64,000 bases of DNA from a bacterium. Lineage in GTDB: Bacteria > UBA8248 > JACPRG01 > G963555815. Below the pieces are notes generated by a model that was not told where the DNA came from, did no database searches, and saw only the letters and a program-made list of their open reading frames with translations. The stretch is from positions 608,001 to 672,000 of the forward strand of contig CBDHDG010000004.1 of assembly GCA_965261595.1 (NCBI GenBank). Direction: 5' to 3'. Each line of letters starts with the position of its first letter. Positions within the stretch are counted from its first letter, which is position 1. The position numbers were made by a program, and so were the translations under genes. Of the stretch, positions 1 through 64,000 are shown piece by piece.

Positions 1-279
1 CTCGGCGCGCCCCTGAATCAGAACGCCCTGATACTCATCGAACCTTTCACCGGAATCCACCGTAAAGGAGATTTGGGGGTTGCCCCGGATATTGGCGATC
101 TTTTTTCGGGGAACCCGCGTCGAAAAATGCACTTTCCCTTTCAGGAGGACGTACCACATGGGCACAACGTGCGGGAATCCGTCCGGGTCAATCGTTCCGA
201 GGCGGCCCGTTGTCCGTTCGGCGAGGAAAACCTGGATCTCTTCCTCGCTCCAAGTGTTGTAGACCTGAGAGTCGCGCAT
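1..279 (-). CDS. Pyridoxamine 5'-phosphate oxidase-like (FMN/F420-binding split barrel) protein, runs off window edge
   Basis: Manual translation from ATG 279 (GGAGG RBS): MRDSQVYNTWSEEEIQVFLAERTTGRLGTIDPDGFPHVVPMWY...KKIANIRGNPQISFTVDSGERFDEYQGVLIQGRAE; absent from the ORF track because no stop lies in the window. Confidence 0.8.
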   Translation of the reverse strand, partial: MRDSQVYNTWSEEEIQVFLAERTTGRLGTIDPDGFPHVVPMWYVLLKGKVHFSTRVPRKKIANIRGNPQISFTVDSGERFDEYQGVLIQGRAE

Positions 280-418
280 TCAATCTTCCTCCGAAGACCC
301 GTCTAGAAAAACCCGCACCGCCCGGCCCTTCCCCGACCGGGAACCGTGGTCCGGCCGCCCGCTTATCCCGACCCGGACATTTTCCTCGCAAGACATAGCC
401 GCTTTCCGCCGGGGCGCA

Positions 419-805
419 TCAAGGCAACGCGGCGACGGCCTCGATCTCCACGCACAGGTCCGGCGGAATCAGCCGCTTGACGGCGAAGGCGGAGCTGGCC
501 GGGGGGTCCTTTGGAAAGTATTCCGCCCGCACGGCGTTCATGTCCGCGTAGTCATCCGGGTCGGTCAGGAACACCGTCAGCTTGACGACGTTCTCCAGCG
601 ATCCCCCCGCCGCCTCCAGAACGGCCTTGATGTTCTCGAACGTCTGCCGGGTCTGGGCCGTTACGCTTCCATCGCCGGCCATCTTTCCCTGTGGATCCAA
701 GCCCACGGTCCCGGAGACGAAAACGAGGTTGCCGGTCTTGACGCCCAAAGAGTATGGGCCGACGGGGGCCGGCGCCCGGTCCGTCGTGATGACCTCCTTC
801 TCCAA
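419..805 (-). CDS. Rid (RidA/YjgF/UK114) family protein
   Basis: APAPVGPYS..VKTGNLVFVSG, QTRQTFENIKAVLEAAG, VEIEAVA; PASS in place of catalytic PARS. Confidence 0.9.
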   Translation of the reverse strand: MEKEVITTDRAPAPVGPYSLGVKTGNLVFVSGTVGLDPQGKMAGDGSVTAQTRQTFENIKAVLEAAGGSLENVVKLTVFLTDPDDYADMNAVRAEYFPKDPPASSAFAVKRLIPPDLCVEIEAVAALP

Positions 806-935
806 TTTGAAGCCCTCCTCATCGAAAGCGAATCAAAAATCCAATCGTCCGGCGCCCCGACGCGGGCGCCCCTCATCTCCGATCAACACGGCGGATGGAT
901 CTCGGTCCCGATTCGGACCGATCCCGCATCGCGCC

Positions 936-1778
936 TTATGATTCCCTCCCCTTCAGGAACCGGTAGAGTATCCGCACGCTGACCGCCTCCACCCGATCAT
1001 GAACGTCTTTGTAATCCTCGTCCAGGACGCAGAGGTCCCGGTACTTCACCGAATCCGCCGCCTCGTCTTCCGACAGCCCCCGGCCGATGGCCGAGCGAAC
1101 CCGGTCGAGGACCTCCCGCGTCGTCTCCTCCATGCGGTCGATCCACTCCTTCCCGCACACGGGGCCGTGGCCGGGGACGACAACATCGGCGTCCACCCCC
1201 CTGAGTCGGTCCAGAGAAGCAAGACAATCGAACGGATCGGCGTCCTGCCACCAGACCATATGGTCGACAAACAAGTTGTCCGTGGCAAAGAGCACCCCTC
1301 GGCCGGGCAGATGGACGGCCGTCTCCCCTGAGGTGTGGCCGGGCGTATGAAGGAGCCGGATCTCCTCGCCCCCGACGTACAGGGTCGCGTCGCCGGAGAA
1401 GGTGACCTCGGGCGCGCGGGGCTTGTAGTTCCCCGCGATGGAGACCCCCTCCGGGTCGGCCTCCGCGATCCACGGGCCGACGCCGTCGATGCCGAACCCC
1501 CAAAGGGGGGACTTGTTATGGAAGTTCCGCAGGGTTTCCTCGTGGGCGACAATCTTTCCCTCGAAAAATGGGTTTCCCATCGTGTGGTCCCAGTGGGGCT
1601 CGGTGTTGATAAGCCACTTCACCGGGCCGTGCGCGGCGATGGCCTCCTTCCACCCACCCCACGCGGTGGGCTTTTGAGGCGTATCCACCATCACGACGCC
1701 GTCCCGCGTTACGATGAATCCCGGATTGCAGCCGAAGATGTTTGTCTCGGCAAAAACGCCATTTGCCACCTCTTCCAT
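936..1778 (-). CDS. MBL-fold metallo-hydrolase (cyclase-like)
   Basis: INTEPHWDHTMGN, PGHT, VVPGHG motifs; start placed at MEEVANG. Confidence 0.85.
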   Translation of the reverse strand: MEEVANGVFAETNIFGCNPGFIVTRDGVVMVDTPQKPTAWGGWKEAIAAHGPVKWLINTEPHWDHTMGNPFFEGKIVAHEETLRNFHNKSPLWGFGIDGVGPWIAEADPEGVSIAGNYKPRAPEVTFSGDATLYVGGEEIRLLHTPGHTSGETAVHLPGRGVLFATDNLFVDHMVWWQDADPFDCLASLDRLRGVDADVVVPGHGPVCGKEWIDRMEETTREVLDRVRSAIGRGLSEDEAADSVKYRDLCVLDEDYKDVHDRVEAVSVRILYRFLKGRES

Positions 1779-1851
1779 ATGAATTTCCTTCCTGACCTCG
1801 CGCGCCCCCTCCCCAGGGCCGGGAGCCGCGTTCCATCCGGGCCGCCGGAGC

Positions 1852-3117
1852 TCAGCCGCTTTCCACAATGGCGACGGCCTCGGTCATAAGGGCGCAATCG
1901 GGAACAATCAGCGCCCCCGTTCCGATGGTTGTGCTGGCGGGAGGATTTTTTCCGTAGACCTCCGCGCGCGCCACCAGGGCCTCGGACAGATCGCCCAGGT
2001 CCGTATGATACGTCCAGGTCTTGACGACGCTTTCGATACTGCTCCCGGCCGCTTCCAGGAGTTTCCCGAGGGCATCCAGACAGTAACGCATCTGGGTCTC
2101 TCCTCGGGTGCGGTAGTGGGGGAAGTTGGGATCGATCCGGGCCTCGGGTGAAACGCCCGTCTTGTAGTCGGTGGGGAGGATCTCGCTTGTGAAAATCCAA
2201 TCCCCCACCCGCAGCGCCTGGGGCTGATGCAGGGACGGCTCGGGAATCGCCTCCGTCTCCACGACGTCCACTTTCAATTTAGAATCGCCCGCGAGGGCGA
2301 TCACGTCCACCTCGATGAGCATGCCCGGGTTGACGAGCCCTCCCTGGTAGGTCGAGCGCGCGGGCGGATTTTTCGGAAACCGGTGCCGCCACACGCGGTC
2401 AAAGCCGTAGAAGTCCCGGATATCGGTCAGCGTCACCTGGGCCTTGACGACGCGGTCCAGACCGCTCCCGGCATCCTCGAGGATCCCGGCGATCGTGTCG
2501 AGAACGAACTCCGTCTGTTTTTCGATGGGAGACTCGAAGAGCGGAAAGGCCGGATTTGTCCGGGCCTCGGGGGCGACGCCCGTCCGGAAGTCGCTGGCCA
2601 GGACGCCGGAAAGGAACCAGAAATCACCGACCCGGACACCCTGAGAATACGAGGCCAGGGGGCTCGGCGCCCGATCCGTGCTGAAATACTCGGGCTCGAC
2701 GGTTTGATCGGCCCCGATGACATCGACGACCATCTTGCAGCCGGGCATCGGCGGAAGGGCCTCGATGGCCGTGCTGGCCGGGGGAGGCCCGGTCAGCCGC
2801 TTGCGCCGTATGGCCAAGTGTGACGCGAAGTCGTCCATCGTCTCGTTGAACGTCTGTATCTTCACCATACGCTCCAGAGACGACCCCGACGCCTCGAGAA
2901 TTGTTGAGAGGTTGTCAAAAATGTAGTCGGTCTGAAGGCGCATCGGCGACTGCAACGTCGGGAATTCAGGGTTTCCCAGGGCCCGCGGCGCAATCAGCCG
3001 CTTGAAGTCCGACGCCACATTGCCCGAAAGGAAGACCAATCCGCCCGCCTTGACCGCCTGGGCGTACGGCGCCGTGGGAAGCGGAACTTTGTCCGTGACG
3101 ACAACCTCTTTTTTCAT
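1852..3117 (-). CDS. Tandem three-domain Rid family protein
   Basis: Three successive ~140-aa Rid repeats (PYAQAVKAGGLVFLSG / SYSQGVRVGDFWFLSG / QPQALRVGDWIFTS), each with a PPA(S/R)(T/S) motif. Confidence 0.85.
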   Translation of the reverse strand: MKKEVVVTDKVPLPTAPYAQAVKAGGLVFLSGNVASDFKRLIAPRALGNPEFPTLQSPMRLQTDYIFDNLSTILEASGSSLERMVKIQTFNETMDDFASHLAIRRKRLTGPPPASTAIEALPPMPGCKMVVDVIGADQTVEPEYFSTDRAPSPLASYSQGVRVGDFWFLSGVLASDFRTGVAPEARTNPAFPLFESPIEKQTEFVLDTIAGILEDAGSGLDRVVKAQVTLTDIRDFYGFDRVWRHRFPKNPPARSTYQGGLVNPGMLIEVDVIALAGDSKLKVDVVETEAIPEPSLHQPQALRVGDWIFTSEILPTDYKTGVSPEARIDPNFPHYRTRGETQMRYCLDALGKLLEAAGSSIESVVKTWTYHTDLGDLSEALVARAEVYGKNPPASTTIGTGALIVPDCALMTEAVAIVESG

Positions 3118-3303
3118 GTCATGCCCTTTGTGTCCAGCAAGCTGAATAGCCAAGCAACCCCACGCCACCTCTTGGGCTTGAATCAAATTGTTTACCCAGG
3201 TGGATTGACCCTTCGTTCAGAACAACAGCCACAGCGGTTAAAGAAGGATGCCATCGATGGGCACAACCCAACCGTGTAGCCTAATCAACCTCCACCCCAG
3301 TAA

Positions 3304-3383
3304 GGCCAAGCCATAGGCTTGGCCGCAGAAAGTTTTTCCGGGGGGGTCCGGGGGGGGGGGGGTTCAAAAAAGCCCCCCCCTGG
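3304..3383. repeat. Intergenic palindromic REP-like element
   Basis: GGCCAAGCC-ATA-GGCTTGGCC hairpin followed by a G-tract/TTCAAAAAAG/C-tract stem-loop. Confidence 0.45.
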
Positions 3384-3410
3384 CGATTGTTTCACTCAGT
3401 CGGTTTTTCC

Positions 3411-3848
3411 TCATGTCCCGTCGTCGATCACCGCGATGGCGCGCACCTCGATTTTACACCGCGAGTCCGTGGCCAGGCAGGTGACGCCGACCGTCGTCGA
3501 CGTGGGCGGGTGGTTTGGGAAAAATTTCGCCTGCGCCGCGTTGGCCTTGTCCTGCTCATCCATCGTCACGATAAACCGGCAGACGTCGACGATGTCGTTC
3601 ATCGTCCCCCCGGCCCCCTCGACGGTCTTCTTGATGTTTTCGAAAGTGATGGCCGTCTGTTCCCCCATGTCCTCGGGAATTCCCTCGAACTCTTCCGGGA
3701 TGTGCGGATGGGTGTGATAGACCGGGGCGGCGGTGCAGCCCGCAATGAAGAGGATCTTCCCCAGGTTGACCTTGATCCCCGGCGCGTAAGGCATCCATAC
3801 GTCTTTCCGGGCATCCGGGTGGTGAATGACTTCGACATCTCTCGCCAT
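3411..3848 (-). CDS. Rid family protein with His-rich insertion
   Basis: MPYAPGIKV..ILFIAG, QTAITFENIKKTVEGAG, PTSTTVGV, KIEVRAIA; YHTHPH insert. Confidence 0.85.
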   Translation of the reverse strand: MARDVEVIHHPDARKDVWMPYAPGIKVNLGKILFIAGCTAAPVYHTHPHIPEEFEGIPEDMGEQTAITFENIKKTVEGAGGTMNDIVDVCRFIVTMDEQDKANAAQAKFFPNHPPTSTTVGVTCLATDSRCKIEVRAIAVIDDGT

Positions 3849-4063
3849 CGCGGTTGACCTCCGTTGAATCAGTGGAACGGCTCGTGCGGCAGGAGACAGC
3901 CTCTGCGTCTCATAACCCGAGCGAGACCCTGGTTGAATCGGGCACGGGAGGATGTAGTATGGTGGAAACGGGGCAAAATCACGAACACCGAATCAAAGAT
4001 TTCAACTCATTGGCTCTGACCAGGGAAACGGTGCGGTGCAATTTCGTAAAAGGAATCAGCGGA

Positions 4064-5026
4064 ATGATCGAGAGTGATCTCTGGCCGGCGCTGCGCGATT
4101 ACTGGCACCCGGCGGCGTTTTTCGAAGAGGTGTGCGACAAGCCCTTGGCCGTCAGGCTCCTGGACGAGCCGATCGCCGTCTGCCGGGTCGGAGACCGCTT
4201 GGCGGCGTTTCACGACCTTTGCATTCACCGGGGGACGCCCCTCTCCCTGGGGTGGGTGGAGGGCGACAGCATCATCTGCGCCTACCATGGCTGGGCCTAC
4301 GGGGTGAACGGAAAGTGCGTCCGGATCCCCTCGATTCCGCCGGAGCATCCCATCCCCAAAAAGGCCTGCCTGACAACCTATCTCGCCCAAGAAAAATACG
4401 GAATCGTGTGGGTGTGCCTGTCGGACAAACCCCGCGCGCCCATTCCGGATTTCTCGCCGATCGAGGACCCGGGCTTCCGCCTGGTCGTCCATGACAAAAG
4501 GCCCTGGAAGTGCAGCGCGGCCCGGACCATCGAGAATTTCCTCGATTTCTCTCATTTCCCTTGGGTGCACGAGGGAATCCTGGGAGATCGGGCGAACCCC
4601 CGGACGCCCGACGTAACGACCGAGCGGGACGACGAGACCATCCGTTTCACGATTGGGAACGAGCCCGATGGACTCCACAGCGCTTCCTATCAACGCTACT
4701 ACTGGGTCACCCGGCCTTTCGCATGTCACATCGGGCGGGTCGAGGCGGATGGGCGGGCGGAGCGTCTGTATTTCGCATGCACCCCGCATTCGGCGCGCGA
4801 GTGCACGCGATTTACGCTGATAGGCCGGAACTACGAGCCCGGCCCATCAGACGGCGCGCGGATCGAGGACGTGGAAGACCTGGTGGCCGAACAGGACCGC
4901 GTCATCGTCGAGAACCAGCGGCCGGAGGAGCTGCCGCTGGACCTATCCGAAGAGCTCCACGTGAAAGGCCCGGACACAGCGTCTATCGAATACCGGCGGA
5001 TGATGAAGGCGTTGGGGGTAGAATAG
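4064..5026 (+). CDS. Rieske non-heme iron oxygenase alpha subunit (VanA/NdmA-like O-/N-demethylase family)
   Basis: CIHRG...CAYHGW Rieske motif; ENFLDFSHFPWVH iron site; C-terminal QDRVIVENQRPEELPLD. Confidence 0.9.
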   Translation: MIESDLWPALRDYWHPAAFFEEVCDKPLAVRLLDEPIAVCRVGDRLAAFHDLCIHRGTPLSLGWVEGDSIICAYHGWAYGVNGKCVRIPSIPPEHPIPKKACLTTYLAQEKYGIVWVCLSDKPRAPIPDFSPIEDPGFRLVVHDKRPWKCSAARTIENFLDFSHFPWVHEGILGDRANPRTPDVTTERDDETIRFTIGNEPDGLHSASYQRYYWVTRPFACHIGRVEADGRAERLYFACTPHSARECTRFTLIGRNYEPGPSDGARIEDVEDLVAEQDRVIVENQRPEELPLDLSEELHVKGPDTASIEYRRMMKALGVE

Positions 5027-5141
5027 GACGCGGCGGGCGCCGGCCGCGCGCACCTTGAAATGGCGGGGAGAGGTAGGCTAAATTCATCCTGCGCCCCCAA
5101 CAGGGCCTTATCCGCAAAATTGTCTTTATTGGAGAAACACG

Positions 5142-6014
5142 ATGACGACAAAACCGTTTCGGTTTGTGAATGAAGACACGGTTTTCACCCTCCCCTGGGA
5201 AGTGGGCATTCTCGAAGGGTTATTCGAGAAAGAGGGCATCGAGGTCGAAATCGCCGAGAAGAATCCCTCCAACGTCGCGCCCGAGCTTTTCGGCCGCAAC
5301 AAAGAGGTCCTTTTCGAAGGCGGGGGCCTGGACGCCTACAACGTCTGCGAATGGGGGGCCATCAAGCGAACCGCGACGGAGGGCCATCGGCCGTCCCGCA
5401 TCCTGAACCTCCGGGAATCGATCACCGTCATGGGAATCGTGGCCGGAAAGGACACCGGGATCACGCATCCCGAGGACCTGGCGGGCGTCCCCGTCGCCGT
5501 TCAGATGCACACCGGCTCTCATTACATGGTCCTCAAGCTGCTCCAGGGGTTCCTGCCTAAGGAGGATATCCAGGTCATCCAAATTGGCGGCCCCGCCAAG
5601 CGGCTTCGCGCCCTGCTCGAGGGCAAGGTCAAGGCGGCCGCCGTGATGGAGCCTTTTCTCAGCTTCGCCGAGATGGAGGGGAACCTGATCTCGATGGCCT
5701 ACTACAACGGCATGGTCGTGGCCGGGGAAGGCTACGACGCCGAGACCATGAGGAAGATCCAGGGGATCCTCCGCCAGGCCGTCGATCTCATCAACCTGGA
5801 CAAGCGGAAATACGCCCACCTGCTCCTGAACGATCTGCCCGAAGACCTTCGTCCCCAAATGACCCTGGATGACCTCCACATCGAGCGCCTGCGCTATGTA
5901 TACCCACGCCCTTACCCGCGGGACCGGTATGAGATGCAGGCTCGTTGGATGAAGGAATGGGGGCTTTTGGACGAAGGCGCCAAGCCCGAAATGGTCTTGA
6001 CGGCTTCCTGCTGA
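5142..6014 (+). CDS. ABC transporter substrate-binding protein, NitT/TauT/THI5-like
   Basis: GLFEKEGIEVE, ITHPEDLAGVPVAV, ALLEGKVKAA..EP pattern; no obvious signal peptide. Confidence 0.75.
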   Translation: MTTKPFRFVNEDTVFTLPWEVGILEGLFEKEGIEVEIAEKNPSNVAPELFGRNKEVLFEGGGLDAYNVCEWGAIKRTATEGHRPSRILNLRESITVMGIVAGKDTGITHPEDLAGVPVAVQMHTGSHYMVLKLLQGFLPKEDIQVIQIGGPAKRLRALLEGKVKAAAVMEPFLSFAEMEGNLISMAYYNGMVVAGEGYDAETMRKIQGILRQAVDLINLDKRKYAHLLLNDLPEDLRPQMTLDDLHIERLRYVYPRPYPRDRYEMQARWMKEWGLLDEGAKPEMVLTASC

Positions 6015-6101
6015 TCGGAATGGACGGGGGGAATGATAAACCCCCTCGCTCGGATTAACCCGGCGTCAAAGACCGCCTCCAAATCACAAGGAGTGATTTC
6101 C

Positions 6102-6923
6102 ATGCCCACGGCGGAAGTGAAAGAAGCCCTCGCAAGCTTCATCCAGAGCGGCGACACCTTCGACTTTGTCGACATGACCCAGCGCTGGCACAACCGGGTC
6201 CCGACGTGGCCCTACTTCCCGTCCTCGGAAATCCGGAATTTCCACAGCCACCACAAGGACGGGCTTTGCAGCCTCATCATCGAAACCAACATGCACTCGG
6301 GCACCCACATCGACGCCCCTCTCCACTTCAACGCCGGCGGGTGGGACTTGGCGGACATGCCCCTGGATCGCTGCCAAGGCTCCGCCCTCGTCGTAGACCT
6401 GAGCCACGAGGTCGAGGAGTGGACGTACATCAACCGAGAAATGATCGAGCGGAACATCCCGGAAGGCGAGGCCCTTCGAGAGAACGACATCCTGATCCTC
6501 TATTTCAACTGGAAGCGCTTCAACTGGGAAGGGACCGAGCGCAACGAGCAAACCTTCTTCTGCAAGCACCCCGGACCGGACCCCAGCGTCACGGACTGGT
6601 TGATCGAAAAGCGCGTCAAGTGGGTCGCCAGCGACGCCCCGGCCTTCGAACACCCCTGGAACCTGATGATCAAAAACTACCGCCCGGACCTCGTCCGCGA
6701 GTGGGAGCAAAAGACCGGCCTGAAGCTGGACGACGTCCACCTCGAAGACCACTACCTCCATTGCCACCGCCGGATGATGAAAGAAAATCTGATGCACGTG
6801 GACAACGTCGGCGGGGACGTGGACAAGGTGGTCGGCAAACGGATCTACGGCATGGCCCTCCCCTGGCGGTTCGTAGGCGGCGAGGCCTGCATCTGCCGGC
6901 TGGTGGGATTGGTCGGGGGTTGA
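6102..6923 (+). CDS. Cyclase / kynurenine formamidase-like metallohydrolase
   Basis: HSGTHIDAPLHF motif; AGGAG RBS before ATG 6102. Confidence 0.88.
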   Translation: MPTAEVKEALASFIQSGDTFDFVDMTQRWHNRVPTWPYFPSSEIRNFHSHHKDGLCSLIIETNMHSGTHIDAPLHFNAGGWDLADMPLDRCQGSALVVDLSHEVEEWTYINREMIERNIPEGEALRENDILILYFNWKRFNWEGTERNEQTFFCKHPGPDPSVTDWLIEKRVKWVASDAPAFEHPWNLMIKNYRPDLVREWEQKTGLKLDDVHLEDHYLHCHRRMMKENLMHVDNVGGDVDKVVGKRIYGMALPWRFVGGEACICRLVGLVGG

Positions 6924-6984
6924 GCCGGCGGGACCCCGGCCCCAAACGCCCGCGGCTCCTACACCCTGAACGGGAGAGCAATGG

Positions 6985-8106
6985 ATGACAACCCGGACGA
7001 ACATCCCCTCCACCATGGAGGCCGTCCGCCTCCATGGGGTCGATGATTTCCGCGTCGAGGAGATTCCGACGCCCGAGCCCGGCCTGCGCGAAGTCCTGTG
7101 CCGCGTGGAAGCGGTCACCATCTGCGGCACGGACATCGCCATCATCAAAGGCCATCACCAGCAGTGGGCGAAGGACCTGCCCCTGACCCTCGGCCACGAG
7201 TGGGCCGGCCGGGTGGTCGCGCTGGGCGAGGGATCCGAGGGCTTCGGCTTCCACCTGGGCGATCCCGTTTGCGGCACTTCCCACAGCGGCTGCGGGTTTT
7301 GCCGGATGTGCCTCATCGGCCGGTACAACCTTTGCGTCAACTACGGCCATCCGGAGCTGGGCCACCGCCAGTACGGCCATGTGAGCGACGGGGCCTACGC
7401 CGAGTACATGGTCAACACCCTCAAGACCATCCACAAGATCCCCGAAGACATGCCCTTCGAGATTGCGGCCAACGTGGACCCGGCCGCCATCGGCCTTCAC
7501 TCGGTGAAGCGGACCGGGATTCATCCCGGCGAGACCGTGGTCGTCCTGGGTCCAGGCCCGGTGGGGTTTTTCGCCTTCCAGTGCGCCTTCGCCCTGGGGG
7601 CGGGGCGCGTCATCATGGTGGGTTCCGGCGAGCGCCTCGCCAAGGCCGCCGAGATGGGCGCCGAGACGGTGAACTACCGGGAGACCGATCCCGTCCAGGC
7701 CGTCCGCGACCTGACCGGCGGCTGGGGGGCGGATGTCGTCGTAGACTGCGCGGCGACGAAAGACTCCCTGGTCCAGGCCATCGACATGACTTGCAAGGGG
7801 GGCCGCGTCGCGTACACGGGGATCCCCACTGAGGCGCCGGTCCTCAACTACCGCAAGCTCATTCTCGAAGAGGTGGACGTTTACGGCGTCCGCGCCAACC
7901 CCAACGCCGCTGTGGAGACCATCCCGCTCTTCCACCGGGGGGCGATCCGAGCCGAGCCGTTGATCACCCATCGCTTCCCCCTCAAGGAATACCGGGAGGC
8001 GTATGACACCTTTGTCGAACGACGGGACGGAGCCATTCTCGTCAGTCTGAGACCGGGCGCGGAGGGGTCGGGGGAAACGGCCGGAACGGCGCAATCGAAA
8101 GGGTGA
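6985..8106 (+). CDS. Zinc-binding alcohol dehydrogenase (MDR family)
   Basis: ICGTD, GHEWAG, CGFCRMC..C structural Zn site, GPGPVG Rossmann motif. Confidence 0.92.
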   Translation: MTTRTNIPSTMEAVRLHGVDDFRVEEIPTPEPGLREVLCRVEAVTICGTDIAIIKGHHQQWAKDLPLTLGHEWAGRVVALGEGSEGFGFHLGDPVCGTSHSGCGFCRMCLIGRYNLCVNYGHPELGHRQYGHVSDGAYAEYMVNTLKTIHKIPEDMPFEIAANVDPAAIGLHSVKRTGIHPGETVVVLGPGPVGFFAFQCAFALGAGRVIMVGSGERLAKAAEMGAETVNYRETDPVQAVRDLTGGWGADVVVDCAATKDSLVQAIDMTCKGGRVAYTGIPTEAPVLNYRKLILEEVDVYGVRANPNAAVETIPLFHRGAIRAEPLITHRFPLKEYREAYDTFVERRDGAILVSLRPGAEGSGETAGTAQSKG

Positions 8107-8261
8107 TTCCGCACCGCCGGGGGGGGAGGGGAAAGACCATTACCGCGAACCACACAAAAATCCGCATTGAAGGCGCGACAAAGAGCTTTCTCAGCGGCTC
8201 CGTGGTGGCCTTTGAGAACCTCACCCTGGATGTCCGGACCGAAGAGATCATCTGCATCCTC
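8103..8261 (+). pseudogene. N-terminal fragment of an ABC transporter ATP-binding protein, cut by IS256
   Basis: KIRIEGATKSF...VVAFENLTLDVRTEEIICIL ends immediately before the expected Walker A, at the IS256 terminus. Confidence 0.75.
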
Positions 8262-9704
8262 GAGGGTGTCCAGAATTCAGTTGAAGGTTTGAGGCGGCGG
8301 TCCGTGTGCGGTTCACCTTATGCGACCTCCTCTCGGGTGTCAAAGCGGGGCTCGTCCAGAACGGCCTTCAGGATCCACAGGTCCCGGTAGCCGTCCAGGC
8401 GACGGAAGTTCTTCTCGGTGGCGAGGAAGGCGGAAGCGGCCCACCTTTTCACCATCGCCCCGTCCCGCCAGCGGCCGACGCGCCGGGTGCGCATCCGCAC
8501 CCCCGAACAGGGACTCTCGATCAGGTTCGTGCTCACCAGGCAGCGCCGAAGGCCGGGCGGAAGAGCCAAGCGGTTGACGGTGAAGATCTCCTCCAGACCC
8601 TCCAAAAGGCTGGCGGCCGCGTCCGGATGCTCGATCTGAAGCCACCGGGCCTGCTTGCGCAGACGGGCAATCCCCTCCTTCGGCGCCAGCCGCCAGGCCG
8701 CCTTCATCGTCGCCTTCACCGGGTCCTTCAACTCCTCGGGCAGGTGGTCCATCACGTTCTTCACCTTGTGGTTGCGGCACCGCTGCACCGGATTGTCGTC
8801 CCCGTACACCCGGTCAATCGCCGCACGAAGCGCCCTCGAGCCGTCGATGACGAAAAGCCGACGCCGCCCGGGCCGCACGCCGCGCTCCACCAACTCCTCA
8901 AGAAGCGCCGTCACGACCGTGGCGTTCTCGGTGGCGCCCGACCTCAGGCCCAGAACGTGCTTTTGGCCCCGTGTGTCCACCCCAACGGCCACGATGACGT
9001 GATGCGCGCCGAAGCGCAGACCGTCCAGGTAGAGGATGAGGAGGTCGATGTCGTCAAAACGCCGCTCACAAAGACGCCGCAGCTCCACCTCGACCGCCTC
9101 GATGCTCTCCCGGCTCACGGCCGACTTCGACACCCTCACCGTCTCGGCCAGCTCGGGAAGAACGGCCGCGTAGTTCCGCGTCGAGACCCCTCGCATCAGC
9201 AAATCCAGCATCCGCTCCCCCAGCCCGGGGTCGGCCTGCATGGCCGCATACGCCAGCACCTCCACCTCCCCGCCCCGACCCTGGCCCCGGCGGCGAAGCC
9301 GCGGCTTTCTCACCTTCAGCTTGCACCCCTTCAGGGTCACCCGGCCCCCCTGGCTGCCGTGCCGGCGGACCTCGCCACCCCGCTTGCCTGGATGCGGCGC
9401 GCCCGTCAAGCCCTTGGCCGACAGCAAAAGCACGGCCTCCAGGCCCGCCCGGCCCATGACGTCCATCAGGTCCTCCACCGCCAGTTGGGACTGCTCCACC
9501 AGCGACACCAGAGGAAAAAACGCCTGCCCATGCTCCGCCACAAAGGCGGCCAACCTTTGGGTCTCTTTCTTCTCGATGATCTGGTAAGCTTCACTCATGG
9601 CGGTTCCTCCTCTTTGAATGTTTGCCAACCCGATTCTAACCGAGTCGGCAGGAGTGAACCGCCACCTCTTTTTCTCAACCTTCAACTATGAATGGGACAG
9701 GCTC
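8262..9704 (-). mobile_element. IS256-family insertion sequence
   Basis: Imperfect terminal IRs GAGGGTGTCCAGAATTCAGTTGAAGGTT / GAGCCTGTCCCATTCATAGTTGAAGGTT; no matching target duplication. Confidence 0.9.
8318..9598 (-). CDS. IS256 family transposase
   Basis: GVSTRNY, LYLDG, VIDGSRAL, QRCRNHK, STNLIES motifs; GAGGAGG RBS. Confidence 0.93.
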   Translation of the reverse strand: MSEAYQIIEKKETQRLAAFVAEHGQAFFPLVSLVEQSQLAVEDLMDVMGRAGLEAVLLLSAKGLTGAPHPGKRGGEVRRHGSQGGRVTLKGCKLKVRKPRLRRRGQGRGGEVEVLAYAAMQADPGLGERMLDLLMRGVSTRNYAAVLPELAETVRVSKSAVSRESIEAVEVELRRLCERRFDDIDLLILYLDGLRFGAHHVIVAVGVDTRGQKHVLGLRSGATENATVVTALLEELVERGVRPGRRRLFVIDGSRALRAAIDRVYGDDNPVQRCRNHKVKNVMDHLPEELKDPVKATMKAAWRLAPKEGIARLRKQARWLQIEHPDAAASLLEGLEEIFTVNRLALPPGLRRCLVSTNLIESPCSGVRMRTRRVGRWRDGAMVKRWAASAFLATEKNFRRLDGYRDLWILKAVLDEPRFDTREEVA

Positions 9705-9768
9705 CGACACCCCTTTCTCCATGAATCATGGATCAATCGAGTGTCCAACAAAACCCTAGAGCGGGGGA
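9705..9768 (-). mobile_element. 64-bp left-end remnant of the IS3-family element found intact at 54021-55424
   Basis: Exact reverse complement of 54021-54084. Confidence 0.9.
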
Positions 9769-9902
9769 TCCTGGCGTTATCCACCTATCTCGGTCACGTC
9801 AGCATGGCCTCGACCTACTGGTATCTGGAAGCCACGCCCGTCCTGCTCCGGGAGATCGCCCGCGCTGCTGAAAACACACATGTGGGGAGGATCTTGAGAT
9901 GA
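9769..9902 (+). pseudogene. C-terminal fragment of RitB-like tyrosine recombinase
   Basis: LALSTYLGHVSMASTYWYLEATPVLL. Confidence 0.8.
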
Positions 9903-10900
9903 CCGCGCTTTCCCCCCATATCAGCAAGTTCCTGTACGAATATCTGCCGCGCGATCGTGGCGCGAGTCAGCATACTATCGATAGTTACTCGGTGAGCTTC
10001 CTACAGTTCATTGACTTCGCCGAAAACAGGCTTCGCGTTCGGGCTTGTACGCTCACGATCGAGCAGTTGACGGCCGAAGTCATCCTCGACTTCCTCGAAC
10101 ACCTGGAGCGGGACCGAGGAAACACGATTGGAACACGCAATGTACGGCTGGCCGCGATTAAATCCTTCTTCCGATTTCTCGAGCATCGGGCGCCGGCATG
10201 TCTTCACTTGGCAGCCCAAGTCCACGCGATTCCGCTTAAGCGCCGCAACCAACCATTGGTCGACTACCTCGACCACAATGAAGTACAGGCCGTGCTTGAC
10301 GCACCGGATCCGTCGACGCGTGCGGGAATACGCGACCGCGCGATGCTCCACCTTGCCTATGCGGCTGGACTGCGAGTGTCGGAGTTGGTGGGCGTTACAT
10401 GCCACGATCTCGAGCAACCCGGTCTCAACCTCGTCCGCATCCGCGGAAAGGGGCGCCGCGAACGCGTACTCCCACTGTGGGCGCAGACACGATCGGTGCT
10501 CCGGGACTGGCTCGCGATACGTCCTGAGGCGACCAGCCCCTACCTGTTCCTCAACGCCCGCGGGGTGGTCATGACCCGCCACGGCTTCGCTCACCGTCTG
10601 AAGCGGCATGCGGACACTGCTCGGCGATCAGTACCGTCGATCGCTACCAAGCGCATCACCCCCCACGTGCTTCGGCACAGCTGCGCCATGAATACCTACG
10701 AAGGCGTCGGCGACATCCGCAAAGTCTCGACCTGGTTGGGTCATGCAAGCGTCCAAAGTACGGAGATCTATGTCCGGGCAGATCCATTGGAAAAGCTCGA
10801 CATACTTGCTGCACGACGGCCTCCGTCGATCCGCAAGGGGGTCTTCATCGATGCGAGGGACCGGTTGATGAGGATACTGAACGAAGACAAGCTGAAATAG
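9899..10900 (+). CDS. Tyrosine recombinase, RitC-like
   Basis: RGASQHTIDSY, GLRVSEL, GKGRRER, TPHVLRHS, WLGHASVQSTEIY. Confidence 0.9.
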   Translation: MTALSPHISKFLYEYLPRDRGASQHTIDSYSVSFLQFIDFAENRLRVRACTLTIEQLTAEVILDFLEHLERDRGNTIGTRNVRLAAIKSFFRFLEHRAPACLHLAAQVHAIPLKRRNQPLVDYLDHNEVQAVLDAPDPSTRAGIRDRAMLHLAYAAGLRVSELVGVTCHDLEQPGLNLVRIRGKGRRERVLPLWAQTRSVLRDWLAIRPEATSPYLFLNARGVVMTRHGFAHRLKRHADTARRSVPSIATKRITPHVLRHSCAMNTYEGVGDIRKVSTWLGHASVQSTEIYVRADPLEKLDILAARRPPSIRKGVFIDARDRLMRILNEDKLK

Positions 10901-10983
10901 AAATGGGAAGTTGCTTCGGTCCCTAATCCGCAGTCCACGGGGCCGGAGCACACCCACTCTCCATTACGCGGGAATCGCCATTA

Positions 10984-11081
10984 CAGACGATGGCCGGCTG
11001 GCGGGACTCGACCAGCAGGGTGAGGGTCTTGGCGAGCTCGCTCGGACGAAGCGTGTAGTCGGCGGAGATGGTGTCGGTCAT
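10984..11081 (-). pseudogene. N-terminal fragment of a probable AAA/MoxR-like ATPase disrupted by the RIT element
   Basis: GGAG RBS + MTDTISADYTLRPSELAKTLTLLVESRQPAIV ending at the RIT end, where a P-loop would be expected (inference). Confidence 0.5.
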
Positions 11082-11260
11082 GGGCAACTCCGGAGAGAAG
11101 GGAGATCGAGGGGAGGACACCCCCTCGGGCGTCCGGCCTTCGCCCGATACCCGGCCCGACTCCGGCTCTCGGCGGCGAGGATCGCTTACGGGGAGAGGAA
11201 AGAACCAATGGGGACCGAACGGGTGTCCGGTCGAGGGGGAAATCGTGAGGGCTCCCGGAC

Positions 11261-11935
11261 CTACGGGACGGTCACGGGCTCGACGCAGCGGGGGTCGTCG
11301 TTCGAGGGCTTGTTGACCAGGGTGCTCACGGGGTGGACCGTCATCCCCTCCGGAGGACAGGGGCCGAGCGCGACGGTCTCGCCCGCCAGCCACGGTTCGA
11401 ACGCCTCCGGGGGCAGGATCACCGGCATCCGGTCGTGGACCCAGGCCACCGCCTCGTTGGTCGCGGTCGTCAGAATGGCGCAGGTCTCGATGGCCTCGCC
11501 CGGTCCCTTGAGCGCGCTCTCCTCCGGGACGGACCAGCGCTCCCACAGCCCGGCCAAGGCGAACAGCGCGCGCCCCTTCAGTCCGATCAGCCACGGTTGC
11601 CTGACCGCCCCCTGCCGCGTCCATTCATAGAACCCGTCGGCCGGAATGAGGCAGCGACGGTTCCGGTACGCGTCGCGGAACGCCGGCTTCGTGCCGACCG
11701 TCTCGGCGCGGGCGTTGATCAGCTTGTAGCCGATGTTGGCGTCCCTGGCCCAGCCGGGGATCAGACCCCAGCGGAGCATCGAGAGCCGGCGACCGTCCTT
11801 GCCCGAACGGACGACCGCGACGTCCTGACCCGGCGCGACGTTGTAGCGGGGCTTGAGGTTCACAGGCGGGCCGCTCAGGTCCAGAAAGGCCTGAACTTCC
11901 GGCCATGTACAACGTTGGGTGAAGCGTCCGCACAT
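11261..11935 (-). CDS. SOS response-associated peptidase (SRAP/YedK/HMCES family)
   Basis: N-terminal MCGRF, RYNVAPGQ, WGLIP, INARAET, GFYEW, HDRMPVIL. Confidence 0.95.
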   Translation of the reverse strand: MCGRFTQRCTWPEVQAFLDLSGPPVNLKPRYNVAPGQDVAVVRSGKDGRRLSMLRWGLIPGWARDANIGYKLINARAETVGTKPAFRDAYRNRRCLIPADGFYEWTRQGAVRQPWLIGLKGRALFALAGLWERWSVPEESALKGPGEAIETCAILTTATNEAVAWVHDRMPVILPPEAFEPWLAGETVALGPCPPEGMTVHPVSTLVNKPSNDDPRCVEPVTVP

Positions 11936-12194
11936 GGGGCGAGCCTATCAGTCTTTGCGGGGCCCGGCCAGATGGCTCCATATTCGGTTCGAACACGATA
12001 TGGGGATCATGTAAGGAGGAACACCGGCCGGTTCCGAGGCGCAGGCTCGTGGTGAAAGCGGGTCGAACCCGCGCGGACAGAGAGTCTAGCCAGGGAAGTG
12101 CCAAGACCGACGGTGACGGCGTGACGGACGCCACGGACGGTGCGAAGGCGGCAAGGTATTTGGCGTATGGGCGGTCAGCCATGGACGGGCACGC

Positions 12195-12863
12195 TTACCT
12201 TCGTGACCGCCGCCACCCCGCGGCCTCGGCCTGCGCCTCGGTGCAGAACCACCGCTCGCCCTTTGACGTGTCGATGCGGGTCCGGTCATAGGACCGGCCT
12301 CCCGGCACATGATAGATGCGCGAGCCCGTGCGGCTGATGTTCCCTTTGATGCGACACTCGCCGGCGCCGGTGCGAACCGCCCCCTGAAGACGCTTCCCCC
12401 GCCGCCAATCCCACGGGGGCACGAACGTCCCTCGCCAGAGCCCGCGACGATCGGCCTTCGCGGCCCTCTCCTGAGGAACGTAGTCGGTCGAGTATTTACG
12501 GTACGCGAGCGCCCAGCCCTGGGAGACCATCCACGCATTGACATCCTCGCCGGCCACTCGACACACCGCCACGATGTGCCCGTAGCGGTCGCGGTCACGT
12601 TCCTCGCATACGACCGGCCGTCCGGCGAGGCGCTTACGGAGCGCGATCGCGGCGGCCCTTCCGCAACTCCAGGGCTTGCCGTCAGACCGGCAGGTCTGAG
12701 CGCTCTCCGGCGCGTCGATGCCGTGGAGCCGGACCCGGTGACCGGAGACCTTGAGGCTGTCCCCATCCGTCACCGAGGCCGTGCCCGAGAGCTGGGCATA
12801 GGCTGCGGGGCAGAAGGCAGCGGCCAGGAGTCCGATGATGCAGGCTACGGCGAGATGTATCAT
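12195..12863 (-). CDS. Secreted thermonuclease (SNase) family protein
   Basis: Signal peptide; VTDGDSL, RLHGIDAPE, DRYG; C-terminal IKGNIS..IYHVPG..WFCTEAQAEAAGWR domain. Confidence 0.9.
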   Translation of the reverse strand: MIHLAVACIIGLLAAAFCPAAYAQLSGTASVTDGDSLKVSGHRVRLHGIDAPESAQTCRSDGKPWSCGRAAAIALRKRLAGRPVVCEERDRDRYGHIVAVCRVAGEDVNAWMVSQGWALAYRKYSTDYVPQERAAKADRRGLWRGTFVPPWDWRRGKRLQGAVRTGAGECRIKGNISRTGSRIYHVPGGRSYDRTRIDTSKGERWFCTEAQAEAAGWRRSRR

Positions 12864-13399
12864 GCCTTTTGGCCCTCCGGGCTCCGGTCAATTGTCCCGA
12901 GCGGTGACACGGACAAGAACTCAGCTCCTCGCGATGTGTCCTGGCGGGTTCCGGCGTGCGGCTGATGATGGCTCTCATTGTAGCCGTTACGGTAGGTAAG
13001 ATTTTCAAGCTTAGACAAGAATCGTCTTCGCGAACGAGGCACGAAAGTTTTGAATGCCATTCGCCGCACCTCGGCCTTCGGCGATCCTGGCATGGCGGGA
13101 CAGAAAACGTTGCAGGGTTTGACACTTTACTCCGGATTCCCTGCAGAGCGTCTGCGCTGCCGAGACTGAAGGTGCGAGGCATTGCTTTGTAGCCCCGGCT
13201 TTCCGCAAGGGAATGGGGACGGTTGAGCGTCGTCGTTTTGCCGATACCGACGTAACCGTGCCCGCCGATTGTACAGTCCTTTGACGAAAGGAATATCTTG
13301 ACCGCTTTTTTTGCCTTCCGTGAGCCGTTCCCGGTGGAGTAGGGCGGGTGAGCGCACCACTGGCCTCACATTTTTAGCAAGTCCTAGAGAACGGTGTTG

Positions 13400-13696
13400 T
13401 CCACATGCACCTCGGCAGAAGACATGTCAGCTACCCGTTTTCAGCCCTCAACTCGCGCAGACGACGGGTCCCGACACCTCCATGCCGCCTTCCTTTGACT
13501 TCCAGCGGTAGAAGGTCCGGTCCAATAAGCCATGGCGACGGCAGATCTCCTTTGCCGTGCCGCTAGCTTCATGCTCGCGTAGTAGACTGCAATCTTCTCT
13601 TCTGTAAACCGTTTCCGGTTCTTCTCAAGTTCTCTTGTCTTCAGTCTCTCCAAGAAAACTCACATTCGCACTGACCCTCATCATGTGAGAAGGTCA
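13400..13696 (-). mobile_element. Degenerate IS3-family remnant (orfA and left end)
   Basis: Frame-broken RKRFTEEKI / LREHEASGTAKEICRRHGLLDRTFYRWKSKEGGMEVS; minus-strand TG start at 13696; left boundary approximate. Confidence 0.65.
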
Positions 13697-13765
13697 ATCG
13701 GTCAGGAGCGCTGAGCCTAGAATGCACGGTGGTCTGCCATCAACAATGCACATATATTGGTTGGC

Positions 13766-14743
13766 ATGAAAGGAATTAGAAAAAGAACCGTCAATAAAGT
13801 TGCAGACATGATCTGCGGCAATGAAAGCGATTACTTCGTGTATAGAAGCAGCACTTATTTGTCGGAGTTTTTCGAAGACTGTGACATGGAGCAGTATGTT
13901 CACGACGGCTCGACCCGGAAATGGTGGGTCGCAGGCGTCCTCGACAAGATCCTGAAAGAACCGTCTGACAATCCTGCTCTACCTAGGGCGGGTTTTCAGA
14001 CCGTAATTCAAGTCCTGATGGATCGCGCGGACCACACTCAGGACGATCCTGAACGTGAGGCTGCGCTGGCGGAACTCAACGTGACGCTCGCACGCGAGGG
14101 GCTGGAAGCATTCTACGCCGAGGACAACTGCTGCTATATACGCAACACCAAGACCGGCGAGGAGGCGCGGCCCGGCCCGGTCGTAGCGCGTGCTCTCTCC
14201 CAGGACGAAATTGATCGCCGCCGACGCCTCGAGTCGTATATTGATGCGGCGAGCGAGGACGACATCACCGAAAAGGTAGTCTTTCCACTTTTTCAAACCC
14301 TCCGATTTCAGAGGATTACAATCGCCAGCCACAAGGGCAAGGCGATGGAGTTCGGCAAGGACCTATGGATGAAGTATTGTCTCCCCACCGGGCACTGGCT
14401 CTACTTTGGTCTGCAAGTGAAGCGCGGAAAGATAGATGCGACGGCGAAAACCAAGAATGAGAACGTCGCAACGATTCACCGCCAGCTCACCATGATGCTC
14501 GGACATGAGATATTTGATCCAGACATCAACAAAAAACGGCTTGTAGATCATGCACTCATCGTAGCCGGTGGTGAAATCACCAAGCAGGCCAAGCATTGGC
14601 TCGGAGAAAGGCTGGACGCCTCTCAGAGGAGCCAGATCCTGTTCACTGACCGGGCTGACATTCTTCACTTGTTCGTCGTCCACAACGTTCCAATGCCGGA
14701 CGAAGAACGCAGGGAGGAATTCGATGAAGACATTCCATTTTGA
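13766..14743 (+). CDS. Putative defence nuclease: helical N-terminal domain, PD-(D/E/Q)xK-like domain and SSB-like acidic tail
   Basis: SEDDITEKVVFPLF...EFGKDL...YFGLQVKRG resembles Mrr-type nucleases; ends EEFDEDIPF; lower GC than flanks. Confidence 0.6.
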   Translation: MKGIRKRTVNKVADMICGNESDYFVYRSSTYLSEFFEDCDMEQYVHDGSTRKWWVAGVLDKILKEPSDNPALPRAGFQTVIQVLMDRADHTQDDPEREAALAELNVTLAREGLEAFYAEDNCCYIRNTKTGEEARPGPVVARALSQDEIDRRRRLESYIDAASEDDITEKVVFPLFQTLRFQRITIASHKGKAMEFGKDLWMKYCLPTGHWLYFGLQVKRGKIDATAKTKNENVATIHRQLTMMLGHEIFDPDINKKRLVDHALIVAGGEITKQAKHWLGERLDASQRSQILFTDRADILHLFVVHNVPMPDEERREEFDEDIPF

Positions 14744-14769
14744 AACATCTCTGAAGATGTGAAGACGCG

Positions 14770-14990
14770 TAGCGCGCCGTGGGCCAGGATCGCGACCTCG
14801 ACCTGTTCGGAGATCTGGTTGGGATACGGAACCTTGTACCCGGCAGCCGGTCGATCAGGCCTTCGACGCCGTAGGTCTGATAGTTGCGCCGGATCTCGTA
14901 GAACTGCTGGTGCGAATTGCCCATGATCCGACACGCTTTGGAGACGTTGCTCATCTCGTTGGCCAAGTCACGCAGGCTCAGTTGCGTCGT
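14770..14990 (-). mobile_element. IS481-family transposase remnant
   Basis: LANEMSNVSKACRIMGNSHQQFYEIRRNYQTYGVEGLIDRLPG / PNQISEQVEVAIL; truncated and frameshifted. Confidence 0.75.
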
Positions 14991-15258
14991 GCTATCTTGT
15001 CCTTGGTGGTCAGTCGTTCTCTTGAAAGGTTGGATGTTGTGCAAAAACAATCGTCAACCACTCCGGGAGCGGTGTGGACACCGTCGGCGCACCAGACTCT
15101 TAAGGTCACGCCGACAGCCAAACAGGCAGGTGATGACCCTCTCAATGCAGTATATAAAGATGGTTGTCAGCTAAGGCTGGTGCCCAATAACTGCCGCTAC
15201 AGCAACGCAGGGATGATCTCACTATCCAGCATTATCAGGAAACACTGGCGGAACCGCA

Positions 15259-16323
15259 GTGCTAGCATCTGAAACGTTCGTCGCGTGCTCAAACTGCTTT
15301 ACCAACGAAGGACTGCGGTTGGATGCAGAACGTTTAGGTGCAAGCAATTCGTCGACTTGTCCGAGATGTACGACAACCGACGGTCGCAAGTTCACCAATG
15401 AGCAACTGATCATCCTCGCCCAGCACTTTTTTGTCTGGGGTTCTGTGCGTAAGTCTGAGTACGGAGCCGCACCATCCGTGCAGTTCAATGATAGTCGAGA
15501 GACGGACATCACCATGCCAAGATCACTTAACGCCGACGTTGCGCTACTGGAGGATGTCCTGGGCATAGGCTTCTTTTCCTATGGACCCCGATTTTGGATG
15601 TTCGGTGAAGTAGAACCCTTAAAACGCCTTCAACGAGAGGGGTCACGTAACGAGGTGATCGATAGGATTCTGCGGGAGTATGGTTCGAAGAAACTGACCG
15701 CACAAGATCGGTTCTATCGGATTCGGAAAGATCCTAGTGGACCCTCAGACAGTAGCCAATACGACAGCGCGCCAGCGAAACTCTCCAATGGCCGTCTCGA
15801 CACTCATGAATGGCCGGTCCTGTATGTATCGCCGGATCTACAAACGTGCCTGCATGAGTGTCGCGTTACTGCCGAAGACGAGCTGTTTGTAGCGACCCTC
15901 AGACCGACACGCGACTTGGAAATCCTGAATATAGCGGCTTTACTGGAGGAACCACAGGAGGTGTCCGAGTTCGAAAGCCTGGACTTGGCAGTGAATATGC
16001 TATTTCTGGCCGGAGATCATTCGTATCCGATTACGCGAGCCATCTCGCGGGCTGTTCGATGTGCTGGCTTCGACGGGCTTATGTATCCGTCTTACTTCAG
16101 CATGCTCAGGAATGGAGTGAAGCCCTTTGAAACGACATACGGGATATCGCACCGGCGAATTCCTCAATACAGGGAATTCGAGGAGTCTAAGATATCCACC
16201 AATTATGCCATTTTTGGTCGACCAATCGAGGATGGGTTACTCGAGGTCTCGTGCATTAATAGGGTGGTGCTTAGTACGGTTATCTACTCCTTTCACTTTG
16301 GACCGGTTTTCGATGCCCCTTAG
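15259..16323 (+). CDS. RES domain protein with N-terminal CxxC...CxxC domain
   Basis: FYRIR, NGRL...VLYVS...LHECR, FDGLMYPS (R, E, S motifs); CSNC and CPRC. Confidence 0.8.
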   Translation: MLASETFVACSNCFTNEGLRLDAERLGASNSSTCPRCTTTDGRKFTNEQLIILAQHFFVWGSVRKSEYGAAPSVQFNDSRETDITMPRSLNADVALLEDVLGIGFFSYGPRFWMFGEVEPLKRLQREGSRNEVIDRILREYGSKKLTAQDRFYRIRKDPSGPSDSSQYDSAPAKLSNGRLDTHEWPVLYVSPDLQTCLHECRVTAEDELFVATLRPTRDLEILNIAALLEEPQEVSEFESLDLAVNMLFLAGDHSYPITRAISRAVRCAGFDGLMYPSYFSMLRNGVKPFETTYGISHRRIPQYREFEESKISTNYAIFGRPIEDGLLEVSCINRVVLSTVIYSFHFGPVFDAP

Positions 16324-16699
16324 CATGCTGCCCGATTTCCTGGCATTAGTCGGTAAACTGCCCCGTTCGTTCCCGCAAAAAGATGATGCTGATGATTGGT
16401 TTATCACCGAAGCCGTGTAATGCGGTGTACGAAAACACGCCAAGCACGTGAAGACCTCATCCACACCAACTCGGCGGGTCTATGCCTAATGGCGAGCGGA
16501 CCCTACCTCGCTTGGTCCTCGCTCATTCTCCTCGAACGGCTCCCAGAACAGTTCTTCCTGCTGCTGGCGGTCACGCTAGGCCGATTCAGCTAGCGCTCGC
16601 GGGATTCGTCGTGTGCGGACCGGCTGAGAACCTGCTGCCCTTCAGGATATCGACCGCGATGCTCTTCAAGATGCGAACCGCGCTCTTCTTCACCTAGTC

Positions 16700-16835
16700 C
16701 CCCCACGAGATGCGCATTGCGCTCCGTCGTCTCGACCTCGGAATGGCTGAGAAGCCACCCGATCATCGGCAAGATCTGCCCCAACGCTAAGGCTCTTGAC
16801 ACGAAGCTGTGACAAAGATCATAAAGGCGTTCGTC
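16700..16835 (-). pseudogene. Degenerate tyrosine integrase C-terminal fragment
   Basis: RLYDLCHSFVSRALALGQILPMIGWLLSHSEVETTERNAHL. Confidence 0.75.
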
Positions 16836-17084
16836 ACGCGTTTGCTCTGGCTCGGACGATGCACCGGGAGGCGTCTTCACCAGACGTCTCTATTGATTAT
16901 AACCATGGCTGCGACAGGCATACGCCGGGTTTTGTCCGGAAGCATGCCTACAGCCTTCGCCCAGAATATCGGCCGCGATGCTCCCGGCGATCCGCTCCGC
17001 GGCCTCCTGCACCGAGTCCCGCGCCAAGTGGGCATAGCGCGCCGTCGTCTCGACTTGGTTGTGGCCCAACAGCTTGCTGATCAT

Positions 17085-18615
17085 GGGGCTGTTGAAAAAG
17101 CCGATTTCGAGACCGGTCGCATGCAGGATCACGTGGCGGCGGCCGCCCGCAAGTCTGTTCGGGGTGCGTAGGCGTGATGGACATGCAGCGGCTCTTGTCC
17201 GGCAACGCGGGCCGTCCAATCGGCCAATAGGATGGCAACAACGGCGGCCCCAAGCCGCTTGAGATTGATCGCCGCGGCCGTCAGGTAGGCCTGGATCTTC
17301 ATGTTGTCGAGACCGCGCCGGACCGCGCGCCCGAGGCCGTGCCAGAGCTTCGCCTCGCCGTGGAAGCCTTCCGAACGCCAGAGGTGACGTTGATACTGCC
17401 GCCGATCCTCCTCGCTCCATCGCGCATGCCGGCGCCGCGCCCTGAGCAGCGCCGGATAGTCATGCGGGAGCACCACCTCCTTGTTGATGCGCGTCTTCGG
17501 CAGACACTCGCCTTTGAGCGGACAGCGCGCGCAGTCGCTGGTCCTGGAATGGAAGAAGCGTCCGCGCCCGGTGACCCGCAATGGACGCAGGAGCTTTCCC
17601 CGCGGGCACTTCACGATGTTGTTCCGAGCGTCGTAGCGGAAGCGACGCAAGGGAACGCCGCTCCTAGACGGCTCTTTCCGCGCCGGGATGAGCGGATCGA
17701 TGCTGCGACGCTCAAGCCCGCCATAGACCTGGGCGTAGGCATAACCGGCATCGGCCGTCACCGTCGCGATTTCGCGTCCGGCGATCTCCCGAACCTCATC
17801 CACCTGCGCCTCGATCGTCTCGCGCTCGCTCACCGCTCCCGTCGTTACAGAAACGTCCAGTACCACGCCTCTCACATCATCGACCGCCGTGTGCTGCTTG
17901 TAGCACGGCTTAAGCCGCCGGTTGCACGCCGAGGTCGCCATGCTCGCGTCCGCATCGGTGCGGCTCACCTTCCTGGACTTACCGCGCCGACCGCCTCTGT
18001 TCTTCTCCCCTTCAACTTCCTCCTCCCCGCAGTTCTCCGTCATCACCTCATCCACATGCCGCTCGACCAAGCTCTCCCAGCTGACATCGGCGCGGACCAG
18101 CGAGGCATCGATGTGCACAACCTCGGCCGTAGCGACCTTCGCCTCCAGGCAGGCCCTCACCGTGCGCTGGAAAATCTCCCGGAACCGCCTCTCGCCCCAG
18201 CGCTGGCGGATACGGGTCAGGCTCGAATGGTCGGGCAGACGCTCGTGCAAGCCATAGCCGATGAACCACCGGATCGCGATGTTCACCTGCGCTTCCCGCA
18301 TCAGCCTGCGGTCGTGCACGATGCCCAGCAGCAGGCCGGCGAGCATCAACCGCACCGCCACCTCCGGATCGATACCGGGCCGACCGTTGTCCGGGCAATA
18401 GCAGTCCGCCACTTCCTCACGTAGCCAGCCCAGGTCGAGAACACGGTCCACACGCGCCAGTACGTGATCCTCGGGCACCAGCTGCTCAAGCGAGCCGGTG
18501 ATGAATAACGCCATCTGATCCCGCCCCTTCCGTCCCAACATCTCGTGGCCTCCCTGTCTCGAGCACTCAATATCGATACACGGAATCACAGAACCAGGAC
18601 TTTTTCAACAGCTCC
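17085..18615 (-). mobile_element. IS1182-family insertion sequence
   Basis: IRs GGGGCTGTTGAAAAAG / GGAGCTGTTGAAAAAG; 5-bp target duplication ATCAT (17080-17084, 18616-18620). Confidence 0.92.
17129..18541 (-). CDS. IS1182 family transposase
   Basis: GRPGIDPE, PDHSSLTRIR, HIDAS, TADAGY, CARCPLKGEC, SEGFHGEAK. Confidence 0.93.
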   Translation of the reverse strand: MLGRKGRDQMALFITGSLEQLVPEDHVLARVDRVLDLGWLREEVADCYCPDNGRPGIDPEVAVRLMLAGLLLGIVHDRRLMREAQVNIAIRWFIGYGLHERLPDHSSLTRIRQRWGERRFREIFQRTVRACLEAKVATAEVVHIDASLVRADVSWESLVERHVDEVMTENCGEEEVEGEKNRGGRRGKSRKVSRTDADASMATSACNRRLKPCYKQHTAVDDVRGVVLDVSVTTGAVSERETIEAQVDEVREIAGREIATVTADAGYAYAQVYGGLERRSIDPLIPARKEPSRSGVPLRRFRYDARNNIVKCPRGKLLRPLRVTGRGRFFHSRTSDCARCPLKGECLPKTRINKEVVLPHDYPALLRARRRHARWSEEDRRQYQRHLWRSEGFHGEAKLWHGLGRAVRRGLDNMKIQAYLTAAAINLKRLGAAVVAILLADWTARVAGQEPLHVHHAYAPRTDLRAAAAT

Positions 18616-19316
18616 ATCATCGGCAGACTCTCCCCCAACGCCAAGGCCCTAGACGCGAATGAATGACGGAGGTCGTGAATCGTCGCGGAAGCAAGGGTAG
18701 GAGACCCGGTTGCAGCCCGTTCCTGGTTGATGGCACTCGAAACTGTTGTGTTTCTTGATGCGCCCGCAGATGCCGCGAACCTCGCCCGGAATCTGCTTGA
18801 TGTCTGAGCGATTCCGCGCCAAGCTGCCAACGCCGCGCCGCACACATCGCGATTGCCATCACGAACGGCGTGACGTCCGCGACGAGGGTGCGGTTCATGC
18901 CTTCTACGCCTCCTATGGAAGAGCAGATTGCGGAGCTGGTTGAATAGTTCCTGCGGGAGAACGGTATTGTTCCGGAATGGAGATGAACCGCCTGGAACGG
19001 GATCGCCCGCGGCATTGGTTCGCGGCAACGGACGGCGCACCGGCAACGCGAGGGCGTTGGTCAACGCCATCATTGCGGCCCTCGCCGGCGGGGGGGGGCC
19101 GGGTTCGGGGCGGCTCCGGGCCGGAGTCCGAACGGCTACGATTCGCGCGGCCGATGGTCTCGAATCGGCGGAAACGGCGGATCGGCGGCGGCGCACGGCG
19201 TCAGGAGCGCGCCTCGATATGGCACGGCGCACCGTGTTGAAATAGTGTTGAACTTTACAGGAAGTCGTCAGTCAGGAAAGATAGAGAAACAGATATTAAC
19301 CTATAATATCAATGCG

Positions 19317-20117
19317 TTATACAATGGCCGTAAGCCGTGGGAAAAAGCGATCTATAAATTCCCAGCGCAACGTCAGGATCTCGCTCTTCCGGCATCCGGT
19401 CAGCAGCAGCAGCCGGAGCGCCGCAATCACCGGCGGCCACACCGAGCCGTCCGTTTCCGCGTCCCTCAACACACGGCCCAGCCGCCGGAACTCCTCCGGC
19501 GTCAGAAACCGCTCGCACGACCTCTCCTTGTAGCGGCGCACCGACCGGCACGGGTTCCGGCCGGGCGGCAGTCTTTCCCAGGCTTCCGCCAACGAGAACA
19601 TTCTCGACAGAACCTTGACCGTCCGGTTGGCCATTGCAGGCGTGTCACGAAGCCGGTGATGCAGCGCGGAAATCTCCCTTCGTCCTACCTCGTTGATTGA
19701 CATCGCGCCCAGGGTGGGAAGAATGTGCTTGCCGAGCACGCACCGGTACGTTGCAACGGTGCTCGGCTTGCAATGCACCTTGACATGGGTGCGCAGGAAC
19801 CGTTCGGACAGTTCGGCCAACGTGAGCTCCGGCTCGGGCGGCGCGGGCACGGGGTCCTCCCCCCGCTTGATGCGGTCGATGACCACGGCCGCTCGCTTCC
19901 TCGCCTCCTCAGTCGACATGTCCCCATGCCGTCCGAGGGTCACTCGCTTCGGTCCGGCCGGCCCCCGGGACTGCACTACGTAGACCTTGCGACCCGTGGC
20001 ATGGACACGCACCCCGAAGCCCGCCAGGTCCCGGTCCCAGAAGACGCCATCCTTGGCATCGACGGTGAGTGCATCCACGGTGCGTTTGGTGATCCTGAGC
20101 TCGCTCCTTCTGGGCAT
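19317..20117 (-). pseudogene. Tyrosine integrase with Arm-type DNA-binding N-terminus, C-terminally truncated
   Basis: WDRDLAGFGVRV, TLGRHG, TGCRKSEILTLRWE, then unrelated AT-rich sequence. Confidence 0.85.
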
Positions 20118-20327
20118 GGTCGCTCCTTGCCTTTGTTCTATGGTGATTCGGTATGCAATTCCGTAATCAAATAGAACACACGCTGCATCAAATCGGTGCG
20201 TATTTGAGCACAAGCGTGGCGGGAATGCAAGGGGCAAGAGACGGGACAATGAAAAATAAATTCAATGTTTACAGCATCTTATCTCAGCACAGCGTTCTCA
20301 GTCGCACCATTGGCGAGGTGAGATATT

Positions 20328-21229
20328 TTAACCACGTTTTGCATCTTGTGAAACCAGCACCGCTGATGGGGCGTGAAGGGGTAGACCACCTCCAGCGCCG
20401 CCAACAGCCCCGGGTTGCCGTCGGTGATGATGAGGCGAAGGGAGTGACCCAAAAGCCCCCGGTGGTAGAGGTCGTCGAGGAACTTCGTCCACGTGGCCTC
20501 GCTCTCCGAGTCGGCCAGACGGAAGTCGATGATCTCCCGCCGGCCCGCGAGTGTGACGCCCATCGCGCACAAAAGGACCTTGCGCCGGCTTCTCGACGCC
20601 CCGCGCACCTTGAAAGCCAGGCCATCCAGGAACACACAACGGTAGTGGTCGCTCAAAGGGCGGTCGTGGAACGCCGCAACGTCTCGGCTGAGCGCCGTGC
20701 ACACCCGCGAGACGGTGGAGGCGCTCACCGCTTCACCCAACAACCCCTTCACGCACGCCCCCACCCGGCGGGTGGACACCCCGGCCAGGAAGCAATCGCG
20801 AAGCGTGCGGTCCACCACCGCCCGGCGGCGCCGGTAGCGCGAACGCCCGGCTCTGAAAGCCGCCGCCGCGAACCCGGGGCACACGCAGGGCGCGGATCAG
20901 CCCCCCCTCGGTCCCCAGGTCCCGGACGTAGTGGCCGTTGGCCCAGTCGCGCCGCTTGGGCGTGCGCTCCCGGAACCCGGCCGCCAGGTAGACGGCCCGC
21001 TCCTCGGCCATCAGGCCCTCCAAAAACCCTTTCAGGCTCGCCTCGATGGGCAACTCCACCTCCCACGTCTCATTCAGCTCTTGAAATGCCCGGCCCAAAT
21101 CCTTATCCCCAAAAAGCAACTTCGGTTGCATTGGGTGTGCTCCTCCAAAATGGGTTTCTTGCTCCCAGGAAGAGTACACCCTCTCTTTTTGCCCGAAAAC
21201 ACTTTCTACACACAAAACGGTACATCACC
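20328..21229 (-). mobile_element. Partial, frameshifted IS256-family element
   Basis: End GGTGATGTACCGTTTTGTGTGTAGA; ANGHY..LRVPR, GVSTRRV, FLDG, ITDG, QRCWFHK; frameshift near 20838; truncated. Confidence 0.85.
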
Positions 21230-21244
21230 GATTCAAACTCACTA

Positions 21245-21273
21245 TTGACACTCCCCCACGGTTACACTACCTT
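21245..21273 (+). promoter_or_regulatory. Probable sigma70 promoter for the tRNA pair
   Basis: TTGACA-17 bp-TACCTT. Confidence 0.5.
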
Positions 21274-21354
21274 GAAAGGGAGGATTCGGAACGAACGTAG
21301 GGATGAGCGTAGGGGGGATTTTCCGTCCCTCATAACCCATTGATTCTAAATGAA

Positions 21355-21429
21355 GCGGGAATAGCTCAGAGGTAGAGCATCGCCTTGCCAAGGCGAGGGT
21401 CGCGGGTTCAAATCCCGTTTCCCGCTCCA
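21355..21429 (+). tRNA. tRNA-Gly(GCC)
   Basis: Complete cloverleaf, TCGCC-TTGCCAA-GGCGA anticodon arm, TTCAAAT T-loop, encoded CCA. Confidence 0.97.
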
Positions 21430-21482
21430 GTCATTTTCGATCCTCCGAGATCCGAAATCTCCGGGGATTTGGCGCCCGACCC

Positions 21483-21556
21483 GGCGGCATAGCCAAGCGG
21501 TAAGGCAGAGGCCTGCAAAGCCTTGATCCCCGGTTCGAATCCGGGTGCCGCCTCCA
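21483..21556 (+). tRNA. tRNA-Cys(GCA)
   Basis: Complete cloverleaf, CTGCAAA anticodon loop, TTCGAAT T-loop, encoded CCA. Confidence 0.97.
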
Positions 21557-21565
21557 GAGTCCAGC

Positions 21566-21604
21566 AAGGCCGGGGAATGGATAGGCTTCTCCGGCTTTCT
21601 TTTT
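21566..21604 (+). terminator. Probable intrinsic terminator
   Basis: AAGGCCGGGGAA...TTCTCCGGCTTT stem followed by T-run. Confidence 0.55.
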
Positions 21605-21635
21605 GCCCGAGAATTTTCCGGAGCGTCGAACGCCC

Positions 21636-22601
21636 ATGGCCCTCTACATGACCGAAGCCGACGTCGAAAAGCTCCTCGATATGCCCACGGCCGTCCGGGC
21701 GGTCGAGGAGGCGTTTCGCCTCCTCGGGGAGGAAAAGGCCGGAAATCAGCCCCGCCGGCGGGTCATGGCGGGAGAATCCGTCCTGCATTTCATGGCGGGG
21801 GGAGCGGCGGACCTGGGCGCTGTCGGAAAGGGGGCGACGGCCGTCAAGGTCTACACCACCTCGAAGCTCGGCCCCCGGTTCACGGTCCTGCTCTATGACA
21901 ACGACGGCGCGCCGCTGGCCGTGATCCAGGCCGGACGTCTGGGGCAAATTCGCACGGGCGCCGCGAGCGGCGTCGCCACCCGGCGCCTGGCCCGGAAGGA
22001 TTCCCGGCGCGTCGCCATCATCGGGACGGGATGGCAGGCGCGCGGCCAGCTCCTCGCCATCCGGGAGGTCCGGCCCATCGAGCGGGTCCGGGCCGTCGGG
22101 CGGGACGAAGAGCGCTGCCGCGCGTTCTGCGCGGAGATGGAAACCGCCCTCGGGATTCCCGTCGAGCCGGCGTCCTCCCCGGAGGACTGCGTGAAAGGCT
22201 CCGACATCGTCATCACGGCCACCAAGTCGAAAGACCCCGTCCTTTTGGGCGATTGGCTGCGCCCCGGCATGCACATCAACGCCGTCGGCTCCAACTGGAA
22301 CAACCGGCGGGAGATGGACACGCCTGCGGTCCTCGCCTGCCACCGAATCACGGTGGACACGATCGAGGTCGCCCGGCTCGAGGCGGGCGACCTGATCCTG
22401 CCCATCGAGGAGGGCGCGCTTTCCTGGGACCGGGTCGAGGAGCTGGGAGCGGTGGTCTCCGGCAAGCGCCCCGGCCGCGAATCGGACGACCAAATCACCC
22501 TCTTCTGCTCGCAGGGGCTCGCGCTGGAAGACGTCGTCGTCGGAAGGTGCGTTCACGAGGCGGCCGTCCGAGAGGGGGTCGGCGTCCCCTTCGAGCCTTG
22601 A
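21636..22601 (+). CDS. Ornithine cyclodeaminase / mu-crystallin family protein
   Basis: GQIRTGAASG, IIGTGWQA, HINAVGS, SQGLALED. Confidence 0.92.
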   Translation: MALYMTEADVEKLLDMPTAVRAVEEAFRLLGEEKAGNQPRRRVMAGESVLHFMAGGAADLGAVGKGATAVKVYTTSKLGPRFTVLLYDNDGAPLAVIQAGRLGQIRTGAASGVATRRLARKDSRRVAIIGTGWQARGQLLAIREVRPIERVRAVGRDEERCRAFCAEMETALGIPVEPASSPEDCVKGSDIVITATKSKDPVLLGDWLRPGMHINAVGSNWNNRREMDTPAVLACHRITVDTIEVARLEAGDLILPIEEGALSWDRVEELGAVVSGKRPGRESDDQITLFCSQGLALEDVVVGRCVHEAAVREGVGVPFEP

Positions 22602-22623
22602 GGCCGATCCAGGCCCGGCCGTT

Positions 22624-23352
22624 TTGAAACCGGAGAACATGCACGTCATCCTCTTCGACATCGACGGGACCTTGATCCAGTCCGGCGGCGCGGGCCGGCT
22701 GGCGCTCGCCCGGGCGTTTGAAAAGGCCAACGACTGGAAAAACGCCCTGGACGGGATCACCCTGCATGGAAAGACGGACCCCGCCATCGTCGAGTGGGTC
22801 TATCTCCAGCGGCGAAATTCCCCCCCCACATCCGCCGAAACCGCCCGGATTTACGGTCTCTACCTCGGGGAGCTGGCCGACACCCTGGCGAAGGCCGAGG
22901 GTTTTCGGGTCCTGCCGGGGGTGGGGCGTCTTCTGGCCCGGCTCTCCGTGCGCGAAGACGCGATGACGGGCCTGGCCACCGGAAACATCGAGCGCGGGGC
23001 GCGCGAGAAGCTGCGGCGCGCCCGTCTGAACCACCGATTCGCCTTCGGCGGGTTCGGCTCGGACGCCAAGGAGCGCTCCGACATCATCCGGGCCGGCGTC
23101 GGGCGCGCGAGGGAGCGACTGCCGGGCGGGGTCGAGCCGTTGCTCTGGGTCGTCGGCGACACGCCCGCCGATGTCCAGGCCGGAAAAACGGCGGGCGTCC
23201 GAACGGTCGCGGTGTCCACCGGCGGGGCCAACGCGGAAACGCTTCGGGAAACCCGGCCCGATGTCCTCCTCGCCGATCTCGGCGACGCCGAAGCCTTCCT
23301 CTCGATGCTCGACTCGGCCGCGGAGCGCACGAGCCCGGCGGGGGCCTCCTGA
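22624..23352 (+). CDS. HAD-family hydrolase (phosphoglycolate phosphatase-like)
   Basis: LFDIDGTL, LATGN, VGDTPADV. Confidence 0.9.
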   Translation: MKPENMHVILFDIDGTLIQSGGAGRLALARAFEKANDWKNALDGITLHGKTDPAIVEWVYLQRRNSPPTSAETARIYGLYLGELADTLAKAEGFRVLPGVGRLLARLSVREDAMTGLATGNIERGAREKLRRARLNHRFAFGGFGSDAKERSDIIRAGVGRARERLPGGVEPLLWVVGDTPADVQAGKTAGVRTVAVSTGGANAETLRETRPDVLLADLGDAEAFLSMLDSAAERTSPAGAS

Positions 23353-23407
23353 GAACGCCGCCCCCCCCCGCTCCCATCGACGGAACCTGCCTGAGAGGGT
23401 ATCTCCC

Positions 23408-24655
23408 ATGACCGCGAGCCTGCGAATCAACGCCAAACGAATCCGTAAAGACCTGGAAGACCTCGCCAAGATCGGCAAAACGCCCGACGGAGGCGTTCAC
23501 CGGCCGGTCTTTTCCCCCGATGAGCTCCGCGCGAGGAAGTGGCTCATCGCCCGGCTGAAGGCCGCCGGCCTCAAAACCCGGGTGGACGGGGCGGGCAACA
23601 TCTTCGGACGCCTGGAAGTCCCTGGAAAATCAGCGGCCGCCGTCCTCGCTGGCTCCCATATCGACACAGTTCCCAACGGGGGGCGGTTCGACGGCGCGCT
23701 GGGGGTCCTGTCCGTCCTCGAAGCCCTGCGGACGATTCAAGAGTCCGGGGCCGCGATTCGTCACCCGGTGGAAGTCGTCGCCTTCACCGACGAGGAGGGC
23801 CGGTTCGGCGGGCTCCTCGGGAGCAAGGCCTTCACCGGCGACCTGACGAAACAAGAGATCGAAGCGGCCCGGGATCCGCGAGGCGTCCGTCTCGCCGACG
23901 CCATGAAGAAGGCCGGCTTCCCGCCCGCCGCCGCGCTGAAAGCCCGCGCGAAACCCTCCGCGTACGGCGGGTACGTCGAGCTTCACGTCGAGCAGGGTCT
24001 CGTTCTCGAAGAATCGGGGGCCGAGGTCGGCATCGTGACGGGAATCGTCGGACTGTGGAAATTCGAGATCGCCTTCCACGGCCGCCCGGACCACGCCGGG
24101 ACCACACCCTTCCCTCTTCGCAAAGACGCCTATCTGGGGGCCGCCGAATTCGGCGCGGGCCTGCGGAAGCTCGTGCGCAAGCACGGCTCGCCCATCACCG
24201 TCGCGACCGTGGGTTACATCGAGCTTTCCCCCGGGGCCTCGAACATCGTCCCCGAAACGGCCCGGTTCACCGTGGACCTGCGCGACCTGTCGATGCCGGT
24301 CCTCGGCCGGATGCGCAAGGCGATCCGCGAAAACCTCCGGGAGATCGCCCGCAAACACGGCCTGAAGGTCACGATGGAGCAGACCTTGGAGGCCAAATCC
24401 GTCAAGATGTCGGCGAAAGTCCGCGGGGCCCTGCAACGGGCCTCGGAGCGGGTGGGCGCCCGGTGGCGGGACATGCACAGCGGCGCGGGCCACGACGCCC
24501 AGATCCTGGGCAAGTTCACGCCGGCCGGGCTCTACTTCATCCCCAGCGTCGGCGGCCGAAGCCACTGCCCCGACGAGCTTTCCCGGTGGAAAGACATCGA
24601 GACGGGGACGAACGTCATGCTGCATACGCTGTTGGAGCTGGCGGGGGCTCGATAA
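23408..24655 (+). CDS. M20 Zn-dependent N-carbamoyl-amino acid amidohydrolase
   Basis: GSHIDTVPNGGRFDG, DEEG, ELHVEQG, HAGTTP, SGAGHDA. Confidence 0.93.
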   Translation: MTASLRINAKRIRKDLEDLAKIGKTPDGGVHRPVFSPDELRARKWLIARLKAAGLKTRVDGAGNIFGRLEVPGKSAAAVLAGSHIDTVPNGGRFDGALGVLSVLEALRTIQESGAAIRHPVEVVAFTDEEGRFGGLLGSKAFTGDLTKQEIEAARDPRGVRLADAMKKAGFPPAAALKARAKPSAYGGYVELHVEQGLVLEESGAEVGIVTGIVGLWKFEIAFHGRPDHAGTTPFPLRKDAYLGAAEFGAGLRKLVRKHGSPITVATVGYIELSPGASNIVPETARFTVDLRDLSMPVLGRMRKAIRENLREIARKHGLKVTMEQTLEAKSVKMSAKVRGALQRASERVGARWRDMHSGAGHDAQILGKFTPAGLYFIPSVGGRSHCPDELSRWKDIETGTNVMLHTLLELAGAR

Positions 24656-24820
24656 GATTTGGTCGGTCTCGCAATCGTTACCTTATCTTACCTTATCGTT
24701 AGCTGATGAGATAAACTACTAATTTGCAAACACTAGAGAGTTGTCGAAGCGCGCGAAATTCGCCCTCTTTTCCGTGTAAAATAGGTACGTAATGGTGAGA
24801 GCCGAACATCTTCTTCTTCC

Positions 24821-26032
24821 TTAAGACAATTGCAAATCAGGGAAATGTATTCGCACCTGGTTATGGCCGATCAGTTGGTTGAACATTCTATAGTTGTCGG
24901 TATCCCTACGTAAGCGTCCTGCCACGATTGCGGGATGTATCCTGAGCTCATGTGCCAGCTCAACGATTTTACTTGGTGTACGCATTCGAAATGCGTCGCT
25001 TCGTCTCCACATTGATCTTGGGATGCAGGTTTCAAGGGCGAGTCTGGTGGCTTCTTTCTCTCTTCGGTCATTCTCTTGGACTGAATCCAGGTCATCGACA
25101 AACGACTCTTCTGAGTCTTTCAAATGCAGGATCACGTGCGCCAATTCATGCAACAAGGTGAACCAGAAATTATCGATTCGGTCATACCGGAGAGTGAGAC
25201 CGATAACCGGCCTGCCTTCACCCGTAAGCATTGCGCCGCCATCAAGATGGGTCCTTGGCAAATGCGACACAATGACTAAGGCTACGCCTTTTCCCGCGAG
25301 ATACTCCTGCGCGAGCAAGGGGCCCCTCGCCAATTCGCTCAAACAACAAATATCCTGCATGGACTCCTTTGTGAGCGTTCCCGGTTTATATTCTTGAAGA
25401 TGTTCCAGGTTCTTCGATACCATGATCACACGGGCTATCCATGCGAGAAGGGCATAATCATCCATACCGACCTTTGAACTCTTATAAATCGTACGGCGAC
25501 AAAATACTTGAGCGGGGATTCCCCTTTCCACTTTGTCGAAAAATTGTTGAACCAGCTCGGATGGGCGCTTGCGAAGACAATCGGCAGTCGCTGTTATCCA
25601 CCCCATTTTCACCATTTCACGAACCGGGAATCGTTCCCACTCGATTTCTAAACCGTTTAGAGGAGTCGATTTCGGTCTTTGCATCAAGACCTCCAGCGAA
25701 ATTCCCAATCCTTCATGGACGGCTTGAATCATCGGCAACGATAGAGGCCGTTTCCCGGAAAGGACCTCTGACACCCTGCCCTTACTCCCAATGTAGGGAA
25801 CAAGATCCTTCTGTCTCAATCCCTGCTCCTCCATCCGAAATCGAATGGCGTCAATGGCATTGGGTTTCTCAAAAGGGATGTGCTCCTTTTCGTAGAGTTC
25901 GACAAGCGTCGCCAAAAGCTCCAAGCGGTCCGCCTCCGGGGTCATTGCATCCGGATCATGGGCAACCAGGCGTTCCACTTCCCCCAGGAACATTTCATAG
26001 TCTTCTCTTGTCTTGATTACTCGGGGTTCCAT
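24821..26032 (-). CDS. higA: HigA-like HTH antitoxin fused to an ImmA/IrrE metallopeptidase domain
   Basis: FRMEEQGLRQKDL..VSEVLSGKRPLS HTH; RIDNFWFTLLHELAH HExxH. Confidence 0.88.
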   Translation of the reverse strand: MEPRVIKTREDYEMFLGEVERLVAHDPDAMTPEADRLELLATLVELYEKEHIPFEKPNAIDAIRFRMEEQGLRQKDLVPYIGSKGRVSEVLSGKRPLSLPMIQAVHEGLGISLEVLMQRPKSTPLNGLEIEWERFPVREMVKMGWITATADCLRKRPSELVQQFFDKVERGIPAQVFCRRTIYKSSKVGMDDYALLAWIARVIMVSKNLEHLQEYKPGTLTKESMQDICCLSELARGPLLAQEYLAGKGVALVIVSHLPRTHLDGGAMLTGEGRPVIGLTLRYDRIDNFWFTLLHELAHVILHLKDSEESFVDDLDSVQENDRREKEATRLALETCIPRSMWRRSDAFRMRTPSKIVELAHELRIHPAIVAGRLRRDTDNYRMFNQLIGHNQVRIHFPDLQLS

Positions 26033-26045
26033 GTCACCCTCCTTC

Positions 26046-26327
26046 TCAAGACCACTTTTGGTGCTCCGCATGTGTTCCAACCCGTTTCACGAAGACAATC
26101 CCCGTTTTGAATGCGACTTGAATCTCCAAGCGATATCGATTGCCTTTCACGTTGAAAATGACGAAGTTATTGGCCAGGAAACTTGCGGCTCTATAGCGAT
26201 CCTTGATGTCCTGATCCCGTTTCCAGTCAGCGGCCTCCACATCGGCAATCCAATTCTCTATCCACGACCTCGCGTCTGCATGTTTCCTTGCAAAAGTGTC
26301 AAGCTTTTCCCGTCCGACGAGTCGCAT
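26046..26327 (-). CDS. higB: HigB family toxin (mRNA interferase)
   Basis: VIFNVKGNRYRL, VGTHAEH; upstream of the antitoxin. Confidence 0.9.
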   Translation of the reverse strand: MRLVGREKLDTFARKHADARSWIENWIADVEAADWKRDQDIKDRYRAASFLANNFVIFNVKGNRYRLEIQVAFKTGIVFVKRVGTHAEHQKWS

Positions 26328-26334
26328 GAGGTCA

Positions 26335-26363
26335 AATATAGATGGTTCCCAGAAAGATGTCAA
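26335..26363 (-). promoter_or_regulatory. sigma70 promoter of higBA, probably giving a leaderless mRNA
   Basis: Minus-strand TTGACA-17 bp-TATATT with 7 nt between the -10 box and the ATG; no SD. Confidence 0.6.
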
Positions 26364-26635
26364 TTACATAGTTTCATATATTGGAACTTTTTCCATCTGG
26401 TGCGTCCGCCCCTTCACTTCATTCAAGCCGCTTTCGACCAATTTATTGGTAATGAGAGAGCAATGGCGGTTTATGGGAAGCGGTGTTCTGCTCGTCTGGC
26501 CGGATGGACACAGGCCCTGATCGGGGCTATTCTGGCTCTCGGTCTCGGGCGGCGGCGGCGGCGGCAAAACATTTATGAATGGTGTAACCCCTTTGATTTC
26601 ATTGGTGTTCCTCGCCCCGTTCCGGGTAATTATCC

Positions 26636-26664
26636 TTGACAGGGCGTTCGGTTCGGGCTAAACT
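26636..26664 (+). promoter_or_regulatory. Probable sigma70 promoter of the rplU operon
   Basis: TTGACA-17 bp-TAAACT. Confidence 0.6.
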
Positions 26665-26758
26665 CTCTAGCTTTGAGGGAGGGTGTTGTCGATTTTCGCC
26701 GACTGCAGGCGCGGACCGCTTGTTTTGGTGATTCAGGTCTTTCAAGGAGTCTGTTATC

Positions 26759-27067
26759 GTGTATGCAGTGATTGACTGCGGCGGGCATCAGTATCGCGTT
26801 GCCGAGGGCGAGATTATCCGTTTGCAGAAGATGGATGGAGAGGTGGGGGAGGCGGTGACCTTCTCGAAGCTGGCGGCGGTGGGCGCGGGCGAAGGGCTGG
26901 CCGTCGACGGCCTTGCGGGCGCTCACGTGAACGGGGTCATCGTGGAGCAGGGCCGCGCCCGTAAGATCATCGTCTTCAAGAAAAAGCGGCGGAAAAATTA
27001 CCGCCGGAAAAATGGCCACAGACAATCCTTCACCGCGGTGCGGATCACCGGTATCGCCACTTCCTGA
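26759..27067 (+). CDS. rplU: 50S ribosomal protein L21
   Basis: MYAVI..GGHQYRV, KIIVFKKKRRKNYRRKNGHRQ. Confidence 0.98.
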   Translation: MYAVIDCGGHQYRVAEGEIIRLQKMDGEVGEAVTFSKLAAVGAGEGLAVDGLAGAHVNGVIVEQGRARKIIVFKKKRRKNYRRKNGHRQSFTAVRITGIATS

Positions 27068-27079
27068 GAGGAAACGGAC

Positions 27080-27349
27080 ATGGCGCACAAGAAGGCCGGC
27101 GGCAGCTCCCAAAACGGACGGGACAGCAGGGGAAAGAGCCTCGGCATTAAACGATACGGCGGCCAGATGGTGGGCGCCGGAACGATCATCGTGCGGCAAC
27201 GGGGATCGTCCTATCACGCGGGCGACGGCGTCGGAACGGGCGGCGACTTCACCCTGTATGCCCAGAGAGACGGCCGGGTTGAGTTCCAGACCCGGCGCGG
27301 CGGCCGAAAATTCATCCACGTCATCGAGGTTCCATCGGAATCGAGCTGA
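27080..27349 (+). CDS. rpmA: 50S ribosomal protein L27
   Basis: [23 protein letters not shown]. Confidence 0.99.
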
Positions 27350-27361
27350 CCCCTCCAAAAA

Positions 27362-28366
27362 ATGTTTATTGACTCGGCGCGGATCACCGCACAAGGCGGA
27401 GACGGCGGCCGCGGATGCGTCAGCTTCCGCCGCGAAAAGTACGTCTCTCGCGGCGGTCCGAACGGCGGAGACGGCGGCGACGGCGGCGATGTCGTCCTCA
27501 AAGCGACTTCCTCCACCACCACCCTCCTTGAATTTCGGTACAGAAGCATTGTACTGGCCAAAAGAGGCGGACACGGCCGGGGTAAAGACCAGCACGGCCG
27601 AAGAGGCGAGGACACCCGGTTCGAGGTGCCCGCCGGAACGGTGGTGACCGACGAGGACACGGGCGAGGTCCTGGCCGATTTGGCCGAGGAGGGCCAGGAA
27701 GCCGTCGTCGCGCGCGGAGGCCTCGGGGGAAAGGGAAACGCCCGGTTCAAATCCTCGACCCACCGCTCCCCCCGATTCGCCCAGTCCGGCCTGCCGGGCG
27801 AGTCCAAGCCCCTCCTCCTCGAGTTGCGTCTGCTGGCCGATGTGGGCATCATCGGCGCCCCCAACGCGGGCAAGTCCTCCCTGCTGGCCCGGATCTCCGA
27901 TTCCCGGCCGCGGATCGCCGATTACCCGTTCTCGACCCTCGAACCCGTCCTGGGCGTCGTCCACGTCGGGGATTACGAGTCTTTCGTGGCCGCGGACCTT
28001 CCCGGCCTCATCGAGGGCGCCCATCAAGGCAAAGGGCTCGGCTCGCAATTCCTTCAACACGTCCGCCGCACGCGGGTCCTGCTGCACGTTGTCGAGATGC
28101 ACCCGCCCGAAGGCGCGCCCGCGGACACGTTTCGCAGCGTCTCGGCTGAACTGACACAATATGACGAGTCCATCGCGGACAAACCCGTTCTCGTGGCCGC
28201 CAACAAGATCGACCTCCCCGGCGCCCGCGAGGCCCTGGCGGAATTCATGCGGGCCGCGGGCCTGAGCGAGGTCTATCCCATATCCGCGGCGACGGGTGAA
28301 GGAGTTTCCGCGCTGCTGCAAGCCGTGCGCGGGGTCCTTTCCCGGGAAGAAGCGCCCGTCTCATGA
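27362..28366 (+). CDS. obgE: GTPase Obg
   Basis: GGDGG..SFRREK, GAPNAGKSS, DLPG, NKID. Confidence 0.98.
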   Translation: MFIDSARITAQGGDGGRGCVSFRREKYVSRGGPNGGDGGDGGDVVLKATSSTTTLLEFRYRSIVLAKRGGHGRGKDQHGRRGEDTRFEVPAGTVVTDEDTGEVLADLAEEGQEAVVARGGLGGKGNARFKSSTHRSPRFAQSGLPGESKPLLLELRLLADVGIIGAPNAGKSSLLARISDSRPRIADYPFSTLEPVLGVVHVGDYESFVAADLPGLIEGAHQGKGLGSQFLQHVRRTRVLLHVVEMHPPEGAPADTFRSVSAELTQYDESIADKPVLVAANKIDLPGAREALAEFMRAAGLSEVYPISAATGEGVSALLQAVRGVLSREEAPVS

Positions 28367-29541
28367 AGAAGATGGAAAAAACCCGGAGCCGGCGCACCCC
28401 CGCCGGAGAGCCCTTGCGCAGAGACACGTTGGGGGGCTGCCGCCGCATAGTGGTCAAGGTCGGCAGCAGCGTCCTGGCCGGCCCGCGGCAAAGGGGATTG
28501 AACGCGGCCTCGATCCACTCCCTCGCCCGCCAGATCACCGGGCTTTGCCGGGAAGACCGTCAGGTCGTCCTCGTTTCCTCGGGGGCCGTCAGCGTCGGGA
28601 TCGAGGTCCTGGGCCTCAGAGGCTCCCCGAAGAACATGCCCCTGAAACAGGCGGCCGCGGGCGTCGGCCAGAGCCGGCTGATCCAGGAATACCAGCGGGG
28701 TTTTCAGGAAGAGGGAATCACCGTGGGCCAGATACTCCTGACGCATGACGACGTCCACCACAGAGAGCGCTTCCTCAACGCCCGGAACACGATATTCGCC
28801 ATGCTGGAGCATCACGTCCTGCCCATCGTCAATGAAAACGACACGGTGTCGGTGGAGGAGATCCGTTTCGGCGACAATGACACCCTCTCGGCTTTGATCG
28901 CCACCATGGTGGAAGCCGATCTACTCATCATCCTGACGGATGTCGAGGGGCTGTTCACGTCCAACCCCGCTACAAACCCGGAGGCCAAGCTCCTTCCGGA
29001 CGTGGACCGAATCGACGCCCGGATCGAGTCCATGGCGAAATGGGGAAAAAGCGAATTCGGGGCCGGCGGAATGATCACCAAGCTTCGGGCGGTGAAGACC
29101 GTATCGGAAGTGGGAATTCCTGTCGTGGTCACGGGCGGGCGCCGAGAGGGAGTCCTGCAATCCGTCCTGGCGGGGGAGCGGGTGGGGACGTTTTTCCACG
29201 CGGAACCCGCCCACCTGAGCGGCCGGAAGAGCTGGATCGCTTTCGCGCGGAGAGCGCAGGGAAAGATCATCGTGGACGAGGGCGCCCGCTCCGCCCTGAC
29301 CGAAATGGGGCGAAGCCTGCTTCCTTCCGGGGTGGTGGCGGTGGAAGGAACGTTCCAGTTCGGTGATTTGTCTGTGTGCTGCACCCCCAACGGGCGGGAA
29401 TTCGCCCGGGGTTTGGTCAATTACGGGTCCGCCGAGCTGGACCGGATCAAGGGCCAGAAGACCGGGGCCATTCAATCGATCCTCGGTTTCAAAGAATACG
29501 ACGAGGTCATCCACCGGGACAACCTGGTCCTTCTTCATTGA
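28363..29541 (+). CDS. proB: Glutamate 5-kinase
   Basis: VVKVGSS, VSSGA, NENDTV, FGDNDTL, GGMITK, PUA domain. Confidence 0.97.
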   Translation: MKKMEKTRSRRTPAGEPLRRDTLGGCRRIVVKVGSSVLAGPRQRGLNAASIHSLARQITGLCREDRQVVLVSSGAVSVGIEVLGLRGSPKNMPLKQAAAGVGQSRLIQEYQRGFQEEGITVGQILLTHDDVHHRERFLNARNTIFAMLEHHVLPIVNENDTVSVEEIRFGDNDTLSALIATMVEADLLIILTDVEGLFTSNPATNPEAKLLPDVDRIDARIESMAKWGKSEFGAGGMITKLRAVKTVSEVGIPVVVTGGRREGVLQSVLAGERVGTFFHAEPAHLSGRKSWIAFARRAQGKIIVDEGARSALTEMGRSLLPSGVVAVEGTFQFGDLSVCCTPNGREFARGLVNYGSAELDRIKGQKTGAIQSILGFKEYDEVIHRDNLVLLH

Positions 29542-29553
29542 GGCGATTGCGGT

Positions 29554-30294
29554 GTGAAATCCACCGATAATCCGGGCGAACGCGCGAGCCGCATCGGCAT
29601 TCTGGGGGGAACCTTCAACCCCATCCACACCGGCCACCTGGTGGCGGCCGAGGAAGTGGGAAGAGATTTCAACCTGGACAAGGTACTGCTGATTCCGGCC
29701 AATCTGCCTCCATTGAAGGAGCACGACGGCGTGATCACCTCGGAACATCGGCTCCGCATGGTCTCGCTGGCCGCCCGAAGCAATCCAAGGCTGGAGGCGC
29801 GGGACCTGGAAATCAAGCGGGGGGGCGTCAGTTACACCATCGACACCGTGCGCGCCCTCATCGAGGAAACCGGACCGTCCGCGGACTTCTTCTTCATCAT
29901 CGGCCAGGACGCCTTCCGGCACATCGGCGCCTGGCGTGAGGCGAAGGCGCTTTTCGCGTTGACCCACTTCATCGTCGTCAGGCGCCCGACGCTTTCGGTC
30001 GATGAGATGATCGGCCTTCTGGTTGATTCCATCCAATCGGAAAACGGAGAACCCACGTTCGTGCGCACGGGATACGACAATCAGGTTGCGGCGGACGGCC
30101 TTCGGGTGGAACCCCACGGCCGGGAAATCTGGTTGAAAGACATCCCCTACTTCGATGTCTCCTCCTCGCTAATCCGCAAACGGCTGGCCGAGCGGAGAAG
30201 CATTAAATATCTTGTCCCCGAACCGGTCGAGACCTACATTCTGGAGCACTTGCTGTATGCCCACTCAGCGGAGCCGAAAGTTGCCAAGTCCTAA
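29554..30294 (+). CDS. nadD: Nicotinate-nucleotide adenylyltransferase
   Basis: GGTFNPIHTGH, SYTIDT, IIGQDA, VSSSLIR. Confidence 0.96.
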   Translation: MKSTDNPGERASRIGILGGTFNPIHTGHLVAAEEVGRDFNLDKVLLIPANLPPLKEHDGVITSEHRLRMVSLAARSNPRLEARDLEIKRGGVSYTIDTVRALIEETGPSADFFFIIGQDAFRHIGAWREAKALFALTHFIVVRRPTLSVDEMIGLLVDSIQSENGEPTFVRTGYDNQVAADGLRVEPHGREIWLKDIPYFDVSSSLIRKRLAERRSIKYLVPEPVETYILEHLLYAHSAEPKVAKS

Positions 30295-30301
30295 AGGGAT
30301 C

Positions 30302-30721
30302 ATGATGGACGCGGAGGAGAGAGGGCTCCTGGCCTGCCGCGCGGCCTCGGACAGAAAGGCCCTGGACATCGCCGTCCTGGATTTGCGGGAGATATCGAGC
30401 ATCACCGACCTGTTCCTCGTCTGCTCGGGACAGAACTCCCGGCAGATGCGGGCCATCGCCGAAGAGATCGACAACCGGCTTTCCGAACGGGGGGTGGAGC
30501 CCCTGTCCCGAGAAGGGACCGGCGAGGGAAGTTGGCTCCTCCTGGATTACGACGACTTGGTGATTCACATCTTCAGCGAGGACGCGCGATTGTTTTATGA
30601 CCTGGAGCGCCTGTGGACCCAGGCGCCGCGGCTCACCCGGCTCGCGGGCGAGCCCATTCCGGAGCCGCAGGCAGCAGGAAAGCCGAGCCCGGCCGCGGCC
30701 CGAGCAGAAGGCGGTCCATGA
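30302..30721 (+). CDS. rsfS: Ribosome silencing factor
   Basis: DRKALDIAVLDL, WLLLDYDDLVIHIF, FYDLERLW. Confidence 0.95.
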   Translation: MMDAEERGLLACRAASDRKALDIAVLDLREISSITDLFLVCSGQNSRQMRAIAEEIDNRLSERGVEPLSREGTGEGSWLLLDYDDLVIHIFSEDARLFYDLERLWTQAPRLTRLAGEPIPEPQAAGKPSPAAARAEGGP

Positions 30722-31077
30722 ACAAGAAAACCGTCGAAAAACATCGCCGGAAACTGATTGGGATTCGCCGCTCCCTCATGGGCGACGTCGGCGCGCGAAT
30801 GCGCGAAAGCCAGGAAATCGGCGACGACGGCATCCAGGACATCGCCGATCAAGCAACCGGCATCAACACCCGCCAGATCCTGATCGGCTTAGGCGAAAAG
30901 GAGAGAGACCAGCTCAAGCTGGTCGATCTGGCCCTGGAGAAGATCTCCCGCGAATCGTACGGGATCTGCGATCAATGCGAAGAGAAAATCCCGGCCAAGC
31001 GCCTGGAGGCCATGCCTTATGCGCGTCTTTGCGTCCCCTGCCAAAGCGAGGCCGAACGGTCGCCCGGTGACATGTGA
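30718..31077 (+). CDS. DksA/TraR C4 zinc-finger protein
   Basis: DIADQA (DxxDxA), YGICDQCEEKI..RLEAMPYARLCVPC. Confidence 0.92.
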   Translation: MNKKTVEKHRRKLIGIRRSLMGDVGARMRESQEIGDDGIQDIADQATGINTRQILIGLGEKERDQLKLVDLALEKISRESYGICDQCEEKIPAKRLEAMPYARLCVPCQSEAERSPGDM

Positions 31078-31111
31078 CGCTCCGGCGCCCTTTCGGCCCT
31101 GAAGGCGGGGG

Positions 31112-32407
31112 ATGACGATGCCGGTCCGATTCCTGCTGACCTTCGTTCCCATCTGCGCGGGCGGTCTCTACCTGCTCACCCACCCATCGGGCAACGTTCC
31201 CATCACGTTGTTTCCCGGCCTCCAGGCGCCCCTGGCCCTGGTCGTTCTATGCTCCGCGTTGATCGGCGCCTTGGGAGCGGGAATCAGCGACGTGCCTTCC
31301 CGCCTCGCGAACCACTGGCGGAAAACGCGCACGCTCCGCGACGCCCGGAAACGCCAAGAGGCCGAGACCCTGTACCAGGCCGGCCTCACGGCCCTTTCCT
31401 CGGGCGACGACCCGCTTGCCCGCCGCTCCCTGCGCCAGGCCCTGCGAAAAAATCCCGGCCACCACGCCGCCCTGCTCGAATCCGGAAACCTTCAGCGCCG
31501 CCTTGGAAACCTGGAGGCCGCCTTTGACTTCCACCGCAAGGCCGTCCAGACCGGGAGCAACGACCTCCGATTGATCGAAAGCCTGGCGGACGACTTCTCC
31601 GCCGCCGGACGCCCGGACGCGTTGCGGGCGCTCGTGGAACGGGTCCGGCACGCCGGCGGCGCGGAGTCCATCCCCCTGGCGCACCTCCGGGACCTCTACG
31701 TCTCCAAGGGGGAATGGGAGACCGCGGTCAGGCTCCAGAATCAGCTCATGCGCCTGCCCGGAGGGGACCGGGACGGGGACGCCCGGATGCTCCTCGCCAA
31801 CCTGCTCTACGAAACCGGGTCGGGAAACGTGCGGAGCGGCAGGGCCGAAATGGGCGTCAACCAATTCAAAAAAGCCATCCGGACCCATGGCGACTGCGTT
31901 CCGCCGCGTGTGGCGATGGGGGACGCCCACCACCGCTCGGGAGAGCGGGACAAGGCGCTCCGCGTTTGGCGCGAGGGTTACGAACAGACACGCGCGCCGA
32001 TCTTCCTCGACCGAATCGTCTCTACGCTGAACCCCGGGGACTCGGGGGGAGAGAGGGGGGAGGGGGGGGGAGAAGACGTGATCCACACCCTTCACCGGAC
32101 GCTGCGCGGACGTCCCGCCGACGCGCGATTGCGTCTCGCCCTGGCCGAGGCGTACCTGAGCCAGGGCCGTCCGGCGGACGCGCTGAACGCGTTGAGCGAA
32201 CCGTCCGAAAATTCGGCGCCGGCCGCCAAGGTCTTACGCGCGCGGGCGAAGCTGGAAATGGAGGATGTTGCCGGGGCGCGGTCCGAGCTAACCTCCGGAC
32301 CGGAATCCGGCGGCGGGTTTCTGTGCTCGGCGTGCGGTCAGCGGACAGAAGCGTGGAGCGGCCGCTGCCCTTCCTGCGGAGGATGGGACACCTTCGGCGC
32401 GGCCTGA
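31112..32407 (+). CDS. LapB-like TPR protein with N-terminal membrane (LapA-like) region and rubredoxin domain
   Basis: Two hydrophobic N-terminal segments, TPR helices, C-terminal CSACG...WSGRCPSCGGW. Confidence 0.8.
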   Translation: MTMPVRFLLTFVPICAGGLYLLTHPSGNVPITLFPGLQAPLALVVLCSALIGALGAGISDVPSRLANHWRKTRTLRDARKRQEAETLYQAGLTALSSGDDPLARRSLRQALRKNPGHHAALLESGNLQRRLGNLEAAFDFHRKAVQTGSNDLRLIESLADDFSAAGRPDALRALVERVRHAGGAESIPLAHLRDLYVSKGEWETAVRLQNQLMRLPGGDRDGDARMLLANLLYETGSGNVRSGRAEMGVNQFKKAIRTHGDCVPPRVAMGDAHHRSGERDKALRVWREGYEQTRAPIFLDRIVSTLNPGDSGGERGEGGGEDVIHTLHRTLRGRPADARLRLALAEAYLSQGRPADALNALSEPSENSAPAAKVLRARAKLEMEDVAGARSELTSGPESGGGFLCSACGQRTEAWSGRCPSCGGWDTFGAA

Positions 32408-32507
32408 GCGGGGCCGGCGCCGCCGCCGGGCCAGAGGCGGCGGAACCGTTTTCCGCGAAGCTTCGCCTTCTACAAGGATATCCGTCCCAAAGGATCCAAG
32501 GGGGTTT

Positions 32508-34085
32508 CTACTTTTTTGAAGACAGAGCGATCTTGTCGCCGGGCATGATCAGGGCGTCTTTGGAGAGGCGGTTCCAGGACAGGAGATTCACCACCGAGAC
32601 CCCGTACCGGCGAGAGATGTCCCAAATCGACTCACCCGACAGAACCACGTGGGCGCCGGCCGGGCCCGCGGCGGGGTTTTCGCTCTTCGCCCCCGCCGAG
32701 AGTTTCCCGGTGCGCGCCTTCGCCGATTTCGGATTCTTCTCCGGAAGGATCAGCCGTTGTCCGATGGCCAGCCTTCCGGGATTGCTCAGACCGTTGGCCT
32801 CGGCCAGGGCTTCTATCGTCGTCCCGAGATTTCGGGCGATCTCCCCCAGCGTATCCCCTTTCCGGACTTCATGGATTTTGCCGGCGTACAGGCTGGGCTT
32901 CCAATCCGCGATGGCCTTGGCCACTTTTTGGGAAACCCCGGGGGGGACCTTGATCTTGTATCCGGGGTAACCGGGAGGCGTCTTCCATCGGCGCAATTCC
33001 GGGTTCAGGGACCGGATGATGTTCATCGAGACCCCCGCGGCGGAGGCAATCCACCGCAAGTCGGTGGGCTGAGTGACGGGGACCTCTTCAAAACGCAATG
33101 GAGGCTCATACTTCAGACCGGTGAACCCGTATGCCTTCGGATTCTTGGCCAGTATGCGGGCCGCGACGAACTTCGGCACAAAGCTCCGGGTTTCCCGGGC
33201 GATCAGCCGTGTCTTGGCGAGCGTCCAGAAGTCTTTTCGCTTCAACCGATTCAACCCGCGGCGAATCTTTCCCTCTCCGGCGTTGTAGCCCGCCTGGGCC
33301 AGGTGCCAGGAGCGGAACTTCTTATGCAGGTCTTTGAAATACCGCGCGGCGGCCCGGGTGGCTTTGACCGGGTCCCGGCGCTCATCAATCCACCAATTGA
33401 TCTTGAGGCCGTATCGCCGGGCGGTCGGTCTCATGAACTGCCAGATCCCGCTGGCGCCCGCCATGGAGTAGGCCCTTGAATTGAACCCGCTCTCGATCAA
33501 AGCGATATAGACCAGATCCTCCGGCACCCCTTCCTCGCGCATGATCCGGCGCATGAAATCCACATACCGGGTGGAACGCTCCAGCCATTTGGCAAAGGTG
33601 ACCCGGCTGGGTCCCGTGTAATACCGGATGAACCAACGAACCTGAGCGTTGAGAACGATGGGGATCTGCGGACCGCCGCCCTTCTTGATCCGGGTGTCCC
33701 CTTCGGACTCGATCCGGGCGTCCTCGTCTCGGGGCGCCGCCGGCGGGACGGATTTCTTCGGCGACTCGGGGGCCGGACGGGAAGGGACGATGACCGAATC
33801 AGGGGGCGTGTAGAGGCGCCCGATAATGGCCCGCTGGCCGGGTTCCGCGCGTCCACCCGGGGAATCAAGCCCGGCAGCCGGTGAAGAGGATTTTCCGGAG
33901 GGTTTCGCAACCCGCGCGGGAGGAAGCGGCTTGCCGCGTGGCGCGTCCCACGTCTTGGGGATCAGCAGCGGCCCTGCGCTCTCCGGCACGGGGAGCGGCC
34001 CGACCACACGGTCCGGCTGCACCGGGGTCGCGGTGCAAGCGGCCAATGAGAGCAGGAACAAAACGGGAAAAACAAAGCGCGGCAT
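32508..34085 (-). CDS. mltD: Membrane-bound lytic murein transglycosylase D-like lipoprotein with LysM domains
   Basis: Lipobox LAAC, IESGFN, GIWQFM, YNAGEG, ETRSFVPK, LysM repeats. Confidence 0.9.
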   Translation of the reverse strand: MPRFVFPVLFLLSLAACTATPVQPDRVVGPLPVPESAGPLLIPKTWDAPRGKPLPPARVAKPSGKSSSPAAGLDSPGGRAEPGQRAIIGRLYTPPDSVIVPSRPAPESPKKSVPPAAPRDEDARIESEGDTRIKKGGGPQIPIVLNAQVRWFIRYYTGPSRVTFAKWLERSTRYVDFMRRIMREEGVPEDLVYIALIESGFNSRAYSMAGASGIWQFMRPTARRYGLKINWWIDERRDPVKATRAAARYFKDLHKKFRSWHLAQAGYNAGEGKIRRGLNRLKRKDFWTLAKTRLIARETRSFVPKFVAARILAKNPKAYGFTGLKYEPPLRFEEVPVTQPTDLRWIASAAGVSMNIIRSLNPELRRWKTPPGYPGYKIKVPPGVSQKVAKAIADWKPSLYAGKIHEVRKGDTLGEIARNLGTTIEALAEANGLSNPGRLAIGQRLILPEKNPKSAKARTGKLSAGAKSENPAAGPAGAHVVLSGESIWDISRRYGVSVVNLLSWNRLSKDALIMPGDKIALSSKK

Positions 34086-34407
34086 GGAAACCCGCCCCGG
34101 AGTCAACATTCTAAATCCATTGAAGAAGGCCGCGCCCACCGGCTCTACGAAGATTCTGATCACCTCACCTCCCCGAGTGCGAACATTGAGATCGTATTTC
34201 CCCTTCGTCCCGAAGTCAATCAAAATTTCAACGTCCCTGCGCGAAAACAAGGCGCGCGGACCGGCATTTCGCCCCCACAGCGGTTCTTCTTTTTTTCCGG
34301 CGGCTCAACCCCCGCCCCAATAAGCCCCCTCCCCGGGGTTAAGGAAATCTCCATTCTTTCCGATGATTCAAAATATGAGCCACTTTCATGGCCAGGAGGA
34401 AGAAACC

Positions 34408-34593
34408 ATGAGGCCCGCAACGCAAGTCATTGAAAAAGAAGAGGGTCATCCGGAATGCCATCCGGAAGGCCACCCCCCGCCCGAGCGGTGGTTCTGCACC
34501 CGATGCCGTCGGGAAATCGACGGTGAGTCAACGGTCTGTACGGTCCATGAGAGTTTATACATCTTTTACCACGCCGAATGCCTGGATGGATGA
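34408..34593 (+). CDS. Small putative Zn-binding protein (61 aa)
   Basis: AGGAGG RBS; CTRC...HAEC. Confidence 0.55.
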   Translation: MRPATQVIEKEEGHPECHPEGHPPPERWFCTRCRREIDGESTVCTVHESLYIFYHAECLDG

Positions 34594-34865
34594 CGGAACC
34601 AGCCGTTGAAGGGCCCGGGAAGTCCGGATGGAATTCGTTCCGCGCCCCTCTTCTCCCCCCTCTGCCCTCTCGCCCGCTCCTCTTCTGCTGAATATCGCGA
34701 GATCGTTCGCCCCGGCTTCCTCCGGAAAGACCCGCTTGACCGCCGCTGTCAGCCCCCCGTCCTTTCATTTTCCCGCTAGACCGTTTAAAAGATCCGCGGA
34801 GATCGCCTTTCCCTGAAAGTCCCGGTCCGCCCGGTCTCAAAATCGTCCCGGTCAAGCGTCTCACG

Positions 34866-34909
34866 CCGGGCGGTGGTCGCACCGGGCGGTGGTCACACCG
34901 GGCGGCGGG
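34866..34909. repeat. 16-bp tandem repeat, about 2.7 copies
   Basis: CCGGGCGGTGGTCGCA CCGGGCGGTGGTCACA CCGGGCGGCGGG. Confidence 0.8.
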
Positions 34910-34970
34910 ATTCCACCCAGTGGATGACCCGGATCAACCGGGAGAAATCCAACCCTCACGGAGATCAACG

Positions 34971-35549
34971 ATGCGGATGAAAGCGCGGAAAATCGTCACG
35001 ATGGTGGAAGAGATCAGGCGGGAAATCGGGCGGGAAGTCGCGCCCCCCATCCGGAAAGCGGCCGCAATCGCCGTCTTCGAGAACCCCTTTGCCGGCCAGT
35101 ATCAGGAAGACCTGGACGACCTCATCGGTATCGGTGAAGAGGCGGGCGAACTCCTGGGGCGCTTGGCCGTTGAGGCCCTGGGCGGAGACGCCTTTCACGG
35201 TTACGGCAAGGGGGCCGTCGTCGGGACCGCCGGCGAGCTCGAGCACGCCGCGGCCATTCTTCACCCCAAGCTGGGAAAACCCCTTCGCGAGGTTGTGGGC
35301 GGGGGGAAGGCCGTCATCCCCTCCTCGAAAAAGCGCGGCGCGGCGGGCGCGGCCATCGACGTCCCCCTGCACTACAAAGACGCCCTCTACGTCCGATCCC
35401 ACTATGACGCCATGACCGTCTGTGTCCCCGACGCGCCCTTCCCCGACGAGATCCTCTGCGCGATCGTCGTCACCAACGGCGGCCGCCCCTTCCCAAGAGT
35501 CGGCGGACTGAAGCTGGAAGAGATGACAGGGGAGGACGGGCTTCGCTGA
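34971..35549 (+). CDS. Amino acid synthesis family protein (DUF1185/AA_synth)
   Basis: NPFAG, YGKGAVVG..GELEH, YVRSHYD, PDAP..DEI. Confidence 0.85.
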   Translation: MRMKARKIVTMVEEIRREIGREVAPPIRKAAAIAVFENPFAGQYQEDLDDLIGIGEEAGELLGRLAVEALGGDAFHGYGKGAVVGTAGELEHAAAILHPKLGKPLREVVGGGKAVIPSSKKRGAAGAAIDVPLHYKDALYVRSHYDAMTVCVPDAPFPDEILCAIVVTNGGRPFPRVGGLKLEEMTGEDGLR

Positions 35550-35671
35550 TGGCGACTGAACCGCGAAGTTATCAGATCGGGAAAAGTCTAAATTTAGAGT
35601 CCTGACCCCTCCGGGCCAAAAGTGGGTGAGAAATCCAGGCTATTCCTCTCCCCCCTCCCCCCCTCTCCCCA

Positions 35672-36913
35672 TTAAGCGGGGCGTCTTATCCTTCGATAGG
35701 CGTCCCCGATGGGGTCCTCGATGAGGGCGGTGCATACGGCCGCCGCCGAGAGGATGACGGCCGTCGCCAGAAACGCCGCCGTGTACGTCCCCAAGGCGTC
35801 GAACAGCACGCCGGCCACAAGAGGTCCGCAGAGAGCCCCCAAGCCGTGGGCGGCGACGATGTATCCGAACACCTTCCCCAAACGCTCGGGGCCGAAGATG
35901 TCGGCCGTAGCCGTCGACGTCATCGGCGTGGTGGCGAAATAGAAGAAACCGTACACCCCGATGATGGCCCAAAGCCCCGCCGCGCCCCGCATCCACGGGA
36001 GAAAAACGAAACAAACCGCCCGGACAAGATAGATGAACGTCAGCGGACGGCGGCGCCCGATCCGGTCGGAGAGCGCCCCCAGGAGAATCACGCCGACAAT
36101 GCTGATCCCACCCATAAACCCGTTGGCCGAACCGCTCAGCCACGGGGCGATTCCAGCGTCCACGGCAAAGGGCGGCAGGTGCGCGGCGAGAACGAAATCG
36201 CTGAACCCGCAGGCGAAAAAGCTGATCGCCAAACACCAGAAGGACCGGCTGTTCAGGATCCCCGCCGCCGCGTTTCGACTTCCCTCCGGGGGTTTCGGGG
36301 CCTCCTCTCTCGATGACCGGTAGGGGCCGTTTCGCAGAAAAACGAACGCCAGGGGCAGCGGCAGAAGCAGGGTGAGCAGCCCGAGGCCCGCAAACGCGTT
36401 CCGCCAGCCGTGAAGAAGGACCCAGTACTGCGTCAAGGGGAGGAGGACCAGCTGCCCCGCGTTGAATCCAGCCAGGGCCACACCAACGGCTAGCCCCCGG
36501 CGCCGGGCGAACCACTGGGTGACGGCGACACTCGAAACATTGATCGTGGACATGGAATAGCCGAGGGCGAGGACGACCCCGTAAGTCAGGTCCATTTGCC
36601 AAATGGACTGCACAATAGAACAAAGAAGCGCCCCGACGCCCAACACGGCCGTCCCGGTCACGATCACCCCCCGCGGGCCAAACCGGTCGAGAATCCTCCC
36701 CATAACCATCATCATGAGGAAGTAGACGAATTGGGAGCTCGAAACGACCAGGGAAACGGACGTGCGCGTGGCCTGAAATTCGGCCTCGATGGGTTTGACG
36801 AAGATGCCGAACATGTGCCAGATCCCGCCGGCAAAGCCGACGGTGACAAAAATGACCGCCACCGCGGTCCATGCCCGGCGGCCGGATGCGGCATCTCCGG
36901 TTTCAAGCGTCAA
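35672..36913 (-). CDS. MFS transporter
   Basis: About 12 TM helices; GRILDRFGPR and GALSDRIGRR motifs. Confidence 0.92.
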   Translation of the reverse strand: MTLETGDAASGRRAWTAVAVIFVTVGFAGGIWHMFGIFVKPIEAEFQATRTSVSLVVSSSQFVYFLMMMVMGRILDRFGPRGVIVTGTAVLGVGALLCSIVQSIWQMDLTYGVVLALGYSMSTINVSSVAVTQWFARRRGLAVGVALAGFNAGQLVLLPLTQYWVLLHGWRNAFAGLGLLTLLLPLPLAFVFLRNGPYRSSREEAPKPPEGSRNAAAGILNSRSFWCLAISFFACGFSDFVLAAHLPPFAVDAGIAPWLSGSANGFMGGISIVGVILLGALSDRIGRRRPLTFIYLVRAVCFVFLPWMRGAAGLWAIIGVYGFFYFATTPMTSTATADIFGPERLGKVFGYIVAAHGLGALCGPLVAGVLFDALGTYTAAFLATAVILSAAAVCTALIEDPIGDAYRRIRRPA

Positions 36914-37243
36914 ATCGAATCACTCCCTCGGTCGCACGGCAAACCAGCCTTGCATCGTGCGGGCGCACCTCCTCCACGTCAACCGGAATTTCCGAAATTC
37001 TCCGGCCGGAAACCGGGCCAATGCACTCCGCATACAACCCGTTGACCGGCATGCGGATTGCGACATACCCGTTACAGCGACTATCCCCCGGACGGTCCAT
37101 ACCGTTCGGGCGACGAAGGTCGATCGCGGCCGGCGCTTTGAAATCGAACCCGCGTTCAGACCCCCCCTTCGGCGGGATGGCCCGAGGCGCTCTTCCACCC
37201 ATTGGAACCGGTCCCGGAGGGACCGATGAGGAGAAAGACGGTC

Positions 37244-37690
37244 ATGGCCCTGAATGTTCAACTGCTTCGCGACACCTTCTCGGCAATCACGCCCAAGGGC
37301 GACGACCTGGCCAAGACGTTTTACGACACGCTCTTCGAGCGATATCCCGGCGTCCGGCCGCTGTTTGAGAACGTCCGCTTCGATGAGCAGCGGAAAAAAC
37401 TCATCCGCGCCCTCGCGCTCGTCGTCCGCAACCTGGAAAAGCCCGATTACCTGAAGGCCTACCTGGGCGGACTGGGGCAGATGCACGTGGCCTACGGCGC
37501 CGAGGAGGCCCATTACGCGGCCGTGGGCGAGTGCCTGCTGGCCGCGCTGGAATCCATCGCCGGGAGCGCCTGGAACGATGAAGTCCGGCAAGCCTGGTCC
37601 GACGCCTACGGCGTCGTCGCCCAGTTGATGATCGACGGCGCCCGCAAGATGGAGATCGAGGCCCCCGTGGAAGCGCAGGCTATGAGCTGA
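37244..37690 (+). CDS. Single-domain globin
   Basis: FYDTLFERYPGVRPLF, LGQMHVAYGA..HY..VG..LL, AWSDAY. Confidence 0.9.
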   Translation: MALNVQLLRDTFSAITPKGDDLAKTFYDTLFERYPGVRPLFENVRFDEQRKKLIRALALVVRNLEKPDYLKAYLGGLGQMHVAYGAEEAHYAAVGECLLAALESIAGSAWNDEVRQAWSDAYGVVAQLMIDGARKMEIEAPVEAQAMS

Positions 37691-37856
37691 CCGCTCATCG
37701 GGCAAGGCCCGAGATTCTCCGCGATTGAATCCGGGCACGGACACGCCCGGGGGAGGGAGGAGGAGAATTCTTCCCTCTCTTGACGGGCGCCATCCCAGCC
37801 GTCTCGTAAACATCCGTCGCACACCGCTTCACCGGACCGGCCGGAGCGCCGGTCTC

Positions 37857-37886
37857 GATTCGCCCGGATTCGCCCGGATTCGCCCG
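37857..37886. repeat. 10-bp tandem repeat x3
   Basis: (GATTCGCCCG)3. Confidence 0.9.
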
Positions 37887-38133
37887 CCCCCCCCCGGAAG
37901 GCATGAATCAATATCGGCAAGTCCGCCGTCTTCCGATTGAATTCCGCCACGCCGCTGTGTCAAAATACCGGGCTGAATTTGGAGGGAGACGCGCCGAAGT
38001 CCGGTAACAGCGCTCCGGCCGGCCCCCTCGAACACCGGCTGGAGCCCACGCTCGGGTATTGATTTCCCCGTTCCGAGAAATAGAGGATCCGCCCGGATAA
38101 AAGCCCACCTCAGACACGGAAAGCGCAACCGGC

Positions 38134-38866
38134 GTGATCCCGCCTGAATTCTCCATCGTCATTCCCGCCTTCAACGAAGAGCGCGTGCTCGGCAAATGCC
38201 TGGAGGCGGTGGAGGGCTATGTCCGGGCGAAGCAAATCACGTACGAAATCCTCGTCGTGGATGACGGGAGCACGGACCGGACCCGCGAGATCGCCCGGGG
38301 GCGCTCCGACCAAAACGGCCGCGTCCGCCTGCTGACCAACGATCAGAACCGCGGAAAGGGGTTCGCCGTCCGGCAAGGAATGCTCGCCGCCGAGGGAAAG
38401 CGGATTCTGTTTATGGACGCCGACCTTTCCACGGCGCCGGAAGAGTTCGATCGCATGGAGGACTGGTTCGACCGGGGTTACTCGATTGTGATCGGCACCC
38501 GCAGGTCCAAGGGCGCAATCATCGAGCGGCATCAATCCTGGGTTCGGGAATCCATGGGAAAAGTCTTCACCGCGCTCTCGCGGGGCGTTCTAAGGGCTTC
38601 GATAAGCGATTTCACCTGCGGTTTCAAAGGCTTCAGCCGGGAGGTCCGCCCGGACGGTGTTTTCCCGCCAGAGACTGAACGATTGGAGCTTCGACGCGGA
38701 GATCCTGCAGATCGCACAGCGCCGCGGCATTCCCATCAAGGAAGTCCCAGTCCACTGGGCCAACGCGGGGGACTCGAAAGTCCACATCGTCAAGGACACA
38801 TTTCAATCCTTTCTCGGCCTGTTGCGGATTGTTATTCACTCACGTTCCGGCAAATACGACGGCTGA
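38134..38866 (+). CDS. GT2 polyprenol-phosphate glycosyltransferase, frameshifted near 38646
   Basis: IPAFNEE, VDDGSTD, NRGKG, FMDAD, DFTCGFK; C-terminus WSFDAEIL..EVPVHW lies in the +1 frame. Confidence 0.85.
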
Positions 38867-38993
38867 CCCCCTGACGCACGCCTTCGGGCGCCCTCACGGT
38901 CATTCCCGAAAGGTTTGCGCCGGGACGCCGCTCGGATCTAATATTTTCATCGTGTACGAAACGGATTGAATTTCTTGGGAGCGTCCGAAACCA

Positions 38994-40412
38994 ATGCGAA
39001 TTCTGGCTGCCCTGTGCCTCCTGGTCGCCTTTTTGGGGGCGTCCCTTCCGGCCGCGCCCTCCGCCGAGGAGGCCCCGGATTGCCGATCCGCTTCGAGATG
39101 GGAGGCCGCGGCGCGCCGGCTCAAGTCTGACGCGAAGCTCGTCTCCCTTTTCGGAAAGGCGGCCGTCGAGTGCCCCGGAAATCTTCCGATCGCGAGTGTT
39201 CTCGGCAAACTCCTCCTCGAACGAAACCACCCCGAAGCGGCCGGCGGCGCGCTCCGTGCGGGACTTGCCCGCACACCGGGTCTCATCGAAACCCTTCTCC
39301 GCGCGGCGGAAGCGGAAGCGGTCCTCAAAAACCACCGGCAGGCCTTCCTCCTCCTCTCGGTCGCGCGCGCCATCGGCCCGAATCACCCGCACGTCCGCGC
39401 GTTTTTTGAAGACCTGCGCAACTTTCTGCCGCTCTCGGTCCGAAGAGAGGAAAGCGACGATCCAATGCTGAGGGTGTTCTTCGAGGGCCGTCGCGCAAGG
39501 GAGCGCCTGCGCAAGAACCCCCGGGACCAGGAGGCTCAGAGGAGGCTCGCCGGATACCTGCTGGCCCAGGCGCGCGCCCTGGTCGAAACGGGAAAAACCG
39601 AACGGGCCGAAGCATTGATCGGCCGGGTGCTCCGCAGGACCCCCCGCTATCGCCCCGCGCGGGAAGCCATGGTCGAGCGGATCATCGAGGGGGGGAACTA
39701 CCATTTCCGTGGAGAGAATTACGTGGAAGCGCTCAAGCGGTACCGGGAAGCGGCCCGCACCCTCCCCGACAGCGTGGCCGCCCAAATCCGAATCGCCGAG
39801 GCGCTCCAGCAGATCCCCGGCAAGCGGGAGAAATCGCGACAAGTCTATCTGAAAGCGCGCGCGCTGATGCGGTCGTCCGCGCATCGGGCCTCGGAAGAGG
39901 ATAGAGCCGAATTCACCCTCGCCATCGCAGAAGGCCTGACGCACGTCGATCCCAATCATCCCATCTACCGCAAGCGCTCCGCCCTGCGCGAAGTGGCCCG
40001 GGCCGATCGGGTCACCAAACAAGGCCGTCTGAAGGAGGCCGTGCAAGCCTATCTGAAGGCGCTGGAATGGACACCCGAAGACGGGGGCATCCATTCCTCC
40101 CTGGCCGATACGCTCAGGTACGTCGAGGACGGATGGCAGTCGGCCATCCGCCACTACGGCCTGGCCGCTTACCTCCTCAAGTCGAAACCCCCGGACGGGA
40201 TGGACGCCGAAAAGCTCAAGGCGCTCATCCGCCACGCCGAGCAAGAGGGGGCCCGACTGGAGAAAAGCCATACGGGGACACTCGCCTATATTCGCGCCAA
40301 GTTCTTTCTGACCCTTCAGGAGCGCCGCCTGGAGGCCATCTTCTTCCTCATCGTGTTCGGCTCCGTCCTGGTCTTTCTGTGGCGCTCGAAGACCGATGAA
40401 GCGGAGGACTGA
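38994..40412 (+). CDS. TPR protein with signal peptide and C-terminal membrane anchor
   Basis: Hydrophobic N- and C-terminal segments, TPR-like helices. Confidence 0.7.
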   Translation: MRILAALCLLVAFLGASLPAAPSAEEAPDCRSASRWEAAARRLKSDAKLVSLFGKAAVECPGNLPIASVLGKLLLERNHPEAAGGALRAGLARTPGLIETLLRAAEAEAVLKNHRQAFLLLSVARAIGPNHPHVRAFFEDLRNFLPLSVRREESDDPMLRVFFEGRRARERLRKNPRDQEAQRRLAGYLLAQARALVETGKTERAEALIGRVLRRTPRYRPAREAMVERIIEGGNYHFRGENYVEALKRYREAARTLPDSVAAQIRIAEALQQIPGKREKSRQVYLKARALMRSSAHRASEEDRAEFTLAIAEGLTHVDPNHPIYRKRSALREVARADRVTKQGRLKEAVQAYLKALEWTPEDGGIHSSLADTLRYVEDGWQSAIRHYGLAAYLLKSKPPDGMDAEKLKALIRHAEQEGARLEKSHTGTLAYIRAKFFLTLQERRLEAIFFLIVFGSVLVFLWRSKTDEAED

Positions 40413-40516
40413 TTCCCACGGCGAAGCCGCCCCGGCGGCGGACACGGCCGGCCTTCTCCCCATGATATAATCGGTCCCGGTTATCTTCTTTCCGGCGATG
40501 CCCGGAGGCAGGAGCG

Positions 40517-41521
40517 GTGCAGGGAATGAAAACCCGAACTCATCTCCCCCGCTTGAGCGCCCAGAAACTGTTCAAAGGGAAGCTGTCCCAGGACGATCCC
40601 CGCTCGGGCAGATATTTCTGCATGTACTCCAGCGTCTTGGGCGGAATCGTGACGGACCCGAGACTCATGACCATTCCTCTCGAGGACCACATGGTCCACC
40701 GGGGGGACGGGGTCTTCGAGGCCATGGAGATCCATCGGGGAAAGGTCTACCAGTTGGCCGCCCACATGGACCGCCTGGGCCGGTCCGCCGAAATGGCGGC
40801 GATTGAGTTTCCCATGCCGAAAAGCGAAATCCGGGACATCCTCCTCGAAACCGCCGCGGTGGGACAAGCGAGAGAGGCGATTTGCCGGGTGTTCATCTCC
40901 CGTGGAACGGGCGGTTTCTCCGTGGACCCGCGCCAATGCGACCAGAGTCACCTCTATTTGATGATCACCGCCCCGGAAGGCTCGGCGCCTTCGCACCAAC
41001 TGCGCGGCATGAGGGTCATCACCACCGAAATCCCCGCCCGCGCGGAAGGCATGGCCCAGTTGAAATGCTGCAACTACATGCCCAACGCCCTCATGGAGCG
41101 GGAGGCCCATCTGGCCGGGGTGGACAGCGCCATCGCCCTGGACGCGAACGGTTTCCTGGCCGAAGGGTCCAACAAGAACGTCGCCATCGTCACCCCGGCC
41201 GGGGAGCTCAAAACGCCCACCTTCCGACACGCCCTTCAAGGAACCACGCTCCGGCGCGTGATGCAGCTCGCCGAGGGTTTGGTCGAGGAAGGGTTGTTGA
41301 GCGGGGTGAAGCAAACCGACATCCCCCGGGCGGAAGCCTACGGGGCGTCGGAAATCATGTTTGTGGCAACCACCCTCAAGGCGCTGCCGATCATAGAATT
41401 CGACGGACATCCAATCGGCGGGGGGGCGCCCGGACCCGTCGTCCCTCGCTTGCGGGAAATACTGGAACAGGACATGCGAGAAAACGAATCCCTCCTCACG
41501 CCGATTCCTTACCAAGACTGA
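40517..41521 (+). CDS. Class IV PLP aminotransferase (D-amino acid transaminase / ADC lyase-like)
   Basis: HRGDGVFE, HMDRL, LKCCNY, AEGSNKN, LQGTT. Confidence 0.9.
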   Translation: MQGMKTRTHLPRLSAQKLFKGKLSQDDPRSGRYFCMYSSVLGGIVTDPRLMTIPLEDHMVHRGDGVFEAMEIHRGKVYQLAAHMDRLGRSAEMAAIEFPMPKSEIRDILLETAAVGQAREAICRVFISRGTGGFSVDPRQCDQSHLYLMITAPEGSAPSHQLRGMRVITTEIPARAEGMAQLKCCNYMPNALMEREAHLAGVDSAIALDANGFLAEGSNKNVAIVTPAGELKTPTFRHALQGTTLRRVMQLAEGLVEEGLLSGVKQTDIPRAEAYGASEIMFVATTLKALPIIEFDGHPIGGGAPGPVVPRLREILEQDMRENESLLTPIPYQD

Positions 41522-41525
41522 GCCA

Positions 41526-42749
41526 TTGAATCCCATTCGATACGCGGTCCCCACATGGATTGAAAGGTCCCGGACCCCCTCCAAAACCGGACGTCGAATA
41601 AAGCGGTGGGGGATCGCCGCCGGCGTCCTGCTCGTGCCGCTGGCCGCCGCCTTTCCCGCGTATTTGCTCGTAACGGGAGGGGGAACCCTGAAGCGGGCCT
41701 ACCAGCATGTGACCTATGAAGTCCTGGCGCACAGGGCGTCCCCCGGCCGGGCGTCCGAGGTGAAAGTCGTGTCGGACCTGATGACCTTCCTCCACTGGCG
41801 GATGAACGTAACGGCCGACACCCCTTCGCGAGATCGGCCCTTCCTGGACGTGGCCGTGGATGGGACGGCGTACTGCAATCAGATCGCCGTCGGCCTGGCC
41901 CACCTCCTCGCGAAAAAGGGGATTCAAGGCCGTCTGGCGATGCTTCGGAACAAACAGGGCGTCTCCCCCCATTCCGTGACCGAAGTCTTTCTGGACGGCC
42001 GCTGGGTCCTGGTCGATCCCCTCAATGGCATTTTTCCCGGGGCCGACCGGGGCGGCGTCACCCTCCGCGAGCTCGGCGCGGACTTCTCACCCATCGAGAA
42101 TTTACCCGTTGTGGGGGGGAAACACCGGCTCTCCGCGGTGGCAAGCGACGGCAGCCGCCGGGACGATTTCGTGGAGTGGTATCGGTCGTTCATCGTCAGT
42201 CCGATCGGGCCCGACCGACCGGGCATCAGCTTCGTCCGGGGTCAGCGGCCGAAGCAACGCCGGGTGATTCGGCTGACAGCGTTGTATTATCAGGTGTTCG
42301 GCAGGGCCTTCTCGTCCTATGTGCAGGACTTCTACTTCGTCCGGAACCGCTCCTGGTTTCCCGAGAGAAACCTCCCCCGAAAAAACCTGGCGGCCGCCCG
42401 GCAATACGCGCTTCACGCCCGCTGGCACAAGGCGCTTCCCCTCTATCGCGAGGTCCTCGCCTCGGCTGCGGGCCCGGCCCGCGAGGACGCCCTGTTCTTC
42501 TCGGGCATGGCCCTGCTGGAAGCGGAAAGGCCCCGGCCGGCGCTGAAGGCACTCAACACCCTGGCGGGCGAGTTCCCCGGGGGGGGGGGACGCTGGAAGG
42601 GAATCGTTCACTTCTATCGCGGAGAGGCCCTCCGGGCGCTGGGCCTTCTCGGAAAAGCCGAGGAGGCTTACCGCATGGCGCCCAGGAACCTTCTGACGCC
42701 CGCCCGGCGCCGCTTGACTTCCCTCAGCGTCGCCGCGAAACCCCGCTGA
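41526..42749 (+). CDS. Membrane-anchored transglutaminase-like domain and TPR protein
   Basis: AYCNQIA, HSVTEV, WVLVDP (Cys-His-Asp); C-terminal TPR. Confidence 0.7.
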   Translation: MNPIRYAVPTWIERSRTPSKTGRRIKRWGIAAGVLLVPLAAAFPAYLLVTGGGTLKRAYQHVTYEVLAHRASPGRASEVKVVSDLMTFLHWRMNVTADTPSRDRPFLDVAVDGTAYCNQIAVGLAHLLAKKGIQGRLAMLRNKQGVSPHSVTEVFLDGRWVLVDPLNGIFPGADRGGVTLRELGADFSPIENLPVVGGKHRLSAVASDGSRRDDFVEWYRSFIVSPIGPDRPGISFVRGQRPKQRRVIRLTALYYQVFGRAFSSYVQDFYFVRNRSWFPERNLPRKNLAAARQYALHARWHKALPLYREVLASAAGPAREDALFFSGMALLEAERPRPALKALNTLAGEFPGGGGRWKGIVHFYRGEALRALGLLGKAEEAYRMAPRNLLTPARRRLTSLSVAAKPR

Positions 42750-42807
42750 CGGGGGGGGGACGCTCCTCCCCTTCGCCCAAACCCGCTGAGCTGAAAGGAA
42801 ATTTTCG

Positions 42808-43305
42808 ATGCCCGAAAAACGCAATCAGCCCCACGTCATTGTACGCACCGTCGGCCGGGGGACGCAGATGCAGATGTTCACGACAACGGGCAAGCACTCC
42901 TACATCCTCGATGAGCCTGAAATCCGAGGCGGAGACGATTTGGGGGCGTCGCCGTACGAGTTCTTCATCGCCGGATACGGCGGCTGAGGCCTCCTCACGC
43001 TACTGGGAGTAGCGAAGGCCCGCGGCATCCGGCTGGACGACGTCGAGATACACCTCAGCTTCAAGCGAAGCCTCACGCCGAAGTTTCACAAGGATTACCA
43101 CGGCGATCCCGAGCGGCGAAAAAACAAGCTCGCCCAGCTCGTGTCGGACGTGTACATCAAAGGGGATGTGACTGAAGAGCAGAAGGCGATGCTTCTGGAC
43201 GAGATGAAGAACTGTCCGCTGCACAACACGATGATGAGGCCGCCGGAGCTCATCGAGAACCTCCACATCGTCCCCCCGGACGGGGAAATGCCCCGGTACG
43301 AATGA
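42808..43305 (+). CDS. OsmC/Ohr-family selenoprotein (Sec60), 165 aa
   Basis: DEPEIRGGDDLGASPYEFFIAGYGG-[TGA 42985-42987]-GLLTL...NCPLHNTM; TGA at the first catalytic Cys position; absent from the ORF track. Confidence 0.88.
42988..43020 (+). promoter_or_regulatory. Putative bacterial SECIS element
   Basis: GGCCT-CCTCA-CGCTACT-GGG-AGTAGCG-A-AGGCC immediately 3' of the in-frame TGA. Confidence 0.8.
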
Positions 43306-43399
43306 CCCGCGGCCGGGCGATGAACACCCGTCCCCCGGCGCTTGTCGAATCCGGAGGGCGCCGACCGAAAGGGGGACGCGTCCCTTCGGGGGCTTCGGC

Positions 43400-44434
43400 T
43401 CAATCCTCAACCGGATGGAGGAGGACCTTCACCTCTTCGGCCGCTTCGAGCCTCTCGAACGACGTTTCCCATTCGGTGATCGGAACCCGGCTGGAGACGA
43501 TGGCCCGCGGGTCCACCTTGCCTTGGCCAAGGAGGTCCAACGCGCGCTTCCAGTCCCGCCAGTTGTGGGAGAACATCCCCGTCACCTGAACCTCTTTGTA
43601 GGCGATTTGCTCCCAGTCGATTTCGAACGGTCTGCCCATCAGGCCGACCTGGGTGAACTTCCCCGCCTTCCGGACCAGGTCCAACAGCAGTCCGGCCGCC
43701 GCGGGCGCGCCCGCCGACTCGAAAACGACGTCCGCCCCGAATCCGCCGGTGAGATCGCGGACGAAAGAGACGGCGTCTTCTTCGTCAAGGTTCATGACCC
43801 CCGCCAACCCCAGGGTTCGCGCGACCTTCAACCGGACGGTGTCGCGGTTCGTTCCCAGCAGAATGACGCACCCCCCTTCGGCCTTCGCGACCTGCGCCAC
43901 CATCAGGCCGATGGGGCCGGGCCCCGTCACGACGACAACGTCCCCCGCCTGGACGCGGGTCAGGTGGATGACGCCGTGGACGGCGCAGGCCAGGGGCTCG
44001 GCCAGCGCGCCCGCGATGAAATCCACATTGTCGGGCAGTCGATGGAGGAGGGCTTGCCGCGCGATGACAAAATTGGTGAAGGCGCCGTCCACACCGTAGC
44101 CGAAACCGAGGCGGTCGTTGCAGAGGTTGTAATCGCCGCGCCGGCAGAACCGGCACCGGCCGCACGTCTTGGCGGCCGTTTCACACGTCACGCGGTCCCC
44201 GGGAGCGTATGCCGTCACGCCCTGCCCGACTTCAGCGACCTCGCCGCAGAACTCGTGCCCCATCACCACGGGCGGGTTGGACATGAAATGGTCGTGATAG
44301 ATGTGGAGGTCCGTCCCGCAAACTCCGGCGTTCCGGACAGCGATTTTGACCTCACCCGGCCCGGGCGATTTCTCGGCGACTTCCCGGACTTCGACGTTGC
44401 CCGCCCCCCGCGCTGTCTTCACGACTCCAAGCAT
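43400..44434 (-). CDS. Zinc-binding dehydrogenase (sorbitol/threonine dehydrogenase-like)
   Basis: VCGTD, GHEFCG, CGRCRFC..C, GPGPIG. Confidence 0.92.
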   Translation of the reverse strand: MLGVVKTARGAGNVEVREVAEKSPGPGEVKIAVRNAGVCGTDLHIYHDHFMSNPPVVMGHEFCGEVAEVGQGVTAYAPGDRVTCETAAKTCGRCRFCRRGDYNLCNDRLGFGYGVDGAFTNFVIARQALLHRLPDNVDFIAGALAEPLACAVHGVIHLTRVQAGDVVVVTGPGPIGLMVAQVAKAEGGCVILLGTNRDTVRLKVARTLGLAGVMNLDEEDAVSFVRDLTGGFGADVVFESAGAPAAAGLLLDLVRKAGKFTQVGLMGRPFEIDWEQIAYKEVQVTGMFSHNWRDWKRALDLLGQGKVDPRAIVSSRVPITEWETSFERLEAAEEVKVLLHPVED

Positions 44435-44818
44435 CGGAATCCCTCCCATCGGCATTCCCACGCCGATTTTCCATGATGAAAGGAGGCTTCCCTTGATCCT
44501 TCTTGAAAACGCCCCCCCCTCGCCTCTCTCCCGTTTTGCGCAACAAATTTTGGTTTGTATCTTCTTTTTTACTTTTAGGATTGCCTGAAAATGATTATAC
44601 TGCCTAACAATCCACGGAATGGGGAAAGCCGGAGCTCACCGGTAACATGTGACTGGACCACCCCGAATATACCGAAAGCGAGTTGGTTTCGGCAATCTCG
44701 TAAAGATGGGCCGGAGGGTGTTCACTCAATCCTCCCGCGTGCCGATATCTATAAGGTGAAGCGGCCGAAACAGCGCCGGACGGGTCATTCCGCGAACCTC
44801 AGCCGAGGAAAATCAAAA

Positions 44819-45097
44819 TTGTCCGAGAAGAGAGACACCTTCAGGTATGAGCTTCTGAACGGCGACGAGATGGTCGCGGTCGGAACCAGCCACAGCCCCC
44901 ACCGTGTCGCCCGGGATTACTCAGCGGACGGGCTGGAAGTCTCCGACGTGCGCATCATCGGACCCGCCATCAGCCGGGAAGCCGCTGAGATTTGGGTGGA
45001 ACAACGCCTCGATGAATATCGCCGCGAGAACGATGGAAAGAACCCCCGGTACAATCCGACGGAAATACAACTCGAGCTGCTGACCGAATCCGCTTAA
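44819..45097 (+). CDS. Small hypothetical protein, degenerate GIY-YIG-like
   Basis: GAGGA RBS and TTG; RDTFRYEL..VAVGTSHSPHR...KNPRYN. Confidence 0.5.
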   Translation: MSEKRDTFRYELLNGDEMVAVGTSHSPHRVARDYSADGLEVSDVRIIGPAISREAAEIWVEQRLDEYRRENDGKNPRYNPTEIQLELLTESA

Positions 45098-45198
45098 CAC
45101 GTTATTCTCAAGATCCTTTCGATTCTGTGGCGAGGCCGATCCTTCCCTTGCTAATCTCTTCGCTTGCCGGACCTTCCGGCCGCCCTCCTCCCCCCGCC

Positions 45199-46302
45199 TT
45201 ACAATGCACCATGAACGAGATTGGCCCCTTGCGTGGGTGAGAGAGCGAGCGGCGCCGAAGACCGAGACCGCAGCTCCCGCACCGAGCCGATTCCTTCCTC
45301 ATCCATTTTCCGCAGAAGCCCCCGGGATATCCGGGCCGGCGCCGACGGACCCAGGTAGACGAAAGACGTCAGGATATCCACGATGCCGGCGCCCGCCTCC
45401 AGGAGACGGAAGGCCCCCTCTCCGTCGAAAACGCCCCCGGCCGTCTTGATGACAAGGCGTTCGTCAATCCGGCTTCGAAGGTCCCGGACAATCCGGAGGG
45501 TGTTGTCGAACACCGGGCGGCCGGTCAGGTTTCCCCTTCCCACCGCGAGACGAGGGTTATCATGCATGATTCCCCCGCCCATGCTGACGCCCTCCAGAGC
45601 GCACCTCGCCGCGATGTCCGCCATCGCCAGCGCCCTCCGCCAATTCTCCTCCGACATGCGCAGGGGCAGCTTCAGGAAAAGGGGCTTTCGGCGCTCGGCC
45701 GAAACCGCTTCCAGGAGGCGGGCGGTGTGATCCATCTCGTTCAAATCAGGCCGCTCCTTCTGGTTGGGGCAAATCCAGTCGATCTCCACCGCATCCACCC
45801 AGGGTTCCACAGCCCTGTGACTCGTCAGGATCTCCTCGACCGAGAACCCCCCTATGTTCGCGATGACCACAGGCCCGCCGGCCGGGTGGGACTCGCGGCG
45901 CCGGGAGAGGTTGGCAACGGCGTACTCCAGCCCCTTGGAGGGCAGCCCCAGGCTGTTGACCAATCCCATCTCCCGAGTCCGCCGCAGCAATCTGGGGCCG
46001 GGATTCCCGGCTCGGGGCTTCGGCATAATGGTTCCCACGGTCACAACGCCGAATCCAAGGCGGGAAACCCCCGGAAGGGTTTCCACGTCTTTGTCGAATC
46101 CGGCGCTCAAACCGATGGGGCTGCGCAGACGCAACCCCGCCACTTCGGTTTCCAGGCGTGAATCCCGGACCTGAAAACGTCCGGACATGGCCTGCCAAGG
46201 TTGTTTTCCGGCAAGGGCCCGCCTGCCCAATTTATGGGCCGGCTCCGGCGGAAGAAGAAACAGCAAAGGACGAACGAGGGACTCATAAACGGTCATTTTC
46301 AA
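45199..46302 (-). CDS. Dihydroorotate dehydrogenase-like flavoprotein (divergent)
   Basis: PEPAH, GLSAGFDK, VGT, GNPGPR, CPN, FLKL, GGV; several substrate motifs altered. Confidence 0.85.
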   Translation of the reverse strand: MKMTVYESLVRPLLFLLPPEPAHKLGRRALAGKQPWQAMSGRFQVRDSRLETEVAGLRLRSPIGLSAGFDKDVETLPGVSRLGFGVVTVGTIMPKPRAGNPGPRLLRRTREMGLVNSLGLPSKGLEYAVANLSRRRESHPAGGPVVIANIGGFSVEEILTSHRAVEPWVDAVEIDWICPNQKERPDLNEMDHTARLLEAVSAERRKPLFLKLPLRMSEENWRRALAMADIAARCALEGVSMGGGIMHDNPRLAVGRGNLTGRPVFDNTLRIVRDLRSRIDERLVIKTAGGVFDGEGAFRLLEAGAGIVDILTSFVYLGPSAPARISRGLLRKMDEEGIGSVRELRSRSSAPLALSPTQGANLVHGAL

Positions 46303-46509
46303 CCTCCCTTCGCGAAGGCAGGCACTGCCGAATCATCGTATCCCACGGGGTTCTTGGACACAACCGGAAAATAGACGACATTGACAATGTTTGAGGATAA
46401 TCGTTACGCTCTTTCAGGGTATCCAATGAGCCTGCGGGAAGCCGTATCCGATGGATTGGAATGAGGGAGGAGGGGGGGGAAGGGGGGCCGTGAGCCGGAA
46501 GGGGGTCCA

Positions 46510-47305
46510 GTGATACGAAGAGACTTGGAGGGAGAATGGTTCCTCATCACCCAACCCGAGCACGCCCGCCTCTCCGGTTTTCTGGCCGGCCATTGGGGGG
46601 GGGAACCATCCCCGTCCCGAACCCCGGGACGAGGTGGTCCTGGCCGCCGCCGCGCACGACAACGGCTGGCGCGAATGGGACGCCCGGCCGAGTCTCAACG
46701 CCGACGGCGCACCCGCGTTCATGTACGAGAACCCCATCGGCGAGGTCTTCAAGATCGGCCATCGCGGGGTCGGGCGGCTTTGCGACCAGGGGCATCCCTA
46801 CGCGGCCGCCCTGGTCAGCCAACACTACGTCAACTGGGCCGCGGACATCCTGACGGGCGTGCGCAAGATCCGGACCGTCACACCCGAGCTCAGGTCCGAG
46901 ATCGAGGCCTTCAAATCAACCCAGGAGGAAAGGCAGGCCGAGCTTTGCGAACGGCTTCGGGAACGGCCGGAATTCGAAGAAGCGGTCGCGCCCGATCGCT
47001 TTCACCGCAACGCCCGATACGTCTGGACCTTCGACATGCTGTCCCTCCTGCTGTGCTGCCGCTGGCCCCATATCGAAACACTTCGGGATATCCCGGAGGG
47101 TGACGGATTCGGCGATATACAGGTCAAATTCGTGGACGACTGGAACCTTGAGGCAGCCCCCTGGCCTTTCGACTCCGACGTCCTGGAGTTCGCCGTGCGG
47201 GGACCCCGTCTTCCCGCAAAACCCTTCGACAGCCAGTCGGACTTCTGGGCGGCCCTGGAAGACACCCCCGAGGCGGAGGTCATCTTCCGGTATTCGCCGG
47301 GCTGA
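46510..47305 (+). CDS. DUF3891 family protein, frameshifted in the G9/C4 tract near 46595-46613
   Basis: ITQPEHARLSG..HWG, then HDNGW and ALVSQH in a shifted frame. Confidence 0.75.
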
Positions 47306-47354
47306 GGCGTCCCCTCCCCCCCCCTCCCCCTCCCGGGTTATTGGCCGTCTTCGC

Positions 47355-48215
47355 TTAAATCCCGGCCTCGGCATAACGCTCGAAGTTGAAGTTCTTCTCC
47401 ACGCAGGTCTTGTTGCGGCATTCTCCGCATTGAGGGGACGACCTCTGAACCGGAAGCTCGTCATGCTCATTCCGGCAGACCTCGACCATCTCCAACGCGC
47501 GGTCGATTTTCTTCCGGCTTCCGCTCAAGTAAAAAGTCTCGCTGCCGTCCTTTCCCAACAGATCCCCCGAACCCACGGGAAAGGCCTCCAGGTCGAAGAG
47601 GATTCGGAAGGTTTCCACCTCGGTGACCGTCCGCCCCACGATGGGGATATAGCCGGTGGGCAGGCCGATGGACCAGTCGATTCGCCGGATGCCCATCTTC
47701 GGACAGTTCCTCATGACTGAGCCCAGGATGGCCTTCTGGAGGGAAACCGGAACGATCAGATGGGCCCCTTTGGCCAGGATGACGGGCATGGCGACCTGAA
47801 GGGTCCCGTAGTTCTCGGTGGCCAGAAACCCGCCCGCGAGACCCGTGGGGTCCACGGCGTTCCCCCCTTTGATGAAGACATCCCTCTCTGAAAATTCTCG
47901 CACCACGGATTGGAGCTTGTACTCCCGGAGCAGCTCCCCATTCTTGAAGACCCACGAGGCCCCGTACCCGTGCTTCAGCAGGAAGGCGCGCATCTCCGCG
48001 TCCGAGCAGAGCCCTTTGCGGACGATCAATCCGGCCGCCATGGCCCCTTCCGGGAGTTTCCCCGTCAGCTCGTAGAAAACCAGGACGGACGTGGTTCCCG
48101 CGTTGACAACGACGGTCTCGGATTCAAAGGCCCGCCGCACCTCGGGAAGCGAGGCCACGGCCTTGGCGATCAGCCGCTGACCGATGAGGGGCTCGACGTT
48201 GAGGAGAAGCTCCAT
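47355..48215 (-). CDS. Conserved hypothetical protein with C-terminal Cys cluster
   Basis: AGTTS, FIKGGNAVDP, VPVSLQK, VTEVE; CGECRNKTC; paralogue of the next gene. Confidence 0.75.
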   Translation of the reverse strand: MELLLNVEPLIGQRLIAKAVASLPEVRRAFESETVVVNAGTTSVLVFYELTGKLPEGAMAAGLIVRKGLCSDAEMRAFLLKHGYGASWVFKNGELLREYKLQSVVREFSERDVFIKGGNAVDPTGLAGGFLATENYGTLQVAMPVILAKGAHLIVPVSLQKAILGSVMRNCPKMGIRRIDWSIGLPTGYIPIVGRTVTEVETFRILFDLEAFPVGSGDLLGKDGSETFYLSGSRKKIDRALEMVEVCRNEHDELPVQRSSPQCGECRNKTCVEKNFNFERYAEAGI

Positions 48216-48381
48216 TGACTTTTCACCTGGACGGGACGGAAAAATCGGGCAGCCGACCCAAATGCCCGCTCAACCGTTTGGAAACCCCGGTTTTCCACCG
48301 ATCCGGTAGGCCGGGCATCCTGCCCGGCTGGGAAAGGGAGAATTCGGGTCTTGAAAAGCAGACCGATTACGGGACTCCACC

Positions 48382-49179
48382 CTAAATGCTTCCCGACGCC
48401 TCCTTGAGGACGTTGACCAGCTCCAGGGCGGCCAGGACTTCCTTTTCCGAGCCCTCGAGATGGAGGGTGATCGTCCCCTCCGCGCCAATCGCTCCGCCCG
48501 AGCCCATGTGGGTCGCCGCGACATTCGCCAGGAGCCCCAGGGCCTCGATCTCCGTGACGACTTTCCCCGGGAGTGGGAGAAATCCCACCGGCTCGCCCGT
48601 TGCGTGCCGGATCTTCCGGATTCCCAGACGGCGGCTGATCCCGACCACCGACTCGAAGACGGCCCGCTCTAGGCCCACCGGGACCAGGAAGTGAGACCCC
48701 TTGGCCAGGACCGTCCCCATGGCCACCTGGACCGCGCCCTCCGATTCCGTCCCCACAAAGGTCCCGGCGAACCCCTCCGGGTCGATGGCGTTCGCGCCCT
48801 TGATGAAAACATCACGGGCCTGGAACCCGTTGATAATCTTCAGGAGGTCGTATTCCCGCTGGATCGACCCCTCGCGGATCACCCACGAATCCCCGGCGCC
48901 CAGGGGCAGGTAGCGCCCGAGGAGGCCATCGACGTCCGACAACGGCCCGGGGTCTTCCGGCGCCTGGCCCTCGCGAAACTCCCGGACCACATGGACCGAC
49001 GTGCTGTCCGCCGCGATGACGACCGTCCCGGAGCGGACGGCCTCCTTCATTTCCGGAAGGGACCAGAGCGCTTTCGCGATCAGGGCCATAGATTCCTCAG
49101 GGGTGAGACTCGCCAGGGCCTTCACGGGGCCTCCGGGAAAGGTTTCGGGGAATACGCGCGCGAAGCCGTCTCGCTCCAT
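48382..49179 (-). CDS. Conserved hypothetical protein, paralogue of 47355-48215
   Basis: LIAKA, FIKGANAIDP, VPVGLER, VTEIEA, GSGG..GAEG. Confidence 0.75.
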   Translation of the reverse strand: MERDGFARVFPETFPGGPVKALASLTPEESMALIAKALWSLPEMKEAVRSGTVVIAADSTSVHVVREFREGQAPEDPGPLSDVDGLLGRYLPLGAGDSWVIREGSIQREYDLLKIINGFQARDVFIKGANAIDPEGFAGTFVGTESEGAVQVAMGTVLAKGSHFLVPVGLERAVFESVVGISRRLGIRKIRHATGEPVGFLPLPGKVVTEIEALGLLANVAATHMGSGGAIGAEGTITLHLEGSEKEVLAALELVNVLKEASGSI

Positions 49180-49299
49180 ACCGCCCGCTCCGACACCGGA
49201 CGCGGGTAGAACGATGGGTCTCTTTTAAAATACCCCCTTTCACCTTGAGCGGAAAAGGCTCTCAACCCTGAAGGGGGCCTCTTCTCTGAATCCGGCGGA

Positions 49300-50400
49300 T
49301 CATCCCAGGTCTTCCAGTTTCTGATCGATGACATCCGTCAACTCCACCACGTCCGCCACCGTCCAATCTCCCATGTGTCCAATCCGGAACGTGTTTTCGC
49401 GTAATTTCCCATAGCCGCCCGCGATGAGGACGCCTTCATTTTCGAGGCTCGAATAGAGGCCGGGCAGGTTGAAATCCGGGGGGGGGGGGACCTCGACGGC
49501 CGTCACCGTGGGTGAGGCGAATCTTTCCTCGACAAGGAGGGAGAACCGGGATCCGGCCCATCCGCGAACGTGCGCGGCCATTCGCCGGTGACGCTCGTAT
49601 CGCGCGTCCAAGGTCTCACGCTCGATGTCGCGGAGCTGACGGTCGAGGGCCAGAAGGTGGGCGCTGGAAGCGGTGAACGGGAGCTGACCCTTCTCCATGG
49701 ATTCCACGCACCGCAGGAGGTCCAGGTAGAAGCCCCGGTCGGGATTTCCGCCCGCCCTGTGGAGCGCCCCGGGCGACAGGATGCCGAGGCCGAGGCCGGG
49801 CGGCAACGCGAGACACTTCTGGGAGCCGGACAGGCAGACATCGATCCCGTTCTCTTCCACCTCGACCGGCACGCCGCCCAGACTGCTTACGGCGTCGACC
49901 AGGAGAAGAACATCGGGATGCTCATGGACCGCCCCGGCGATCTCCGCCAACGGATTCAGGACGCCCGTGCTCGTCTCGCTGTGAACGAGCGTCACGGCAT
50001 CGAACGCCTCCCCCCCCCCGCTCAGGGCGTCTCTCACGTCTTCCGGCCGGGTCGCCGCTCCCCACTCGACGCGAAGCGGAACGGCCTCCCGTCCGTGGCG
50101 CCGGGCGATTTCATGCCACCGCTCGCTGAACGCGCCGCAGATGAGATTGAGGACCCTTCCGCCCCGGGGGACCGTGGTAAGCAGAGCGGCCTCCATCATC
50201 GCGGTGGATGAGGAGGTGGTCAGGACGACTTTGTGCCCGGACGCGCTCTGGACGCCGAACAAGTCCCGGAGCCTCGGAACGATTCCTGCCAGCAGCCGCT
50301 TCATGGCCGGTCCCCGGTGGTGGATGGGGGGACGGGCCATCTCGGCCAGGATTTCCGGCCGGACCTGGGTGGGGCCCGGCATGAAGTTCTTCTGAAACAT
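49300..50400 (-). CDS. Class V PLP aminotransferase (serine/alanine-glyoxylate type)
   Basis: PGPT, HSETSTG, VDAVSS, GSQKCL..PPG, FRIGHMG. Confidence 0.93.
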   Translation of the reverse strand: MFQKNFMPGPTQVRPEILAEMARPPIHHRGPAMKRLLAGIVPRLRDLFGVQSASGHKVVLTTSSSTAMMEAALLTTVPRGGRVLNLICGAFSERWHEIARRHGREAVPLRVEWGAATRPEDVRDALSGGGEAFDAVTLVHSETSTGVLNPLAEIAGAVHEHPDVLLLVDAVSSLGGVPVEVEENGIDVCLSGSQKCLALPPGLGLGILSPGALHRAGGNPDRGFYLDLLRCVESMEKGQLPFTASSAHLLALDRQLRDIERETLDARYERHRRMAAHVRGWAGSRFSLLVEERFASPTVTAVEVPPPPDFNLPGLYSSLENEGVLIAGGYGKLRENTFRIGHMGDWTVADVVELTDVIDQKLEDLG

Positions 50401-50424
50401 TGCCGCCTCACGTCCGGCGGGGAC

Positions 50425-51315
50425 TCAGCCGTAGAGCAGGTTCGCCGAGTTGATGTGGGCCATCCTCCGGATGTCGTCGGGGGGAATGCCTTCCTCCAAC
50501 AGGATCTCGAAGAGCAGGCGCAGGGCCTCGACGGGCGGCGGGTTGTGCAGTTGACCCACGTCGGAGGACAGGACCACGCGCTCCGGGCCGATCTTCCGGA
50601 TCGACTCGGCCAACTCGCTGACGGACAGCGTCCACCAGCGCGGCGAGATCTCCATGAAGGTGTAGTTGAGCATCGCCCCCGCCCCCGCCAGCTCCTCGTG
50701 AAGGGCGAAGGGAAGCTTCGACCAGAAGGGGTGATCGGCCACAACCTTCTGGACGCCTTTCTCTTTCGCGAGGCCGACGAGGATCCGGATCTCCTCCCCC
50801 GACAGGTGGCCGCAGCTCAGGATCACGTTCGCCTCGGCGATGAGATCCAGGATGTCGTGAACCTCGGGAAGGACTTTTCCCGCCTCGTCGAGGATCTGGA
50901 TGGGCCGGTAGTTCTCGTAAAGGCGGGAGGCCCGCTTCCCGTCCGCCGTCGCGATGCCCTTGTAGCCCCCGACCTGGCCCGTGATTTCGACATGATGGGC
51001 CGCGTCCACGGTCGGCATGAAGATCTTCTTGGCCCCGTAACGGATGGCGGTATCCACCGCCCAGGGATTCAACCCGCCCACCGGATAGTTCAGATTCAGG
51101 CTGCCGAAGACGTCGATCCCGCTGACGACCCGGGCGACGAGGGGCATCCGGTCCGCCGTGCCCTGGTGATGGCACTTCATCAAAACGGCCCGCATCCCCG
51201 CGTCACGGGCCTGCTTGGCGATGTCGATGTGGTCGTAAAGGCGTACAAACACGTCGGGCGACGAATGAATATGAATGTCGCAAGCCCCTTGAAGCAACTC
51301 GAGATCCTGCCGCAT
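50425..51315 (-). CDS. Metal-dependent TIM-barrel hydrolase (DUF6282-like)
   Basis: DIHIHSSPD, MKCH, FMPT, CGH, DHP, SSDVGQ. Confidence 0.8.
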   Translation of the reverse strand: MRQDLELLQGACDIHIHSSPDVFVRLYDHIDIAKQARDAGMRAVLMKCHHQGTADRMPLVARVVSGIDVFGSLNLNYPVGGLNPWAVDTAIRYGAKKIFMPTVDAAHHVEITGQVGGYKGIATADGKRASRLYENYRPIQILDEAGKVLPEVHDILDLIAEANVILSCGHLSGEEIRILVGLAKEKGVQKVVADHPFWSKLPFALHEELAGAGAMLNYTFMEISPRWWTLSVSELAESIRKIGPERVVLSSDVGQLHNPPPVEALRLLFEILLEEGIPPDDIRRMAHINSANLLYG

Positions 51316-51344
51316 GACCTCTCTCCTTTCCGATCCTTCGGCCT

Positions 51345-52973
51345 TCAGCTCAGGCCGTCCAGGTGCTCTTCCAAATCGTGCGGTCTCCACCAGGGCCGGA
51401 TGTCCAGGTCCTCGGCGATGACCTTCGCCGCGTTGTAACCCGGGCCGCCGGTGATGTTTCCTCCGGGATGGCAGCAGCCCCCGCAGAGATACAGCCCCCC
51501 GACGGGCGTCCGGTAGCCGGAAAGCTCGGGGATGGGCCGCCGGTCATAGAACTGCCCGTCCGACAGGTGGCCTTCGAGCTGGTCCCCGCGCACCATGGTG
51601 GCGATATGCGCCTCGATGTCCAGGGGGGTCTGGCAGAACCGGTTGACGATGACACCGGGCTTTCTGAGGTTCGGCGCGTACTCCGCCCACCGGTCGTGCA
51701 GGGCGTCCAGAAGCTCGTCCTGGATCTCCCGCCACCGGCGCGGCCCCCCATCCGCCAAGTCGTACGGGGCCATCTGCCACATGAAGGCCGTGTGCTTGCC
51801 GGGCGGGGCCTGGCTCGGGTCGAACACCGTGGGTGTCGTCCCGTTGAAAAAGAGCTTCCTGGGAATGCGCCCCTCCTCGTGGGCCCGGTGAAACTCGAAC
51901 ATGTCCTCGCGGGAATCCATCCCCACCAGCGTGAGGAGGATCCGGCCGGCGTCCGGCTCGCGCACCTCCGCCGTGTAGACCGGCCTCTCGTTCAACGCCA
52001 GATGGATGGAGAAGATCGGACCGACCGGCCCGTAGCGGAAGCCCCGGGTCTTTTCGGCCAGGACGGGATCGACCCGTCCCGGCTCGATGAGGTCGACAAA
52101 GGTCTGGGCGGGCCCCGTGCCGGCCGCGACGAACCGCCGGGCGAGTATCGTCCGGCCGCTCCGCAGGACCACGCCTTTCGCCCGGCCGTTCTCGACCAGG
52201 ATGCGCGAAACCTCCCGGCCCTCGACCATGTCCGCGCCGGCGGAAAGCGCGCTGGCGTCCAGGGCGTGGGCCAGGCGGTGAGATGTCCCCCGCGCCATCT
52301 GGGGATTCACGCCGGTGGCGATCATGTGGGGGATCATCCAGCCCAGGCGCTTGGAGAAGCTGTGGTAGCCGCGCAGGTCGGCGAGGAAGAGCAGGAAGCC
52401 CCGGATCGCTTCGTTTTCGAACAACTCGCAGACGACCTCATCGGGAGACTTGTCGGCGAACTGGAGGAACTCCTCCCCGGACCGCGTTCCGCGCACGCGG
52501 GATTTCAAGTTCTCCCAGCCGATGGGGGGAGCGTACGTCATCGGCTCCGTCACGTCCCGAACAACAGGCCGCCAGCGGTGATGGACCTCCTCCCAGGTCC
52601 GGGCGTCCCGGGGCGAGACCTCCCCGATGGAGCGCAGCGTCTTCTCGAGGTCCGCATACAGCAGGACGCACCGCCCGCCCGCCATCAACATCCCGCAGCC
52701 GACCTCCGCCCGGATATATTCGACGTCGAATTCGCCGACCGCCAGGTCCTTCCACCAGGGGAGGTTCATGAGGTTGCGGTGAAAGAAGGAGTGCATGTTG
52801 TGCATGAACCCCGGATGCCGCGGGTCCACGTGCGTGTCGAGGCCGCCGCCCTGCTCCAGGTAGCGCTCGAGGACGACGACATCCAATCCCGCCCGGGCCA
52901 TGTAGCCCGCCAGAATCAGCCCGTTGTGTCCCGCGCCGATGATGATCCCGTCGTATTCGGTCTGAAGGGCCAA
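51345..52973 (-). CDS. Phytoene desaturase-like FAD-dependent oxidoreductase
   Basis: IIGAGHNGL, APPGKH, YRTPVGGLYLCG..HPGG..TG.PGYNAA. Confidence 0.9.
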   Translation of the reverse strand: MALQTEYDGIIIGAGHNGLILAGYMARAGLDVVVLERYLEQGGGLDTHVDPRHPGFMHNMHSFFHRNLMNLPWWKDLAVGEFDVEYIRAEVGCGMLMAGGRCVLLYADLEKTLRSIGEVSPRDARTWEEVHHRWRPVVRDVTEPMTYAPPIGWENLKSRVRGTRSGEEFLQFADKSPDEVVCELFENEAIRGFLLFLADLRGYHSFSKRLGWMIPHMIATGVNPQMARGTSHRLAHALDASALSAGADMVEGREVSRILVENGRAKGVVLRSGRTILARRFVAAGTGPAQTFVDLIEPGRVDPVLAEKTRGFRYGPVGPIFSIHLALNERPVYTAEVREPDAGRILLTLVGMDSREDMFEFHRAHEEGRIPRKLFFNGTTPTVFDPSQAPPGKHTAFMWQMAPYDLADGGPRRWREIQDELLDALHDRWAEYAPNLRKPGVIVNRFCQTPLDIEAHIATMVRGDQLEGHLSDGQFYDRRPIPELSGYRTPVGGLYLCGGCCHPGGNITGGPGYNAAKVIAEDLDIRPWWRPHDLEEHLDGLS

Positions 52974-53324
52974 CGTTTGATTTCCTCTCCACAACCGGCC
53001 GGCGAGGCTTGCGCGCGGACTGAAGCAGCGAAACCCGGCGATAAGCCGGGGCCTCGAGAAAACGAAAAAACTCCGGATTTTTCTGCCGGATCAGCGACTT
53101 CGAATCATATCAGCAATGAGCGTTCGGCGCGGCGGAGGCGAACCGAATGTTGCGGGAGGGGGCAATGGATGAATTGTTCAGCCGCCGGGAAGCGGAACCG
53201 CGCGGTGAAAGCGGGCGCGCGTATCGGGAACGGATTAGGCAGACGGATCCGCTGAAAGGTGGGCGAAGCGCTTGGCAAAGACCGCGTTGGATCTTGCCGG
53301 GATGTTGACGGCTTGCGCCGCCGT

Positions 53325-53906
53325 CTACTTCCCGAGGGCCTCCAGGACCGCGTCGGTCGAATCGACTCCATGAATCGTCCGGCCGTCGACAACGTAAGTG
53401 GGCACCCCTTCGACGCCGAGGCGCTCCCCGTTTCTTCTCAGCTCGTCCAGCTCACCGGCGTAGGTTTCGCGCTCCAGGGCGCCTGCCAGCGCCTTTCCTT
53501 CCAGACCGACCTTTTCGCCCAATTCAACCAACACACCGGGGTCCGCGATGTCCCGGTCCTCATGATAACGGGCGTGATAGACGGCGTCCCGGAAGGGTTC
53601 CATCAAGGCGTAATCGCGGGCAAAGAGGGTCGCCTGATGAGCGAGACGGGTCCGGCATTTTTTCTGGGGGAAGATGAGCGTCATCCCGTAATTCGAGGCC
53701 AACGCCTGGTGCTTCACCAGACGCTCCTCCGCCTGCTCCGGCGTCGATTCAAGGAAAGCGACCCCGACGGGCCGTCCCTCCCAGGGCGTCCAGTTCACCT
53801 TGACGCCGCCTTCTTTCTCGACCTTCGCCATTCCACCGATGGCGATATAGCAAAACGGTCACGTGTAATCGGCGAACAGCAAGATCTCCCTTCGCGCGTC
53901 GGTCAT
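53325..53906 (-). CDS. DsbA/FrnE-family thioredoxin-fold selenoprotein with UxxC motif (Sec16), 193 aa
   Basis: GGAGG RBS + MTDARREILLFADYT-[TGA 53861-53859]-PFCYIA... in frame with the tracked ORF, which contains cis-Pro GVPTY. Confidence 0.9.
53820..53858 (-). promoter_or_regulatory. Putative bacterial SECIS element
   Basis: (TGA)CC-GTTTTGCTATA-TCGCCAT-CGGTGGA-ATGGCGA-A-GGTC hairpin. Confidence 0.72.
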
Positions 53907-54086
53907 TCTTAAATCCTCCCGCGGTTTGGTCCGCTCTTTCCATATCAACGGCTTCGCGCTTGATTTTACTGCGGAAAGCGGATGGTTTTCAATGGCGAGG
54001 GCGCGCTGTTCTCTTCCTAATCCCCCGCTCTAGGGTTTTGTTGGACACTCGATTGATCCATGATTCATGGAGAAAGGGGTGTCGCG

Positions 54087-54473
54087 ATGAACGAACAAAA
54101 GCAAGAGGGGGCTTTGGCGGAGGGCGCCCGTAGGGCGAACGGAGCCAAGGCCCCAGGGCATCGCAGTGAGCGGGGTCGGTTCTCCTGCCAGCGCAAGCGG
54201 GAGGCGGTCCTGCGTCTTTTGCGGTGCGAGAGCCTGGAGACGCTCTGCCGCGAGTTGGGCACGACAGCGGCTCGGCTTTCCGCCTGGCGCGAGGCGTTCC
54301 TTCGCGGGGGCGAGGCGGCGCTCAAAGCCCGCCCGGCGGATGAGCGGGACGAGGAGAACGCCCGGCTCAAGGCCAAGGTGGGCGAACTCACGATGGAGGG
54401 CGAGGTCCTGCGGGAGAAGATCGACCGCCTGGAGGCCGGCCGCCCTTTAGCCGGCAGGAGGTGGAGGCGATGA
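54087..54473 (+). CDS. IS3 transposase OrfA
   Basis: RFSCQRKREAVLRLL HTH, LKAKVGELTM zipper. Confidence 0.88.
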   Translation: MNEQKQEGALAEGARRANGAKAPGHRSERGRFSCQRKREAVLRLLRCESLETLCRELGTTAARLSAWREAFLRGGEAALKARPADERDEENARLKAKVGELTMEGEVLREKIDRLEAGRPLAGRRWRR

Positions 54474-55378
54474 GTCAGGCCCGCTTCACCTCCACGGGCA
54501 GAGCCTACGGCCTGAAGCGGGTGTGCGCCCTTTGGGGCTTGGCGCGCTCCACGGTCTACGCGCAACGGCGGCGAGAGGCGGTCCCCGTTCATGAACGCCC
54601 CACGCCCAATAAGCGCGGCCCTGTGGGCCCGTGCACCGATGCGGAACTCCTCGGTCACATCCGGCAGGTCCTGGAGGACTCTCCCTTCCATGGCGAGGGC
54701 TACCGCAAGGTGTGGGCGAGGCTGCGCTTCGCGGGCATCCGCACCAGCAAGGAGCGGGTGCGTCGCCTGATGCGGGAGGCGGGGCTTCAGGCCCCCCACC
54801 GGGTGGGCAAACCCCGAGGTCCCAAGGCCCACAACGGGACCATCCGCACCGAGCGGCCCGACCGAATGTGGGGCACGGACATGACGACGACGGTGACCAC
54901 CGAGGAGGGGATGGCCTCGGTGTTCGTGGCGGTGGATCACTGTTCGGTGGACTGCGTGGGGATCCATGCGGCCAAGAGCGGCAACCGCTTCGAGGCCCTG
55001 GAGCCGATCCGGCAGGGGGTCGCCGAGCGCTTCGCCGGCTTGGAGGCGGACGTCGCCGAGGGGCTTAAAGTTCGTCACGACCACGGCCCCGCCTATCTGT
55101 CCGATGACTTTCAGCGGGAGATCGCCTACCTGGGCATGACCAGTTCGCCCAGCTTCGTGCGGGCGCCCGAGGGAAATGGCTACTGTGAGTGGTTCATCCG
55201 CATCTTGAAGGAGAATCTCCTGTGGGTGCGCTCTTTCGCCACCGTAGAGGAACTGCGGTGGGCGCTGCTTGAGTTCAAGAACCTGTACAACCATCATTGG
55301 ATTCTCGAGGGCTACGGCTACCGAACGCCGGCCCAGGCAAGGCAGGAAAAACTCGCTCAAGTTGCGGAGGCCGCATGA
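54470..55378 (+). CDS. IS3 transposase OrfB (rve integrase core)
   Basis: GYRKVW, WGTDMT, RHDHG, GNGYCE..LKE; ATGA overlap with orfA. Confidence 0.92.
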   Translation: MSQARFTSTGRAYGLKRVCALWGLARSTVYAQRRREAVPVHERPTPNKRGPVGPCTDAELLGHIRQVLEDSPFHGEGYRKVWARLRFAGIRTSKERVRRLMREAGLQAPHRVGKPRGPKAHNGTIRTERPDRMWGTDMTTTVTTEEGMASVFVAVDHCSVDCVGIHAAKSGNRFEALEPIRQGVAERFAGLEADVAEGLKVRHDHGPAYLSDDFQREIAYLGMTSSPSFVRAPEGNGYCEWFIRILKENLLWVRSFATVEELRWALLEFKNLYNHHWILEGYGYRTPAQARQEKLAQVAEAA

Positions 55379-55671
55379 GGTCGAATACCCTCACCCGAGT
55401 GTCCAATAACCCAGGGGCGGTCCACTAAGGTCCACAGCGATGGGGTTTTTTGCAAATGAAAAAGGAGCGCAGGATCTCACTTTCTTGATGTATTTAAGGT
55501 TGCCACCATGAGGGATCAGTCGTTAGAACGGCGGACGATATTTCGTCAGTCAGGACGAGCCGTTGAAACCCCATTCGACCGGATGGGGCGAGGGTGAAGT
55601 TTGAGTTTGTGAATCCTCTCCGCCCTTAGGGAGAGGATTCGGTTGGGGGTGGATCGGAATTTCCGAATAGG

Positions 55672-55707
55672 AGGGACCAGCAATGAAGAAGGGACCAGCA
55701 ATGAAGA
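55672..55707 (+). repeat. 18-bp perfect tandem duplication spanning a start codon
   Basis: (AGGGACCAGCAATGAAGA)2. Confidence 0.9.
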
Positions 55708-56699
55708 AAGGGTTGTCAATCGCGATCATGAGCGCGGGGCTGATGATTTGGGCGTGGGGTGGATCCGCCGCGGCCCAGAAAAAAGCCGTCTGGCTCCTGG
55801 ACTGGGTTTATTACAGCGAGCACGTTCCGTTCTTTGCGGCGAAAGACTTTGGTTTCCTGAAGAAAGAAGGTCTGGATTTGGAGATCAAGCGTGGCTTCGG
55901 ATCCGGTGATACGATCAAACGCATCGGGAATAAGGTGGCGCCCTTTGGCCTCGCCGACTCGGGTTCGATGATCATCGCACGTTCCCGCGGGGTGTTGGTG
56001 AAGCAAGTCGCGATGTACTACGCGAAGAGCCCGATGGTCCTGTGGTATCTGAAAGAGAAGGGATACAAGACCCCCCGGGACATCATGGGGAAGCGTATCG
56101 GAGGGCCGCAGGGCGACTCGGTCAAGAGGGTCTTCCCCGCCTTCGCAAACGCCAACGGCCTGAGCCCCAAGCAAGTGACCTGGATCACAATGGGCTATGG
56201 GGCCATCTCCCCGAGCGTTCTCACGGGAAAGATCGACTTCGCCCCCACGTACTATGACGCCTCGGTCACTTTAGACCTGAAAGCCAGGAAACTCGGCAAG
56301 GAAGGCGCGGTCTTCCGCTACAGCGAGTGGGGGGTGGACATCTACGCTAACGGCCTGATCGTCCACGACGACCTGATCAAGGAAAACCCCGGCATCGTCC
56401 GGCGGTTCGTCAAGGCGAACATCGAGGCATGGGGCCACTGTTTCATTTACGTGGAAAAGTGCATGAAGAATTTCCTGAAACGCCAGCCCACCATGAACCC
56501 GGAGTTCCTGCGTCAGCAGTACATGCGGACACGGGCGATGAACATCGACAAAGGAGTGCTCCAGCACGGCTTCGGCTACATGGACCGGGCGAAAATGGAC
56601 CGCACTATCGACATCATGACCAAGCACACGCCGCTCAAGGTCCGTGTGAAAACGGAAGACGTCTATACGAACAAATTTCTCCCGCAATTGGCGAAATGA
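55683..56699 (+). CDS. ABC transporter substrate-binding protein, NMT1/THI5-like
   Basis: Signal peptide, LDW, GFLKKEGLDLEIKRGFGSG, Y.NGLI, VYTNKFL. Confidence 0.88.
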   Translation: MKKGPAMKKGLSIAIMSAGLMIWAWGGSAAAQKKAVWLLDWVYYSEHVPFFAAKDFGFLKKEGLDLEIKRGFGSGDTIKRIGNKVAPFGLADSGSMIIARSRGVLVKQVAMYYAKSPMVLWYLKEKGYKTPRDIMGKRIGGPQGDSVKRVFPAFANANGLSPKQVTWITMGYGAISPSVLTGKIDFAPTYYDASVTLDLKARKLGKEGAVFRYSEWGVDIYANGLIVHDDLIKENPGIVRRFVKANIEAWGHCFIYVEKCMKNFLKRQPTMNPEFLRQQYMRTRAMNIDKGVLQHGFGYMDRAKMDRTIDIMTKHTPLKVRVKTEDVYTNKFLPQLAK

Positions 56700-57189
56700 C
56701 AAAGAATCCGGCCTCGGTCGAAGTGTTCGAGAATGGGATGAGTTGAAAGCCGAAGACACTTCGGCCGGTATCGGACCCGATCGGGATTCAGAAGGAGGCT
56801 CGGGCAGGGAGCCAATGCGACGGCACGACCTTGAAAGGCCGTCCAGCACGGTGCCACGGGGGGCGAATGGCTTGCGGCGTCGGACCCCGGAGAGTCGTCC
56901 GGGAACTTGCTTCGCCTCGGACGTCATCGTTGAGCCCCCGATCGCCGATCGGGCGGTTTGGACGGGAGAGAAAGGAGGCCAAAACCGCCGCTGGGGAGGA
57001 GGCATTTCAAAAGGTCCAAAAGGATGCCGAAAACACCTTGGGCGGCTTGGCATCCGCGCGAAATCCCGTTCGCCCGTTCATTGAGCAGAAGAATATTCAT
57101 CGGTGGAGGAATGCTGAGCTCTTGGCATTCCCGGCTGACGAGATCTTTTTTGAAGGAGGTCAACCGGGGTATCCACGAAGGAGCATGGA

Positions 57190-58587
57190 ATGGCCGAGGC
57201 AGTCGACATCCTCATTGAGAAGGGGACCATACTCACCCTGGACCCCGAAAGGCGGATCCTCACCGACGGGGCCATTGCCATCCGCGGAGACCGAATTGCC
57301 GCCATCGGCAAGACGGCTGAGATCAAGAAAGGCTTCGAGGGCAGGAAGACCATCGACGCCTCCTCCCGCCTGGTCATGCCCGGACTGGTGGACGGCCACT
57401 CCCACCTCATCGAGATCGCCCGCGGCCTGATCCCCGACACCCTGAAAACCAGCGATTGGCTCAAGTTCTGGTGCTATCCCTACCTCGCCGCCATCACGGA
57501 GGAGGACGAGTACTGGTATTCGAAGTGCCTCATCGCCGAGATGATCCGATCCGGCACCACCTGTTTCGCCGAGCCGGGCTGCAAGTTCCTTCCCACGACG
57601 CTGAAGGCGATCGAAGAAAGCGGCATCCGCGCCACGACGGGGAGCTGGGTTTGGGATCACGCCGGTCCGGATGGACACAAGTGCCCCGATTATTTCCTCA
57701 AGATGAGCCTCAAAGAGGCCCTCGACCTCACCGATCACAACCTCAAGACCTACCAGGGCGCAGCCGACGGCCGGGTGAAGGTATTCGCCACCATCGAAGG
57801 CGTGGGCACCTGCTCTGACGACCTGATGCTGGGCGCAAAGGAGCTGGCCGACCGCTACGACACGTTCACGCTGATGCACAAGGCGAGCTCGCGGGAAGAG
57901 GTCGAAAGCGAAGTCAAGGCCACCGGCGACAGGCCGGTCGAACACATGTACAAAATCGGCGTTTTGGGCCCCAACGTCTACCTCAACCACATGACGGCCG
58001 TGGAGTCGTTCGAGGTGGACATGCTGGCCGAGACGGACACCAAAGTCTGCCAGAATCCGCCCGCCGCGCTCAAGCTCGCCAAGGGAACCACCCGAATGGG
58101 GAAATTCCTGGAGATGAAGGCCAAGGGGGTGAACGTGGCGCTGGGTTGCGACGGCGTCAACTCGGCCGATCACAAAGACATGTTCCGGGCCATGTACCTG
58201 GCCGCGACGCTTCCAAAGGACGCACGGGTGGACCCGGAGGTCATCACGGCGGAGGATGTGATCGAGATGGCCACGCTGAACGGCCACCGGGCCATCGGCT
58301 GGGAAAAGGAGCTGGGCTCCTTGGAGCCGGGCAGGAAGGCCGACCTCATCCTGATCGACATCGACCGCCCCGAATGGGTGCCGACCTATAACTGGGTCTA
58401 CAGCCTGGTCTATACCGCCAGCGGAGACAGCGTGGACACGACGATTGTGGACGGCCGGATCCTCATGGAAAACCGGGAGCTCAAGACCCTCGACCTGGAT
58501 GAGGTCTGCGTCAAATGCCGGGAGCTGGCCCCGAAGCTCATCGAGCGGGCGAACGTCAAACCGAAATCGCGCTGGCCCATCGTCTGA
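57190..58587 (+). CDS. Amidohydrolase (MTA/SAH deaminase, TRZ/ATZ-like)
   Basis: PGLVDGHSH, SGTT, ALGCDG, MATLNG, GSLEPGRKAD. Confidence 0.9.
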   Translation: MAEAVDILIEKGTILTLDPERRILTDGAIAIRGDRIAAIGKTAEIKKGFEGRKTIDASSRLVMPGLVDGHSHLIEIARGLIPDTLKTSDWLKFWCYPYLAAITEEDEYWYSKCLIAEMIRSGTTCFAEPGCKFLPTTLKAIEESGIRATTGSWVWDHAGPDGHKCPDYFLKMSLKEALDLTDHNLKTYQGAADGRVKVFATIEGVGTCSDDLMLGAKELADRYDTFTLMHKASSREEVESEVKATGDRPVEHMYKIGVLGPNVYLNHMTAVESFEVDMLAETDTKVCQNPPAALKLAKGTTRMGKFLEMKAKGVNVALGCDGVNSADHKDMFRAMYLAATLPKDARVDPEVITAEDVIEMATLNGHRAIGWEKELGSLEPGRKADLILIDIDRPEWVPTYNWVYSLVYTASGDSVDTTIVDGRILMENRELKTLDLDEVCVKCRELAPKLIERANVKPKSRWPIV

Positions 58588-58691
58588 CCGGCGGGGCGAG
58601 GGTGGAAATAGGGGGGGGAGCGGACCCATGATCTCCTGTCTCCCTTCGGGAAAAGGCCCGGAAGGCTCACCGTTTTGGGAGGAGTGAATTC

Positions 58692-59448
58692 ATGCGGATG
58701 CTCGACCTCAGCATCACCTTGGAAAGCGACCCCAGCCCTCTCATGAACGTGGAAATCAAGTGCCTCGACCACAAGCACGGAACCGAGGAATACAACAAGA
58801 TGGGGATCAAGACGGAAGATCTCCCGCTCGGCCTGACGTACGCGGACGACGAAGTGGAAAGCACGACCCACGGCGGGACCCATATGGACTCCCCCTGGCA
58901 TTTTCACCCCACCTGCGCGGGAAAACCCGCCCGGACCATCGACGAGATCCCGATCGACTGGTGCTTCGGGGAGGGGATCTGCCTGGATTTCCATGACCGC
59001 CCGAACGGGATGCGCCTGGAGATCGAAGACATCCGGAACAAGCTGAACGAGGCGGGCGTGACGCTGAAGCCGGGCAACATCGTCTTGTTCTACACCGGCG
59101 CGATGCACGCCTGGGAGAGAGAGGATTTCTGGGAAACGGGTTGCGGGCCCGGCCGGGACGCCACGCTCTGGATGATCGACCAGGGAATCCACGTGATGGG
59201 CACGGACGCCTGGAGCTTTGACCGCCCGTACAAGTACTGGCATCGCCGATTACAAAGAAACGGGCGACAAGTCCCTCATCTGGGAGGCCCATCTGGCCGG
59301 GATCGAGAAGGAATATTGCCACCTGGAGAAACTGACCAATCTCGACCAGCTCCCGCCCTCGGGCTTCAAAGTGGCCTGTTTTCCCATCAAGATCAAAAAG
59401 GCAAGCGCGGGGTTTGTGCGGGTCGTGGCCATGTTCGAGGACGAATAG
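58692..59448 (+). CDS. Cyclase family protein, frameshifted near 59241
   Basis: THGGTHMDSPWH; C-terminus LIWEAH..EYCHLEKL..FPIKIKKASAGFVRVVA lies in the +1 frame. Confidence 0.85.
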
Positions 59449-59494
59449 GCCGCGATCCCCGCAAGTTGCGCGCCGCGTGGAGGTCGGTTCGCAG

Positions 59495-60652
59495 TCACCC
59501 GGGGCGCGCGGACAGGACCCGCTCGGGGACGCAGACGAGCCCTTCCATCAGCCGGCGGGCCGTTCGAATCACGGTGGCCTTCAAAAGCTCGCCGTCCTTG
59601 ACCTCCGCCTCCACCTCGATGACCCCCGCCGGATGGCCGATGCGGAGGGTTCGGGGAACCTCGCCCCGGGCCTCCCGGACGATGCGGTTCACGAGGGTTC
59701 CCTCGATGTAAGCCGCCGCGGCCGTGCAGATGGCGCCGGTCAGCGCGTACGCCCGGTGGGCCCGGCCCATCGAGAGCATCCGGCCCCGGAGGTCGTGACC
59801 CTCGGCCGTGATGGTCTCCCCCGAAGAGGCCGTATAATCGGCGGGCGGAGCCACCACCGCCACTTTGGGGATGGCCGGGCTTTCCGCCCGCGCGCGGACC
59901 GGGTCCATCACGAACCCGAGCTTGAAGGCGATCTCCCCCCGGATCCGCTCGAGCCGAGCCAGGACAACCTGGGCCGCCTCCATCTCCTCGGCCGTCTCCG
60001 AGCCCGTCCAGCCCACCGCCTCCGCCTCCACGAAGAACAAAGGGTTGGCGGCGTCCACAACAGAGAGGGCGAACGTCCCGTATTCGCCGATTTCGACCTC
60101 ATCGAGGGGCTTCCCAGTGGGAAGCAGCTTCCCCGTCACCGCCCCGCTGGCCCCGATGAATCCGACACGGATGGGCGCGGCCGTTCCGGGCACGCCGGGG
60201 ATGACCGTGTCTCCCCCCTCCAGAGGCGCCCCGTCCTCCACGGGTACGTCGAACTCGATGACCTTCTTCGTATTGGTGTTGAGGACGCGGACGCGTGTGA
60301 CGGGCGCCCGGGGCTCGACCCACCCATCTTCCACGGCGAACAGGCCGACGGCGGAGGAGATGTTGCCGCAGTTGTTTCGCCAATCGACGAAGGGCTGATC
60401 CAAGGAGACCTGGGCGAAGGTGTAGTCGACGTCGATGCCCTCATCACCGGAGGGCGCGACGATGGCGCACTTGCTCGTGAGGGGGTCTGCCCCGCCGAGG
60501 CCGTCGATCTGCCGGGCGTCGGGGCTTCCGAACGCGGCGAGGAGGATGCGATCCCGGCTCTCCCGGTCCTCGGGCAGGTCCTCTTCCTTGAAAAAGAGCG
60601 CCTTGCTCGTCCCGCCCCGCATGACGACGCAGGGGATCTTCACTTGCGACAT
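59495..60652 (-). CDS. PrpF family isomerase (aconitate/methylitaconate/oxalomesaconate type)
   Basis: MRGGTSK, QIDGLGGADPLTSK, NCGN, HPAG, RTARRLMEG. Confidence 0.93.
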   Translation of the reverse strand: MSQVKIPCVVMRGGTSKALFFKEEDLPEDRESRDRILLAAFGSPDARQIDGLGGADPLTSKCAIVAPSGDEGIDVDYTFAQVSLDQPFVDWRNNCGNISSAVGLFAVEDGWVEPRAPVTRVRVLNTNTKKVIEFDVPVEDGAPLEGGDTVIPGVPGTAAPIRVGFIGASGAVTGKLLPTGKPLDEVEIGEYGTFALSVVDAANPLFFVEAEAVGWTGSETAEEMEAAQVVLARLERIRGEIAFKLGFVMDPVRARAESPAIPKVAVVAPPADYTASSGETITAEGHDLRGRMLSMGRAHRAYALTGAICTAAAAYIEGTLVNRIVREARGEVPRTLRIGHPAGVIEVEAEVKDGELLKATVIRTARRLMEGLVCVPERVLSARPG

Positions 60653-60832
60653 CGATTCCTCCCGGCTTTTTATTTTGGCTAATCTGTGCTACTAGGCACC
60701 CTTCCTCACAGGCTTGATAAACCTCTTGACCGAATCACGATCTGTCGTCTGCCCAGGTTGCAATTGCCCTGGTGAGGGCGTTCGGTTTTGGGAAACTTCA
60801 GGGACCGGTTCAGGTCCTTCTGGAGCACTTGG

Positions 60833-61357
60833 TTAGCTGTTGCACAACAAAGATTCCTCTTTTGCGCGACGCTCGTCATTTGGGTCTGGCTGTGAGTCAA
60901 ACGTGCGGAGCCACTCAACATAATCGGCTGGCAACCTGTGCTCGATGGCACCAGCAATGACGAGTTCTTTGTACCGGTGGTATGGTCGCAAAGCAGGCTC
61001 TTTCTTGGTAGCAACGTATGTAATTGCTTCGCGCTCCTCTCCGTTCGGCGTGACCACCCGAACGCGTTCTTCTCGATAGCCTTTTCCAAGCCCATCAGCG
61101 CAGTCGAGGTTGCGCTTATCAGCGCAAGATACCTTGAAAAGCACCCCATAAACCCGGTCAGTTGAATTTGCCGTGCTCTCAATATCGCACTTACCCGAGC
61201 CATCACTACTCACCTTGTCGAAAGCGAGCCTGCGGCTCGCAACGTACCCAGTTCCGATGTCAACTGCCGAAGGTGCGCGACCTTTCGCCTTGAGGCGACG
61301 AGAAAACATGTTGGAACCGTATGCGAAATAAACAAACGTGCCAGTTGCATCGGACAT
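60833..61357 (-). CDS. Gamma-glutamylcyclotransferase family protein
   Basis: YFAYGSNM, VYGVL, LDCADG, GAIEHRLP..Y. Confidence 0.88.
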   Translation of the reverse strand: MSDATGTFVYFAYGSNMFSRRLKAKGRAPSAVDIGTGYVASRRLAFDKVSSDGSGKCDIESTANSTDRVYGVLFKVSCADKRNLDCADGLGKGYREERVRVVTPNGEEREAITYVATKKEPALRPYHRYKELVIAGAIEHRLPADYVEWLRTFDSQPDPNDERRAKEESLLCNS

Positions 61358-61627
61358 GGTTTCTTTGCACCTAACCCCGGATTTCGCATTTCAACCCAAA
61401 GATGTTGCCTCTTGATCCCCCGTTGTATGTAGAGCGGGATTTCCCATATCAAACTCTGGCGCTGCCCTTTCGCTTTTCATTCCCTGTGGAAGGCATTGAA
61501 TCTCCTTCCAGAATCCCTGTCAAGAGTTCGAGACCCGTAAACCAAGTGCTGAGGAGTATCTGCCACTGCAAGAAGACAGAGTTCTACCGCTAGGTGCGCG
61601 TTGCCGACTGACCTTGGCCTGCCCCCG

Positions 61628-61897
61628 CTACAGCCGAGCGATCAGATGGTCATACACTCCATGTGAACCAATCCAAAACGAGACCATCTCGTCACCCTCA
61701 CGAACGCCAAGCGCGCGGTATTTTCTGCTGATTCGGACGGAGTAGACGGGTCTTGTTGAATGAATCCGCTTGAAGCGCAAACCCGGATACTCTGGGTTCT
61801 CGGTGAAAAGTGCGTAAGCCGCTCGGGCTTGGCGCTGAACATCCTCCGGCAGTTGTTGAAATACCCTGCGGAAACGCGCCGTCGTCCGGGATCTCAC
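61628..61897 (-). CDS. RelE/ParE-like toxin
   Basis: PGLRFKRI, YSVRISRKYRALG, FWIGSH. Confidence 0.85.
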   Translation of the reverse strand: MRSRTTARFRRVFQQLPEDVQRQARAAYALFTENPEYPGLRFKRIHSTRPVYSVRISRKYRALGVREGDEMVSFWIGSHGVYDHLIARL

Positions 61898-62112
61898 AAC
61901 TTCTCTGGGTCCAACTCTCGCGCGCCCCCTTCACGATACTCTGTGAGGGCCTCATCGGCCAACCTGCCCAGCGCTTCCTCGGACCTACCGTAGGACCCTG
62001 TCCACCGTCGCTCAGAAGCCAGCTCTTCCAGCAACCATTCGGCGAGCGCCTCCTGATCAGGCTCGGGAAGCTTTGATGCTTCGGCAAAGGCTTTTTGAAG
62101 AAGCTTTGTCAT
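61894..62112 (-). CDS. Probable cognate antitoxin
   Basis: MTKLLQKAF..LPEPDQEALA..ERRW; 4-bp overlap with the toxin. Confidence 0.8.
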   Translation of the reverse strand: MTKLLQKAFAEASKLPEPDQEALAEWLLEELASERRWTGSYGRSEEALGRLADEALTEYREGGARELDPEKL

Positions 62113-62357
62113 TGCCAACTCCTCTTCACGACCCCTTCCACAGCGGACGTGATCCGCGAAGCATCTCAGATCGCCTCAGGTGGGCTTTCCTCAGACCTAC
62201 CTGGAAAGTGATTGTTTCTCAGCACGCCTGCTCTCTGTCTGCGATGCAGGTTGAGTCTGTATACACCGGAGCATAGAGACTTGACAGGTTCCATGTTTGC
62301 TTTCTTGCTCATAGAATCAGAATCAGCAAGCGCCCGGTTCTTGGGCGAGCGGAATGT

Positions 62358-62450
62358 CTAGAACCAACCCCGATATCCCACAGGTCGATCAACGACCTCC
62401 GCGATCCAGCGCCCGTCTCCTCCTTGTTCCATCTCAACCCTGAACGTCAT
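62358..62450 (-). pseudogene. HicB-like antitoxin fragment
   Basis: MTFRVEMEQGGDGRWIAEVVD followed by a premature stop. Confidence 0.55.
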
Positions 62451-62600
62451 CGCTCTTTGCCTCATTAACGAGAATCTATGCTTTTCTCTCCCGCTTGGGA
62501 AGACCTTTGCACGTTAAGAAAAGATTTCCGACCCGCCTCCTCCCAAGGTTCAAAAAGGCCGACCGAGCTTTATTGTCAAGATGGATATCATCACCGCCGT

Positions 62601-63896
62601 TCACTGGGGCAGGAGCGACGGAAGCCAAAGGGACAACGGAGGCAAAAATGTGATCAGAAGCAGCGCCGCGCACTCCGCCGCCACGAAAGGAAGGATCGCC
62701 CGCGCGACGCCCTTGAGCGGCTCCCCCGTCACGCCGCCCGCCACGAGCAGGTTGACCCCCACGGGCGGGGTGACCTGGCCGATGGCCAGGTTCACCGTCA
62801 AGACGATCCCGAGATGGATCGGGTCCACGCCCGCGGCTTTCGCCATCGGGAGCAGGATCGGAACGAAGATGTAGAAAATCGAAATGGCATCCAGAAGGCA
62901 CCCCGCCGCCAGGATCAACGCGTTGACGGCGAGGAGGAAGAGGACGCGGTTCCCTTTCAGGATTCCCAACCCCGCCGCGGCGTCCTCGGCGATTCCCTGG
63001 TCCGTCAGGACCCACGCGAAAACCGACGCCATGACGACGATCGTCATCACAACCGCCGAAGTCCTGGCCGACGTCCAGAGGATCTCCGGCAGGTCCCTCG
63101 GTCTGATGTCCCTGTACACCCAAAGCCCGACGACCAGGCCGTACACAACCGCCACGGCGGCGGCCTCGGTGGGCGTGAAGACGCCCCCGTAAATCCCTCC
63201 GAGGATGATGACGGGCGCGCCCAATCCCCAGATGGATTCCCGCAGGGCCTTGGCGAACGGGACGTGGGCGGGGCCCGCCGCCTCCCCTCCCCCCTTCGCC
63301 GCCGCCGGCTCTCGCCGGGCCTCTATCCAAACGACGGCCGCCAGGCTCACGGCCATCAGCAGGCCCGGAAGGACGCCCGCCATGAACAGCTTCGGGATCG
63401 AGGTCTCCGCCAGGACGCCGTAGATCACCAGGGCGATGGAAGGCGGGATGATGATTCCGATCCCTCCACCCGCCGCCAGGAGGGCCGAGGCGAAGGAACG
63501 CCGGTACCCCGCGCTCTTCAACCCCGGATAGAGAAACGCGCCGATGGCCGCGACGTCCGCCGGACCTGAACCGGACAGGCCCGCGAAAAAGACAGAGGCG
63601 GCCACCGTCACGTAACCCAGTCCGCCCCGCACGGTCCCTACGAGCGAACGGGCCAGAACGGTCAGGCGTCTCGCGATCTCCCCGCGCGCCAGAATGTTCC
63701 CCGCCAGGATGAAAAAGGGGATCGCCAGCAGGGTCCAGGAATGGGCCGTGCCGAAGATGAGCTGCGGGAGAAACACCAACGGGGCCAGGTCGAACGCCCA
63801 GACCGTGACGACCCCCGCCAAACCCAGCGCAACTGCCACCGGGGCGCCCAGGAGAAGAAGGAGAACGAACGTTCCGAAGAGTAAGGCCGATATCAA
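62601..63896 (-). CDS. dctM: TRAP transporter large permease
   Basis: LLAIPFFILAG, SGSGPAD, IIPPS, FTPTEAA, TPPVG. Confidence 0.95.
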   Translation of the reverse strand: MISALLFGTFVLLLLLGAPVAVALGLAGVVTVWAFDLAPLVFLPQLIFGTAHSWTLLAIPFFILAGNILARGEIARRLTVLARSLVGTVRGGLGYVTVAASVFFAGLSGSGPADVAAIGAFLYPGLKSAGYRRSFASALLAAGGGIGIIIPPSIALVIYGVLAETSIPKLFMAGVLPGLLMAVSLAAVVWIEARREPAAAKGGGEAAGPAHVPFAKALRESIWGLGAPVIILGGIYGGVFTPTEAAAVAVVYGLVVGLWVYRDIRPRDLPEILWTSARTSAVVMTIVVMASVFAWVLTDQGIAEDAAAGLGILKGNRVLFLLAVNALILAAGCLLDAISIFYIFVPILLPMAKAAGVDPIHLGIVLTVNLAIGQVTPPVGVNLLVAGGVTGEPLKGVARAILPFVAAECAALLLITFLPPLSLWLPSLLPQ

Positions 63897-64000
63897 AACG
63901 TTACCGGGGGCGCTTGCGCGCCGGCCAAGCTGCGATTGAGGTGCTTGCGCTCATGACAACCTCTGTAGCGCACGGCGCTCAGATTTGTTCTAACGCCTAG

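Follow-up and report, generated by a model that had tools for sequence, protein, structure and literature searches.

A Predicted Mrr/MspJI-Type Nuclease Family with a C-Terminal Tail Resembling That of the Host SSB

The 64,000-nucleotide stretch of bacterial DNA analyzed here (the window; contig CBDHDG010000004.1, positions 608,001 to 672,000) contains a gene for a predicted nuclease that ends like the C-terminus of SSB (SSB-Ct). Tails of this type are found in most members of a patchily distributed family, and their residues co-vary with those of the SSB encoded in the same genome. We give a probability of about 0.55 to the reading that the protein is a solitary, mobile defense nuclease whose tail would dock into the pockets that bind the tail of the host SSB.

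Results

Gene and Genomic Island

Two in-frame starts are available for the gene (Table 1). The ATG was taken as the start, giving a protein of 325 amino acids; the N-termini of the homologues align there in a 45-sequence alignment. The gene, described in the initial annotation as part of a low-GC island, has a GC content of 0.532, with 0.54 for the region between 13 and 17 kb vs. 0.624 for the window. An SRAP gene is located two genes upstream, and a gene with a RES domain is a neighbor. The RES-domain gene was ruled out as a partner, being found in 0 of 80 loci.

Table 1. Coordinates of the gene and of the features of its product in the window.
Feature	Position	Strand	Basis or details
Whole gene	13766..14743	+	325 codons plus stop
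In-frame TTG, alternative start	13757	+	ORF reading
N-terminal domain, residues 1-140 (acidic, five predicted helices and a beta-hairpin, family-specific)	13766..14185	+	AF2 model
Predicted PD-(D/E)xK nuclease domain of the Mrr/MspJI/FokI type, residues 144-315	14195..14710	+	VIA-align, Foldseek
Predicted catalytic span	14255..14422	+	E164 14255-14257, E195, D199 14360-14362, Q217 14414-14416, K219 14420-14422
Linker, residues 306-316	14681..14713	+	alignment columns 401-417, locus tails, pLDDT 55-58
SSB-Ct-like tip EEFDEDIPF, residues 317-325	14714..14740	+	protein end, family tails, host SSB match

Nuclease Domain

The alpha-beta-beta-beta-alpha-beta core of the PD-(D/E)xK fold was found in residues 144-315 of the structural model by both VIA-align and Foldseek. 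In VIA-align, the domain matched AspBHI (4oc8; Z 9.9, 136 residues aligned, rmsd 3.8), AF1548 (1y88; Z 9.9, 108 residues aligned, rmsd 2.2), MspJI (Z 8.8), LlaBIII (Z 8.7), and FokI (Z 8.3). The Foldseek matches included AspBHI (E 1.7e-4) and MspJI (E 5.7e-4). Taken with Mrr and the N-terminal nuclease of Avs4, these proteins share the fold with residues 144-315 at Z 7.3-9.9.

The putative catalytic residues are located in the strings SEDD (E164), EFGKDL (E195 and D199), and GLQVKRG (Q217 and K219), which in the AF2 model correspond to a helix (164-178) and two strands (200-205 and 211-219). The placement of E on a helix, D at the start of a strand, and QxK on the next strand is that of the Mrr/MspJI enzymes, for which D...QxK is the characteristic variant of the active site. 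All five residues are invariant in the 45-sequence alignment, and E164, D199, Q217, and K219 are present without exception in the family (121 of 121 members). The proposal of an E...D...QxK nuclease of the Mrr type, made initially from the motifs, is thus joined by a matching fold and by the invariance of the proposed residues. We conclude that residues 144-315 are a predicted PD-(D/E)xK nuclease of the Mrr/MspJI type.

At the level of sequence families, the similarity is below threshold. The window protein (P0001) gave no match to the Pfam family Mrr_cat (PF04471) at E up to 1. The best of its relatives, P0128, reached 18.4 bits (E 0.0025), below the gathering score of 21 bits, with P0135 and P0212 scoring lower still. 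Unlike Mrr itself, the family therefore stays below the Mrr_cat threshold. Sequence searches of the PDB with the protein gave no significant match. For the whole protein, no family was found in Pfam, NCBIfam, or PADLOC (PADLOC-DB 2.0.0, with only a partial N-terminal match to Stk2), in agreement with its original description as a candidate for an undescribed effector.

N-Terminal Domain

The N-terminal half, already noted as helical, was modeled as a separate domain by AF2 with a pLDDT of 91.5, giving five helices and a hairpin. The domain is acidic (pI 4.8), and its mean column identity across phyla is 62%. It has no Pfam family, no PDB match by Foldseek at E 0.001 or better, and no match in BFVD. 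Fold matches by VIA-align were weak, the best having Z 4.6; many of them are CARD and death-domain proteins, all at Z 4.6 or less. In the ESM Atlas, unnamed clusters were matched at 0.85 and AbiJ_NTD5 at 0.84. Among the AbiJ N-terminal domains (PF18860 and PF18865), 5 of 60 members gave a weak match to AbiJ_NTD3, with E 0.018 at best, and hhalign with one AbiJ_NTD3 protein gave a probability of 6.5%. No longer proteins bearing this domain were found by a word-based search. In the models, residues 1-140 thus appear as an acidic helical domain outside the recognized families, and it is likely to be a regulatory or protein-binding module.

Over roughly the first 65 residues, 19 of 60 members resemble the N-terminus of the PADLOC model Stk2, the lowest E being 7.2e-6. 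In the window protein, residues 7-70 correspond to positions 4-69 of this 500-position model, with E 0.0038 for the whole protein and 0.00085 for the domain alone. A search of the genome with the same model gave kinase-domain matches only (profile positions 112-364) and none at the Stk2 N-terminus. The protein is similar to Shedu SduA and to the Stk2-type effector in its layout, a putative N-terminal regulatory domain followed by a C-terminal PD-(D/E)xK nuclease, as well as in its solitary gene and its occurrence in defense islands; SduA itself matches the nuclease domain at Z 6.5 in VIA-align. It differs in that it matches no PADLOC model, SduA and Stk2 included, over its whole length, and it has no kinase domain. 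To our knowledge, an SSB-type tail is not a feature of the SduA or Stk2 families.

The structural matches raise the question of an ordinary type IV, modification-dependent enzyme resembling Mrr or MspJI, in which the N-terminal domain would read modified DNA and the tail would be an accessory. The closest structures are indeed the catalytic domains of AspBHI and MspJI and the Mrr-like AF1548, and the gene is solitary and has no methyltransferase partner, as with the type IV enzymes Mrr, MspJI, and AspBHI. Nevertheless, we consider this reading improbable. Unlike the SRA or winged-helix readers of these enzymes, the N-terminal domain is modeled as helical and is acidic, all its fold matches are below Z 5, and no SRA-type or winged-helix DNA reader is present among the best 50, a result that by itself does not rule out an SRA fold. 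The tail and its co-variation would also be left unexplained by such an enzyme; we know of no SSB-Ct tail in other nucleases of the Mrr/MspJI type.

C-Terminal Tail

The nuclease domain is followed by a linker with a conserved N-V-P-[LM]-P motif and then a stretch variable in sequence and length, often rich in Pro. The tip at the end of this linker matches that of the main SSB of the host (G000:C6), which ends in DDDIPF. As in the SSB-Ct (DDDIPF in E. coli), the tip is placed at the extreme C-terminus, after a flexible linker, with [ILPV]-P-F preceded by a run of acidic residues, and it is matched to the host. In contrast to SSB, whose linker is much longer, the linker of the nuclease family has only about 10-20 residues. 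The protein is not an SSB: it gave no match to PF00436 and has no OB fold, its model consisting of the helical and nuclease domains.

The mimicry of an SSB tail by EEFDEDIPF, suggested at the outset with conservation in homologues as a check, was followed through the family. PF is found at the C-terminal end of 93 of the 121 members and [DE][ILVM]PF in 68, and the tail is retained in members at 40-44% identity. The remaining 28 members do not end in PF but retain the catalytic residues, so the tail is dispensable to some extent. More distant relatives of the nuclease domain, with SLFN_AlbA_2 or LRR N-termini, are without it, the tail going together with the N-terminal domain. In the genome containing the window, ends of the type [DE][DE][ILVMP]PF were found in only 14 of 38,248 frames of at least 80 amino acids, namely 12 SSBs, the nuclease gene, and an unrelated frame of 469 amino acids. 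The SSB-like tail of the nuclease is thus more than chance. In the part of the literature covered by our searches, no SSB-type tail was found on a nuclease or a defense protein, and no account of the present family was found.

Co-variation of the Tail with Host SSB

The tails were compared with the SSBs of the same genomes in 70 genomes, one of which (G046) is unpublished. The residue before PF is the same in the nuclease and the SSB in 49 of the 70 genomes, vs. 26.8 ± 3.0 in shuffles and a maximum of 41 in 100,000 shuffles. In most of the other 21 genomes, which mismatch here, the SSB has I and the nuclease has L, V, or M. Of the 9 hosts with a PPF-type SSB, 8 have P at this place in the nuclease, vs. 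none of the 61 other hosts. Positions -8 to -3 contain 131 residues identical between the nuclease and the host SSB (81 ± 5.7 in shuffles). The excess is also found inside the class in which both proteins end in IPF: 46 identical residues at the same positions, vs. 33 ± 2.9, with 0 of 20,000 shuffles reaching 46.

The match was also analyzed on the nuclease tree. Among sister pairs, the better fit is to the SSB of the nuclease's own host in 7 cases and to that of the other host in 1; 6 pairs are tied (one-sided p 0.035). Supported branches supplied too few pairs for an independent-pairs test to reach significance; in these pairs, the tail never changed opposite to the SSB. For the eight PPF tails, a single clade is not rejected by the AU test (p 0.555); therefore, repeated origins of PPF are not claimed, and it may have arisen only once among these tails. 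Shared ancestry is a partial confounder of the co-variation. Taken as a whole, this comparison of sequences argues for real mimicry of the host SSB. The co-variation was not among the predictions of the initial annotation.

Two other explanations of the tail were rejected. Gene conversion from ssb is ruled out as its source, because, of 223 residues identical between the nuclease and SSB, only 117 share the same codon, and the DNA downstream is unrelated. A beta-clamp-binding motif is also rejected, since the Gln-led motif of this type is missing from the family tails and the co-variation is with SSB.

A third explanation would confine the tail to its own protein. Here, the acidic tail (pI about 4.1) would fold as a DNA mimic into the basic DNA-binding cleft of the nuclease domain (pI 9.2) and hold the enzyme off, its likeness to the SSB-Ct being incidental. 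The opposite charges are consistent with such an arrangement, and SSB-Ct is known to bind the OB fold of SSB itself. We regard this explanation as very unlikely: inhibition in cis does not need an exact [ILPV]-P-F end and predicts neither the change to a PPF end where the host SSB is of the PPF type nor the match at positions -8 to -4.

Distribution and Genomic Context

Relatives of the protein were found in 544 of 185,579 species genomes and on 47 plasmids, of which 25 are conjugative. In E. coli, 191 of 5,426 complete genomes (3.5%) carry a relative. No homologue was found in 50,697 phage GenBank records, and viral contigs contributed 19 loci among 2.9 million. The distribution is thus patchy, mobile, and of the island type.

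No conserved partner gene was found, the largest cluster of neighbors being present in only 4 of 79 loci. A restriction-modification, defense, toxin-antitoxin, integrase, transposase, or relaxase domain is encoded in a flanking ORF in 28 of the 79 loci, a raw count read from the domain listing, uncorrected for background. The E. coli copies have similar surroundings. On an IncI plasmid, the gene is located amid VapBC, Abi, TIR, and S-4TM genes; on chromosomes, one copy is in a cryptic prophage and another in an island that also carries two gene pairs, one encoding an ATP-dependent nuclease/helicase and one a methyltransferase-HNH combination. Homologues of the gene, for which a defense-island context had been one of the points to be checked, are thus often found among defense and mobile genes.

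Other contexts fit a role in DNA repair as well. The gene is immediately 3' of uvrA in 3 of the 79 loci (L007, L052, and the fragment L043), and the host ssb is within the same locus in L007 and L052. In four further loci, the flanking genes encode translesion polymerases, of the Y family (L037 and L059) or the DnaE type (L038), or SRAP (L067); an SRAP gene is also present two genes upstream in the window. The protein might then have no part in immunity and instead be an element-borne nuclease of repair or replication, whose tail would direct it to the repair enzymes of the host where forks stall or gaps form, with either the element or the cell as beneficiary. The unusually high conservation, with more than 50% identity across phyla, would suit this role. 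Sporadic occurrence in species genomes and within E. coli, carriage by plasmids and prophages, and varying neighbors are, however, atypical of a housekeeping repair factor, and restriction and abortive-infection neighbors outnumber those of repair. We hold this role to be unlikely.

Discussion

Proposed Function

The SSB-Ct (DDDIPF) is a docking motif for many partners, according to PMC5872125. The proposal that we prefer is that the tip of the nuclease would dock into pockets of proteins that normally bind the tail of the host SSB. Its targets could be the SSB-interacting enzymes of the host or, alternatively, phage or plasmid proteins that exploit the host SSB. Docking of this kind would bring the nuclease to replication or recombination intermediates. 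Nuclease domains of the Mrr/MspJI/FokI type cut as dimers or tetramers; for this reason, assembly on a multivalent platform would license the cleavage of invading DNA. We infer binding by the tail, a role in defense, and activation by assembly; on this view, the protein would probably be an immune nuclease integrated into the replication and repair network of the cell. Two points speak against this reading: a protein with an SSB tail cannot be recruited to foreign DNA by SSB itself, and no known defense model is matched by the whole protein.

The same tail could instead be bait. In this case, it would lure phage or plasmid proteins that have evolved to grab the tail of the host SSB, such as annealases and factors of replication or recombination; binding by the invader, and not by host partners, would release the nuclease or assemble it multivalently, leading to abortive infection or to destruction of the invader. 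A hub-mimic sensor of this kind would provide decoy-based, effector-triggered immunity from a single gene, directed at the SSB interaction hub. The tail tracks the host SSB, as is required of bait for invader proteins adapted to the host, and the gene is solitary and found in defense islands. According to 10.1101/2020.04.14.041095, the C-terminal 7 residues of the host SSB are recognized by phage RecT/Red-beta annealases in a host-specific manner. A further report (10.64898/2026.10.27.754916) describes phage SSB-like proteins with DDIPF tips that trigger several defense systems. The present data, however, fit docking on host partners equally, and the AF2 model shows no autoinhibited state, the tail being unplaced and of low confidence. 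We therefore put this scheme forward tentatively, as a possible but less probable alternative to docking.

In either scheme, the docking peptide of a host hub is reused on a different protein, as in phage proteins tipped with DIPF. One of these is the SSB-like protein 0087, ending in DDIPF, which is mentioned in 10.64898/2026.10.27.754916. Unlike the phage-encoded ssDNA binders or small adaptors with DIPF, the protein described here is a predicted nuclease of bacterial chromosomes, plasmids, and prophages.

Significance

A widespread family thus places the docking peptide of the SSB hub on a predicted nuclease and matches it to each host. If the immune role of the nuclease is true, the family would represent a novel means by which an immune effector is targeted or triggered. 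If the bait model is true, it would be a bacterial form of decoy-type immunity, directed at SSB-exploiting proteins. The finding may also bear on the host-dependence of phage annealase function.

The SSB-Like Tail and Its Match to Host SSB

The nuclease, a 325-aa protein, ends in EEFDEDIPF, which the initial annotation described as a mimic of the C-terminal tail of single-strand-DNA-binding protein (SSB). This description was confirmed in the family: among the query and its 120 best relatives, a PF end was found in 93 of 121 sequences and a [DE][ILVM]PF end in 68, and a D-[DE]-[IV]-P-F end persists in full-length members at 40–44% identity. The linker, 10–20 residues ahead of the tip, is variable in sequence and length and often Pro-rich. 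In the window's own genome, 38,248 frames of at least 80 aa were scanned for a terminal [DE][DE][ILVMP]PF pattern. It was found in 14 frames: 12 SSBs, the nuclease gene, and one unrelated frame (see Table). The SSBs include one main protein (C6:553154-553639; C numbers denote contigs of this genome) and eleven near-identical paralogues of ~168–171 aa, spread over five contigs (e.g., C4:36669-37175, C6:1020456-1020962, and C7:68459-68965) and ending in IDDIPF, VDEIPF, or MDDIPF. These eleven copies look like a multi-copy mobile element with its own ssb.

SSBs (PF00436) were searched in the window's genome and in the genomes of 79 of 80 loci from elsewhere, excluding L054, where the nuclease copy reads 207 residues only. 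They were found in 77 of the 80 genomes searched and were not found in G021, G109, and G113. Seven genomes with one protein lacking the PF end were set aside (G010, G033, G042, G044, G045, G048, and G052); three have a truncated or differently ending nuclease alongside an SSB with the PF end, and in two the best SSB frame has no PF end. The comparison set thus contains 70 genomes with the PF end on both proteins.

The residue before PF (position −3 from the C-terminus) is the same in the nuclease and the host SSB in 49 of these 70 genomes (I/I 32, L/L 7, P/P 8, V/V 2), or in 48 of 69 without the unpublished genome G046, an L/L row. Host shuffling (100,000 shuffles) gave an expectation of 26.8 ± 3.0 matches and never more than 41, though all shuffle tests here are inflated by related sequences in related hosts. 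Mismatches, as SSB/nuclease, are I/L 11, I/V 4, I/M 2, and one each of L/I, M/L, P/V, and V/L. Pro before PF was found in the nucleases of 8 of 9 hosts with PPF-type SSBs, all Actinomycetota, versus 0 of 61 other hosts; in L045, whose Actinomycetota host has an SSB of the IPF type, the nuclease has Met. Upstream likeness was computed on the first 46 pairs: positions −8 to −3 hold 131 identical residues versus 81 ± 5.7 after shuffling (maximum 104). The 19 IPF/IPF pairs alone hold 46 versus 33 ± 2.9, a value reached in 0 of 20,000 shuffles. In hosts of the candidate phyla radiation, the SSB ends in IDLSEIPF or INPEDIPF and the nuclease in ISLDEIPF, INLDDIPF, or ISVDDIPF.

Of 223 identical tail residues, only 117 use the same codon, and past the stop the DNA is unrelated; recent exchange with ssb as the source of the tail is therefore ruled out. 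The likeness is one of protein sequence. With linker and tail left out of the tree, a single clade of PPF tails was not rejected (AU p 0.555), and the treekit independent-pairs test had too few pairs. The 70-row tree contains 21 cherries, used as independent sister pairs; in seven, both hosts have the same SSB tail. Of the remaining cherries, 7 favor the SSB of the nuclease's own host, 1 favors that of the other host, and 6 are ties (one-sided sign test, p 0.035). The data support co-variation of the nuclease tail with the host SSB tail well, without proving it beyond the effects of ancestry.

Nuclease Domain

The protein has no match in Pfam, NCBIfam, or PDB sequence searches. A word-indexed search found 2,812 relatives at E ≤ 0.001, the best 120 being 54–88% identical, and an exhaustive search found 792 clusters at 50% identity. 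Relatives are spread over 544 species genomes from many phyla. An AF2 model built from a 45-sequence alignment (pLDDT 85.3) has two domains. By structure comparison of this model, residues 144–315 form a PD-(D/E)xK nuclease fold, matching AspBHI (4oc8; Z 9.9, 136 residues aligned, rmsd 3.8), AF1548 (1y88; Z 9.9, 108 aligned, rmsd 2.2), MspJI (Z 8.8), LlaBIII (Z 8.7), FokI (Z 8.3), and Avs4 (Z 7.3); Foldseek gave E 1.7e-4 for AspBHI and 5.7e-4 for MspJI.

The strings SEDD, EFGKDL, and GLQVKRG are all present, and the Mrr-type nuclease first read from them holds in fold and residues: E164, E195, D199, Q217, and K219 are invariant in the 45-sequence alignment and in 121 of 121 family members. This invariance argues that the family is kept by selection as an active nuclease. 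Pfam Mrr_cat was matched by 3 of 17 distant relatives, below threshold only. The protein is a predicted Mrr-type nuclease in its working, yet outside the Mrr family by the Pfam criterion. Mrr, MspJI, AspBHI, and FokI enzymes have the same kind of catalytic domain; the host-matched SSB tip of the present family is not known from them.

Genomic Context and Distribution

The gene was correctly placed in a low-GC island, with a GC content of 0.532 versus 0.54 in the surrounding 13–17 kb patch and 0.624 in the window. This patch lies within a stretch at ~8.3–27 kb that resembles a set of integrative-element remnants. The RES-domain gene has no evident Xre-type antitoxin gene next to it and does not accompany the nuclease elsewhere (0 of 80 loci).

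Table. Features of the nuclease region and the additional tip-bearing frame (window positions unless a contig is named).
Feature	Location	Strand	Remarks
Mutator-family transposase	within ~8.3-27 kb
Tyrosine recombinase	within ~8.3-27 kb
Transposase HTH fragment	within ~8.3-27 kb
SRAP and SNase genes	11261-12863	-	just upstream of island
Nuclease ORF	13757 (TTG) or 13766 (ATG) to 14743	+	homologues start where ATG falls, giving 325 aa
Stk2-like segment	13784-13975		nuclease residues 7-70
RES-domain gene	15259-16323	+	354 aa; PF08808, E 1.4e-15; Cys-rich N-terminal extension; in nuclease's low-GC patch
Tyrosine-integrase gene	16890-20249	-	apparently broken by IS transposase
IS transposase (DDE_Tnp_1)	17129-18589		appears to interrupt integrase
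Integrase Arm-DNA-binding/SAM part	19317-20249
Integrase C-terminal-looking fragments	18567-19232 and 16890-17420
HTH_3 + Peptidase_M78 gene	24821-26080	-	ImmA/IrrE-type; in second low-GC patch, 25-27 kb
Two ORFs adjoining HTH_3 + Peptidase_M78 gene	26013-26639 and 26630-28321		no Pfam match
Unrelated non-SSB frame with SSB-like tip	C4:319181-320590	+	469 aa; ...DEREEVPF; outside window

Across 79 loci, 149 ORFs adjoin the gene; their domains were read as raw counts with no background control for enrichment, and some of their roles are those we presume from family functions. No conserved neighbor was found, the largest neighbor cluster occurring in 4 of 79 loci. Restriction-modification or defense-type domains flank the gene in 20 of 79 loci: type ISP, type I HsdM/HsdR, MmeI, Shedu SduA_C, GmrSD_N, AAA_21, three reverse transcriptases, TIR_2, NACHT, nSTAND5, CHAT, caspase, PIN_12, SMEK, DUF6119, DUF3800, Zeta toxin, and ResIII. 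Eight further loci have mobile-element or toxin-antitoxin domains only (integrases, transposases, MobA, ParD, and PFIN).

Genes for DNA repair flank the nuclease in 7 loci (UvrA in three, Y-family polymerase in two, DnaE-type polymerase, and SRAP). The SRAP and polymerase genes are in L037, L038, L059, and L067; together with SRAP/SNase in the window, the flanks of these four genomes form a recurring DNA-damage-tolerance neighborhood. Mobile-element-linked repair, the main non-immune alternative, is regarded as quite improbable. In two alphaproteobacterial loci (L007:1281-8969 and L052:3020-8984), the nuclease directly follows uvrA on the same strand, with the host main ssb divergent upstream of uvrA; a UvrA-like fragment lies upstream of the nuclease in L043. 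Shared transcription with a damage-inducible gene, or a hot spot for insertion, could account for the uvrA arrangement.

Of the 47 plasmids on which the family was found, 25 are conjugative. No member was found in 50,697 phage records, and viral contigs contain few (19 loci). Among complete Escherichia coli genomes, 191 of 5,426 carry it. An IncI plasmid copy has VapBC, an Abi protein, a TIR protein, and an S-4TM effector as neighbors; one chromosomal copy lies in a cryptic lambdoid prophage, adjoining an integrase fragment, and another shares an island with two gene pairs (ATP-dependent nuclease/helicase and methyltransferase-HNH). The E. coli and plasmid copies are annotated as 'hypothetical protein' and once as 'restriction endonuclease'.

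N-Terminal Domain

The domain spanning residues 1–140 is acidic (pI 4.8) and, modeled alone by AF2 (pLDDT 91.5), consists of five helices with a hairpin; its mean column identity across phyla is 62%. Being acidic and strongly conserved, it more likely binds a protein than DNA. Foldseek found no match in PDB or BFVD. The best VIA-align hit has Z 4.6, many rows being CARD or death domains and one a bacterial death-like domain; such scores arise by chance for helical bundles and were not taken as identity. The AbiJ_NTD3 profile matched 5 of 60 members (E 0.018 or worse), and hhalign against one AbiJ_NTD3 protein gave 6.5%. The sole AbiJ_NTD3 protein found in the window's phylum (L145:910-2304, minus strand, 464 aa) has a C-terminal stretch resembling a small endonuclease motif, so it likewise pairs an Abi-type domain at the N-terminus with a nuclease; its 64-column hhalign stretch against nuclease residues 72–136 is not significant.

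The only signal to recur is a match of the first ~65 residues, in 19 of 60 members, to the N-terminus (positions 4–69 of 500) of Stk2, a PADLOC defense-system model in which this segment precedes a kinase domain (best E 7.2e-6). A genome search with the Stk2 model gave kinase-domain matches only. The segment may be a small N-terminal module common to two kinds of defense effector. The nuclease domain is also joined to SLFN_AlbA_2 or LRR N-termini, and those proteins have no DIPF tail; the tail therefore goes with the N-terminal domain.

Proposed Role

The FokI/MspJI-type catalytic domain works as a dimer or tetramer in solved enzymes, so assembly on a multivalent platform would be a natural switch. 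The SSB tip is described as the docking site of many replication and repair enzymes (PMC5872125; PMC11253446). In the host genome, a search for SSB-tail partners found RecO; chi and the ExoI C-domain are absent. The sustained match of the tail to the host SSB tip is most readily accounted for by putative trans binding to pockets shared with this tip, and it argues against purely cis, charge-based autoinhibition by the tail. Docked in such pockets, the nuclease would assemble on a multivalent platform and cleavage would be switched on. Tail matching, the N-terminal domain, and FokI/MspJI-type assembly favor, with a probability of about 0.55, a solitary defense nuclease plugged into the SSB-partner network, its binding and activity steps being putative.

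The most interesting variant is that the tail acts as bait, with invader proteins as its ligands. RecT/Red-beta-type phage annealases are described as recognizing the last seven residues of host SSB host-specifically (10.1101/2020.04.14.041095), and phage SSB-like proteins with DDIPF tips as triggering several defense systems (10.64898/2026.10.27.754916). This variant is considered rather unlikely.

No entry with this domain combination and a host-matched SSB tip on a nuclease was found in Pfam, NCBIfam, or PADLOC 2.0.0, nor was an SSB-type tip on a nuclease found in the literature searched, though supplements and further papers may hold one. The nuclease itself is of a known kind; the novelty is the combination of domains and, above all, the host-matched SSB tip, whose co-variation with the host SSB is the main new result.

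Follow-up and report, generated by a model that had tools for sequence, protein, structure and literature searches.

The DNA analyzed here is a stretch of 64,000 nucleotides, referred to as the window. It has a seemingly empty gap of 650 bases, with a transglutaminase-like/TPR gene on one side and the convergent gene of a Zn-dependent alcohol dehydrogenase on the other; the gap looks empty because translation with table 11 splits the frame that lies there. The frame opens with ATG, continues for 59 codons to a TGA in the context G-Y-G-G-U-G-L-L-T, its sole internal stop, and then runs for a further 105 codons to a terminal TGA (Table 1). Translation with table 11 breaks it into ORFs of 59 and 54 amino acids, and the gene is therefore missed by ordinary ORF calling.

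According to the original prediction for this locus, an apparently gene-free gap held one 165-codon OsmC-like frame with a single TGA at codon 60 and an intact second cysteine in NCPLHNT, which standard ORF calling would overlook. The analysis bore this out. The conceptual translation matched the Pfam OsmC family (PF02566) at 49.6 bits, compared to a gathering cutoff of 27.5, with residues 42 to 148 on profile positions 1 to 97 of 100, and the match spans the TGA. The second cysteine, Cys136, aligns with the cysteine of C-P-V-H in Cys-type homologues and in PDB 9wo1.

Table 1. Positions of the features discussed (numbered within the window; positions beginning with G000 are genome loci)
Feature	Position	Strand	Remark
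Two tRNA genes	21355-21426; 21483-21553
Transglutaminase-like/TPR gene	41526-42749	+	upstream neighbor
Shine-Dalgarno-like AAGGA	42795-42799	+	8 nt upstream of ATG, read from sequence
Predicted OsmC-type selenoprotein CDS	42808-43305	+	165 codons, then terminal TGA
In-frame TGA, codon 60 (predicted Sec60)	42985-42987	+	column of first conserved OsmC cysteine
Whole hairpin, including lower stem (42988-42992 / 43016-43020)	42988-43020	+	centroid fold
SECIS-like core, 7-bp stem (42998-43004 / 43008-43014) and GGG loop (43005-43007)	42998-43014	+	starts 10 nt past TGA
Subfamily-specific loop, residues 91-105, P-K-F-H-x-D-Y-H-x-D-P-E-R-R-K	43078-43122	+	alignment A3
Cys136 (TGT) in N-C-P-L-H-N-T, residues 135-141	43213-43215	+	column of second conserved OsmC cysteine
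Terminal TGA	43303-43305	+
Zn-dependent alcohol dehydrogenase	43400-44461	-	convergent neighbor
Paralogue of the window gene	G000:C6:216591-217058 (L058:992-1459)
Five NF041052 genes (L089-L093)	G000:C7:962751-963188(+), C5:439008-439427(-), C6:1062236-1062598(-), C5:635613-636032(+), C4:731241-731609(+)
Cys-type OsmC-like genes	G000:C7:263863, C5:426705, C5:428587
Other likely selenoprotein genes	G000:C2:223187, C7:382286, C5:212515, C6:138536 (L069, L083, L073, L080)	+	hairpin scan
tRNA with anticodon UAU	G000:C6:63141-63235 (L020:1502-1596)
Copies of TGA-plus-hairpin repeat	G000:C2:1696(-), C2:350898(+), C4:2771(+), C5:4101(+), C5:1111170(-), C6:689(-), C6:1808316(+), C7:1374453(-)

No promoter, including sigma-70-like ones, was found in positions 42600 to 43500. 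In that interval, terminator-like sequences occurred only at two minus-strand sites within the gene, and these were taken as chance. Three ORFs that overlap the gene (42102-42824 and 43000-43410 on the minus strand and 42176-43012 on the plus strand) had no Pfam match and were discarded. The G+C content around the gene was ordinary (0.62 to 0.66) and thus gave no sign of foreign DNA. Synteny with a class IV aminotransferase gene, the transglutaminase-like/TPR gene, and the alcohol dehydrogenase gene was found within the window's own family only, and orthologs in the other family were flanked by unrelated genes (DAC/YbbR, a deaminase). When the two families were compared, the neighboring genes gave no operon logic or functional hint.

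Conservation of the in-frame TGA and the downstream hairpin

Orthologs were sought in the genomes of 61 relatives. Full-length matches at 58 to 99% identity were found in 27 genomes, among them the window's own, and every one of them (27/27) had one internal TGA, in a single shared alignment column, with ATG at the same start and a length of 164 to 165 codons. The gene was present in 27 of the 51 species genomes of the phylum (one class) and in 5 of its 15 genera; by family, it occurred in four of the six other genomes of the window's family, in 22 of 42 in a second family, and in neither of two further families represented by one genome each. The TGA was at the same place in further whole copies on metagenome contigs (L065 and L066) and in a genome record (L056), and in a cut copy (L067); the metagenome scan yielded four loci only and therefore added little breadth. 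One genome of the large genus had no full-length ortholog. Two overlapping partial matches there (G026:C10:1515472-1515842; 42 to 44% identity), one of them with a TGA, may represent a diverged or frameshifted copy.

A clean two-stem SECIS hairpin with a G-rich loop had also been predicted immediately after the TGA. Both stems exist, and the upper stem and GGG loop were conserved, but the lower stem was not. The lower stem pairs GGCCU with AGGCC and the upper stem pairs CGCUACU with AGUAGCG; the minimum-energy fold of a 46-nt piece contained the upper stem only, and the centroid fold contained both. In single-sequence folding of this G+C-rich piece, stability was no better than that of shuffled sequences (z = -0.30; 70 of 200 shuffles folded at least as well), and the case that the putative element is more than chance rests on comparative evidence.

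Across the 27 orthologs (20 distinct sequences), the upper 7-bp helix was 99.3% paired, compared to 23 to 52% in slid-partner controls, and included two compensatory pairs (A-U/G-C and C-G/U-A). The covariation score was 0.128 versus 0.089 ± 0.009 in shuffles, none of which (0/500) reached it. Third codon positions varied at 7 of the 11 hairpin codons versus 149 of the 154 others (Fisher P = 0.0012, for related sequences that are not independent), and among four-fold sites in boxes common to all 27 orthologs, three of five were invariant in the hairpin (T64, G67, and A69) versus 0 of 23 outside it. The upper stem was untouched in L056 despite changes in the two leucine codons of the spacer. 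The pairing, synonymous-site, and L056 data together point to a conserved element of a 10-nt spacer, a 7-bp stem, and a GGG loop, with the lower stem optional. The 5-bp lower helix was 80.0% paired across the orthologs and was gone in L056, so that it probably does not belong to the conserved element.

The usual distance from UGA to loop in bacterial SECIS elements is 16 to 37 nt, and the loop here begins 17 nt after the UGA. The hairpin also fits the account of bacterial SECIS elements in the 2005 report on OsmC-like selenoproteins (PMC1088965), as stem-loops just past the UGA with a small apical loop that contains G. A scan of the whole window at Rfam gathering thresholds gave no SECIS family; the two ordinary tRNA genes listed in Table 1 were its sole matches.

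Selenocysteine machinery and the reading of codon 60

The genome (6.17 Mb in 7 contigs; 96.7% complete) has the machinery for selenocysteine insertion. The gene selA (550.5 bits) adjoins selB (389.9 bits), selD (329.9 bits) carries a TGA of its own, and there is one tRNA-Sec (72.1 bits), which ARAGORN called as SeC with anticodon tca; all four were above curated cutoffs. The remaining matches to the tRNA-Sec model (RF01852) that were examined were Ser tRNAs, Leu tRNAs, and one tRNA with a UAU anticodon. The last is 95 nt long, with a variable arm of ~20 nt, which is unusual with this anticodon; it was called Ile by ARAGORN and scored 54.2 bits with the Rfam tRNA model and 39.4 bits with the tRNA-Sec model.

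These tRNAs bear on whether UGA might be read as Cys, Trp, or Gly through a suppressor tRNA or an altered code rather than as Sec. One public protein, P0002, has W at both TGAs of a relative's gene, a result of the code chosen by the gene caller for a 737-base contig. Yet TGA also terminates the gene in 11 of the 27 orthologs, the window's included (TAA in the other 16), and the sole tRNA found with a UCA anticodon was tRNA-Sec. Furthermore, a conserved hairpin at fixed spacing is required by SelB-dependent decoding and not by suppression. Thus, insertion of an ordinary amino acid seems very unlikely.

The ratio dN/dS was 0.10 to 0.44 downstream of the hairpin (11 ortholog pairs) and 0.04 to 0.33 upstream of the TGA (pairs with unsaturated dS), which indicates that both halves of the frame are under purifying selection, with conservation as strong after the TGA as before it. 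Contigs from three RNA-library runs (three studies) and one further run crossed the TGA with at least 31 letters on either side and had no letter there but TGA. One of the contigs (X16) was from a strain variant with six differences elsewhere and the TGA unchanged. Such contigs are no proof of transcription because RNA libraries can contain DNA, and parts of the stretch without RNA-library contig cover were uninformative. An RNA-library contig from run X15 (window positions 42827 to 43144) joined 42827-42962 on the plus strand to 42937-43144 on the minus strand, a snap-back that is most likely a library or assembly artifact.

Decay of an OsmC gene into a pseudogene through a nonsense mutation, or an assembly error for TGC or TGT, would be in keeping with a frame broken under table 11 and with public protein sets that contain pieces only. 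However, the TGA is shared by all 27 orthologs down to 58% identity, dN/dS is well below 1 on both sides, and the TGA recurs in contigs of four independent runs, so that decay or error is even less probable than an ordinary amino acid at codon 60. Equally improbable is a pair of small, independent genes divided by a hairpin that acts as a terminator, an attenuator, or some other regulator: some records do call the C-terminal piece as a protein of 98 to 100 aa, but the first in-frame start past the TGA, a GTG at 43141, leaves 54 codons only, the OsmC domain crosses the TGA, neither half alone has both conserved cysteine positions, and no T run follows the stem.

These results suggest, with high probability, that the UGA of codon 60 is recoded as Sec. 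The shared TGA column, selection on both sides, the conserved upper stem, the presence of selA, selB, selD, and tRNA-Sec, and the other likely selenoprotein genes of the genome all favor the Sec-dependent reading that had been proposed from the window, and the follow-up that had been suggested for it (homologues with Cys or TGA at this column, Sec genes in the genome, reads with TGC or TGT, and conservation past the TGA) came out in its support. By analogy with the established bacterial pathway, for which the hairpin, its conservation, and the four machinery genes are in evidence here, the UGA would escape being read as a stop when SelB carrying Sec-tRNA(Sec) binds the 7-bp stem with its GGG loop 10 nt downstream and delivers Sec to the ribosome. 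The locus is very likely a functional gene, whose 165-residue product would have the OsmC/Ohr fold, with a predicted Sec60 in place of the first active-site cysteine.

Relation to OsmC-like proteins and proposed reaction

An AlphaFold model computed from 12 orthologs had a mean pLDDT of 74.2 and a pTM of 0.71. Among the Foldseek matches listed, nearly all were OsmC, OsmC-like, or Ohr proteins, and 61 had an E value of ≤0.001; the top match was 1lql_A (E = 2.1e-07, TM score of 0.52 to 0.60). The rmsd values were high (6 to 14 Å), as would be expected from comparisons in which a domain-swapped dimer is modeled as a monomer. The OsmC and Ohr hydroperoxide reductases (Escherichia coli OsmC, 1nye and 1qwi; Ohr, 1n2f and 6ecy) share the fold with the window protein (Foldseek probability of 1.00, TM score of 0.4 to 0.6), with marginal sequence similarity (E = 0.003 to 0.9). 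Two cysteine positions are common to both, as is a Glu ~9 to 10 residues before the first of them, the spacing found in Ohr.

The closest solved relative was the C-terminal OsmC domain of PDB 9wo1 (E = 3.6e-15, residues 25 to 151), which has a Cys opposite Sec60 and C-P-V-H opposite the C-P-L-H of the window protein. In 14 library homologues with 26 to 36% identity, both cysteines aligned with Sec60 and Cys136, and the columns of these two residues were invariant in the ortholog alignment (A3). The premise that OsmC and Ohr proteins use a Cys where the window gene has its TGA is thus supported by the distant homologues and 9wo1. Cys-type OsmC-like proteins of the YhfA/COG1765 type (the 9wo1 C-terminal domain and 2opl) differ from the window protein in having Cys instead of Sec and a shorter loop, often with C-x-x-C, and many are fused to another domain (300 to 420 aa). 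To our knowledge, many proteins of this type have no proven substrate.

OsmC-like selenoproteins are already in print. Three sequences from the Sargasso Sea with a UxxT motif (COG1765) appear in the 2005 report (PMC1088965), and two reviews list the family with the same motif (COG1765/PF02566; PMC9312934 and PMC13188914). They share with the window gene the fold family, Sec at the column of the first cysteine, and a small G-containing hairpin past the UGA, as does the NCBIfam model NF041052, "OsmC-related (seleno)protein." However, the window protein fails that model, with 48.3 bits versus a cutoff of 95 (39.2 bits in a six-frame search of the genome); an ortholog from the other family, L028, scored 59.6 bits. 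Five other genes of the genome match NF041052 at 118.8 to 158.7 bits. Every one of them contains a single TGA, in G-I-G-x-U, followed ~12 to 13 nt downstream by a hairpin, and the five are of the published type.

The window gene differs from the NF041052 type in several features. Its motif is U-G-L-L-T (U-x3-T), compared to the published UxxT and to U-[LT]-L-[TS] in the five genes; its second cysteine is in N-C-P-L-H-N-T rather than G-C-F-A; it has a 15-residue loop rich in His, Asp, and Arg that the NF041052 type does not have; and its hairpin, 10 nt past the UGA, has a GGG loop rather than GUA, GUU, or UGUNN. The genome also has a paralogue that is 39% identical to the window protein, with a TGA in the same column, C-P-V-H-N-T at the second cysteine, and the same hairpin geometry (10-nt spacer, 7-bp stem, and 3-nt loop starting with GG). 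The paralogue is without the F-H-x-D-Y-H loop, and its relatives occur both with TGA and with Cys. The window gene and the paralogue are of the more canonical OsmC type, C-P-x-H-N-T.

In a 35-row tree, for which 12 of the 27 orthologs and 11 of the 150 library matches listed were used, the 12 window-type rows formed one clade (support, 96/97) on a stem of length 0.92. The five NF041052 rows also formed a clade (100/99), parted from the window clade by a 96/96 branch; the order of the window clade, the paralogue clade, and the Cys-type rows was not resolved by this tree. The term "OsmC" did not occur in the accessible portion of Table S1 of BSepDB (PMC13326102). The window gene belongs to a distinct subfamily beyond the curated model, of a kind that is itself known, and the family list of BSepDB may already name it. 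Such novelty as there is lies at the level of the subfamily or lineage, as had been anticipated, given the failed NF041052 match and the OsmC-like selenoproteins already published (PMC1088965).

A search of 1.84 billion representative proteins revealed no Cys form of the window type, and none of its matches fell below an E value of 1e-30. The same search gave 1,076 matches at an E value of ≤0.001 and 83 at ≤1e-10; the best were fragments that ended at residue 59 or started past residue 60, and the best full-length proteins were 26 to 38% identical. When 5.8 billion proteins were searched by word index, four matches were obtained, three C-terminal pieces and the P0002 call, which is 196 aa long. 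The public proteins P0002 to P0005 and P0008 to P0015 were N-terminal pieces to residue 59, C-terminal pieces of 59 to 100 aa, or this W-read product; one C-terminal fragment bears the name "hypothetical protein."

By analogy with OsmC and Ohr, the Sec60 selenolate would attack a hydroperoxide or related oxidant, Cys136 would resolve the oxidized selenium as a selenenyl-sulfide, and a thiol reductant would then reduce the selenenyl-sulfide, with the invariant Glu51 and Arg40 as possible catalytic acid/base partners. Peroxidase chemistry, which draws on the family, is moderately favored.

It is also possible, though clearly less probable, that the protein is a genuine selenoprotein with another redox task, in which Sec60 and Cys136 reduce a disulfide, a persulfide, or a metal(loid) and the F-H-x-D-Y-H-x-D-P-E-R-R-K loop binds a metal or a partner. 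Ten residues of the loop are invariant (P91, K92, F93, H94, H98, D100, P101, R103, R104, and K105), including two His and one Asp, and many Cys-type homologues, as well as 9wo1, have at the same place H-x3-C-x2-C, which resembles a metal site or a second redox center. Model confidence in the loop was low (means of 54 and 64 for 10-residue blocks). The seven Sec-type OsmC-like genes kept in the genome (the window gene, its paralogue, and the five NF041052 genes) alongside three of the Cys type also suggest a division of labor. However, a peroxidase of the OsmC fold needs the pair of cysteine positions and the Glu, and the protein retains both positions as well as an invariant Glu nine residues ahead of Sec60 (Glu51); nor is there a conserved neighbor that points to another pathway. 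A still more speculative version, which we regard as rather unlikely, is that the window type forms a branch of the OsmC fold that uses Sec only, in which the loop that replaces H-x3-C-x2-C is a new metal or partner site with another substrate or reductant, making the protein one of seven specialized Sec-OsmC enzymes in a selenoprotein-rich marine lineage.

Whether it is a peroxidase or has another redox task, the predicted selenoprotein is a well-supported case of a real gene dropped by standard annotation, of which public sets show fragments or a W-read product. With it, the OsmC-like selenoproteins gain a distinct subfamily, for which no Cys form was found. The gene also indicates that one genome can hold seven Sec-containing OsmC-like genes, a set that bears on the heavy investment of some marine lineages in selenium-based oxidant defense. 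Knowledge of Sec decoding and of the OsmC fold is unchanged by this gene.

Other candidate selenoprotein genes in the genome

UBA8248 is named as a selenoprotein-rich group in the BSepDB paper (PMC13326102). The genome was scanned strictly for TGAs followed, after 8 to 14 nt, by a 7-bp stem without mismatches whose loop starts with GG. Of 43,884 TGAs flanked on both sides by 25 or more open codons, only 60 had such a hairpin. Twenty of the 60 were tested against Pfam, with an eight-copy repeat and short frames left out, and four of the 20 had the TGA at the redox motif of a classic selenoprotein type: CMD/AhpD-like proteins with C-x-x-U (two genes), one AhpC/TSA protein (W-U-T-V-C), and one thioredoxin-like protein (W-U-P-H-C).

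Similar hairpins were seen at two other, less expected candidate loci. One (L074; G000:C5:469327, plus strand) is a Meth_synt_2-like frame with its TGA in F-H-L-U-R-G-N and a Pfam match confined to post-TGA residues, and the other (L072; G000:C4:387822, minus strand) is a muconolactone-isomerase-like frame below the Pfam cutoff. The eight-copy repeat has a TGA followed by a hairpin with the stem GGCTCGA and the loop GGCGA. Its copies are identical, all lie a few kilobases from contig ends, and it looks like a mobile element that broke the assembly.
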